Positions 1 to 64,000 of a stretch of DNA of 64,000 nucleotides are shown piece after piece. Positions within the stretch are counted from its first letter, which is position 1, and each line of letters starts with the position of its first letter. The position numbers and the translations under genes were made by a program. Source of the DNA: Octopus vulgaris (taxonomy: Eukaryota). Location: NCBI GenBank assembly GCA_951406725.2, contig OX597819.1, positions 63,488,001 to 63,552,000 on the forward strand, written 5' to 3'. Under the pieces are notes generated by a model, which searched no databases, was not told the origin of the DNA, and saw nothing but the letters and a program-made list of their open reading frames with translations.

Positions 1-1277
1 AGTAACCCAAGCTCATTTGTCCTAATCGCTTCTGTTTGTCTTGTAATTAAAACTGTATCTCATTTACAAAAGACTAAAGTAAATTATTCCGCATTTTTCT
101 CCGCTCCGGAAAAGGTGTACATTTGGACATACTCCCTTCATCTGAACATTGCAGAACATAACAATAACATTTATCAGGAGAGGGAGTTAGGCGAATTCAT
201 TGGCTTTACCATTTTTCTTTCACCAATTCTTAACAAAAACATCGCCCGCCAATATTATTCCGTAATTTACAATATATTTGCTTCTGTGTATTTTCTTAAA
301 TTTTTATTGACTATTTCTTATTTATCATGTTTTTATTTCTCATTACTCCTTTATTTTATTGTTCAACAGTTTCATTCATTTATGTTTTTAACATTGATAA
401 TAAAATTTGACTTTATTTTAGTAAGAATCTGTTCCTTCTATTTTATTGCATTTATTTATCTCCTTGCAATTTATTCATTCTTTCATTCCAATCTTTATTA
501 TAAAACATTCCTTTATTCTTATATAACTTTATGTGGTTAATTTAATTACATATTTACGTCTATCCTTTGAACTCAGCGAAATATATTACAATGAACAAAT
601 ATTTCATTTATAATTTTCGCAAAAGCTTCTCACTGTTAAAAATATGGTTGGAGTGAACGCATGTCCAATAACACCCACGTCTTCTATAGAGATTGCACTT
701 CTTAATTAAATAACAGTAGCAATGATTGCTGAATAATCTACTGGATTACGAAGGCAGAATCTACGCAAATGGTAGAATTTGAAACAGTAACCCCTCGACA
801 TATCACGGTGTATCTATCGCAGTTCACCTATAGCTGATTATTATTTAAGCTTATGTCGATCCTTCGGTGGTGTTGTTTTGCATTCATAATAAAATAAATA
901 TATACAGATTATAAAAATAATTAAAAAAACAGTATTGTTTTTCCTTCGCGCGTTTTCACGTATCATGTGAGGTTTTGGAACGCAATACCGGCGTGAGTCG
1001 AGGGATTGCTGTACCTCAAACTCGTAAAATATCAGAACACATCAATGATTTCCACTGCATTTGATGGGCTCCGTCTGCGACTGTTGTTCCAAGATGTCCC
1101 TATTCATGAAATAGATTATATTGATTGAGGAGTGGAAAAAAGTTCTTGCACATTTCATGGAGAACAGACATCCCGATAGTGTACCAGTTGTTTGAAAAAC
1201 CAGAAACTGAACAACCATTTCTATAGCCATTTCTTCTTTTCCTCACTTTCCCTCTATCTGTATACCTGTGTGTGTGT

Positions 1278-1313
<36 letters not shown>

Positions 1314-3376
1314 AAAAGAAAGTAACAGGGACAAACGAACATGCGTGTATGTGTGTGTATTTCAGTTTGCATACATTGTGTACGACTGTATAATCTCCCG
1401 TTATATTGTTTCCTGTCTAGTTATTTCCATCACATGACCACTGGTGATGTCATACACGCACATATTCACACCCCAATGAACATACTCTCCACACACACAT
1501 ACACCCACCCCCTCGCACTCACACTCGTGTATACATGCTGTAATCCTCGTGGTTATAGATCATAGAGGAAACATTACCCTCTAGATTGATTGAAGTTCGG
1601 GCGGGTCTCGAAATTTTATATTTAGATCAAAGAGTAAAGGTGTACAGAATATACATATTTAAAATTTTTAGTTTTTCCTCTACATTTATAAAGATCTTAA
1701 CATTTCTAGTCATTGGGAGGTATGTATATCGTTAATTCATTCTTTTGATCCTATCATGTGCTGCTATTAATGTTAGTCATAACTGCTCCATCTTTTGCTG
1801 AAATGTATCTAATTATATACACACACACGCACGCACACACACACACATAATCATCCCCCTACACACTCATACACACATATATCTCTCTATATATATATAT
1901 GTATATACACAGACTCATACACACGCACCCACACACATATACTTATATGCACTTATATGTATGTTTATATATAGATAGATAAAACTTACTTGGATATGGA
2001 TGCGTGGCGTTCGATCATATAATAATATATTAACATAAATATATGCATATACACATACATATATGTACATACCTACATATATATGTATATATGCATGCAT
2101 ATATGGGTGCAGGACATAAAACAACGTAGACACAATGAGAAACGAGAACATAAAAACGAAAACATAGAAAACGAACTTTTTTTCAAACAACGAAAGAAAC
2201 AAACACACAGAGAAACGAGACAGGCAACATAAAGAACATTCCCTTCATTTGTTGTTCCCTGTGTTATCTACTCCTCGTAAAGAAGGTAAGGACAAGACGC
2301 GACCTCGTTAAAACAATCCTTCCCGCAAAGCAAATTAAATAAAATTTGGGATGTTTTGCGGAGGATGGAAGTGGTAACAAAAGCAGGACACACGCATACA
2401 CACGCACTTACACTCACACACACACCCACACACACACACACGCACGCACACATCACAAACACACACACACGCGTGCGCACACACACACCTTTTACTCCGG
2501 CTATTTTCTGGCGTTGTCTTGAAGAACTTTTAGCCGAATGAGATGTAATGAGATCACTTGGTGAAACCAAAGTAGATTCTACTTGTGGCTAGGTAAGGAA
2601 TTGTTGATTTGATCCTCTGACCTGTTGCTATTCGGTCAGATGGTGCTCTGCATCCATTGACCCCTGCACCTAGTATTTACATGTGCCTGTGAAGGATACA
2701 TCATGGTTACTTGCGTTCTTCGATTTCTACTCAATTTATTTACCCGTTCTGTAATATCATTGTGAAGCTGATTTTTCAGCGATATTATTGTAAATATAGA
2801 GAAATGGAAACATCTTTGCTAAAACAACACAAATGCGTTGATTTGACAAAGTCATCATTTTTATGGAACATAAATGGACGAAACTTGAATTTTCATCTTT
2901 GCTTTAATTTTTCAGTTTCACCTCTCTGCACACCATGATGAAATTAAAAATACATATCTATATACGCAAAGAAAAAATCACAAACGCACACGCATACACG
3001 TACACACAGGTACACTCAAGTACACACACACACACACACACACACAACTCATGCACTTACGTATACAAAATTATTGTTTCTTTTATTCTTTTATTCGTTT
3101 CAGTCATTTGTCTGCGGCCATGCTAGAGCAGCGCCATCAGTCGAAGAAATCGACCACAGAAGCCTAGTACTTATTCTATCGGTTTCTTTTGCCGAACAGC
3201 TAAGTTACGGGGACGTAACCACACAAATATCGGTTCTCAAACGAGGGTGGGAGACAGAGACACACGAACACACACACAACCATAATACATATATATATAG
3301 ATATATATTGATAGAAATGTTAAGACAACAAAAGAATGAAAGAGACCTCGATATTATGTAAATAGAGGAATTTATC

Positions 3377-3826
3377 TGTAAATGTAATATGTGACAATTA
3401 TTCGGTAGCCATGATAAAGCTCCGAGTTTCGGATGTCGGTGTCGAAATCCACGCCACCATTTCTTTGGTTATCCGGCCATCAAAAAAAAAAAAAATGATA
3501 TTCAAATGACCGTTAAAAATAGGGAAATTACTGTGTTATTGATCGCTATTATGACAAAAGAGCTATTTGAATTACCGATAAGTGAGGGGAGGGCGTAAAG
3601 TTAAGGCGGTGCTTTTACTCACTCCCCTTACTTAACGGTCATTCAAATAGCTCTTTTGTCTTAATAACGGTCAATCACACAATAACTTCCTTTTTTTAAC
3701 TGTCATTTGCATAGCATTTTTTTCTGATGACCGGATAACTGAAGCAATAGCGGCGGGGATTTCCACTGCGACATCCGAAACTCGGAGTTTTATCATGGCT
3801 ACCGAATATTTGTCACATATTACATT

Positions 3827-3830
<4 letters not shown>
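3377..3830. repeat. Diverged inverted repeat (arms 3377-3590 and 3623-3830) carrying a degenerate HHR (3734-3794)
   Basis: The arms are reverse complements. Motif: gataa-CTGAAG(C)..-GAAA-ctcggag-TT-ttatc. Flanked by (TA)n. Confidence 0.65.
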
Positions 3831-3864
<34 letters not shown>

Positions 3865-3954
3865 AAGTGACATATATATTTATGAATATGTGTGTGTATA
3901 TCTATCTATCTAGAAATATATATATGTCGAGATAAATAGTTATATGACAACGTG

Positions 3955-4285
<331 letters not shown>

Positions 4286-5018
4286 ATGTATGTGTGCGTG
4301 TGTGCATGTGCGTATACACATACATATGCATACATATGCATGCACATTCAACTCCTCCCCACTCCATGTATATATTCTACAAGTGGATCAGTGTTTAGCC
4401 TTCTAGCGCACCGAAATTATGGACCTAAAAGACAGGAGAATATTTCTCTGTTGATAAACAGAATACAAGTGTGGGATTATTTTAGTTGTTATTCAATATT
4501 TTTTTTTTTATAATTGAATTTAATTTTAATTTTGTCCTATTTTGTTTTATTTTATTTTTTTCAACCCTAATGAAATTCTACTAACGTTTTATGCGAAATT
4601 ACTAATCGATTAGTTTTAATTAATATTTAGATTAAAATAAATGCAAAAAAGAGATAAATAGAAAAAAAAATGCATATTGCCAACGTCAGCAAGAACAACT
4701 GCAATATGAGGGAAACAATGGTCCCACCCTTCCCAGGAATGACATGAACAAATTAATTACGAAGCAGAAGACGAATAAACAGAAAGAAATGAATAATAAA
4801 AAATGGAAAAAATATTTACAAATAATTACAATTGAACGGGTTAACGATGATTTGTTTCTTAAATTTTAATTTAGAATATCTTTAATTAGTTACGTTGGGA
4901 GACAAATATTTCAACATTGGCTGCAAACACTACATTATTTAAGGATGTATATACACATATACGTACAATTTCGCACCCACACACTTGTACACACAAATAC
5001 ATATATACATAATATACA

Positions 5019-5052
<34 letters not shown>

Positions 5053-5097
5053 TATATACATACATATATATGGCTACAAAGATATATGTTAAATATG

Positions 5098-5176
<79 letters not shown>

Positions 5177-5309
5177 TACATATACATATATATGTACTTT
5201 TGTCTCGGTATATAAATATATGCATACATACATTCACACAAACAAATATGTATATCTACATTCATATACATAAACACAAACTCCTACAAATGTAGGGAAA
5301 AATTTTTTG

Positions 5310-5357
<48 letters not shown>

Positions 5358-6549
5358 TATATATATAAATGCAACAAAAACGTAATAGAGGGCATTAAAG
5401 CGTTCGGACAGATAGACGATACAGGGGCGGAAAGAGATACAACAATTAGAAGGACAGACAAAAGAAGACAGGTCATTCTTGCCTTATTTTCATCGGTCAA
5501 GTACCAGAAGTCATACCTATTTCGGACAGTTACACTTGAGATAGTATGATCTGATTGAGCCCGAAAATATATAAGCTAAGAGCATTAGACCCTTTGGTAA
5601 GAATGCTAGCGAATGTGTACGGCAACAAAGACAGAAAAAATAAGCGGAGAACATGGTACACAATCACGAATACAAGCAACGAGAAATAACAACAGGCATC
5701 TTTCAACTGAGAACGAATATATTTACATACACACACACACACACATATATATATAGTGAAATTCAAATATACATTCAATTCAAATGAATGAATAATAAAA
5801 TTGACAACAAGTGGACGTGCACAAGGAATGTATTATTCTGACTCTCGGTGAAAATCAGAGAGTTTTTAAAGTTTGGAGAATAACACTTCGTTGTAAAGGA
5901 GGAAGTCAACTGTTCAAAGAAGGAAAAGAAATCGCCAAAACCACGTATGTGATTACACAGGCTGGTGGCGTTTCCCTGTCATTCTTCGAACACTGGGTCT
6001 ATCCTTTCCAACGAAGATCTATTCTCGAAACGTCAAAAAATCTGCTTTTCACTGAGCGTCAGGTTAATATATTCCTTGTGAACATCTTGTTAAATTTATT
6101 ATTCGATTATTTGAATTGATTGTTTATTTCAATTAATTGTTTATTTGAATTTATTATTTATCGCATGTTCACACGGGCGCTCGACGCCCTTCTAAATTAG
6201 TCATGGATTTTTTTACTCTACCTTTGGATTACGTTTCCATTAAATCCCATTGGAGTTCGTCGTTGCAACACCTTTGATTTTATTATACGACCCCTAAGAC
6301 TCCACCTGAGTGTTTTTCATTGTATAGGAATATCGTCTTTTCAATATTGAAGAACCCAATGATTCTACAGACTGCCTATTTTCGGCAGACTTATGTTCTC
6401 ACCAATAATTCACACATTGGAGTGGAAACTGATTACATAATCCAGTACATATAACTCACCGAGTCTATGAGAGTGATTAGAATATTAATTTGAGTCCAAA
6501 ATAAAACAGTCAGCGTGAAGATGAATTGTTTCTCTTGAACCACAAAATC

Positions 6550-6830
6550 CAAACCACATAGATGCAGTCAGCCACTGATGTGCCCTATTTGTCTCCACTG
6601 TAGGATAACTGGGCTTTAGAATATTTGCCATGTAATGCCTTACTTTTCCATCAGTTATGCAGTTCTGTGATTCCATTTCATTTGGCTCGTGTTTCATTTA
6701 TTTTGCTTCGTCTTTGGTTTCTTCCGTTCCACCTGGTTGCGGGTCAGTCATGTGGATCATTAATTCCTTCACATATTCCTTTGCTTCTCTGATACTGAGA
6801 ACCTTCCTTTGCAGAGAGAACTTGCATACA
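6550..6830 (-). mobile_element. R4/Dong-like LINE fragment (post-RT region)
   Basis: WKSKALHGKY ... AHQWL motif across a frameshift. Confidence 0.45.
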
Positions 6831-7090
6831 GTACGGACAGTAGTAGCGCGGAAGCAAAATTGATTACTGTGAAAGAATAATTGTTATTGTAAGTATTATA
6901 ATTCATATATTTCCCGAACATTCTTCATAAGTGTTTATCCATCCATCCATCCATCCACCCATCCATCCATAATCCATCCATCAGTCCACGTGTATCACAT
7001 ATATATGCATAAACACAAATAAATATGAATGTATATAATGTATACCTATATATATATATATTTATATATATATATACATATATATATATG

Positions 7091-7152
<62 letters not shown>

Positions 7153-7863
7153 ATGTACAGACACACACACATACACACACGCGAACACAACACATACACG
7201 AACACACACACGTATATGACGTTAAGCTAACACTAAACGGAACCTGCTTATAAACTGAGGATAAAATTTTTATGTAGCAAACATATAAGATACACAGACA
7301 GTCACACACACGCATACCCACACACACACAATCGTGCAAATCCAAGAAAATGCAAGAATGAAAGGGAAAAATTGCGCGAAGAAACAAGAAAAGAAAAGAA
7401 ACAAACATAGATCGATAGGAGGAACCAAGAACATAAGCGCTAAAGATTCGTAAACAATATTAATCAACATGCAAATAAATCTAAAATTTCAAGGAAACAA
7501 AATATAAAAAAATGCTTTAAAACATTACGTCAAGGATTTGGGTATTGGAATCCCACATCCGGACTATAGAATATAGCAAGTTTGTACAATGTGCCACATT
7601 AGATTAACTTGCATCAGCGCTTTATCGAAAGGGACAGACATGGATAAAAGGGAGAATGCAAACCCTTACGTGAAATTTGTTTCTGCAGCAAATTGCTTAA
7701 TCTTTACACTTTGCATGCGTTGATATCTTTGCTTTTCAACGTCTATATTTCTTTTCTCTCAATACAGGTTTGTCTCTACACATACATAGATATATACATT
7801 CATACGTATATGTATAAATACAGATACATGCAAATATATATGCATGTATACACACACACACAC

Positions 7864-7903
<40 letters not shown>

Positions 7904-7989
7904 ATATGATATATACTTATAAATATATGTATATATATATATATATATACGTATAAATGTATGTATGTATGTATATATATATATATATA

Positions 7990-8037
<48 letters not shown>

Positions 8038-8130
8038 TGTATATGTATATGTATATGCATATATATGTATATATATTTACAGAAGCAGAGAAAGAGGGAG
8101 GGAGACAAAGAATGAGAGACAGATAGACAG

Positions 8131-8189
<59 letters not shown>

Positions 8190-8744
8190 TCATGAGGGAA
8201 AGAGTGGAGAGGTGTTTCAAGCACAGAAATGTGCCAATGCAGCAGCCGAAAATGTTTCTTTCATCAATATATGAAAGTTTCTCTTTTTTATTTATTTCAA
8301 ATCGTCGATCAGCTGGAGTGGGTATCAGAGGTTCCTTTTTTTTAAAGAAATGGATGTACGTATTTCAAAACTTTCCCTACAATATACCAGATACAGCTTG
8401 CTTGCAGATCACTTTTGCCATCTTCCCTTGCGTAGGGCCGACAAGAGCGAACATGAATTAGAATTGTGCACGTACATCTTAAATAAATAAATTATCATAA
8501 ACCCACACACATATATATATATGGAATCTTACATGTATACCATTTTGCCTAAAAATGGATCTACAAATTCAATATCCCTACATATCTCACATATATTTTC
8601 CTCCACCTTACTCTCTATTTTGCATCCTATCTAAATTTACTGTTACTTTACTATTCTCTCACACCGTCTCCGAAGAGATATAATAAATATCATGGAAACA
8701 GCTGTAAGATCTGGTTTTTTATCTCATTACGAAAAAAATGGTTT

Positions 8745-8775
<31 letters not shown>

Positions 8776-8867
8776 TTATGTATATATATGCATGTTTATA
8801 TATATATATATATGTATGTATATATATATATATATAATGTGAAATATATTTGTCATCTAAATGTGGG

Positions 8868-9101
8868 TAACCACTAAAGGTGGATGTTACTCTAGCTTGT
8901 ACCCCCAGGAGAAATCTCCTGCTGGCTATTTGCACACTTTCTGTGCCCTATCGGTATTTGCGAAAGGAAACCATCCTGCCCATCGTCGACCTGACGTGAT
9001 ACGCACGGACCCCGGTTTCTGAGTATTTACCCGTCATCAGCACACGACAATCACCGGTCCTCGATCCGAAGACCGGTGATTGCCGTGCGCTGATGACGAG
9101 T
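8868..9101 (-). mobile_element. Diverged relative of the 352-bp retrozyme unit, with an HHR at 8996-9054 (-) and a short inverted piece at 9071-9101
   Basis: Colinear similarity to 37265-37450. The minus strand reads gtgat-tgt-cgtgtg-CTGATGA-cgggtaaatactca-GAAA-ccgggg-TC-cgtgcg-t-atcac. Confidence 0.75.
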
Positions 9102-9126
9102 ATATGTATGTATATATATATATATT

Positions 9127-9187
<61 letters not shown>

Positions 9188-9399
9188 TATATAGAGGGCA
9201 CTATTACGCACTATTTTCAGCTGTCTCTCTTTTCCTCGACAAAGACATTCTTTTGGTTGACCTTGACACTGGGGACAAATTTGACGCCATCTTTCTATGC
9301 ATGGTAACTTACGGATACAGAAATACACGGGCATAGAAGATTGTAAACAATGAAAGTTGCTGTCATAAATTCTTCAGTCCCAGAAATCGTTATGGTTCT

Positions 9400-10771
9400 G
9401 TGAGGAAATTGAAGAATAATACGATATTTTGAAGCTAAAAATATATCGGAAGTTATGGCATTCATGTATTTTCCCTAGGAACCCCAAAAAACAATGCAAC
9501 TGAAATGAAATAGAAACGACTGAAATGTAAATATTCATCAACGGCGTATTGTAAACATAAGGGCGTAAATAGATGGATAAACAGACAGGTAAACAGATAG
9601 CTAGAAAGGAAGACATTTAGATATAGATAGGCAGATAGATATAGATAGATAGCTTAGAAAGATAAATAGATAGATAGAAAGATAGATAGATCAATAGATC
9701 AATAGATAGATAGACAGATAGATAGAGAGACAGACAGACAAATAGATATAGATAAATAGATATACAAAAGTATAGATAGAAAAATATAGATTTAGATAGA
9801 TATAGTTTAATAGGCCATAACGATGCAGATATACTATTAATTATCTAAGCATAACTATAAGAAAGCAGAACTATAACAAAGAAAGACAACAGAAATCCTT
9901 AGAAAAATATTTCTATAAAGAACGTCAAGAGTGAAAACAATACCATTTATTTAAAAAACATGAATGAATGAAGACCATATTATTATTGTATTGTGAGGGC
10001 GCGTGGCTTAGTGGTTAGGGCATTCGGCTCATGATCTTAAGGTTGTGAGTTCGATTCCCGGCGACGCGTTGTGTCCTTGAGCAAGACACTTTATTTCACG
10101 TTGCTCCAGTCCACTCAGCTGGCAAAAATGAGTTGTACTTGTATTTCAAAGGGTCAGCCTTGCCACTCTCTGTGTCACGCTGATTATCCCCGAGAACTAC
10201 GTTAAGGGTACACGTGTCTGTGGAATGCTCAGCCATTTGCACGTTAATTTCACGAGCAAGCTGTTCCGTTGATCGTATCAGCTGGGACCCTCGTCGTCGT
10301 AACCGGCGGAGTCTTTAAGAGATTATTGTATTATAGTTGGAATTATTCATGTATCCGATAGATATAGATAGATAGAGAGAGAGAACGATATTAACAGAGA
10401 TCCTTTGAAGAAAGTCAACAGAAGTCCTTAGAATAATATTTATAATAGAATAATAATTAGAATAATAGTTTTTATGAAGAATGTGAAGAGTAAAAATATA
10501 TAGGAAGTTGTGACGTTCATGTATTTCCCCAGGAACGAAAGAGAAAAAGATCAAAGTGACTGAAATTAAATAGAAACGGGAGATATGCAAATATTCATCA
10601 ACGGCGTATTGTATACATAACGGCGTAGATAGATGGACAGCCAGACATACAACCAGATAGCTAGCTAGATAGATAGATAGAAAGATAGATAGATATAGAC
10701 AGAGAGCTTGGATAGATAGATGAGAGAGAGAGAAAGAGAGAAGATAGGAAGACAGATAGATGTAGATAGCT

Positions 10772-10802
<31 letters not shown>

Positions 10803-10804
10803 CT

Positions 10805-10870
<66 letters not shown>

Positions 10871-10939
10871 AATAGATAGATCGATAGATAGATAGATAGA
10901 TATATTTAGATGAATATAAATATATATCGATATAGATAA

Positions 10940-10975
<36 letters not shown>

Positions 10976-10983
10976 TCAGACAA

Positions 10984-11038
<55 letters not shown>

Positions 11039-11050
11039 AATAGATAGATC

Positions 11051-11087
<37 letters not shown>

Positions 11088-11370
11088 TAACACAAATCCT
11101 TAGAAGAAAGATAACAGAAATCCTTACAAGCATGTTTCTATGAGGAAAGTGAAGATTGAAAATATATAGGAAGCTGTGACATTCATGTATTTTCCCCAGG
11201 AACCCCCCAAAAAACCAACAACAAACAATGCGTCAGAAATTAAATAGAAGCAGTTACAATGCAAATATTCATCAACTGCGTATTGTATACATACATGTGT
11301 GTGAGGAATCAAAAAAATAATGCGACAGAAATGAAAATGAAGTGGTTAAAATGCAAATATTCATCAACAT
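9400..11370 (+). repeat. Degenerate tandem module of about 180 bp in three copies (about 9440, 10495, 11161), separated by (GATA/GACA)n
   Basis: Recurring ggaagtt..ttcatgtattt..ccaggaac..aaatattcatcaac..cgtattgta. Confidence 0.75.
9995..10313 (+). mobile_element. Full-length tRNA-derived SINE (family B) with TSD attattgtatt. Related - strand copies at 19868-20140, 42985-43270 and 49612-49696
   Basis: A box tggcttagtgg, B box gttcgattccc, then gtgtccttgagcaagacactt. TSD at 9982-9992 and 10322-10332. Confidence 0.85.
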
Positions 11371-11518
11371 GTGCGTGTGTTACAACGTCAGACAAACACG
11401 TGCATATCTAGCTAGCTCCAGTTGCTACGTCAGTACCGGAGGTTGACATGGGAAACGCTTTTTAAAGAATTGAATCATATATATAAAGCAATGTTATTAA
11501 TTTTTATGAAAATAAATA

Positions 11519-12022
<504 letters not shown>

Positions 12023-12124
12023 TAAAATAAAATGAAGACACTACTATGTATCCGAGGTAAAATTATTCATGCATTGCGAGTAATGAAGCAAATCGCACAC
12101 TCGTTTGCACACACACACACACAC

Positions 12125-12167
<43 letters not shown>

Positions 12168-13570
12168 CACGCACGCACGCAGGCACACAGAGGTCTATAT
12201 ATTATATGATAAAAAGACGGAGCCTGAGATTAAATGAATGTCAATGAATATTTTGATAACTATGACTCAAAAACGGTGTACCATCATGATACATGACGTT
12301 TCTCCTCAGATTCCTTAAATTTTTGTAATCGAAGGGAATGATACCATGAGTGCCACGACTGCGAGACCATCAAAGTGGAAACATAATCTAATTGCCACTA
12401 TTTATGAAATATTTGAAAAGGAGCTTTTCATCCGAAATATCAGGACTAATTAAAATATATATATATCAAAGGTAACATTTTAAAATCTTTGTTATGGTTA
12501 TGCTTCGATAATTAATGGTCTATCTGCATCGTTATGGCCTATTAAGCTATAACGATTTCCAGCGTATACACGCGACACCCGCACACAGCACACTCAAATT
12601 GTGTATACGTGTGTGCATATGCACGCATATATACATGATCACAATCACACATATGTGTATCTAAACATCCATACGCATATACATACATATATATCTATAT
12701 ATGTTTATATACACACATATATATATGTATGTATGCATATATGTAAATATATATAAATTTATATACATATAAAAATATATGTATGTGTATTTGTGTGTAT
12801 ATATATACATATATATATATATGCATACATGCAGTGTTATATGCGTATCTGTGTATCTCTGTGTGTGTTTATTTGTATTTGCATTTACACAGAGACAGAA
12901 ATATACCTGCTAACAAGCTTTCACGTTTAAATAGCAATATAGACAATTAGATAGGCAGGGAGATAAAAGATAGAAACTGGCGGGCAGTTATTATATTACA
13001 ATGTAATTAGAACAACTGCACATGTAATTAATTACTTAATAACATGAATGCTGGACAATGAATCCGGTCATCATATTTCCTGCATAGATCTTCATTAGCA
13101 TGCTGAAACGATTCCAAATTTTCAGCCGAGTCATACATATACTGCAGACGGTATGAGCAAAAGCAAATGCAAACAATTGTTAATAAAGATGATAAGAAAT
13201 CAAAATACTAAATAAGATAGGTTCATATATGATTTCCTAACATTTTGCCTCAAGAGGACGAGTAAAATTTGTATATATAGGAATCAATTAGTGGCGTAAT
13301 TTTTCACCGTTTAGTACACTTGTAATAGGCATTGGGATACATGCTTTTGTTTTATTTAATGGTTCTGGATAAAGGCCTCTTCTATTAAAATTTCAACCTG
13401 CGTGTGTAAGTGTATGTGCAAAAACACATTACGCGTATGCGTGCACACACACACGTACACACTCACAGAAAAACAGAATCACCCCCACACACGCACATAC
13501 GTATATATACGCTGATCGAGCAATCTTAAGACCAGTGGAAAAGCTATATGAATATACATATATACGTATG

Positions 13571-13748
13571 TAAAATCAAAATAAGCAACAAGGTGATGCA
13601 GTACGATCGTTGCTTGAAACGATCGTACTGCATTACCTCTGGATATCCTTGTTGCTTATTTTGATTTTAACCACCTTATTTTGAAATTGTATGGATAATA
13701 CCGTACCAAATTCTGGTGCCTCAAATTAAGTACCATTTTCATCTGAAT
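13571..13748. mobile_element. Short copy of the same family: small inverted piece plus the 3' half of the HHR
   Basis: aaaatcaaaataagcaacaagg..tgcagtacgatcgtt / gaaacgatcgtactgca..ccttgttgcttattttgatttt. Confidence 0.7.
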
Positions 13749-16468
13749 CTAAAATTTGCTAAACTCGTCAACTATACATGTATGTATGCATATATCTACG
13801 TATGTATGTGTGCATGTATATATGTATGTATGCATACGTATGAATGTACGTATGTATAAATATATTTATGCATCTATTTTTCTATGTAAATATGCACGTA
13901 TGTATATATGCCTGTATGTATGCATATATATGTATGCATGTATGTATGCGTGTATGTATGTATGCCTGTATCTATGCATGCATATCTTCTATTTCTCATT
14001 TTTAGTGTAAATTTTGCTCGTCATCCTTTAAATCTTATGGATGTGTTGCTGATTTTACAGGCCCCGATATCGTGATCATTCGTAGCTTATGAATTCGGAT
14101 TTGTATGCTCTGCCCAAGATTCCAAGTTCAACCATACTTTGTTCACGACGTATGTTTGTTTTCATACATACATATATGCATGTATGCATAAATTTATGTA
14201 TGTATATGCTTATATAATTTGTTTATATTTGTGTAAACTGTAAATAAACGTATTTAGATAAAAGTGATATTTCTTATATCTATACACAAACACCCATACG
14301 CATATATATATATGTAAGTATATTTGTATGTATGTATTCATTGAAACACACACATATCTGTTTCTGCAAAGTATCTACTTTATACTTTGTAAGGTAGTTA
14401 CAACGAAATGTTTCACGGGTTTTTAAAATTATATGAAGAGCTACTTAAAGATTAAAAAAAAAAAATTAAACACCATTTTTAATTTTCAGCCACATGAAGC
14501 CCCCCACACACACACGAACAACAACACGTCCTCATACGCCAATCAAATTATTCATGACTTGACTCTATGTTCGTGTCTCGCTCTCATCTACACAGTGAAG
14601 AGGTTAAAGTGCAAGGGTCATAAAAACACTAGCTTTGTCACAGTAATGAAATTAATTCCTTATGGAGATGAGACCAGAAAATAATTCTCATTATCATTCT
14701 CTTTAAACAAGTACTTTCATTCTCTCCCTCTCTCGTTCAAATCTCTTCAATTCGCTTTATTTTTTTCTGTCCATTATTTTCTCAGATCGTGATTTCAACT
14801 CCCTGTCTTTGCAGTTCACTCTGTCTCACCGACCAATATCGTTTAAGTGTAAAAACTTTTGAAAGTTCAAAACTTTCAACCAATAATTCTCAAGATTTTT
14901 TTCAAACTTTAAAAAAAAAAAATGAATAAACAAAACACGCACACGTACGTATATGTACGCGGATACGTATATATATACATATACATATATATATATATGT
15001 GTGTGTGTGTACATATGTATACATGAACACACACATAACACACATACCTCCTCACACACGCGCGCACACATATATCCATACAGACACATATAATCAGAAA
15101 AATTGTTTCACCTATAATTTTCCTTACGATGCATAAGCATGCATACACACATTCATACGCACATGCATACATACATACGTACACACACACACACACACAA
15201 ACACACAAACACACACAGAAACCGACATAGATGCGCTTAAGTATATTTTCCGTTCGTCACACTGTGATAAATGTCCCTATTTCTGTATATATCCTTTTAT
15301 ATCCTTTTCTCAATATCGTACGATCACCGAGAGGGAATCCTCATATTCATCCGTGCAAAATTTTTTTGTTTCTCTCAGCCGGTCTGCCCGGGTCTATGTT
15401 TATGAGTATTCTCCGCTCTCTGTGTATCTGGCTCTCTCCCTATCTCCCTGTCTATGTAACCTCTCTTTCTGCATTTTTCTCCTCGAATCTAGCGCAGGAA
15501 ATGTTCGAGTAACATCTCTGACAAGCACAGTTCATACCATTATTGGTAGTTCCTTACTTTTGTATAAGGTATCTTTTTACACACAACTACACAGACATAC
15601 CCTCTCTCTCTTAATCCTTCGGTCTCTTATCAAATATGTTTTCTAGCTACACTACTTTCCGGCCATCGGCCAGATCATATTTATCTGAATCATGTTCCTA
15701 AAGAGCTCACAATCTTCTTCTACAAAGAACATGATTTTTCTTAACTTGTACCGTTTTACTCTTTCACAATAACAATTACATCTAAATTTTTAATTAAGAA
15801 TATTTAATTAAATACTTCATTTTAGGAATTAAAGTAGGATATTATATAATGAGAAGGGATGGGGGAATTTTAATCCTGAATGTTAACCCTGCTTAGTGTT
15901 TGGCTTTTTTTAATGTTTTTTTTTATGGTATTCTCCTCTTCTGTAAACCGTTTACCGATTTAATCATTTCAAACATTGTTCCATGCTTCATGTTCTACCG
16001 ACACTCAGGCATCGATCTACTTAACAACATGCTAAAGTGCTGGAAACCAATAATTAATATTTCTTTCTTGTGTATCACTAATAACATCAATTGTGCAGAA
16101 TTAGGAAGCTGGATTCCACATTTGGCCGAACATGGCTATTATCATCATGCCTAATGCGTCTAACATTCTTGAACGCACAGTCAACACTTTAATACAGCAT
16201 GGCACTTTGTAAGAGAATTTACTCGAATTCCAACTCTGAGGACACACCGGAAAGTGCTGGAACGAAAGGTTTACGAGCTGGATTCACCAACTATTCGGCA
16301 TTGATTGCTTCTATTGAAGGTCTATACATAACAAAAATCACCCATATTCTACACATAATACATGTATTCATCTATCTCACTTACAAATATATACACACTC
16401 CTCCCAACTACATACAGCCATACACGCAGACGCATAGTCATATATTCATAAAAGAATACACACATATA

Positions 16469-16862
16469 GGCGCAGGAGTTGCTGTGTGGTTAGTAGCTTG
16501 CTTACCAACCACATGGTTCCGGGCTCAGTCCCACTGCGTGGAAACTCGGGCTAGTGTCTTCTACTATAGCCTCCGGCCGAACAAAATCTTGTGAGTGGAT
16601 TTGATATACGGAAACTGAAAGAAGCCCGTCGCATATATGTATATGTATATATGTGTACATGTTTGTCCCCCCAACATCGGTTGCTTGACAGCCGATGCTG
16701 GTGTGTTTACGTCCCCGTAACTTAGCGGTTCGGCAAAAGAGGCCGATAGAATAAGTACTAGGCTTACAAAGAATACGTCCTGGGGTCGATGTGCTCGACT
16801 AACGGCGGTGGTCCAGCATGGCCGCAGTCAAATAACTGTAACAAGTAAAAGAGTGTAAAAGA
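16469..16862 (+). mobile_element. SINE family A
   Basis: Colinear with 11519-12022. Confidence 0.85.
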
Positions 16863-16873
16863 ATGTATGCATG

Positions 16874-16994
<121 letters not shown>

Positions 16995-17290
16995 GTGTGT
17001 GTGTGTGTGACTAGAAATAAGACCTAAACCGCTCTAATGCTGCAGTTAATGCACATGAATGAAAACATACATTAACAGGGACGATAATCGTCCGAAAATT
17101 GCCGATCGAGTATTCTTAATAGTGAAGGATCAGTTTCGGCAATTTCCTTTGCCGTTACTGTACAGGTTTTATTCGTGTACATTAACTAGATCACTAGACC
17201 AGCTCACCTCTTAGTTATAGTAATATAGGCGTTTCCTAACACCCTGGTCACATTTTGTGGGATTTCTAATTCTCCTTTATATGAATTTTA

Positions 17291-17545
17291 TATCAGGTTG
17301 AGTAAGAAGTAAGCAACGTTTTCAAATATGAAATTCATCATAATATGTATTTCAACAATGCAGAAATGTTATTCATCAAAGTAAGCACCATTACAATGAA
17401 CACACTTTTGCCAACGAGTTACAAGTTTGTTTCTTCCGGTAACACAACAATATGAACACACTTTCAGTATCGGTTTGATTTTTGAACTCCTTCTCTCACA
17501 GGAAATTATCAAGGAGATTGTAAAATTTGTAGTCGGTAGGAGAAA
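17291..17545 (-). mobile_element. Mariner 3' fragment (transposase C-terminus and TIR)
   Basis: KLVTRWQKCVHCNGAYFDE* on the minus strand, ending in a TA-TCAGGTTG TIR-like end. Confidence 0.75.
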
Positions 17546-18641
17546 TTCCTTTAGGTGATACCAGACATCAATCTTTTATTGATATTAGCTAAATAAGTTA
17601 ATATATATTTTTTAGTCTAATATATTTTGAATTATTATTCATTTTCTAAAAATCTTCTCTGTTGGTGTTAATAAGCTACATATACTTTATCATGGTTTTA
17701 GTGATTAAGCTATTTTAGTTTCTTTTTCTGTGGTGTTCTGCCATACTTGATTATTTTATTTCCTTATTTTATAATAAGCCTTTATTTATTTATAAAATTA
17801 ATCTAATTTGTGTATCTCTATAAATTCATACTTAGCGTATATAAAACTATACTGGTATATTCACTACTTATATAAAACTGCTTAGATTATAATTTTATTA
17901 ATATATAATTAGCATGTTCTTTTACCTCAATACTCCTTTATTAATTCCAGTCTAAACAAATTAATCAATATTCACAGATACCATCTGGCGCGTTAGTATT
18001 TAAATGTATAATATATATAAATTTAAACTATTTCTGGATAATTTCTTTTCCTCCATCTATTGTGGTAAAATTTTGGTATATACTCAAAATTATTAAGAAT
18101 TTCTATATTTTGTTATAATATTCTTCGTAATAATCCTCTGAATAGCCCCAAACTTTAACTGTGTACAATATAGCAACATTGTTTAAAATATTTTAACTAT
18201 AGTTCTATGTGTTAAGACTTCCACTTTTTTCATTATCAATAGTCTGCTAGTGGGTGACCCCCTTAATTGTCAGCTAACATCGTGTTTTAAGTTTTCCTTT
18301 ACCAAACCTCATGATAGTGTTTCTAATAAATCTTGATTTTTATGACTATATTAACTATGATTTCAGTCTGCTCCCTCAGCCCAGCCCTTTTGTTCTCTCA
18401 GCCTTAGATATACAAGTATTCGATAAACTAGTCTATAAATTAAAACTGACCCCCTAAAAACAAAGAAAATCAGTGACAGACAAAGTCTGTAACAATTTAC
18501 ATCTTCTTGATACCTTAATAGCTTCTATGCTGGAGTGAAGACAGCATGTTCTTTGTCTATCTCTTTAACTTCTTGGAGATTTTAGGTATAATTATACTAA
18601 TGTGCACATTTGTTTTAATTTAATTAAATTCTATGTCTTTG

Positions 18642-18727
18642 TGCAGCTGAAGATTGCTCTGCATTTAAATTGATGTAATGATAGCATTGTTCAATTAAGA
18701 TGAGTTGCATGAAACGATCGTACTGCA
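18642..18727 (+). ncRNA. Type I hammerhead ribozyme with a long (57-nt) stem II region
   Basis: tgcag-CTGAAGA-ttgc...gcat-GAAA-cgatcg-TA^-ctgca. Confidence 0.7.
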
Positions 18728-21700
18728 TTACCTCTGGATATCCTTGTTGGTTATTTTGATTTGAGATAGATAGATAGTTGTCAGTAAAGTGAAAGAGGGT
18801 ACAGATCAGTAACAGCATTTCTAGAAATTAAGATATTTACATATATTTGTGTGTAAACTGACGAGGGTTGGTTGGATCAAAAATATTGTAGAGCACATTT
18901 GCTCAAAGTGACTCTCAATGGTCTGAAACCAGAACCATGTGGTTGGGATTAAACTTCTTACTACATGGCCACGCCGGTGCCAATAGCCAGGCCTGCAATT
19001 AATTTGGTTGCGTTTTAACTTCTGATTTCAAATTTCCTCGGTGTCGACTGTTAACTGTCATTCTCCAACGTCGAACAAAACTGCCCCCTACGCCGAAATT
19101 TCAGGCCATTTAGTTATAGCCAAAAGAAATATTGTTTTACCAACATTTGAATAAGATTCCCAATATTCCTCACAATTTCGTCTCCTTCCTGCACACATCA
19201 GTGAATGTATAAATTTTCTTTCTCGTTAAATCCATCTTCTTATGCCTAACGATCCGGCTATTACATATAGACGTCAACAACCTTCATAATTGCTATATTC
19301 GATCTTCTGCGTTCGCCACGAAGAGTTTCGTGTCTTTAATAATTAAATTTTCTTATTTATTTAGAAACCAGTTTAATTGCAAGGTAATTCATTATTAGCA
19401 TTGATCGACTTTCAATTGAACAAATTGTCACACACACACACGCGCGTGTGCACATACACACATACATACACGCACACATACATACAAACACATACGCGCA
19501 CACACACACACGTAAATATACATACATACTTCCAATTAGCACCAGTTCGATAGCACATTTCTTTAATTTCCAATCTATTTTCACACACTCAATTTCCAAC
19601 ATGTCTATATATATTTACTCTTCCTGCCTCTTTATGATTCAGGACATATGCACTTAAATACTTAGACACACACACATACACACACACAAACAAACGCACG
19701 TACACACAAGCACATGCATAGATGCACACTTATATGAGTGTGTGTGCCTGTGTTTAAAGATGGAATAGAAACATATATACACGTGTGTGTATTTATATAC
19801 ATGCATACATACTAATATACATACATGTGTGTATGTATATATATATATATATACATATATACCATGACCTCTCTCGTCGTTAGACGACGGGTGACGGTGG
19901 TTCGGCAACTTCTTGTCGAACGACCACAAAGATGATTTGTTTGCAGTGGTCAAATTTTTGTGCGCACTTAAACTCGCTCCCTACATCAAATCGACATTAC
20001 CTGTAAAGGTGCATCATGTACTGCATGTCAGATAACGAAATGATCGCAGAGCAACGTAAAATGAAGTGCTTTGCTCAAGACCAGAACACAACGCCCTGTC
20101 TAGGAATCGAAACTATTAACCACTAAGCCATGCGTCTTCACTCATGTCCTTCCCTATTTAACATTGTCCCAAAACAGATGAAAGAGGAAAAGGATGCCAT
20201 CACCTGTAAACGGAATCTGGACAAATTTCTTCAAGAAATACCAGATAAACCACCTATACCTGGATACAACTCACTGAACAAGAACCTTGTCCGTCTTTTT
20301 TTGTCTCCTCTATATTTATTCCCCTATGGGCAATAAGCAAATAAACAATAAAGGTAGAAATCGTCCAGGATTCTAAGAAATTCGTAGTTATGAATTCTTG
20401 TATATATTTTGTCCGCATTTTCCCTTTGACAATCCATGAAGCATCACTACATTTGTATTTCGAGATTCGTTGCCATCCATATTTATATATATATAAAAAA
20501 AACGTGTATGCTTTCTATTTTAGTGTCCAGTTATTGCTCGTATGATGTAGTTATTGCTCGTGTGATGTATTTTGCCAATTTTCTATTTTAGCTGCATCAG
20601 TTGTAATAAGCCTATAAACTTTTGTCTTCTGGTATTGTTTAGCCCTTCGTATACTTAATTATCACGTTTGTGGTGGTGGCAGTGAAACAATTTAACACAT
20701 CTCTTCATTGTGTGGCGCGAAATAGCATGAGAAAGTAGAGATGAGATAATAAGAATTCAACGTGATATAAAACAGATTTCAAGTATCTAAATTGTCAAAC
20801 TTTGATAAATGCAAAGTACAATTTTTTATGCATTAATGGCTGTTCAGTAATTCACTCCAGAAAATCCTCCTTAAGTGACAAATATATTACAAAAGACAAG
20901 TAAATCCAACATAGTTTGTTTCATAGGAGAGGCTGCCTGGGTGATATTTATTTGCTCAACATTTTAAAGTAGTCGAGAGGGAATTTGAAAATATGAAGGT
21001 TAATTTTGTAAGGGCAACTTAAAAGGAAGTATGTTTAGCTTTTATGGCAAAAAGAGAGACACCAAAATAAGGAGCTTGTTTGATGTAGAACGAGACACTT
21101 CGAGGGAAAAAAAGCATTTTTCAGAACGAGAAAAAGCAGATCTAAATTTGGTATAGTTATTAAAAAATTGCGGGATTTTATCACGCTGATGATCTCTAAA
21201 ATGAATGATATAGTGCTGTACATGATTATCAAAAACTAGAAATTAATAATGTGAATTCTCTGCGTTTATTTCATCTTAATTCTTTAATCTCAATCTCAAA
21301 TGTTTCACCTTTCTTCATACTGTGACGAAATAATTATAACCTTCGTAATAGCTGTGGATATTAGGGTGAACCGCGTATTTTATACAAAGAAATTATCTGA
21401 CAATATAATACCTGTAATCCGAGTGAGTAAACTTATAATCAAATATAGATTCAGATTAGCATGTGTTGACATCACAGGAACGTCACTTGAAATACTGTTG
21501 TTTTTGTGGGTTTTCTAAATGAATAATTTGTTACAGATATTCCGGATTTCTATCGCCTAAGATTTTAAAAGTTAGAAATTATTACTGTTGATTCTGGAAT
21601 TTTCGGAATTACAATATTTTCGGATTCAGGTTTTTCCCGATTTGCATGTTTTTAGTCTCATAAAAGTAACAGCTACCATGAAGCACAAGTAACAACGAAT

Positions 21701-21856
21701 TCTCAACATGTAGCATCCAAAAGAGGGAGTGTGGCTTTTCGAACGTAGCTCTTCGTCAGAAAGAAGATACAGGAAAAGTCCAGCAAGAATGAAAAAAAAG
21801 CAGTCTGAGAAAGGCTCGTGTGGCGTTACGTGGTTCAAAGATAACTCTATACATAA

Positions 21857-21928
<72 letters not shown>

Positions 21929-22865
21929 ATTAACACAAACACACACACATACATATATATAATGCAGGAGACATTTAAAAATATTTATCGTTTTATAAGT
22001 CAGAGTAATTTTGCAGTACAACTTTATATTAGTCTACACTTCAAAAAATTGAAAAATCTGAAAAATCCAATTCTTATATATTTTCATAAAAAGGTGAATT
22101 TTATGGTCATTTTCTTTCTGATAAGACTTTCAGCTACACAACCAAATCCTATAAGAAATTATTATTGCCTGCGACATCGACTTTCTGTTTCCGTGATTTA
22201 TTTAATGTATTATTTTCTACCATCCATTTAGTGCCATGTATGTAGGCATAATATGAAGTATGTTTTTTTTCAAGAACTATTCAGTTTGAGATTATTTATT
22301 CTTTCCCTTCACGTCATTCTCTGTAGCATGTTCATGTGGTTTAATGAATTCTAACATTTATAATGCTTTAAATATTATAATTTTAATTAAATTCAAATGA
22401 AATATGATTTTACATCCGTTTCATTTTTGTGTAAGTGAAACGATTTTATCACAAAATCCTCTTTCGGGGCTCTACTCTTTGTATTTTTCAGTTTTCTTTC
22501 TTTTGGCGTCCATTATTTATGGTTTCTGCTGAGCACTCTGACAATGTTATCACTCTCAGACCTTTTAGACACTGAGATTGTTATAAATTTTCTTGTAATG
22601 TTATGAAAGCTGATGTAATTTTTTATACGTATTTTTATGAAAATCGCAAGAGAAAAAGTGCAAACAAAAACATTATATCGAGATAAACACGGGAACAATT
22701 AAAAAAACAAATAGAGATAAAAAGTTCTAAATAATTGACCACAATTTCGTTTTGCTTCATGATGGAGTCTCTTGAAATAAATAACAGTCTCTTGAAATAA
22801 ATCAACAGTTCGTGTCACAGACGTGAAGAAATATAAAATGATCAGTTTCGAATAAAGGATACCTA

Positions 22866-22949
<84 letters not shown>

Positions 22950-23122
22950 TGTCTCACCTTCTAGAGACGTCTTATTTACACGTTTCTGATTAGCTTTGGA
23001 TGTTTTATTAATGGCTTAACAATCATTTTAATCGTACCCTTGAAACTGACGTGAAACCCAAATTAAGAAAATAACAATCGGAATAAGAAAACAACGATAT
23101 GTACGCTTGCGGCTATATATAT

Positions 23123-24580
23123 CTACTAGCATTAAAGACCCGTCGCTGCCGGGTCATAGTGTTAATGTATGTATATATGTGTATATACATGTGTACATAT
23201 TACATGTACATCTATATATATACATCTACATATAAAATTCAAAATACAAAGTTATATCTTGATATCTCTCGTGATAACAATGCTCAAAATATATAACAGA
23301 CTGGAATTGTTAGCCCGTCTCTTGTAATTTCGATCAATTGTATCTTGTCCTCCCTCTTGTATAGAAGTGTGGCTACAATCCAGCCTACCTCTACTTCGGG
23401 GGGGGGGGGCATTTTAAATTTTTATCCGGGACGTCCTACGTCCCAGATATAAAGGTAAAAATAAAATATTGACTCGAACCTTGCTTCTATTGTGGCGAAT
23501 TTACCGCCTCTGATTAGATATCTTTCATAGTCACACCAAGACACTTTTCGAAGGTGCTTTCCTCCATGTGTTCAAATCTTCTTTTTTCTCTACATTGTAT
23601 ACTTTAAAGATAACAAGCGACGCGCCATTCTTCGTTGCGGTGACCCTCGCGTAAGTCTCCATGACTGAGGGTCAACGCTACTTCTATAAAAAATAACGAC
23701 ACGCAGCGACAAGCGCCTCGCGCGATTCGATCCTGTTTCGTCTCTTTCTACAATTTTTCACTTTGTTTCACTCTTTCACACAAAAATAACGTCTGACACT
23801 GACAGTATAATATCAGGAACTCAGTAGAAGCATCTTTCGAGAAAACAGACATTACATACAGCCAAACTTCATATAGATACTTAATGCTAGCTAATTAGCA
23901 AATAATCAAATGTAAAAGCCGTGCACACCTCCATCTGGACTATTCCATTTCTGCACTTAAATTTTATTTTTTATTTATTCCCATTCATGTGTAACCACTG
24001 ATTCAAGTTCAAGTCATTGATGCAATTTTATACCAATTGCTATTTTAATTTTTTTTTTATGTTACGATTATATAATACTTTAGTTTGATTTTAATTATTA
24101 CTTACTACATATAATTCAATTGTTATTATTATCTCTAATTTTTGTTGTTGAAGTGAAAGCATCTGACATAAAATAGAGAAATGCTTTTGTTTCACTTTTA
24201 ACACGCAATACTGAAATAGTGGAGAAGATATGATATTGCTATGGGCTCGCTCTAGGTAAGAAGTTGAACATTTCTTTTTGCCCATGAAACTACATGGACC
24301 ATAAGTAAGTCATGTGTAAAATTTGAATGAAATTGGTTGTGTAGTTTTCAAGTTTTAGGGAATCGTAGGGGAGAAGATATGATATTGCTGTGGGCTCACC
24401 CTAGGCAAAAAGTTCAAATTTGTTTGCCGATGACACTCCCCGGACCCTAAGAAAGGCATGTGTAAAATTTGAATGAAATTGGTTGTGTAGTTCTTAAGTT
24501 TTAGGGAAACACACAGACAGACAGAGTGACAGACTGACAGACAAACATACACACATTCTCAGTTTTATATATATAGAGAT
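23123..24580 (+). mobile_element. Helentron-associated non-autonomous element(s) (HINE/DINE-1-like) with two internal repeats of about 150 bp
   Basis: ACTAGC start with a gacccg/cgggtc hairpin. Repeats start at 24221 and 24370. A (GACA)n tract is followed by ttttatatatatagagat. The two ends may belong to separate copies. Confidence 0.55.
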
Positions 24581-24624
24581 ATCTATATCTATATCTATGT
24601 CTATATCTATATCTATATCTATAG

Positions 24625-24701
<77 letters not shown>

Positions 24702-24704
<3 letters not shown>

Positions 24705-24899
24705 TCGCCATGTTGATTCGCTAGCCTCTGAACGCATTTTTTCTCTCCTTGTTTCTTTCTGTGTATCTTTCTGTTGAAGAGCGTAGGCTCGAAACGTAAA
24801 AGACTTGTTTTATTTATATTCCTGAGCGCCATACTAATACAATTGTTTGTTTGTATTCCACCTGCCTTCGTCTTTTGTTTATTTTCATAAAGCTTCCCG

Positions 24900-24901
<2 letters not shown>
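24702..24901 (+). mobile_element. Related short element with an HHR-like motif at 24766-24803 (core CUGUUGA). Relatives at 63165-63345 (-), 59895-60030 (+), 21680-21835 (-) and 5790-6100 (inverted pair)
   Basis: tcttt-CTGTTGA-a-gagc(gtag)gctc-GAAA-cg-TA-aaaga. (TA)n on both sides. Confidence 0.6.
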
Positions 24902-24952
<51 letters not shown>

Positions 24953-25562
24953 TAATGCAATGTCTGATGAAGTATGCACATTGCGATGGAAGAAGACTCG
25001 AGATACATAGATATTAGGAATAATCTTAAATAATATCTTATGTATATGTAAAGGTCTTTACTAATGAATATGTGAGATGCAGAATCATATGTCACGAAAA
25101 ATGATTAAAAGCTAAAAATTTCTATCGGCAAGTCATTATCGTTATTATAATATTTATCCTAATTTGAAAGGAGTTTTACATGTAAAATTATACCCGTGGA
25201 TTACATTGGGAGGTGGGACTAGAGAAAAGAAAACAAGTATGGTCTTTATTTGCAAACATTGGCACTTGAAATGATTTCCCAATCTATTTGAATATCACTG
25301 GCAATTATTGCAAGAATTTATTTTGCTTTCTTTATTCAAAAGAGATGCATTTCTCAAACGAACATGTTTTAACTTTCTCATCCAGCGTATCACCCCTTAA
25401 CGCGCGTGTCTGAATATGTATTCCTGTGGGCAGAGATACTAATGTTTATAAGTTTGCCTTCACGCATACACGCACACGCACATACACACACACATATATG
25501 TATGTATATATATATATATATACCTACACAAGCATATATTACCTGAACACAGACAATATATA

Positions 25563-25720
25563 CAGGAGTGGCTGTGTGGTAAGTAACTTGCTAACCAACC
25601 ACATGGTTCTGGGTTCAGTCCCACTGCGTGGCATCTTGGGCAAGTGTCTTCTACTATAGCCCCGGGCCGACCAAAGCCGTGTGAGTGGATTTGGTAGACG
25701 GAAACTGAAAGAAGCCTGTC

Positions 25721-25778
<58 letters not shown>

Positions 25779-25990
25779 TTGTGTGTCTGTGTTTGTCCCC
25801 CTAGCATTGCTTGACAACCGATGCCGGTATGTTTACGTCCCCGTCACTTAGCGGTACGGCAAAAGAGACCGATAGAATAAGTACTGGGCTTACAAAGAAT
25901 AAGTCTCGGGGTCGATTTGCTCGACTAAAGGCGGTGCTCCAGCATGGCTGCAGTCAAATGACTGAAACAAGTAAAAGAGTAAAAGAGTAA
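25563..25990 (+). mobile_element. SINE family A
   Basis: Colinear with 16469-16862. Confidence 0.85.
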
Positions 25991-26080
25991 AACGAGTATA
26001 TACACACACATATATACATATATATATACACACACATATATATATATACACACATATATGTACATGCAAATATATATTTA

Positions 26081-26131
<51 letters not shown>

Positions 26132-27559
26132 GTGTGTATATATATATATGTGCATGCAAATATATGTTTGTGCGCAACGGGTTTGTGTTGTTGTGTGTGC
26201 ACAGATGTGTACGTGCGCATGAGTGTCTGCGGGAATGTGTTTCAGCATGCATTCACATAACAAGAATATTTCCAATAGGAATGTCAAGAGCGATACACAA
26301 AATATTAATGAGACAGGCATAGTCATAAAACTATGCAGGAATTCATTACGTATATCAATAATGAACTGCGTTTAAGAAGCCAAATATTAAGAGGTAATAT
26401 AGTTACAAAGTCATAACGCCTCATTTATAAATTTAGTGACATATAACAGCCTTTTGAATCTTTTTAATATCGCTTACATGCAACGGCACTATATTGTCTA
26501 TTATAAAAAAAAGTGTGTGGTTTTAGTACATTTTAAGATGATAATTTGAGGTATGGCAATACGCCGTATTAATATTAGTAATGTAACAGAAGTAAATCTA
26601 TACAATAAAAATAGGATTTTATATAACCAATGTTGTTTAATAGGTCAGTTTACAACGTTGAATCTAATATTGTGAACGTTAAATATGTTATATTTATCGA
26701 AGTATTACAATATTCAACTTGTGTGTGGAATTACGACTTATTTAATATGCATTGACGCATTGCTTCCTCAACTGGGAACTTTAAAATCTTCAGTACGACG
26801 TATGCTTTCCCGAGGTTTCAGTTCCTAATACATTTGAACAACAAGAACACTGACTTGGTGTAATGTAGTTCTAGATATATAACACCTGAAGAAAGACGGA
26901 ATTCTCATTGCATTTGATCTTCGTTTGTTCCATTAGGGCTGAGAGAGGAGCAAAAATGAAAAAAATAATAGCACAAACAATACTGCCAAAACCAGAAACA
27001 TCAAAGCCAACATTCACAGAACAACAAAGGATATCTGAAGAGGTCCATTAACCAGCTAAAATTGATATTAAATTATTTCTCTTATCCCAGCTGAACATTT
27101 GACAAAAGGAAAGACATGTTGCATAATATTGTGCTATATAGAAGGACTTTGAAACAACGGGAGGGAATCGTCATAGCTGAAACGAATTTTATCATATTTT
27201 TATTGTATTGCTGCTAACGTTGCGACAAAGAATAACACCAGAAAGCAAAAATTGTACAAGTCCAGTCAAAATATTTTGTTGGTCCCTATCGTAATTGTAA
27301 TATGTTTTATATAATGTTGCTTTTTATGTTTGTATTTATTAAAATCTGAAATCAATGTATATCGAAATATAATTTACATTCATGGATGTTTTGCAAGCAG
27401 CTTCCAAATACAAGTGCTACCAGTCGAAAGCTCCGCATACCGGAAGCCAGCAGCTGTATGGTATCATTGCGCACCTGTCCCACCTCACTGAAATGAGGCC
27501 CTGCCTGTTGGATCAACTGGTTTTCAGGTATAACTCAATATTCTTCTAAACATCATTCA

Positions 27560-30500
27560 TCGTCACTTTTTTAACCAAATCCATTGGCTAGCCTTTTAAG
27601 CTGTAATTTGGATATCACTTATAGTGGTATTTACGATGAGTTAGGCCTAACGATAACAACAGTCGCCTCATGTTGTGACCAACAGATCCTCTATATCCGA
27701 CTTCGATTGGAAAATGCTGCGCTTTCCAGCCTGTGTCTTCACATTCCTTGCTGAAGTTTACATAACGGCCAATCTTCCGTGTCCGAGCGGCATCTATGTT
27801 ATCATCATGAGGAGCCGTTAACTCTACTAGATTTACCACTTTCTTTCTTTCACACCATATTATGATATCCGATTTCTTCGTAACTACGAAAAGAAAGAAT
27901 CGTTAGCACCCTGCTCAATCTGCAGCGACCTTCCAACAGTTATTCCAATCTTCATCGCTCACAGAAAGTTTCTTCTTGAAACGGATCTGCTGTCCTGAGC
28001 GCACGAAGTCAATGAAATCTCTGATTGTTTCCTTCAGTGGGTTTTTGCCACTGTTGATAACATCAATTTGGTTCTTTATAGCATTAACGATAACCTTAAG
28101 GACTAGATTGTGTCTCCAGGTATATCTATTCAATACCAGTGAACAGGTGTAAAAATTATGTTTCAGTGTTCCGAACTTTTTTCGCATCTGCATCTATCAT
28201 TTTCTGAGATGGTCCATTCTGCTAGATTTATAGGCGATGCCAAGACATCGTAGGATGAACGAATCAGAAAAATTAGTCGTGATGTTATCCACCTCCATAT
28301 CTCATTTCACCTTATTAAGCTCTGTTCTCTTTTCCCTTGCTTTGACGTTGTTTCTAACAACAGATGTGCATTCGCTCCGCATCATGCTTGCAAACGGTCT
28401 AAACAGATCTGTGCTAAATTCAAGTCTCTTCCGATGAATTTAGATTGCTCCCACCATATCTCGGTGCATATGTGAAGGCAAGATGTCATTAGTCACTGCT
28501 GCTGCTTTCCACTTCCTGGTTGTTTTTACATTTGGTGGATCACTCCTTCGACTCTCTTAGCATCATCACCGTTCGTACCTCCCCTACTTTATAAATTTCG
28601 ACTACCGTTAACTGGTATTGAATATATACCTGGAGACACAATCTAGTCCTTAAGGTTATCGTTAATGCTATAAAGTACCAAGTTGCTGTTATCAACAGTC
28701 AATAGTTTGTATGTTTGTAAGTTTGTATTTATTAAAATCCACCGAGGTCGAATTTGCCTTTCATCTTTTCGTGACATTCTAGAAGGAAATATCGTCTCCG
28801 TCTCGTGTTGAGCTGAAACGGCCTATTTACTTGCTCGTTAAAGCTACACACATACATACATGCTTGTATACTTAGGTGCATACATAAATGTTTACACATA
28901 CATACACGAACACATGTATCATAGTATGTTTCAGTGAATGCGTCTGGTTAGCGTGTGTGTGTTTGGTGGGGGTTTCCTCCAGCCTCTTTTTACGGTAGAG
29001 AGCTGAACTGTTCAATATCCGACGCATACCTAGCTACTTTGAAATGAACACATTACACTTTTATTCAATAATTTAAACTCGTGATAGTGTCACCTCGTGT
29101 ATTAGAAGTGACCACGAAAGGCATGAATACAAGCCGAACTGGGAACACTTTTTTTATTATATTTACTCTGTAGCTTTGAGCTATTAATTACTGTTAACCT
29201 ATCCTCGGCTTGTTTCATAATTTGCATCTCGCGACCCCTATCTGACAATGTTTCAGCCTATACACGCTCCACACTCTTAACCGATTCTTTCTTGACTTTT
29301 GGAATGCTTCAGTTATTTTAAACTAAATTAACTTACTTTTTTTTGCACACCTTTAATAAATGCCAGACTACGCAACTATTTTGCTCTGAATCGCATCCTT
29401 GGCCACTTCACAAGTTCGTAAACCTTCAAGAAGGCACTCGCATGACTTGCCTGTCTGTCGACGGAAGTGTCAAGTCTTTCATGAAGGCCTTCTTAGGGGA
29501 TTGCACATGGGCAATTTGTTCCAAAAAGTTCACTGTTTTCAAAATCATTTCCATGACTAGAATAAACCACGTGACAGATATTGTGCAACCAGCAGCAATG
29601 CCAATCTCTAATCGGTGCCAATGTGTTGTAAAATTTCCAGATGTATGCTTCATCTCGAAACTGCCGTTAATCTTTTTACTTTTTTCGGGATGTGGAAGTG
29701 GTCCATAGCTGTCATCAATAATTTGTGTGTCACTGAGCCATATGCATTAACTAGATCAAACCTTACCAGGTTTAGACTAATCTTATTCTGTTTGGCATCC
29801 TGGATCACTTTCTAAATCACAAAACAATGCTCAAGGCATCCAGGAATCACAGGGATTCCGGCCTTTTGAACAGGTTCATCAACATATCCATTACTTTGTA
29901 GATATGCCACCGTTTTCCATGAGAGAACTCCCATAAAGTTCTTGCCTTCCACATTCAATAAAGATATCGTCCTAAACCTTTTTATAGTCTCTGCATTAGC
30001 CTCCTTCGGCAGGTATACACCTTCTGCTTTACACCAATTTTCTACTAGTCTTTTCGCTCCACAGCTTTCGGAGTAGGACAAAGACATTCGTTTGCGGGCG
30101 ATTGCAATATTTATATACATTATACGAGACACCATCACATCCTGGGGTACACTTTGCTATAGCTTTTCTCACGAAATCATTCATCTCTTTCCCCCCGATG
30201 TCCACAATTTGAAATTCGATATCAGGGTCTATGAGATGCTTTAGCCCAATTATAGGTGACAGTGGCTGGTTACGATTTGGATCACTGTTGGTTTCTTTGA
30301 TATGACAATTCAGCTCTTTTGTGCACGATGAAATGTCATTCTTCGGGTCAGGGAGCAGCTTCTTAGTAACCCCTTACGGGTCCTTCAGAAAATGTTCACG
30401 AATCATTTTGCTTTACTTTCTTCGCTCATATCGTTGGATAAATCGTTGCATATAACGGCATTTTCTTTTTAAATCTTCGTACCCCTGCCCGAGGCCAGGT

Positions 30501-31030
30501 TTTTCGTCTTCCTTAGCACATTTCCATTGCTTTCTTATGCTGTTCTTTTCCTTCCTCAACCGTTTCATTTTCCTGATTCTCCTGATTGGTCGACATTTTC
30601 CTTTCGCTTATTGGATACCATATTTCACTCGAAATAATTCATTTCCTGTATCGTATATTAAGCTTGATAACTTGCCTAGTTTCTTCACTGTAAATCCCAT
30701 CGTTCTATAAAGAGTCTGACGTAACTTGTTCTCAAACTCTTTATATGCTCCTTTCTTTTTAGCAGCAGGCCATATAACTCTCGGTTTCCTCCGAGTACTA
30801 TCTGATGCACCAGTCTCATGGCCTGCAGTTACCTGTCAGGTAGATCTTTGCAGTAGCATTTATCGATTCGCTGTGGTTTGTATCCGGGGATGATTTGCCA
30901 CATGTTTTAAGATCAGATGATCCACACTGTTCTGTTCTCTTCTTAACACTATTTCCCTGATGTTTCTTCAAACCTCACTCGGCTGCAAAGGTCCTACGGT
31001 ACAGCTTGTATGTCTTTGTTTTCAGAGTGC
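27560..31030 (-). mobile_element. Near full-length, decayed non-LTR retrotransposon with RT and restriction-like endonuclease (HERO-like clade)
   Basis: Minus-strand peptides: N-terminal GLKKHQ zinc-finger remnant, FRTISLLNVEGK, VQKAGIPVIPGCLEH, GIAAGCTIS, YTWRHNLVL, LVELTAPHDDNI..PIEVGYRG. Many stops and frameshifts. Confidence 0.88.
28611..28984. other. Templated patchwork insertion interrupting the HERO ORF
   Basis: Consecutive pieces match 28050-28140 (inverted), 27328-27346, 33181-33216, 32042-32112 and 32331-32445. Confidence 0.85.
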
Positions 31031-32911
31031 ATTGTGATTTGAGAAATATTTGGTTTGCAAGTTATAGCAGATAGTATAATGCTATGGTGAAATGAGGCCG
31101 AACTATGCCCATAGAGCGTAGTACACAATAACCGATCGCATATTTTTGATAAGATCTAGCATTATATTGTCGGTGGAATCTATCACTGCAATCTTGAAAA
31201 TAAATCTCGCCCACGGTAAGAGCTAAAATTGCTGCGGACGTTTGTTTACGTCTTCCAAAAGATGAGAATTTCAATTCAATGACAAGTCTTTATAATCATA
31301 TATTCAAAAGCTCATTCCCTACCTGGAATAACTAGTTTAAAGCGGCCTATCTCCCTACAGTGATGCATTTCACCGTTGATTTCACATAGTTCATGTTATT
31401 AAATGTACCAATGTCCTTGATACGGTATGTTTTTCTCACACTTTTCCTTGAAGCAGTTTTCCAGATTTGAAGCCAAAAAATAACCCATTCTCTTGGCAAT
31501 TTACTAATACGGGTGATATGTTTCTCTGAGGAACTGACGAAAATCGCTATTAACATGTTGAAAGAGAACCACGGAAGTTGACAGTCGCCAATGTTGATAA
31601 GGGAATACAGGGACCACTTGATTGAATCCATCAAGTACCTATAAATTTCACAAGCATAAAATGGTGGACACACTGCATAATATAATTCTAGGTACATTAC
31701 AGTGTGTAGAACAAATTAAAAAGAAAAGAGGAGACTACGACTTGAACGTCTCTCATCACGAGTCTTTCTAGGAGAGGTTGACCTGATGCTAAGAATACGA
31801 CCAGAAATAACCCAACCACAAACTGTATATTTGTGATAGAATCATCAGGGAAACATCCGATAGGTTGTGGCAAATACGGGGCAATGACTGATCGCACAGA
31901 CCGTTTGTGATTGAGAAGTAGGCAAGCAATTAATTCTGCATCAGTCATTCTGTCTATTACAGAAGGAAATAATAGCGTCTCGCTTTCGGTGAAACCCTCG
32001 CCTACCGTATCATACTTACATTAGTCAGTCACGTTATTGCATCGTGACATTCTAGAAGGAAATATCGTCTCCGTCTCGTGTTGAGCTGAAACGGTCTATT
32101 TACTTGCTCGTTTTTGAAATATCTTAAGTATCAAATTGCTGAATTAAGTGTGCTTATTATGTTATTTATTGATTTTGTCAACACTTGTTAATTTATCATT
32201 TTACCATACATAATGCGATTGTTTATTTGTAACTTCATCTCCATCTCATCTTAACAATGTCTTTCAGTCTCACTCTCTTCCACTTTCTCACACACATACA
32301 ACATACGTGTATGAGTGTGTGAGCGTATCACTACACACATGCATACATGCTTGTATACTTGGGCGCATACGTAAATATTTACACATACATACACGAACAC
32401 ATGTATCACTGAATGTTTCAGTGAATACGTCTGGTTAATGTGTGTTTATGTGTGTGTGTTTATATGTGCGTGTGTGTGTGTTCTATCTGTGAGTGCCTGA
32501 GTTTTCATGAACAATGACATTCCAAACCTCAATCTCCATTTCTCCATTTCTCCATTCCACTGTTTACCTGCATCAGCATTTCTCTTCTATTGGAATCACG
32601 TTCCCAGTTGAAATTATACGTGACATGGACAATACTGTTTCGTTTTAAGACGATTCAATACAATATAATACGAAGCTATGCAACTGTTTGGATGGCGGTG
32701 TTGATTGTACAGGTTGTGGCGATAGTTTTACTGGATTTTATATTCTATTTGAATAGTACGATGATCACCATAATCATTACGTCGTTTTCGATGAGGTCTG
32801 GGATAGCAAAACATTTAAGATCCCGGAGACCTCGGAATGTGTCGCATATAGGAGCAATTTTTGAGAGAGCTGTGATGTTGGACGAAGCGTTATTATATTT
32901 GTAATAGTAAC

Positions 32912-33230
32912 AAGGCGGTGTGCTGGCAGAAACGTTAGCACGACGGGTGAAATACTTAGCGGTATTTCGTCTGCCGTTACGTTCTGAGTTCGAATTCCGC
33001 CGAGGCCGAGTTTGCCTTTCATCCTTTAGGGGTCGACAAATTAATTACCAGTTACGCACTGGGGTCGATGTAATCGACTTAATCCGTATGTCTGTCCTTG
33101 TTTGTCCTCTCTGTGTTTAGCCCCTTGTGGGTAGTAAAGAAATAGGTATTTCGTTTGTTAGTTACGTTCTGAGTTCAAATTCCACCGAGGTCGAATTTGC
33201 CTTTCATCTTTTCGTGGTCGATAAATTAAT
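32912..33230 (+). mobile_element. SINE family C (Nin/Deu-like domain) plus a partial tandem copy
   Basis: B box gagttcgaattcc and gcctttcatccttt..gggtcga domain. Confidence 0.8.
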
Positions 33231-33267
33231 TATCAATCTGTCTTTTGTTATGTGTAAATTTGAACTA

Positions 33268-34125
33268 TGCGAGGTCTGATCAATAAGTATCCGGATTGTT
33301 GCCATATGACGAAGCTGCTTGGTAAGGATTGATCTTGAACCCCGCAGTGCATGCGCACTAGGTTTTACAGTTCTAGCTGACTTCCACTGTTTACAGTACT
33401 ATTGGATGGAAGGTGTGTAGCGTGTGATCGTCGCATTGACCATGACAGAGAAAGCTCTCAGGCCGTTACCTTCTCAGTGGCTTCCGCAAAGCTGGAGAAA
33501 GTGCATGGAGGGGAATGTATGAGCCGTACACAAGTGTACGAGTGATTCAGGCGTTTCCAAGACGGCTGAAAATTGTTAATAGTAACAAACGTTCTGGGAA
33601 ACCCGTATCCAGCATAAGTGAGAAAAAAAACGCAGATATACGTGCAGCTGTTACGGGAAAAGGTCGAATCCCTACCCGTGACTTATGAGAGGAGGTGCTG
33701 AATAGTTACGGTTTAGTTTAGTCCATTATTACTGAAGACTTGGGTATGGCACGCATGTCTGCCAAATTTGTGTCAAAATTGCTTTCAGTTGACCATAAAG
33801 ACACTTGGGATTCAGTTGTACAAGATCTCCTTGACTGTGAAATTCGATAAAAACATTTTGTAAACCTTACATAGGCCCCTCAGTAGGTATCACCAAGCTT
33901 TTGGCAAATTTGATGCAGATTCTCTGCTCAACATTCTTTGTCATAGCTAATGTGGCAATCAACGATACACACCTTCATTCCATGCACTGCTGCAAACAGC
34001 AGGAGTGAGCTAGAACAGTAAAAGTATGCACATGCATAGCAGACTTGAAGGTCCTAAGCTGCTTCACTGTGTCCGATAGCATCGTTACTATAGCAACAGT
34101 CCGGATACTTATTGGTCAACATATA
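33268..34125 (+). mobile_element. Internally deleted mariner element with TIRs
   Basis: TIRs tgatcaataagtatccggattgttgccata (33277-33306) and tatagcaacagtccggatacttattggtca (34089-34118). Peptides MSRTQVYE*FRRFQDG and EDLGMARMSAKFVSKLL. Confidence 0.85.
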
Positions 34126-34480
34126 CAGGACAGATAAAGGAAGAGAGGCGAGAGAATATATGTTTATTCCAATCGCTTACACCTGTTTCCTAATCTTGTT
34201 ATACAAAAGATATATCTAATAAGATAATGAAGCCTCTGTAATCGAATGGAAAAATGCATAGTGCTACCTGTTGAAACAACAAATATTTCAGCTTTTCACA
34301 GTCGTGGTTTTGTAGCAAGAGACTTTGTTCCCAACCTCATGGTTCCGGGTTCAACCCCACTGTGTAGCACTGTGGGAAGTTGTCTCCTACTACAACCTCC
34401 GGCTGACCGAAGACTGCTGCAGCGATTAAGTAGACGGCAAGTGAAAATAGCCTGGTGAATATATATATATATATAAATAT

Positions 34481-35393
34481 ATTATATAATTAGGGCTTAG
34501 TAAAATAAATTACTTTGCCACATACTGAACTTAGTAGAAATAGCAGCCAAAAAAAATTTTCTTAGCATTTCTACAACTTAAACCTCCAAACCTTCGTGGG
34601 CTGTCTGGAGTAAACATTATCTGAGAGAAATTTTCTTTAAGTTGTAGAAATGCTAAGAAAATATTTTTTGGCTGCTATTTCTACTAAGTTCAGTATGTGG
34701 CAAAGTAATTTATTTTACTAAGCCCTAATTATATAATGTAAAATTTTGAATTCGCCTTAAATGGTCCTTTTACATACTGAACACTTGGTGAAATTGATTA
34801 ATTAATTAATTTTACCCTCAATTGTTGATATTATAATTCATTTCTCTCGGTCATACTGCCTCGGTTCTCGCGGTTAAAATATAATGTTTGCTAGATAGAC
34901 CACGTGGGTGGAAGCGGATTGAAGAAATTTATGCCTGCGCATTTTGAATTTGTTGACACTGTTAGTCGGAGTGGTTCATCTGAAGCGATAAGTTCGCTGA
35001 TAGGTAAAGTTCCTTCTTTTTAGTGTTTCCAAATCCAAATTAAGAAATTTTGAGCTGACGATAGAAATGCTGATTTTATTTGGCTAATCTTGAAACGTTG
35101 ACGTACTCAAACGATCTATGTACTTGTGATATTTTTCTGTATTTACCTACAAACCTTCGTGGGCTGTCTGGAGTAAACATTATCTGAGAGAAATTTTCTT
35201 TAAGTTGTAGAAATGCTAAGAAAATTTTTTTTGGCTGCTATTTCTACTAAGTTCAGTATGTGGCAAAGTAATTTATTTTACTAAGCCCTAATTATATAAT
35301 GTAAAATTTTGAATTCGCCTTAAATGGTCCTTTTACATACTGAACACTTGGTGAAATTGATTAATTAATTAATTTTACCCTCAATTGTTGATA
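34481..35393 (+). mobile_element. HHR-bearing element, about 563-bp period (1.4 units), preceded by a 102-bp inverted segment, inside the (TA)n of a SINE
   Basis: ccttcgtggg at 34591 and 35154. Segment 34481-34582 is the reverse complement of 34636-34737. Confidence 0.8.
35049..35111 (+). ncRNA. Type I hammerhead ribozyme
   Basis: tttgag-CTGACGA-[irregular stem II t-aga..gctga..ttggc..tct-t]-GAAA-cgt(tg)acg-TA^-ctcaaa. Confidence 0.75.
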
Positions 35394-35750
35394 TATATAA
35401 ATATATATACATATATACATATATATATACGTGTGTATGTGTGTGAGTATGTGTATGTGTGTATGAACCGTTGTGTCTGAGTTTTATTGTTTTATTGTGT
35501 TTCGCCCACTACCATTTGTCAACCGATATTGGTACGCTTACATTCCTGTAAACTAGCGGTTCATCAAAAGATAAGAATAGAATAATAACTAGGCTTTAAA
35601 AAGCGTACCGGAATCAATTCATTCGGCTATAAATAATTCAAGGTGGTGCCCCAGTATGGTCGCAGTGTATTGACTTAAACATGTCACGGTAAAGGAACAA
35701 ATAAAAATAACGTTGTGCTAATTAGATTTTCCGAGTTGATATGCCGTTGC

Positions 35751-35868
35751 TTGGAGTAAAGATAATTTGCCAACGTAACATGGCAGTCTTGGTTTAGGAC
35801 GAATGTGGATGCAATTTAGTCCTAAACCAGGACTGCCATGTTATGCTGGCAAACAATCTTTACTCCAA
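35751..35868. repeat. 118-bp MITE-like hairpin
   Basis: 50-bp arms ttggagtaaagat..ttaggac and gtcctaaacc..tctttactccaa. Confidence 0.7.
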
Positions 35869-36299
35869 ATTATTGTTGCTGAATATCTGTCGTTGTCAGA
35901 TTTACAAATAGTAATACCGTTGCTTGTTTATCATATTACAAGGTTGGCTATGAGGTCCACGTTGTTAGCGGTGTCACTGCTAGCGGTTATGACGTCGTAA
36001 ATAAAAGGTGTAATGAGTTGTAAGGGAGATCTGCTGGTTGTGACAAATACAAAGACAGCAGTAATGATGCTGAGGAAGTTAGGGATAATGATGAGGAAAT
36101 GGGGGGGGATATGATGATGGAGTCTAATGATATCCGTCGTGGCTATAATGGATTACGTGATCGGCGTCATTGCCATCTGCATTAACATGAGATGTAAACG
36201 ATAACATAAATACCTACAACGATAAAGATGTTGAGAAGAGCGATGTCCAAAATTGTGCGATTATGATGTGTGGGTTAATGAAAATGACGATCACAGCGT

Positions 36300-36450
36300 C
36301 GTTGTCAACGGCGACGACGACAGCAATATCGATGATGATGATGATGATCTTGATGATATTGACGACGACGACCACTAGCATGATGATGAAGATGATGATG
36401 ACGACGAGGAAGATGACACCGACGAGGCGGCGAAGATAAGGATGGCGATA

Positions 36451-36497
<47 letters not shown>

Positions 36498-36730
36498 AAT
36501 GATAACGATGATGATGATGATGATGTTAATGATAATGACGAAAATGACGACGACAACCATTATTAGGATGATGATGATGATGATGACGATGAAGTTGATG
36601 ACGTCGACGACGACGACGATGACGAAGAAGAAGAAGAAGAAGAAGAAGAAGAAGAAGAAGAAGAAGAAGAAGAAGAAGAAGAAGAAGAAGAAGAAGAAGA
36701 AGAAGAAGAAGAAGAAGAAGAAGAAGAATA
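36300..36730. repeat. Compound trinucleotide microsatellite (GAT/GAC)n(GAA)n
   Basis: Directly visible. Confidence 0.95.
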
Positions 36731-37205
36731 TGCGAAATACGGCCCTCGTTATGATGAAGGTGATAACGATGTTGTTGCTAGAGAATGTAATAATGAAGAT
36801 GAGCCCAAAATCATGGCCCACATGACAAGACGAGCGATGACAAAAAAACCGCCAACAATGTCGTTCATGGACTTTTAGCGATAACTGTCCGATATAAAGA
36901 GACGAGTCATGAGGCACATATTTTGTTGACCCGGAGAGATCACATGTCTGGATATTCTTGTCTTTTGTGATAGCGTCGGATTTATCTCCACTGTGGTCGT
37001 GCAGCCAGTTGTTTTGTGATTAAAGGTTTTCCATTATAGTAAAGCTTTTCTGACCACATTTATCATAATTTAAGTTTCAAATTACAGTTTTGCACAGATA
37101 AATTACTTAAACGTGCATATAAATGAGAGTTTTGCAAAGTTCTTTTGTTTCTTTTCTAATGCATACATATTGTTTGTACAGTTATACAGTTTCCGAAGTG
37201 TATTA

Positions 37206-37254
<49 letters not shown>

Positions 37255-37400
37255 CTCAATATGGCTACCCCTAAGGGTGGATGCTACTGTAGTTTTTAGC
37301 CCCAGGAGGACACACTCCTCCAGCTGGCCATAGACACACTTTCTGTGTCCTGTCAGTATTTGCAAAGGGAAGTCATCCTTCCCGTCTTCAACTTATGATA

Positions 37401-37444
37401 CACACGGACTCGAGTTTCGAGTATTGACCTCTCGTCAGCGTGTG
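37401..37444 (-). ncRNA. Type I hammerhead ribozyme (inverted copy, 1-nt deletion in stem II)
   Basis: Reverse complement of the motif, with gagtattgacctc in place of gaggtattgacctc. Confidence 0.8.
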
Positions 37445-37734
37445 ACAATCATATAGATTTCCTTCACAAATACTTATACTTTTTCCAGCGTCCACTGTCG
37501 CTGATATTGAAAATGAAATCAAACAATGATAAATATCAAAGTGAGTTATATACAGTAGCGGTAACACATCGTGACGTATATTTGCCATCTCAATATGGCT
37601 ACCCCTAAGGGTGGATGCTACTGTAGTTTTTAGCCCCAGGAGGACACACTCCTCCAGCTGGCCATAGACACACTTCCTGTGTCCTGTCAGTATTTGCAAA
37701 GGGAAGTCATCCTTCCCGTCTTCAACTTATGATA

Positions 37735-37779
37735 CACACGGACTCGAGTTTCGAGGTATTGACCTCTCGTCAGCGTGTG
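37735..37779 (-). ncRNA. Type I hammerhead ribozyme (inverted copy)
   Basis: cacacggactcgagtttcgaggtattgacctctcgtcagcgtgtg is the exact reverse complement of the + motif. Confidence 0.9.
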
Positions 37780-38166
37780 ACAATCATAGTTGTCGGCGAG
37801 AATTAGATTTCCTTCACAAATACTTATACTTTTTCCAGCGTCCACTGTCGCTGATATTGAAAAAGTGAAATCAAACAATGATAAATATCAAAGTGAGTTA
37901 TATACAGTAGCGGTAACACATCGTGACGTATATTTGTCTATGGCCAGCTGGAGGAGTGTGTCCTCCTGGGGCTAAAAACTACAGTAGCATCCACCCTTAG
38001 GGGTTAGCCATATTGAGATGGCAAATATACGCCATGATGTGTTAGCGCTACTGTATATAACTCACTTTGATATTTATCATTGTTTGATTTCACTTTTTCA
38101 ATATCAGCGACAGTGGACGCTGGAAAAAGTATAAGTATTTGTGAAGGAAATCTAATTTCTCGCCGA

Positions 38167-38236
38167 CAACTATGATTGTCACACGCTGACGAGAGGTCAA
38201 TACCTCGAAACTCGAGTCCGTGTGTATCATAAGTTG
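38167..38236 (+). ncRNA. Type I hammerhead ribozyme (352-bp unit)
   Basis: cacacg-CTGACGA-gaggt(caat)acctc-GAAA-ctcgag-TC^-cgtgtg. Stem I extends as tatgat/atcata across a tgt/t internal loop. Predicted cleavage after 38218. Confidence 0.92.
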
Positions 38237-38518
38237 AAGACGGGAAGGATGACTTCCCTTTGCAAATACTGACAGGACACAGAAAGTGTGTCTATGGCCA
38301 GCTGGAGGAGTGTGTCCTCCTGGGGCTAAAAACCACAGTAGCATCCACCCTTAGGGGTAGCCATATTGAGATGGCAAATATACGTCACGATGTGTTACCG
38401 CTACTGTATATAACTCACTTTGATATTTATCATTGTTTGATTTCACTTTTTCAATATCAGCGACAGTGGACGCTGGAAAAAGTATAAGTATTTGTGAAGG
38501 AAATCTAATTCTCGCCGA

Positions 38519-38588
38519 CAACTATGATTGTCACACGCTGACGAGAGGTCAATACCTCGAAACTCGAGTCCGTGTGTATCATAAGTTG
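38519..38588 (+). ncRNA. Type I hammerhead ribozyme (second + copy)
   Basis: Same motif, core 38532-38576, predicted GUC cleavage after 38570. Confidence 0.92.
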
Positions 38589-38883
38589 AAGACGGGAAGG
38601 ATGACTTCCCTTTGCAAATACTGACAGGACACAGAAAGTGTGTCTATGGCCAGCTGGAGGAGTGTGTCCTCCTGGGGCTAAAAACTACAGTAGCATCCAC
38701 CCTTAGGGGTAGCCATATTGAGATGGCAAATATACGTCACGTTGTGTTACTGCTACTGTATATAACTCACTTTGATATTTATCATTGTTTGATTTCACTT
38801 TTTCAATATCAGCGACAGTAGACGCTGGAAAAAGTATAAGTATTTGTGAAGGAAATCTAATTCTCGCCGACAACTATGATTGC

Positions 38884-38928
38884 CACACGCTGACGAGAGG
38901 TCAATACCTCGAAACTCGAGTCCGTGTG
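38884..38928 (+). ncRNA. Type I hammerhead ribozyme (third + copy)
   Basis: Same core, predicted cleavage after 38922. Confidence 0.9.
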
Positions 38929-39228
38929 TAACATAAGTTGAAGACGGGAAGGATGACTTCCCTTTGCAAATACTGACAGGACACAGAAAGTGTGTCTATG
39001 GCCAGCTGGAGGAGTGTGTCCTCCTGGGGCTAAAAACTACAGCAGCATCCACCCTTAGGGGTAGCCATATTGAGATGGCAAATATACGTCACGATGTGTT
39101 ACCGCTACTGTATATAACTCACTTTGATATTTATCATTGTTATATATATATATATATATGTAGGTCCCGGGTTGATTCGGGGTTAACCACAGTAAATAAG
39201 GTACTCAATACATAGTAGAGTAAAATTA

Positions 39229-39360
39229 ATTTATTATATAGAAGGAGCTTCTACAGGACTAGAACTGTTTCATTCAAGAGAAATCGTCAGGAAATCTTCC
39301 TGAAGATTTCTCTTGAATGAAACAGTTCTAGTCCTGTAGAATCTCCTTCTATATAATAAA

Positions 39361-39361
<1 letters not shown>
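39229..39361. repeat. About 133-bp near-perfect hairpin, each arm carrying a hammerhead motif (+ 39297-39341, - about 39249-39293)
   Basis: ttc-CTGAAGA-t-ttc(tctt)gaa-t-GAAA-cag(ttctagtc)ctg-TA^-gaa. The other arm has CTGACGA. Confidence 0.75.
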
Positions 39362-39394
<33 letters not shown>

Positions 39395-39470
39395 CGTAAG
39401 TGAGAGAGTTCATAACATACATGAATTCAAATGCTATTGATACATACATGCATACATATATACATACATA

Positions 39471-39519
<49 letters not shown>

Positions 39520-40064
39520 TTGAGAGCAATAAGAAAATCGGAGGGGATCTATTGATCCCCTCCATTTGGTATTCATCAACTTTTAGACATTATATAATGT
39601 CAATTTATTTATTTACTAAAATGACAATTACAACAATATACATACATGTATGTATATATACACACGCTTCGATGTATGTGTCTAACGTTTATAGTCTACG
39701 CTCTTCTACAGAAAGGAAAGAGAAAAGTAAATAGCAAAAGGAAAATATGTCTGCATTAATGTTTGTACATGCTGAATTACTCTAAGTATGTCCCCACTCT
39801 CTCTCTCCCTCTCTCTATCATATGCAATTATATATGTATACGTATATAAATGTTTGTTGGGTGGCGCACGAAGTATTAGCTCGGGCTACATGGCATAGTG
39901 TAAATACAGAAATAAATTTAGACATACGAAAACCCACCAGCCTTTCGTTTGCATGTCATTCCATTATTTTGACCGCTTGTAACTGCTGAACACACGTGGT
40001 ACGCAAGTCGACGTTAGTTGATGTAAGATTCCACTGAGCGAACGTCTTTGGCATTTCCTGTAAA

Positions 40065-40250
40065 ATGTCTTATGCGACAGAGGAGACAGTCGACATTGTG
40101 AGAGCGTATGTGAGACCGGTTGTGTTAAGAAAACGCGAGAAAGTTTTGAAGGCAATTTTCAAAGTAAAGACTTACCGGTGAAGAAAACGATAGAAATGTT
40201 ATTTGAAGTATGGCTCGCTACTCACTACATTGCACAATGCATCAAAACTA
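40065..40250 (+). mobile_element. Tc1/mariner-type transposase N-terminal HTH remnant
   Basis: MSYATEETVDIVRAY / TGCVKKTRESFEGNF..LPVKKTIEML, with one frameshift. Confidence 0.45.
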
Positions 40251-40909
40251 AATGGCCCTACATTTCGAAGTTATTCAGGTCATTCGGCAAAGGGTTACAC
40301 CAAATTCAGAAAAGTTAACAGGGAAACAGGCGCAGCAGTCTCACATAAGCATGCGGTGATAAAGTCAAAAGTCGAAGTCGTATTGTTTCACATACATATG
40401 TACAGAAATCTTTCCTTCTTTCTTTTTATCTATCTATCTATCTACACATACATCCATGCATGCATGCATGCATACATACATACATACATACATACATACA
40501 TACATACATACATGCATACATACATACATACATGTTTACATACATACATACATACATGCTTATATACATATGTACAAGTGGCGAATGCAAGTGGCCGAAT
40601 GGAGTAACGTTACTTGACAAGGTGCGGAGGTTGGAGAACAGGAATCCCTTCTAGGTTGTGTCTCTATCTCTCGGTGTTGAGAATGCACAACTTTGGTATA
40701 AGGTGTCCTTTCAGCCGATACAAATGGAAGAAGATTTAGGGGTAAACTATAATAAAGGTTGTTAGTTATGTATCCATTGTTCCATTTGGACACACTTGTG
40801 AGTGCAACCGGAAATGTATAATGACAGTTGCTTCAAAAGAGACCCAGTCTGGTAGGTGTCTGAGTGTTTCACTCCATCGGCCTCCCAGGGATAGTGGACA
40901 TATATGTGT

Positions 40910-40944
<35 letters not shown>

Positions 40945-41065
40945 ATGTATAGTGAATTTATGGAATGAAATCCCATAAAACACATCAGTTTAGTTAAAAA
41001 TGGTTGAGACAAATTGTTAAGACATGTAAGAAGTTTAATTCTTGTAGACGATCGTTTCCTACAGT

Positions 41066-41124
<59 letters not shown>

Positions 41125-42277
41125 TGTAATAAAAATAATAATAATAATAATGTAAATTCATGATTGAATCAAATGAAATTAATTAATATCAACGTACTCT
41201 TCAGTGCAGGATTTAGAAACCACAATACAAGGAACTTGAGAAGGAATATAGCAGAAAAATTGGATCTAGGAGATTCATACTTTTATCCGAGTGAGAAGGA
41301 TATTTAAGTGACGTCGGATATTTAAACATAAGGAAACGGCTTCCGCGGTTATTTGAAGATATAAGTAAAGAGGCATACCTTTACTTATACCTCTGTATAG
41401 ATGTGTATGGGAACTGGAAATTTAAGCTCCAAATAAGTAGCGTAGCGCAAATAACTATTAGAAATGTCAAATGGAAAGACACTCCTATGTTTGAATTAAA
41501 ATATAAACTAACCGTTGAAATCATTACGTAGTATTGATTGATTGATTGATTCTAGTTTCAGCTCACGAGCTGTGGCCATGCTGTATTTTTAAAACAATTT
41601 CTATTCATAAGAATGAAGTTTAGCGTGAGGAGGTGGCATATAAAAGTTAATAAGAAATAGATAACGTAAGCAAATGATAGGAGAAACAGAGGGATAAGAA
41701 AGAGTTAAAAAGAGAATATGATGTATATAAGGAACTCATGTTTGCATTAAAAAATCATAGCTAATACGTATTAATGTTAAAGCATAGAAAGTAAAAACAG
41801 AAAAACCGTTGTTAATATTACAATTAAAATTGTATGTACCTGCTGTGTCTATAAAGATGAAGAAAGTGAAATTGAAATTGGAAATAAAGATAGGTATACT
41901 AAAAAAAAAGCTAATAATAAATGTAGGGAAGATAAATGAGCAGAGAAAGAGAAGAGTAAAAAAAAAATTAATTAAGCTCATTTATCTCCCCTGCGTTTAT
42001 TTATTTATTTTATTAGTATACCTATCTTTATTTCCAATTTCAATTTCACTTTTTCATCTTTATAGACACAGAAAGTACATACTGTTTTAATTGTAATATT
42101 AACAATGGATTTTTTTGTTTTTACTTATTTTTTATGCTTTATCATTAATACGTATTTACATAATATGTCTTCGCAAATTTACGTCTGTAATCTCCCAGCA
42201 ACGTAGGAAAAAGCAACTTTAGAAATCTTTTTGGGAAACCTCCAAATTGAAGGACAAATCCACATTCAACCTTTATA

Positions 42278-42359
<82 letters not shown>

Positions 42360-42364
42360 ATAGG

Positions 42365-42408
<44 letters not shown>

Positions 42409-42411
<3 letters not shown>

Positions 42412-42949
42412 CAACAAGGATACGCAGAGGTTATGAATTACGTTTCACGCAACTCCATTTAATTGAACAATGGAATCATTATATCATTTTAAATGCAGAG
42501 CAATCTTCAGCAACACAAAGAAATCGAATTTAATTAAATTAAAACAGATGGACACATTAGTATAGTTTTACCTAAAATCTCCAAGAATTTAAGGAGATAG
42601 ACAAAGAACATGCTGCCTTCCCTTTAGTTTAGAAGCTACTAAGGTATCAGGAAGAAATACATGTTACAGATCATTGCTTGTCACTGTTTTTTATGGGTCA
42701 GTTTTAATTCATAGACTTTTATCAAATCCTTTTATATATAAGGCTGAGAGATCAATGGGCAGTGTCTGTTAGGTGTATGGCTGAGGGAGCAGGCAGAAAT
42801 CATAATGGAGTTACGTGAAACGATCGTACTGCATTACCCCTGGATATCATTGTTGCTTATTTTGATTTTAATCAAATTACTTTGAAATTGTATGGATAAT
42901 GCCGTAGGAAATTCGGGTACCTCATCGTAAGTACAATATATTCATCTGA

Positions 42950-42952
<3 letters not shown>
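42409..42952. mobile_element. Copy of the 18.4-18.76 kb HHR family: inverted segment (about 42409-42805) joined to a sense segment starting just upstream of GAAACGATCGTA, flanked by (TA)n
   Basis: Reverse-complement match to about 18355-18750, then a direct match to 18700-18760 and 13615-13748. Confidence 0.75.
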
Positions 42953-42980
<28 letters not shown>

Positions 42981-43645
42981 ATGGCCTCTCCCATCGTTAG
43001 ACGACGTATGAGGGTCGGCAACTTCTTGCCGAACAACCACACAAGTGATTTATTTACAGCATTCAAATATTTATGTACACATAAGCTCACTCCGTCCATC
43101 GAATGTATATTACCTGTACAGGGGCACCATATGCTACATGGCAGATGATAAAGTGAACGCAGAGCAGCATGAAATGAAGTGCTTTGCTCAAGATCTCAAC
43201 ACAAAGCCAGGTCTGGGAATGGAACCCACTATCGCACAATCGTACGTGCAACTCTCTAATCATTAAGCCTTCACAATATACATATACATATATCTATCTA
43301 TACATACATATATAATCATATATTATCATACATACATAATACATACATATATAAGAAAATGAAATGCCTTTCATCTTTTCGGGGTCGAAAAATTAAGTAC
43401 CAGATGCATACTGGGATCGATATAATCGACTTGCCCACTTCCCAAAGATTTCAGGCCTTGTGCCTAGAGTAGTAAAGAAAACGAAAAAGATTATTAACAG
43501 CAAATTAATCATCATCCCTTACAGCTGTTTTAATTAATACTCAGTAAATATTAAATTTATATGATCTGAGCATATTTTCAGAGGGAAAAAATATACCCTT
43601 GGGTACTCTATATGTGTTTATGGGTTCATTATAGCAGACTGAATG

Positions 43646-43676
<31 letters not shown>

Positions 43677-44479
43677 TGCAGGCACGCACGCACACATATT
43701 GCAGTTAAACATTCCTAACAACTGACATAATCTATAACAGTATTTTGAGATATATAAAGTGAGTGGTGTTTTAGATAGTTACTATGACGCAGTGCTGTTA
43801 AGCAGGCCTCAATATTACATTTGTTTTTATTAGATATCAAATGTCAAATGTGTCACTACACAACTGCGTTCTGATGTCTTGGCCATTTTCCCTTTCTGTA
43901 GAAGGGTCGAAGTTGCGCGACAAGAATCTTGACACCTAATAAATTAAATGTTTCATTTAAAGTGAATTACAGAGTCCGATGCGTTATTAAATGACAACAT
44001 TGGCTGATCCGCGACGTGGTTCCCATATATAAATACAGAAGTAATTTACATGCGTAGAATTCATGCCCATATTATATTAACACCAAGGAACCAAATAGAA
44101 TGAAATAAACAAAAGAAACCGTAATTAATGAACATTTTGAGGCCTGGAATAATATGGTTGCCACTAAATTAACAAATGTTCCTTGATTATAAGCCTCGGT
44201 TAATATTATTATACAATACACCACTATATAATGATTAGGAAATGAATAAGGCGCATTATAGCCACAGAGAATATAGACCAACTCAGTAAAATGTAACAAA
44301 ACTGTAATTATGAGGACATTTGCAAAGCCTTACATAGTAATATATTATGATATGATCTCAATCTTATTTGGTATGTTTTCTAAGTCGATGTCTGAGATCC
44401 CCTTTTGACAATCCATGCTAACGTAGATAGACATTATTAAATGATCAATTAGGTGAACAAGCCTGGAGTCCTACTTACA

Positions 44480-44559
<80 letters not shown>

Positions 44560-44725
44560 CATATTAATTGTTATCGCCATATTAATATGGCATTCTTATA
44601 GATATAAGAATAATCGCTGCCGCTGGTCAGCTCCATGAGGCCACCGCCATCAAGATAGCTATTGATACACGATCTGTATCCATTATAACCTTCGAACGAG
44701 GGAGGTCAGCCGCTTCACACTGCCA

Positions 44726-44785
44726 GTCCGACAGCTACAGACGCGTTTCGGGGTATTGCCCCTTGTCAATGTAGCGCAGTCAGAC
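44726..44785 (-). ncRNA. Type I hammerhead ribozyme, U3-A8 variant (inverted copy)
   Basis: Exact reverse complement of 45215-45274. Confidence 0.85.
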
Positions 44786-45214
44786 CCGCAGGTGTCGCCA
44801 CTGACGTCTCTGTTCGAAGGTTTCTATTTACCTAGTTTCAGTGGAATACATTCACTTGTTTTCAATAATAGAAATATTAAAATATTAAAACGCGTCTGTA
44901 GCTGTCGGACTGACAGTGTGAAGCGGCTGACCTCCCTTGTTCGAAGGTTATAATGGATACAGATCGTGTATCAATAGCTATCTTGATGGCGGTGGCCTCA
45001 TGGAGCTGACCAGCGGCAGCGATTATTCTTATGTCTATAAGAATGCCATATTAATATGGCGATAACAATTAATTTCCAGTAAACGCTGCCGTAATCTCTT
45101 TTATAGAGACTTAGTAATTTTAATATTTCTATTATTGAAAACAAGTGAATGTATTCCACTGAAACTAGGTAAACAGAAACCTTCGAACAGAGACGTCAGT
45201 GGCGACACCTGCGG

Positions 45215-45274
45215 GTCTGACTGCGCTACATTGACAAGGGGCAATACCCCGAAACGCGTCTGTAGCTGTCGGAC
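45215..45274 (+). ncRNA. Type I hammerhead ribozyme with U3-A8 core variant
   Basis: gtctgac-tgc-gctaca-TTGACAA-gggg(caata)cccc-GAAA-cgcg-TC^-tgtagc-t-gtcggac. Confidence 0.85.
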
Positions 45275-45619
45275 TGGCAGTGTGAAGCGGCTGATCTCCC
45301 TTGTTCGAAGGTTATAATGGATACAGATCGTGTATCAGTAGCTATCTTGATGGCGGTGGCCTCATGGAGCTGACCAGCGGCAGCGATTATTCTTATATCT
45401 ATAAGAATGCCATATTAATATGGCGATAACAATTAATTTCCAGTAAACGCTGCCGTAATCTCTTTTATAGAGACTTAGTAATTTTAATATTTCTATATAT
45501 ACATATATATATATATAATGAATGATTCTTTTGCATTTTGTAATAATGCAGGCATGTAAGTAATTAATTTATTATTAAATATAATAATATAAATTATTTA
45601 CATGTTTTTAAGTTACAAA

Positions 45620-48170
45620 AGAATTTGCCTAAATATTAAAATTGTCTCATTGTTAATAAAATTTCGTCAGATACCACAGCAGCCTTCATTCCCTTATGAA
45701 AGGAAATGAAAACATTCAACAACTTGTCAGGAATATCCAGCTTTTTCAGAACTTCCCATAATGTTGCCGGTTAACAATGTCGAAGGCCTTAGAAAGATCA
45801 ATGTATATCAAAAACAACTCTTGATTTTTCTCACGTTCTTTCTCTATGACCTATCGAATGAAGCAGTTCTTGTTGATAGTTTCACCTCCAGAGCGAAATC
45901 TGCACTATGATTCTGGATAGATATCTTTTACAACCTGTTTGATGATCCTGTCGAGAATGAGTCGAGCAAGAATCTTACCAGCAGTAGACAGAAGCGATAT
46001 TCCACGATGTTTATCACAAACACTTCTGTTTCCTTTGTTCTTATAAGGGTTTTGAATTGAGGCATCCTTGAAGCCTACCATACAAATGTTTATTCAAGAA
46101 GTCATGCAGTTTCTTAAAAAGCTTTTGTCCACCGTGCTTTTAGATTTCTGGACGGACAGCATCCCTACCAGAACTTTACCAGAAGAGGTCTATTTAATAG
46201 AGTTTACCACTTCCAGGAAAATTGACACCAGAGACTGTTCCAATATTTCAGTGTGCTGTGGAATAGACATTATGACGTCTTCATTAGTGACTGAGGTGGA
46301 GTTCGACACGGCTTCGAAATGTTCTTTGCATCGTGTCAGGATGACAGATTTGCCACTCAGCAGTGTCTTTCTATTCGATGAAAACATAGGATTAACACCG
46401 TGATCTTGAGGACCGTACACTTTCATGAGGCTTTCATAAAAAGATTTAGAATGCTACCTGCTTGCAGGTTCTTGCAGTTCAGTAGCCTTGAAAGACCACG
46501 AAGCCTCCTTCATTTGTCTTAGAGGACGTTGGCTCTGGCATCTCTGCATTTCTTGTATGCATTCTCTTTTCTGGATGAGCTCTCATCATTTATCCATGTT
46601 TTGTGAGAGATGTGCATTTTATCTATCAGCTGTTGGACATTTGTGTTTTTATCATTGAACCAATCTTGATGTTTACGAACAGGAAGTCCAAGAATCTCCA
46701 TCGATGCGGTGTGCGTTGCATCACGCAGAATATTCTAAGTTGATTCTATGTCATCATTGATATCAACAGTGTTGAGTGCAATGTCCATCTTGATAGAGAG
46801 CTCAGCCTGCTGTGAAACAGTTTTCGAAAGCAGAACTTTACTGCGCTTAGGCACTCATGACTTTTGTAGTCTTGTGTGTTTCAGATGGAACGTAGCCTTG
46901 CTACAGAGAAGAGAGTGGTCAGAGAGATAGCAGGTTTTATGAAAGGAACGCGTAATGTTAAAATACGTAATATCTCTCGTTTCTGAGTGATAACATAGTG
47001 TATGAAATGCAAATCCTTTGATCTAAGATGCATCCAGGTGGTCTTGCAACAATTTAGCTGTTGAAAAACAGTAAATGCGATGCTTAGACTGAATTCCCTA
47101 CAGTTAGAAAGCACAAGCAGACCGATGGAGTTCCTTCAAACTACACCATGGCGACCAAGTACACCCATCCATACCTCATAGTCAGTACCAACACGTTAAA
47201 AACGCCCATAAGGATAAGTTTATCCCTGTGGTGACAACTGGCGATGATATTATGTTTGTAAAATTCATCCTTTTCCTACTCGGTGATGGCCATGGGTGGG
47301 GTAGAGCAGCTGACAAGCATAGCACAAAATTTGTGATCAAGTTCAAAAGTTATGTCATGATGCGATTAGAAATATCGTTGGGTAGAGAAAGAAGGGATCT
47401 AGCTATTTCTGTTTTGATAGCAACACCAACACCAAAGTGGCGTGGCTCGTTTTCAGTTCTCCCACACCAGAGAAATACGTATTCACATTTACTTCTAACT
47501 GTCATGATCCTGCAAGACGAGTTTCACTGAGTGCAGCTATACCAAAGTTGTATTTCTTTAGGTCAAGGGCAGCCGGTGCTGTTTTTCGTTCTGGTGCTGA
47601 GTGACTATCTTGGAGAGAGCGCACATTCCAAAACCAAAGTTAATATTCTTAGATCTCTTCATGTTTGGAATGCGTTACTGAATAACGAGACAGCTGCAGC
47701 GGGCTGCCAAGTTTGAGGTGAGTAAGCAACATTTGGGCTCCTTTTCTCGTCCTTCCTCTATTGAGGAAAGCAGTGCTGTTTCTAAATAAACCTGCTTTAT
47801 CATCACTGGATGACACGGACAGCACACCTACTCGCAGGTTCTGTGCTAGAACGGCCATCAACAAAAGTTTGCCGATTGTGTAGAGAACCAGTAAGAGACT
47901 TCCAGTAATATCCTTTACCTGTCCCTGCCGCTTTCACTCTCTCACCAGAAGACTTTTCGATTCCTGAAATTTGAAGATTGGCCATTTCGAATGAATAAAT
48001 GTAAATTGTCAGAAAACCCATATCTAGGATTTGATATGAGTGTTGAAGGCTTGTGTAGAACTAGCCACACTTATTTGTAGTACTGATAGCAAGAGAAAGG
48101 TTTTATACCAGTTTCCCTCACATGGATGGGATGCCTTCACGACTGTTAAGGAGCCCCATCTGCCCCCTAA
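45620..48170 (-). mobile_element. Decayed RTE-clade LINE (5' region, APE remnant and N-terminal part of RT)
   Basis: RKHQDWF, KVYGPQ, YKNKGNRSVCDKHRGISLLSTAGKILAR, IDLSKAFDIVNR on the minus strand. Confidence 0.85.
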
Positions 48171-49323
48171 TATATGGAATTAAATACATCAAATTTAAGA
48201 AAAGAAAAATATATATATACACATACACATATAGTTGGATGGACGTTGATTACTCATGAGTTCCTCCTCCCTTTATGAGAAGTTTTAATTTTCGTCCCGC
48301 AGGGTATTCAACAATTACCTTCCTCACCAACTAAGCCTGGAGGGGTTACCAGTATAGTCAGAGACGACCCGATCTTGTAACAGGTTGTACTGGGTTACAT
48401 GTTACCATTAGCGAACTAGCGCGACTAATAGCACCGTGAGCGACCTGACTTTTTGGGACGCAACCTTGCAGTACGCAGCAATTCCCACAAATAATTTGGT
48501 TGATCTGGTGGTGTTTGGGGGATGAGTAGAGCAAGAGAGATAGAGAAACGTGAGCAAGATATAATTCTCTGAGTATTGAATTAAAGAAAAAGAGAAAAAA
48601 TTGCATGTTGCTTTTCTCTCTTTTTTTCTCTCAATTTCTTTAATTCATTACCCAGAGAACAATATCTTCGAGCTTTCTCACGTTTCTGCATCACTCTCCT
48701 TCTCCATTTCTCTATATCTTCCAGCTTGTTGGTTCGTAAGTCACAGTCTAGATAGCTTTACATTCCTCCGTCTCTCCCTCTCGTTTTCTCTGTCTTTCTC
48801 CTTCTCTAACTCTCTATCGTTGTCCTGTCGGACTTAGAAACTTTTGAAAAGTAATCTTGTTCTTTTTCCTTCGCTAGACTAATTCTTTCTAAAACAGAAA
48901 CTAATTACTATACGCATACATGCCTATATCCTTTGCAGACTAGTGTGGTCGTCTTTGAAAAAATACACATACACACACACACACACATTAGTAATAATCT
49001 ATGAATATCATTTGGTGTCCATAGCGAAACGAATATAAAATTTGTCAACTATGCTATGATTAGTAGCCTGGCATGAAAAGGTGACAATTAATAAGTCAGT
49101 GTTGTACACCTGTCATTCACAGAATGATACCATGAATGTCCAGAATAAGGTGATGCAATTATTCATCATTATAATGTCGCCAACGTGAAACTAGAAGAAC
49201 ATCATGGATGTCTGAAAAATCAAACATAAAAGCTGAAGAGAAAGGGCACAGATGTGTCTAATACATACATTGGTACATACATACACACACATATATACAT
49301 ACATGTGTATGTACTTATATATA

Positions 49324-49372
<49 letters not shown>

Positions 49373-49859
49373 GGGAAAACTTAAAACAGAAGATACAAAT
49401 CTACATATGCACGAACTCTAAATAATGCACACATACACATACATGCACAAATACCCTATTGATGTTGTCTAAATTCCAATGAAAATACTTGCATCTGTGT
49501 AAGAAACCAGTCTTTCTCTAATGGTAAGAAATTTAGAAATAAAGCAGAATTGTAATCTACATACATGCAACATATATACATATACAGACCCATATATTTC
49601 GCTCAATAAACACTCACAACGCCCGGTCTGGGAATCGAAACCGCGATCCTACGACCGCGAGTCCGCTGCCCTAACCGCTGGGCCATTGCGCCTCCACATA
49701 TTCATATATATTTATGCAATACCAACAGTTGTGTCGCTTTATATATATATATTCCGAACTAGGACGAACGACTACTATGTCTAGCAGATAGGTATAACCA
49801 GTACCGAGGAAGCGTAATACCCAGAACCATACGCTCTCCTATGCTGCGTGATGTCTCTG

Positions 49860-50275
49860 CAATGCAAGTCGTTGTCATGCTTCTGCACCGTCCTTGGAAC
49901 ATTGTAATCTATACACGATATCCTTAACCTTACAGTCAAGGTTTATCGTATATACAATACAATTGTTTTCCGTACAAGTGGACCTGTTGGATGTATAAGT
50001 TCTACAGTTCAGGGATTTTATAGGGGCACCAGGCCTTTCTACTACTTTAATCCGTTGAGTGAACTTATCTAATGCTTTTCTGAACATGACACTGGTATTT
50101 TTGGTTTTCATACCATAAGTTGGCTTTATCATTTTTCTGTACTTTTTGTGCTGTTTCAGGATTTATTCCTAGATTGCGGGCAGATCCCATTTGCATCACT
50201 CTCTATGATGGCTTTGTACTTAACCGTACATGCGGAACACTTTTGCAAAGAATTTTTGTGCCCATCTAGTCGCCT
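49860..50275 (-). mobile_element. Penelope-like element ORF fragment (linker and start of GIY-YIG endonuclease)
   Basis: IKVVERPGAPIKSL..C...NC......DCKVKDIVYRLQC fits the PLE linker plus the C-x4-(I/V)VY-x3-C start of GIY-YIG. Confidence 0.65.
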
Positions 50276-50287
50276 ATATATGTATAT

Positions 50288-50520
50288 CTATTTCCTTACT
50301 ACCCACAAGGGGCTAAACACAGAGGGGACAAACAAAGACAGACGTAGGTATTAAGTCGATTACATCGACCCCAGTGCGTAACTGGTACTTAATTTATCGA
50401 CCCCGAAAGGATGAAAGGCAAAGTCGACCTCGGCGGAATTTGAACCCAGAACGTAGCGGCAGACGAAATACGGCTAGGCATTTCGCCCGGCGCGCTAACG
50501 TGTCTGCCAGCTCGCCGCCT
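50288..50520 (-). mobile_element. SINE family C
   Basis: Reverse complement of 32912-33146. Confidence 0.85.
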
Positions 50521-51982
50521 ATATATGTATATCGTCTTATACTTTGCCCTCCCGGATCCGGTAGAAAGACATAACATATTCCAACAGATCATGTCTCATA
50601 AATCAAAGACTTATTTACCAAATCTATGCTCTGTGAAGAAGATGTGGATGCGAGTTTGTATATTTATATATGAAAAGTGATTTGCTTACAAAATTTACTA
50701 GCCCTATACGTGCATGTATACCTACAAAGAATAGGTAAAAATTGCAATATGCACTAGAATATATCACAGGATCAAAGGGTCATTAATGGGGTAAGCCAGT
50801 TAAAATGACGCTGTGGGCAGAGATGTCGATAAGAAAATAACATTTTGCTTAGCACATAGGATTCGTAGATGAAGAGGACGAAGAAATTCAAAAGAAAATC
50901 CTTATAGCGGCTTCAACAGGATCACGAATCATACATAAAAACTTTTTTGAGTCCAATAGCGTAACCACATATCATACACGGACACATAGGCACGAACGTC
51001 TGCAGAAAAATACGACTATACCTTCTTATGCAAGTATATGTTGGAGTATATATACGTGTCCGTTGGAGTATATATACGTGTATGTATTTATTCTAATATA
51101 CACATCCACACACATATATAATATCCTTAGAGAAACATCGATGTATGTGCACAATTTCGCACGTATGTATGTATGTATACGTTTGCTAATTGCGTTATCT
51201 TCACATTTCATACACTACCTTATGTAAGGTGTTTCTCCATGTACCCACATACGTACATACATACTTAGACATACTGCAAAGCACAATGGTGCATACTCTG
51301 ATAAATATATACCCGTAGAATTAACTGAAACTATAAAATTACCTCCTAAAACACTCACTCTCTCACGGGAAAATCCCGATAGTGACTGAACGGTGAAATG
51401 CAAACAATCATATATATATATATATATATATATACATATGTATATGTAAATATATATGCATATGTATATATATATATATGTATATATACTTATCTAACAA
51501 TATACTATCATTTATATGGCTAAAAATGCTTGTATATTGATATATATATTAATATATATATATTTATATACATATATATATGTGTGTGTAGTGTATATAT
51601 ATATATATATATATACAAATATTTATACTTCGAGTATATATCAACTTAGTTTTGGATGGTTGGTTAAATTTTTTGCCGCCTCAAAATACCAACCAGCCAC
51701 TATTTTCTGTTTAATGATGTAGAAATATTCAATGTTGTGAAAGGTGTAGTTTCCATTCAAGGTGATTTACTCGTTCGTTTTCTATTTCTTGTTTAGTATC
51801 AGTCCCCGGATTTCACACACCACTGTTCACACAATCCGATTAAGAGAGTGGACAACATACACACACACACCAATACACCTACACAGTCATTATTCAATGT
51901 GCTATATATATATATATATATATAATAAATAATACATATATATATGTGCATGTATATATGTATACATGTATATGTATGTTTA

Positions 51983-52048
<66 letters not shown>

Positions 52049-52049
52049 G

Positions 52050-52144
<95 letters not shown>

Positions 52145-52858
52145 ACTATTGTGGCGAAATCCACTTTTGTTTCCTTATCTCCATCTTTTGCTGCATAGCT
52201 ATTTCACATAATTTCCTTTAGGTTGTATTTTTTTTTATGGCAGTATTTTGCGTTAATGTGTACAATTGTAGCTGCCATTTCCGTACAGTTTGTTTGTCTG
52301 TTTTTATTCGTTCGTATTTTATGGTTTTATAGAATTTCTTGCTCAAAAACCCTCCAAACATTTTAGGTCAGATTGACTCTCTTTAGATCCGGGCATTACG
52401 CCTTTGAAAAAAGATAACTAGCCTCACTACAAAAATAAATATGAATCAGCGTGGTACGTTGGCTTGTTATTGGTGAATAGTGGGTGGATCATATGATAAC
52501 CTTTGGAAAGAAATATCTTTCCACTATATAATATATTTATTTCTAGCTGATGGGAAGATAGATATTAAATTTCTACCTTACGCATCATTCAAATACGTTT
52601 CTTTTTAATATATTTTCATCTATTCATTCTCTTATTGAATATTATATTCAGTATACGTGATATATTTACATCCACATGCAAGCCAATTATACTCAGTTAT
52701 TTCGATTTGATTTATTATATAATATTCTGTTTACCGTATATTATTGATCTTACACAGATAGTAAATAAAGCAATTACCATCATTATTTTTTCTTCTATAC
52801 ATACATATACATACATAGATACATACATACATACATACATACATACACACGCACGTAT

Positions 52859-52915
<57 letters not shown>

Positions 52916-55900
52916 TATTTATCATGGTCCTAAAAGCCCTTATTATCTTAATATTATGGAAATTGCTTGTTTGCAGCCCCTAAATTGTGATTATCACAAT
53001 TTCTATGACTCTCTATTTAGATGATACCTATATATAAAACTTAAATATATATTATCGACCATTGAAGTTGGACATCGAACGAGAGGTATCCTGTGTGAAG
53101 TATATCTACGATGATGCACATCTCAGGAGGACAAACCTATTTTTTGTTATTTCTGTAAAATCTGTTATGCGTGGGATCTTGTGCCTTCTATTCTATATTG
53201 TAATACATTTCATTCAATCCTTCACTAGATCGCCACAGATATGTCAGTTTATAGTGACATATTGCTTCCTTGAAATGTCCCATTCTACCGTTCGTAGTTT
53301 CATTCTGTTTCATTTTAAATGTTTGTTACTTTCTGTAGTAAACACTTCGTTCCCAGTGTCATTTTAAATACAATAAACTGATGCATCTGCATTTCAAAGG
53401 TTGCACATTAAATACAGTATTTCTTTTTTCATTATCTTCTTTAATCAAAAACATTCTTTATCGGCAAATTTAATAACATTTATTGATATCGTTTTACAAT
53501 GAGGTTAGAAAGTATTATGACAAAATCAAAACAATACTTATTTTCACTGAGGACAGCGAGATCTCAATCAATATTTTGCATACATAATTTTTAAATGCAA
53601 ATAATTTTTGAACGCAAATAAACCAATCGCTTCTGTGTTCCACACATCTTCACTTATGCGACAAAGTGTTTATAACGAACTCGATTCATCGATGCAATGG
53701 ACTCTACACACCGGTGTTTCGATATGCTGTGTCTCTTCAGTCAGATCTTCACGAACCAGTGAGACTTAACAAACTCAGGAAACAAAACTGTTTGCTGATC
53801 AGTGATGGTATCTGCCAACTGATAAAAAAATCGTTTTTTGCACTGTGTACAGGGAGATCTGAAACGATAATTTACATATTTATCCTTATTATGTTTTGGC
53901 ATATTCCAATACAAATATGCTAGTCGTACTTGAGTGTGTCAAAGAACAAACATTCCTTTCTACGACAACAGGGTCATCACACTAGCTTCTTATTGATGAA
54001 AGTAAATCTAGACATCTCAGTCTAGATGTCCAGAAGTAATCAGGTCTTTGAGCCCAAAAAGCTACTAGTTCTTTTTAGAAACTCAGCGAGCAAGCTCTTT
54101 GCTGATCAGTACTAGTCCTATCATAACGATATTACTTTTATGATTCTAATCGTCTTCAGCTTATTATCTTTAGCTTCCTCTCCATTCCCAGTTTACTTTG
54201 TGTTCGTTTTATGTTTGTTGATTTCATTTTGATTTCCTCATATTTGTCTCCTTTTATTCTCTGTTATATGTGTTCAGTTTTATAAACGATATTTTCATAA
54301 CACTTTTCAAGCTACAGAATATCCCGACCTCCATGTATGGTAAATGCATCAAATTTTTCTAAACCGGACTATACGTAATATATCCTAAATACAGAACATA
54401 TTGTTCTTGTACTGCAGTCTAGCTCAGTCTATCATTGTGGATGACCAAGTTTCAACTCTCAAGGTGGCTACTTCATGTATCTATCTAAAGTCAATACGAA
54501 TAGAATATACGGCCAAAATCCACCTCCATTCCCCTGCTGTTGATATGACTGCTTAAATATCAATTGCTATGAGTGAGATCGATAAATCGATCAACGGTTT
54601 GTCTCTATCGCTGCAGAGGTAGAAATAGATATTTATCTTGTCATTCATTTGAGCAAAACCTTGAACAGACACAAATACAGAAAATAATTAAAATGTCAAC
54701 CGTAAATATCACTAATGTTAAATATGTAAGTAAATAACCATGTCCCGAGAGTATGTATCTAGGTATCGATTCTTTAAACATAATTAGCTGCTGAATTTTG
54801 TAGTTGTTATTGTTTAACGTCGATTTAGCTGTGATAGACAGGACATATTAAAATGTTGCTATCTACGAGAATTCTTACTGTTTTTAGGTGTAATACGGAA
54901 ACATTTTTCTCCAAAATGCCACATTTATTTATATGATGGTACTTAACATCAGCTGTCATATGCGCTGGCTTTTCAAACTGATTTAAAAATACTTGGTCTC
55001 TTCCATACAAGCTTATTAAACAATGGTTATATTTTAAGAAAACAGTGCATTATCAACATTACATTACAACACTTGGTGTGGATGGGATCACGATATCCAG
55101 AATATATAAGATAGAAGTTCTGTTCCACGCGTGGAAAATAATATTATTGCTAAGACAATTTATTCAACAGGGTTCTCTTACACCTTTGACAAAGAGACAT
55201 CGGCTATAGATATGTAAGTATGGCGCATATATTCAGTGTGTTGCTACATTATATTATGGAGTTTTATTTAAGCTTGTCTTAGGCTGGCTTAGGCTAGCAT
55301 AGCAAGTCTACATGTTAATATGCTCGTCCTTGAAATCCCTCTAGTTATAATATCTAAACATAAGCAATATATTTACGGCCTTAGGTGTAGGTAAATATTT
55401 GTTCCAAAATATATCATTCTGGCATATTTTAATAACATATGGTAGTCACTTTTGTGTACATCACAGAAAGACAACTCCTTTTATCGACAATATGCTCATA
55501 TCATGCTCGCCTCAGCAGTGCAAGTGATACACTAGACACTTGTCTTTCGGCATGATATTTTATCTCGTCAGTTAGAATTACCTTGAACTGTTAGACTAAA
55601 CAAGCCCCTTTTCTCCCGTAAAAAAATGGTTCTCAGTCACTTGAGATATTAGTGTAGCTACTTTCAATTCCTACGCGGAAAAGTAGTCAATAAAAATATG
55701 TAGATTTTTAAGAAACAAGGAAATGCGATAGTATACGTTTTAACATTGAGGTAAGCTTAAAGCAAGGAGATAACATAATCTTTAGCACACCAGGCAAAAT
55801 GCTTAGTGGCATTTCGTCTGGCTTTACGTTCTGAGTTCAAATTCCATCGCAATTGACTTTGACTTTTGCTCTGTACGTGAGCGATAAAATAAAAACCAGT

Positions 55901-57534
55901 TGAGCCGAGTTCGACTATGACTTTCATATTTCGGGGTCGTTGGTATAAGTGCCATTCTGCCACTTTCTGTTATTGCCTTAACTATTTTGTCACATTCTAT
56001 AATTGCCTTATCAATTCTGCTCTTGCCTTGGGTCGATATAATTTCCTTATCCATTCCGGTCTGGAGCCAAAATTTGATACTAATATTGAGTGCAGTATAA
56101 GAAGGCGAGCTGGGAAAATCGTTATCGCACCAAGCAAATTGCTTCGCAGCATTTCATTCGTCTTTACGTTTAGAGTTCAATTCCCACGAGGTTGACTTTA
56201 TCTTTCATCCTGTCGATAGAAGAAATATCAGTTAAGCACTGTGTATCGAACTGGTCGGCTTATGCCACAGTTTAAGACAAATATTGGCTTAAACGTAGTC
56301 AATAATCTACAGATGAACGTGAATGGCGTTTTGTGTGTGTGTGTTTGAATCTATACATGTATGTGTTTACACATGCGTGTATATCAGTATGTACACACGC
56401 ATATATATGATATGTGCATGTGTGTGAATATGTGTGTTTGAGTGTATGTATAATATGTTGTACAATTTGAACTTGATATGCGTGTATATATGTATGGACA
56501 CGCACACATACAATATGTGCATGCATGTGTGTGATTATGTGTACGTATGGACAATATGTTGTACAATTTGATCTTGGTCATAATATATTGAAGATAAAGA
56601 GTATTCAGTGCGTATTTAAAATAAAAAGAAAAAAAACATTATTGAAATATTTGAATGATTCGTTGCCTCTGTGTAACTGTCGATCCCAGATCAATTGGAA
56701 ATTCGATGGCTTATACAAAAATAGAACCGCGGGAGATTGAAGACTCCAACGCGGTCCTCCAAAACTGAGGCAATGCATCATTAACCATGAAGAAACAGAT
56801 ATTGACCTTAGAAATGTAAAATAGGTAAGTATACATCATAATTGATTCCAAGGAAAAGAAATAAGATAAGGTCAAAAGTAATAACAAACACAGAAAACAT
56901 AACTAACGAACAAAATTGCCAAACAGTATACAATAAAAACAAAAGCGACCATATATGAAATATACAACAAAATCGAAGATGATAAATATCTGTCTAGACG
57001 TCAACATCTTTAATTATATTTAATGAACTTTAAAGTTAATTACACTTACCCGTATTTTTTTTTTAAGAACAGTTTCACATTTTCTTCCCAGAATTTATAA
57101 ACTGGTGCATAAGTACGTTAGTGAATATTCAATATTCAGAGAGATTTTGAATAAACGAAATGTTATTGGACATATATTTAAAGTGGTTAATATATGTAAA
57201 TGTATGTATTTATGTAGATGCCGGTATGTGTATGTATGCATATGTGTATAAGTGTATATGCTCAGGTCAACAGAGACATAGACACGAACACACACATACG
57301 TATATGTTATGCATTTATAAATGTATATATATTCATTTATTCTTCGACGAGTTTCAATCTGAAAATTCATCCCAAGGACTAATTCTTTGTAAGTCTAGTA
57401 CTCATGGTATCGGTCACTCTGCCGAACCGCTAAGTTACGGGACCGTAAACGAACCAACATGGGTTATTAAGCGATGGTGGGAGGATACACACGGACACAC
57501 ACACACACACATATATATATATATCTATATATGC

Positions 57535-57567
<33 letters not shown>

Positions 57568-57577
57568 TGTATATGTA

Positions 57578-57651
<74 letters not shown>

Positions 57652-58268
57652 CACACACATTTACACGCATATGTGTATATGTATATAATACATGCATAGA
57701 GAGATAATCAAGCAGATAGAGTGATAGATTGATGGAGTGATAAATATATAATGAGATAGACAAATAGGTATGTAGGTTAATAGATCAATAGATACATATG
57801 TAGGTAGATAGATAGACAGATAGAATAAATTGATGGATAGTTATTCGGATAGAATAAATTGATGGATTAGACTGGTAGTTAAGTAGATTGCTGCAAACAG
57901 CGATAATATTATATTCTCCTGTTACAAATCAAAATACTCGCTAATTCAAACATCAACATGTGTAATAAAGTAAATGCACACCATTCAAAAAAAGTCTTCC
58001 TACTAATGCATACCGTTAAGAAATAACAGAAAATAATGCAGTATTAACATAAGAAATATAAGGTAAGATGAAAATAATATGGAGATTATAAACTTGGTTA
58101 ATGTATTAAAGATTTACTCCATTTCGCTGTTGAGGTAGAAAGTAAACAAAGAAGATGGGTAAAAAGAATAGCATAACGAGAACCAATAAAACAACCTCCT
58201 AATATGTATAAATACTCAGCGTACTATGGTATGCTATTGTGTCTTTGTTCTCCAGGGTTTCGTTTTAC

Positions 58269-58300
<32 letters not shown>

Positions 58301-58317
58301 TGTATGTTTCGTCTTAC

Positions 58318-58349
<32 letters not shown>

Positions 58350-58505
58350 TGTATGTATGTATGCATGTATGTATGTATGTATGCATGCGTGTATATCATC
58401 ATTTAGTTATATTTCAATAGAGAAAGAGCCGTTTTCTAACCTAGATCCCAAACTCTTTCATTGGAAATTTAACATCAACAAAGGGTTTCTTTTTATGTAT
58501 GTATG

Positions 58506-58539
<34 letters not shown>

Positions 58540-58650
58540 TGTATGTATGTATGTATGTATGTATGTATGTATGTATGTATGTGCAGATTCGTATGTTTTA
58601 TGTATGTATTCTCATGAATATAGCTGCATATCTAGATATGCTCATATATA

Positions 58651-58870
58651 TTAAATGATAAATTTCTGGAAAGTTTTACAGATTTTTACAGTTCTAGTGA
58701 TGGATTGGATCTGTATTCTTCGAATTAACTTTGTCCTTTCTGGTTCTGAGACGCCTATCTTCTCAACACTGGTATTTAGGCAGTGTGTTAGATATCCCAG
58801 GGCCCCAATAATTACAGGTATAAACCTGAATTTGTAAGCTAGATAGAGTAACTTCAGATTTCTCAGAGCA
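58651..58870 (-). mobile_element. 3' end of an R4/Dong-like RLE LINE
   Basis: YKFRFIPVIIGALGY...IRRIQIQSITRTVKICKTF. Confidence 0.7.
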
Positions 58871-59824
58871 TCTTGGATATACCAGGTTGAGGCATAGATT
58901 TGATAAAGGGTTATAATCGAAGACACTTTTCCAAGTACCAGTGCAGTGGAACTGAACTCAAAACGGTATGATTGCGGAGGACTTCTTGTCTATATATGTG
59001 CATGCTTTCATTAATGTGTGAATTTGTGTATGTAAAAATTGAATGACAAGCAGTTGTGATGTGGTTAAGAAGCAAAATGTAAAAGTACTATTTTATGAAA
59101 GCCTCGGTAAGGGTACTTTTGATAGCGTCTGTGTTTGTTAGAGTATTTTATATAAATATGTATTTAATAAATAATGAGCAGATTAAAGAAGTGAATTGAG
59201 GTATATTTTGGCCTGCAGTGGAAGCCTGGCGGCTTTAAGATTTATTGTGAAGTGGTAAATTCAGATCGTGGTCTTTTGGAGCTAATACAACAATTGTTCG
59301 TAGGTGGGCCACGGATTTAGAACCTGCAGCTACTATACGTCATTATAATACAATATACAAAACATTAGACAGGAAATCATTCGCTGATATCATGAGAATT
59401 TATGCAATATTCCACATAAATGTGAATACCTTTGCAGAAAGATACAAACCACAGCACAAAATATCGATAAACTATCCATAATATATATTATGAAATTAAC
59501 AACATTGTAATGATTGTTAGTGTTTCAAGTCTGGCATTGACGATTCTAATATAAGAATATTCTTGAGATATTTGGGGACTTGGCAAAGCAGGTGTAAAAG
59601 ACGCCAATACTAATAATAATTCATTCTCATAACGTGGTTTACGTTCTTAAAGTGGAAAGAATGGATTTAGAAACGAGATTTTTTACGAAAATGAACACAG
59701 ATGTCTTGTAAGGTAATATGTTAGTAGTTTTAATTAGGGCATAACAAAGAGTAAACTGATTCCCTATACGTACATAAACACATATATGTATGATGGACTG
59801 CTGAAATCTACAAATTTTTGTTCA

Positions 59825-59899
<75 letters not shown>

Positions 59900-60124
59900 T
59901 GTTTATTTTCTCTTTTTCCCCATTATGTTGAAGAGCCCAGGCTCGAAACCTAAAAGGCATTTTCATTTTTCACGAGCATCAAACTATTACATTTGTTTGC
60001 CCCGTCTTTTATTTTTCTATCAAATTCAACTATATATATATATAAGTGTATGTGTGTGTCTGTATATATGTATGTATGTAGGTATGTATGTGTGTATATA
60101 TATATATTCTTTCTTTTATTATTT

Positions 60125-60500
60125 TATTTGATTCAGTAATTTGACTGCGGCCATGCTGGAGCACCGCCTTTAATCGAACAAATCGACACCAGAACTTATT
60201 CTCTGTAAGCCTAGTACTTATTCTATCAGTCTCTTTTGCCGAACCGCTAAGTAATGGGGACGCAAACACACCAACATCGGTTGGCAAGCGATGGTAGGAA
60301 GAACAAACACGGACACACAAATACACACACATATATACAACAGGCTTCTTTCAGTTTCCGTCTACCAAATCCACTCACAAGGCTTTGGTCGGACCGAGGC
60401 TATAGTAGAAGTCACTCGCCAAGGTGCCACGCAGTGGGACTGAAAACAGAACCATGTGGTTGCTAAGCAAGCTACTTATCACACAGCCGTGCCTGCGCCT
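60125..60500 (-). mobile_element. SINE family A. Partial copies at 3085-3255 (-), 57375-57480 (-), 34300-34455 plus 35500-35685 (+) and 63365-63431 (+)
   Basis: Reverse complement of the 16469 copy. Confidence 0.85.
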
Positions 60501-61117
60501 ATATACTTAAACGTAGATGAACGTAGATGCACGTAGATGCGCACAACAGTTAAATAGAGATAGCTTGTAACATCCTACGAGACACATACAAAAATACATA
60601 CACGCACACACACACACATACAATTACTAAGAAGAACAGAAATAATACTTTATTTTATAGTAGATATATTTCATTCACGACATACTGGGAACACCAGAGA
60701 AATCTCCGTCTAGCGTCAAAAAAGTACTAAAATATTACTCAAAATAAAATTATTGCAGAAAGAAATTAAGCATTAGAGCTTGAATAATTTTTAGCGTACC
60801 GCTGTTGGATCACACACAACCTGTGGCTAAATCGCAAAATCTACTTGAAAAACAAAAGTTCTGAAGCGAAAATAATTCATGTCTTGTTTTAAACACAAAG
60901 CAGAATTATTCAAAATTTGTTGTCCCACAGTTAAATAATCAAGTATATCAATGTTGATGGATACAAACAAAGCACATTGTCAGATGCACAAATGTACACA
61001 CACTTGACCAGTCTTAATGTTGCTGTATATAACTTTCCTCCTATTTTCATCTTACTTTTGTAACGTGTATATATATATATATATATATATATTCATATAT
61101 ATATATATACTTTTATA

Positions 61118-61223
<106 letters not shown>

Positions 61224-61356
61224 GTGAATGAGAAACGAAGAGAGAGAAAGATAGGATTGAGGGATGGATGATAGAAAGATATGAAAGTGTACATAATTAT
61301 CTATACATACATACATACATACAGACACACACTTAGAAATATTAACATGCATGTAA

Positions 61357-61431
<75 letters not shown>

Positions 61432-61991
61432 AACTCGCCTCATAAAGTAGGTTGTACACAAAATCCTATTACAGACATCATCGAAGGAAAGACACATAAG
61501 ACATTCTAATCTAGCAGAAAAAAAAAATAAAACCTAAACCTGAAAGATTCTGGTTAAGCGGGAACTAACATTCAAGCTTTCGTGAAGTGCATACAAGCTA
61601 ATCCTAATCTTCATATTTCAGAACATAGTAGGTAAGTTATAAAAATAAAAAAAATGAGCCACGGATTTCATGGTTTTCTCTTTTTAGACAACTGGACAAA
61701 CATGTCAATAGCAAAGCTTATTTATTTACGTGATTTTCTGTGGAATACAGAATGCACCAGTTGGTGACAATCGATTGATTGTGGTAGATATTTGCAGATG
61801 TTGTAGTTGAACATATTCTCTGAAGTTGTAGAGTTTTATTGCCTGTATCTGCCTATATCCTGAAATGGAATGCATGTGTGTAACGGTACGTTTATGTAGA
61901 CATGTATACAGATATGTGTATGAATGCTTACATATAAACATATGAACATACATGTGTATATATATATATATATGCTTGTATGTATATGTCT

Positions 61992-62064
<73 letters not shown>

Positions 62065-62068
<4 letters not shown>

Positions 62069-62253
62069 ATCCAAACATGAAAACACAAAGAGAAAACACA
62101 ACAACGCGAGGACGTAGAACAAATATAGTATTACTGGACGCTCAGGAAGGAAGGGAAGAAGGAGGGTTTAACGTTTCGAGCGGAACTCTTCGTCAGAAAC
62201 ATAGGAAAAGGAAAGATCCAGAGTAGGGAAGACGGAGGAAAAAATCGCCAACG

Positions 62254-62255
<2 letters not shown>
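62065..62255 (-). mobile_element. About 190-bp Penelope pLTR-like element with a minimal HHR at 62166-62200
   Basis: gttt-CTGACGA-a-gagt(tcc)gctc-GAAA-cg-TT-aaac. (TA)n on both sides. Homologous to 3955-4152. Confidence 0.7.
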
Positions 62256-62319
<64 letters not shown>

Positions 62320-62349
62320 ATATGTATATATAACAGCTAAGCCATAACG

Positions 62350-63060
62350 CTTCAGGACAAGTTACTGCAACTGCCTGGATTTCAGGGACCCACAGCTTTT
62401 TAATATTCTCCCAAAGAGGCTGAGGAACCTGCACAAAATAAATGTAGGTGGTTTTAAATCAAAGCTGGACCTCTGCCTCTCGAGAGTCCCAGATAAGCCT
62501 ACCGCACGGCAAGATGTGCAAATGAGGGTAGCTACATCAGACTCTATTCTTCACCTAGTGCCACATATTGGAGGAGGCTCTTAGTGATAACATTGTAACA
62601 AAATGGTGGTGCATCAGAAAGGCCGCAGCTTTGAGCTGCAACTACATTAAAAAAATATGTGTGTTTGTGTGTGTGTATGCATGTGTATAAGTAGGTATAT
62701 GAATGTATGTTCATTCCCCACGTGCTATAAATACCAGGACTCAAAGCAAATGTAGAGTATTCATTAATATATTATAAACGAAAGGCTTCGATACAAAGTA
62801 TTCCCGATTTCTCATTTCTAATCATCAGCTGGTAAATCGAACCTGGTTTTCTTTTGGATCTCTTCCTCTCAGGTGTCCCAGATGAACCAACTTCACAGCA
62901 GGAGGTGCAGATGAGGGCAGCTGCATCGAACTCTCTCATGCACCAAATGGCAATTGCTAAAAAGCATTCGTGAAGTAAAATCATGTAGCAACACCAAATG
63001 GCGGTGCCTCAGCATGGCCACAGCTCATGAGCTGAAACTAGATAAAATAAAATAAAATGA
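62350..63060 (+). mobile_element. Two 3'-terminal fragments of a CR1-type LINE with 3' tail; a related ORF end at 20145-20282
   Basis: PQLFNILPKRLRNL..FKSKLDLCLSRVPDKP and LDLFLSGVPDEP. Tail ggcggtgcctcagcatggccacagctcatgagctgaaact followed by (aaaat)n. Confidence 0.65.
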
Positions 63061-63439
63061 AAATAAATATATATATAGATAGATAGATAAAACTTAGACA
63101 TTTTTCAACCAAAGACTGGTCCAGGCCATGTCTAAATTACTAGCACCATTTATATAGTTGGAATTTACACAGAAAAAAAAAAACAAAAGACGAAGACGCG
63201 TGTGTAAACAATAAACAGATGTATTAGTTTAAACGCTCGTGAAGTGAGAGAGCCGTTTACGTTTCGAGTCTACGCTCTTCAACAGAAAGGAACACATAAA
63301 TGAATAGGGAGAGAAATTAAAAAGGTTTAGTGGCTAGCGATCATATATATATATATGTGTATAATTCCGGGTTCAGTCCCACTGCGTGGCACCTTGGGCA
63401 AGTGTCTTTTGCTATAGCCTCGGGCCGACCAATTCTCAG

Positions 63440-64000
63440 TTTGTTCAGATGGACTAAGTGATTGGCTAAATAAGAGGAAGAGAGCAATGCCGTTTGCAAT
63501 ACATATGATATGGAGAGTGGAAAGGATCATTTCATGGACTGTTATATCTTATTTCTTTACTACCCACAAGGGGCTACACACAGAGTGGACAAACAAGGAC
63601 AGACAAACGAATCAAGTTGATTATATCGACCCCAGTGAGTAACTCGTACTTATTTATTCGACCCAGCAAGGATGAAAGGCAAAATTGACCTCGGCGGAAT
63701 TTGAACTCAGAACGTTGCGGCAGACGAAATACAGTTAAGCATTTCGCCCAGCGTGCTAACCATTCTGCCAGCTCACCGCCTTGTTGGACAGTTATTTCTG
63801 CAACGATAATGTAAGTGGGTTTACTGTAAAGACCAAGCATAAGATTGTGTATCCCAGCTTGGAATCAGCAAGAAGAACAGTGCCACACAACCATGATGAT
63901 CTTCCTATTCCAATACCACCATAAAATGACCTTCAGATGTCTGACGAAGATGTATTTCCTGAAGAAAATACTACTGCTGTGGAAGACACCTAAGTGGGTG
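63440..64000 (+). mobile_element. Chapaev-like DNA transposase N-terminal fragment, split by a SINE
   Basis: WLNKRKRAMPFAIHMIWR..DHFMDCY / YFC...GFTVKTKHKIVYPSLESARRTVPH..LPIPIPP. Family assigned from remembered motifs, not from a search. Confidence 0.6.
63549..63782 (-). mobile_element. SINE family C inserted in the Chapaev-like fragment, TSD tggac(t/a)gttat
   Basis: Reverse complement of 32912-33146. TSD at 63535-63545 and 63785-63795. Confidence 0.85.

What the first reader, a model, noticed from the sequence alone, without database searches (positions are those of the whole stretch)
44563..45496. Unrelated 364-bp family whose hammerhead carries a compensatory U3-A8 core
Seen: the core reads UUGACAA instead of CUGAnGA in both full copies. 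The C3-G8 pair is replaced by U3-A8, so standard pattern searches would miss it. Although the primary sequence is different, the geometry matches the 352-bp family: 6-bp proximal stem I, a UGY/U 3x1 internal loop, a distal helix, a CAAUA loop 2 and a palindromic stem III. Known: positions 3 and 8 form a Watson-Crick tertiary pair in the active HHR. Inference: the covariation and conserved loop geometry point to selection for activity. The sense segment starts inside the core (44888), a few nt upstream of the cleavage site.
Basis: partly seen in the sequence, partly recalled or inferred. Interest (0 to 1): 0.85.

Follow-up and report, generated by a model that had tools for sequence, protein, structure and literature searches.

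The report
Jumping ribozyme repeat with swapped core
This is a short repeated DNA element with thousands of relatives in the genome, whose predicted self-cutting RNA carries an already known alternative core base pair (U-A instead of C-G) and which was likely spread by Penelope-type retrotransposons; older relatives show this pair also in C-G and in two mismatched states.

Summary
The U3-A8 hammerhead is real (window 45231+ and 44769-) and fixed: 216 of 219 exact cores and 2,313 of 2,409 rows under a looser pattern. Natural U3-A8 is already published (PMC3088659, PMC4209133). The element looks like a non-LTR retrozyme with Penelope-type insertion marks: outward-facing inverted arms, two fixed 3' ends about 59 nt apart, (TA)n targets and target duplications of about 12 bp.

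The 364-bp and 352-bp units are homologous (56% in phase, z 10.7). The 5' junction beside the cleavage site looks like chance (13 of 193 ends, about 14 expected).

Not found in my literature searches: old subfamilies of the same superfamily carry C3-G8, C3·A8 or U3·G8 as their usual state. The 3-8 pair alone therefore does not prove selection for cleavage. Compensatory changes in stems I and II and in the stem III palindrome are better evidence. Cleavage, expression and the mobilising element are untested.

The parts
44555..44562 (+). Left copy of the target duplication ATATACAT inside a (TA)n tract (13 nt if overlaps with the element ends are counted)
   Evidence: sequence; script (L001)
44563..44883 (-). 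Inverted, 5'-truncated arm (321 nt); its 3' end points outward and stops at the short end (unit position 305)
44728..44783 (-). Complete type I hammerhead: U3 at 44769, A8 at 44764, predicted cleavage between 44740 and 44739
   Evidence: mirror of 45217-45272
44888..45496 (+). Sense arm, 609 nt (1.67 units of 364 bp); stops at the long 3' end (unit position 364)
44897..45260 (+). One whole monomer between two predicted cleavage sites; folds as a branched, highly paired RNA (z -8.5)
45217..45272 (+). Complete type I hammerhead: U3 45231, A8 45236, stem II 45238-45250, palindrome ACGCGT 45254-45259, predicted cleavage after C 45260; the distal helix runs on to about 45206/45283
45409..45424 (+). 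GCCA-N-UGGC hairpin about 13 nt before the short 3' end, kept across the superfamily including the 352 unit; candidate recognition element (inferred)
45438..45496 (+). About 59-nt tail between the short (45437-45439) and long (45496) 3' ends
   Evidence: 96 long, 85 short, 12 other of 193 arms
45497..45504 (+). Right copy of the target duplication ATATACAT
   Evidence: sequence
37253..39141 (.). Distant relative: 352-bp family insertion with C3-G8 hammerheads and the same inverted-plus-tandem layout

Best explanation
The 364-bp unit is a non-coding repeat with a U3-A8 hammerhead motif that is likely a non-LTR retrozyme: its RNA is predicted to self-cleave, best as a dimer through the stem III palindrome, and was likely copied into AT-rich DNA by the enzymes of a Penelope-like element acting in trans. 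Shown: unit, copy number, insertion layout, compensatory changes and kinship with the 352-bp family. Inferred: a tandem copy is transcribed and cut into 364-nt monomers, which may circularise. A Penelope reverse transcriptase/GIY-YIG protein, probably a dimer, nicks both strands of a (TA)n target about 12 bp apart. It starts cDNA at two internal sites of the RNA, unit positions about 305 and 364. This gives one short-ended and one long-ended arm, joined head to head. U3-A8 is an old fixed state of one long-lived branch of a superfamily whose other branches carry C3-G8, C3·A8 or U3·G8.
For: Layout (127 loci): 74 have two arms with 3' ends outward, 45 one arm, 8 other; 62 of the 74 pair one long with one short end. 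This matches the inverted arms and tail of Penelope-like elements (PMC8557442 passages) and the two internal start sites shown for Poseidon-Ac (PMC11167929). Targets: 109 of 127 loci have (TA)n or (TAA)n within 30 bp of an end; 22 of 127 have an informative duplication, 18 of them 11-13 bp (shuffled flank pairs: mean 1.6, max 4). Template: 25 of 193 arms cross two or more cleavage sites, up to five, so the template was a circle or an uncut multimer. Structure (31 natural copies): 91% of cells paired; two-sided changes at 3 of 6 proximal stem I pairs and at the outer stem II pair; the palindrome centre is AU 15, GC 10, UA 5, CG 1. Two copies co-fold through the palindrome. Partner class present: a young 781-aa RT plus GIY-YIG element lies in the same genome and also ends in (TA)n. 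U3-A8 ribozymes are active in vitro (PMC3088659, citing work I could not read). Similar 350-390 bp mussel repeats self-cleave and give circular RNA (PMC7229834, section read).
Against: No cleavage assay and no shown transcript. RNAfold prefers an inactive pairing of core G5-A6-C7 with the GUC triplet in this subfamily (tertiary contacts are not modelled). 5' ends are not enriched at the cleavage site, so the DNA copies hold no trace of cleavage. Subfamilies with mismatched 3-8 states also spread, and hammerhead mutants did not affect insertion by Poseidon-Ac in vitro (PMC11167929). No terminal repeat among the 50 GIY-YIG loci examined resembles the unit; hits in L109, L130 and L135 are separate neighbouring insertions, so the mobiliser is unidentified. 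The (TA)n count has no genome-background control in a microsatellite-rich genome. Related sequences can beat the shuffles without structure, and those copies were selected by a pattern that fixes the core.
Confidence: 0.75

Rival explanations
1. The element is mobilised in the same way, but its hammerhead is weak or dispensable for spreading. The template is an uncut tandem transcript, and the 3-8 pair drifts through mismatched states with little cost.
For: C3·A8 and U3·G8 are subfamily-wide states. No 5'-end peak at the cleavage site. Arms cross up to five sites. Insertion by Poseidon-Ac in vitro does not need cleavage (PMC11167929).
Against: All other core positions stay invariant across 31 divergent copies (pattern-selected). 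Stems I and II and the palindrome keep pairing through two-sided changes. The young, abundant branches are Watson-Crick (U3-A8, and the 352 family with C3-G8).
Confidence: 0.17
2. The unit is the solo terminal repeat (pLTR) of an autonomous Penelope-like element whose coding copies were not sampled.
For: Truncated Penelope copies leave the same inverted/tandem pattern. Only 40 of 2,181 candidates were scored, and flanks were 1.5-2 kb.
Against: In the loci inspected, what lies upstream of a unit is the previous unit's 3' part, an inverted arm or flank; arrays reach about 5.5 units (L146). No same-strand cores about 3 kb apart were seen among the 100 places listed. The young coding element has a different repeat with a minimal hammerhead. 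I did not translate all flanks.
Confidence: 0.05
3. It is satellite-like DNA spread by recombination or slippage, with no RNA step.
For: Tandem copies; it sits in microsatellites.
Against: Dispersed short insertions on many chromosomes, fixed 3' ends with ragged 5' ends, target duplications, and compensatory changes in RNA helices.
Confidence: 0.03

Closest known systems
Non-LTR retrozymes of metazoans, e.g. the 350-390 bp Mytilus repeats (PMC7229834; bioRxiv 10.64898/2026.07.22.740005)
   Same: Short non-coding tandem unit, one type I hammerhead per unit, highly paired monomer, thousands of copies, long target duplications, Penelope elements in the same genome.
   Different: U3-A8 core; no sequence comparison with published retrozymes was made. 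Here the Penelope tail and inverted-arm signature is counted directly. RNA circles and cleavage are not shown, and no link to a particular terminal repeat was found.
U3-A8 hammerheads in Schistosoma Cercyon elements (PMC4209133) and in other natural hammerheads (PMC3088659)
   Same: The same covariant core pair.
   Different: The Schistosoma motifs are minimal hammerheads, mostly single. This is a canonical motif with a 6-bp stem I, an internal loop and a 4-bp stem II in a tandem non-coding unit, with C3-G8, C3·A8 and U3·G8 relatives in the same genome.
Poseidon-Ac Penelope-like element (PMC11167929)
   Same: AT-rich targets; two fixed 3' ends downstream of the hammerhead defining a tail; both strands extended.
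   Different: Poseidon-Ac is coding and its tail is described as 30-40 bp; here there is no coding frame and the tail is about 59 nt.
Non-autonomous Chlamys elements such as MRC1 (PMC8557442, passage)
   Same: Non-autonomous Penelope passengers with head-to-tail insertions.
   Different: Those generally share 3' sequence with their autonomous partner and lack canonical hammerheads; no shared sequence was found here.

Membership tests
Type I hammerhead ribozyme | Core N3-UGA-N-N8-A / GAAA / UH with a Watson-Crick 3-8 pair | tested here: met
   UUGACAA...GAAA...UC; U3-A8 in 216 of 219 cores
Type I hammerhead ribozyme | Stems I, II, III with stem I open; loop 1/loop 2 geometry | tested here: met
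   stem III needs the dimer
Type I hammerhead ribozyme | Self-cleavage after H17 | not testable with these tools
   needs an assay
Type I hammerhead ribozyme | Reaches an Rfam hammerhead gathering score | tested here: not met
   0 hits in the window, also none for the C3-G8 copies; a library limit rather than a defining feature
Non-LTR retrozyme | 150-450 bp tandem unit with one type I hammerhead each | tested here: met
   this insertion has only one complete sense hammerhead, so it fails the 'two consecutive complete motifs' rule of the 2026 preprint, while other copies (L146, L182) pass
Non-LTR retrozyme | No coding capacity | tested here: met
   no frame of 100 aa or more overlaps 44563-45496
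Non-LTR retrozyme | Target duplications longer than 4 bp | tested here: met
   22 of 127 informative against 1.6 in controls; the rest lie in simple repeats or show none
Non-LTR retrozyme | Expressed as linear and circular monomer RNA | tested here: inconclusive
   only contigs of runs guessed to be RNA
Passenger of a Penelope-like element | Inverted 5'-truncated arm plus partial tandem, optional tail, AT-rich target | tested here: met
Passenger of a Penelope-like element | Shared end sequence with an autonomous partner | tested here: inconclusive
   none among 50 GIY-YIG loci, out of 6,136 candidates
Autonomous Penelope-like element | RT plus GIY-YIG frame between terminal repeats | tested here: not met
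   layouts

The most novel reading that the evidence does not exclude
This genome holds a fossil series in which one retrozyme lineage moved its catalytic 3-8 pair between C-G and U-A through the mismatched states C·A and U·G, each carried by a subfamily that still multiplied. Either extended dimeric hammerheads tolerate a 3-8 mismatch in vivo, or retrozymes can spread with little cleavage. Either way the natural sequences give a ready test set for how a catalytic compensatory change crosses a fitness valley.
Probability: 0.4. Interest if true: 0.65.

Novelty: new member of a known kind. Interest (0 to 1): 0.42.

Why it matters
The headline feature, U3-A8, is a known variant, so on its own it only shows that C3/G8-only descriptors would miss a family with more than 2,000 cores here. 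Two by-products are more useful. First, the two-ended tail and inverted-arm counts tie a retrozyme mechanistically to Penelope-type reverse transcription; in the parts of the papers I read that link rested on co-occurrence and terminal-repeat phylogeny. Second, subfamilies with all four 3-8 states make it directly testable whether cleavage is needed for retrozyme spread and how a compensatory pair change occurs in a ribozyme core.

Tried and rejected
Rfam scan of the window: nothing.

Expression: no RNA holder listed. Contigs of two runs guessed to be RNA and two of unknown kind cover the unit, mostly as sister subfamilies, but cannot show strand, ends or circles; I draw nothing on expression from them. 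No change at 45231 or 45236 was listed in those four runs, which carry four organism labels, but six rows were hidden.

A cluster of 5' ends just after the cleavage site, suggested by the list, disappeared in the larger sample.

Order of states: the best tree sets the U3-A8 branch (100/100) beside a group of UG, CA and old CG subfamilies, with old CG nested in the CA grade. The outgroups are long branches and the bootstrap had not settled. Two alternatives were not rejected (outgroups plus old CG, p-AU 0.21; U3-A8 plus UG, p-AU 0.26), so no direction is claimed. Five rows were dropped from the first tree: four had no match to the anchors and one matched for under 100 nt.

One C3·A8 hit (L153/L154) is an inversion-junction artefact. 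Scattered C3·A8 and U3·G8 tips inside the U3-A8 branch are single-copy mutations. CpG decay can explain CGCG versus CAUG but not CUAG or CCGG; it cannot give U3, nor A8 after U7 in every copy (reasoning).

Partner search: no shared terminal sequence. One search used a misregistered structure and is superseded. Row L224 had wrong coordinates and was left out.

Literature: (host group guessed from genome size and repeats, not tested) showed no description of this family; searches found nothing on natural C3·A8 cores. The library lacks most subscription papers, Przybilski and Hammann 2007 was not held, and no supplements were read; these may list such variants. Earlier scan findings: none.

Full report
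Observation. Between (CA)n(TA)n and (TA)n tracts lie an inverted arm (44563-44883) and a sense arm (44888-45496) of a 364-bp unit. A scan of the window for type I hammerheads with free positions 3 and 8 returned seven motifs: five C3-G8 in the 352-bp array and two U3-A8 in this element. No frame of 100 aa or more overlaps it. Rfam reports nothing in the window, even for the canonical copies.

Copies. A DNA search gave 2,181 candidates, of which 40 were scored, at 96-100% identity. An exact-core pattern with N at 3 and 8 gave 219 matches and 0 in the control; 2 are not U3 and 1 is not A8, so 216 are U3-A8 and none is C3-G8. A looser pattern gave 2,409 rows against 1 control: 74 with C3 (about 42 C3-G8 and 32 C3·A8 by my hand count) and 22 U3·G8, leaving 2,313 U3-A8. 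Rows can count one place twice, and the pattern under-samples old families with other stem II sequences. Inside the family U3-A8 is an inherited, fixed state.

Structure under selection. In 31 natural copies chosen by me to span the subfamilies, 91% of cells pair (50% or less when partners are slid); 3 of 6 proximal stem I pairs, the outer stem II pair and 2 distal pairs show two-sided changes; the centre of stem III stays self-complementary in all 31 (AU 15, GC 10, UA 5, CG 1). Position 7 is free. Stem III can hardly close within one copy, and two copies co-fold through the palindrome, as described for metazoan type I motifs (PMC4209133, parts 1-2 of 4 read). Against: these copies were selected by a core pattern, relatedness inflates such counts, and RNAfold prefers an inactive G5-A6-C7/GUC pairing in the window's subfamily.

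Insertion layout. Among 127 loci (duplicates removed; chosen for a full unit or an intact core), 74 have two arms with 3' ends outward, 45 one arm and 8 another layout. Of 193 arms, 96 end at unit position 358-364, 85 at 296-310 and 12 elsewhere; 62 of 74 pairs combine one long and one short end. 109 of 127 lie next to (TA)n or (TAA)n (no background control), and 22 show an informative duplication, 18 of them 11-13 bp, against 1.6 for shuffled pairs. Inverted 5'-truncated arms, a tail at one end and microsatellite targets are the Penelope signature (PMC8557442, passages). Poseidon-Ac starts reverse transcription at two internal sites that define the tail and extends both strands of AT-rich DNA (PMC11167929, parts 1-2 of 4 read). 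25 of 193 arms cross at least two cleavage sites, so templates were circles or uncut multimers. 5' ends show no peak at the cleavage site (13 of 193 against about 14 expected), so the junction at 44888 carries no message.

Not unrelated. Old C3-G8 copies (L193, L196, L200) match the 364 unit (best 61% over 442 nt, E 1e-15) and the 352 unit (best 61% over 432 nt, E 7e-14). The two window monomers align in phase at 56% (z 10.7; z 8.2 without the hammerhead), and a profile from the downstream parts of 28 old copies finds both. The 3' domain is collinear across the branches; 10 of 24 consensus pairs have two-sided changes, and a GCCA/UGGC hairpin sits just before the short end.

Four states of the 3-8 pair. 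A search that left the core out of the query returned 30 loci of one old subfamily: 21 cores were readable, 15 of them U3·G8, 2 U3-A8, and one each C3·A8, C3-G8, A3·G8 and U3·C8; two loci were counted in both arms and two copies had been found by pattern. A second core-free search gave 20 readable of 30: 9 C3-G8, 8 C3·A8 and 3 others; the 8 are seven places (two rows are identical), five of them not found by pattern, and they share their own stem I. A pattern with both positions free gave 18 rows: 5 of 5 with that stem I are C3·A8, and the 13 with the other stem I are 7 U3·G8, 4 U3-A8 and 2 C3·A8, seven of these in one cluster on C20. With positions 3 and 8 masked, the tree separates a ladder-like U3-A8 branch (100/100) that holds the youngest copies, a UG group, a CA grade and an old CG group. 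The order of states is not resolved. The mismatched subfamilies have long end branches (about 0.05-0.15), as does the old CG group, so extinction cannot be blamed on the mismatch. In Poseidon-Ac, C3G and G8C single mutants lose cleavage and the double mutant partly recovers (PMC11167929). That G8A is strongly deleterious is recalled, not read. A natural U3·G8 variant is mentioned in PMC7151607 (passage).

Mobiliser. The genome has 6,136 GIY-YIG candidates, 150 scored, among them a young family with a 781-aa RT plus GIY-YIG frame (the RT hit is just under Pfam's cut-off). It has a CX4CX2C motif before the nuclease, like Neptune or Nematis clades (PMC8557442 passage; clade not tested by a tree). 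33 of 50 such loci (two pairs are duplicates) carry a minimal hammerhead that is also U3-A8. No terminal repeat among them resembles the unit, so this element is a candidate only.

Known or new. U3-A8 covariation in nature is reported in PMC3088659 (section 8 read) and PMC4209133. Non-LTR retrozymes of this size in a mollusc, with cleavage and circular RNA, are in PMC7229834 (passages and section 14 read). Their Penelope origin is argued in bioRxiv 10.64898/2026.07.22.740005 (part 1 of 5 and passages read). My searches found no description of this family or of subfamily-wide C3·A8 cores; supplements and most subscription papers were not seen.

Verdict: a real, ordinary-class element, a new member of the non-LTR retrozymes with a known core variant. 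The four-state series and the counted Penelope signature lift it above routine: interest 0.42.

Noticed in passing
L124 1449-3791 (+) and its 3' repeat; L121-L134, L140: Young autonomous Penelope-like family (781-aa RT plus GIY-YIG frame, many near-identical copies) with an upstream 479-aa frame that has no Pfam hit (L124, L132, L133) and a minimal U3-A8 hammerhead about 75 nt before its 3' end in (TA)n.
   Followed up: partly
window 8832-9100 (-): Old relative of the 352-bp family with a C3-G8 core (CUGAUGA at 9040, minus strand) and a short 5' inversion, next to (TA)n.
   Followed up: partly
window 35752-35868: Two short inverted fragments of the superfamily's 3' domain, no hammerhead seen.
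   Followed up: partly
G000 C20 4.23-4.43 Mb: Seven copies of the same old hammerhead in about 200 kb, four U3·G8 and three U3-A8; probably a duplicated segment.
   Followed up: no
L146 (G000 C1, about 8.134 Mb), L182, L179: A sister subfamily with A at core position 7 is the commonest form among listed matches and forms the longest arrays (about 5.5 units); A7 removes the predicted inhibitory GAC/GUC pairing.
   Followed up: partly
L178, L198, L260-L263: A further C3-G8 family with a GUAAGA loop 2 and a longer stem III, related to the 352 and old CG branches.
   Followed up: partly
window 45700-47530: Sequence right of the element looks like a decayed coding repeat (frames of 115 and 140 aa at 46056-46403 and 47108-47530); not identified.
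   Followed up: no
window 32909-33149, 50284-50520, 63550-63785: Three copies of another dispersed repeat of about 237 bp, 87-90% alike.
   Followed up: no
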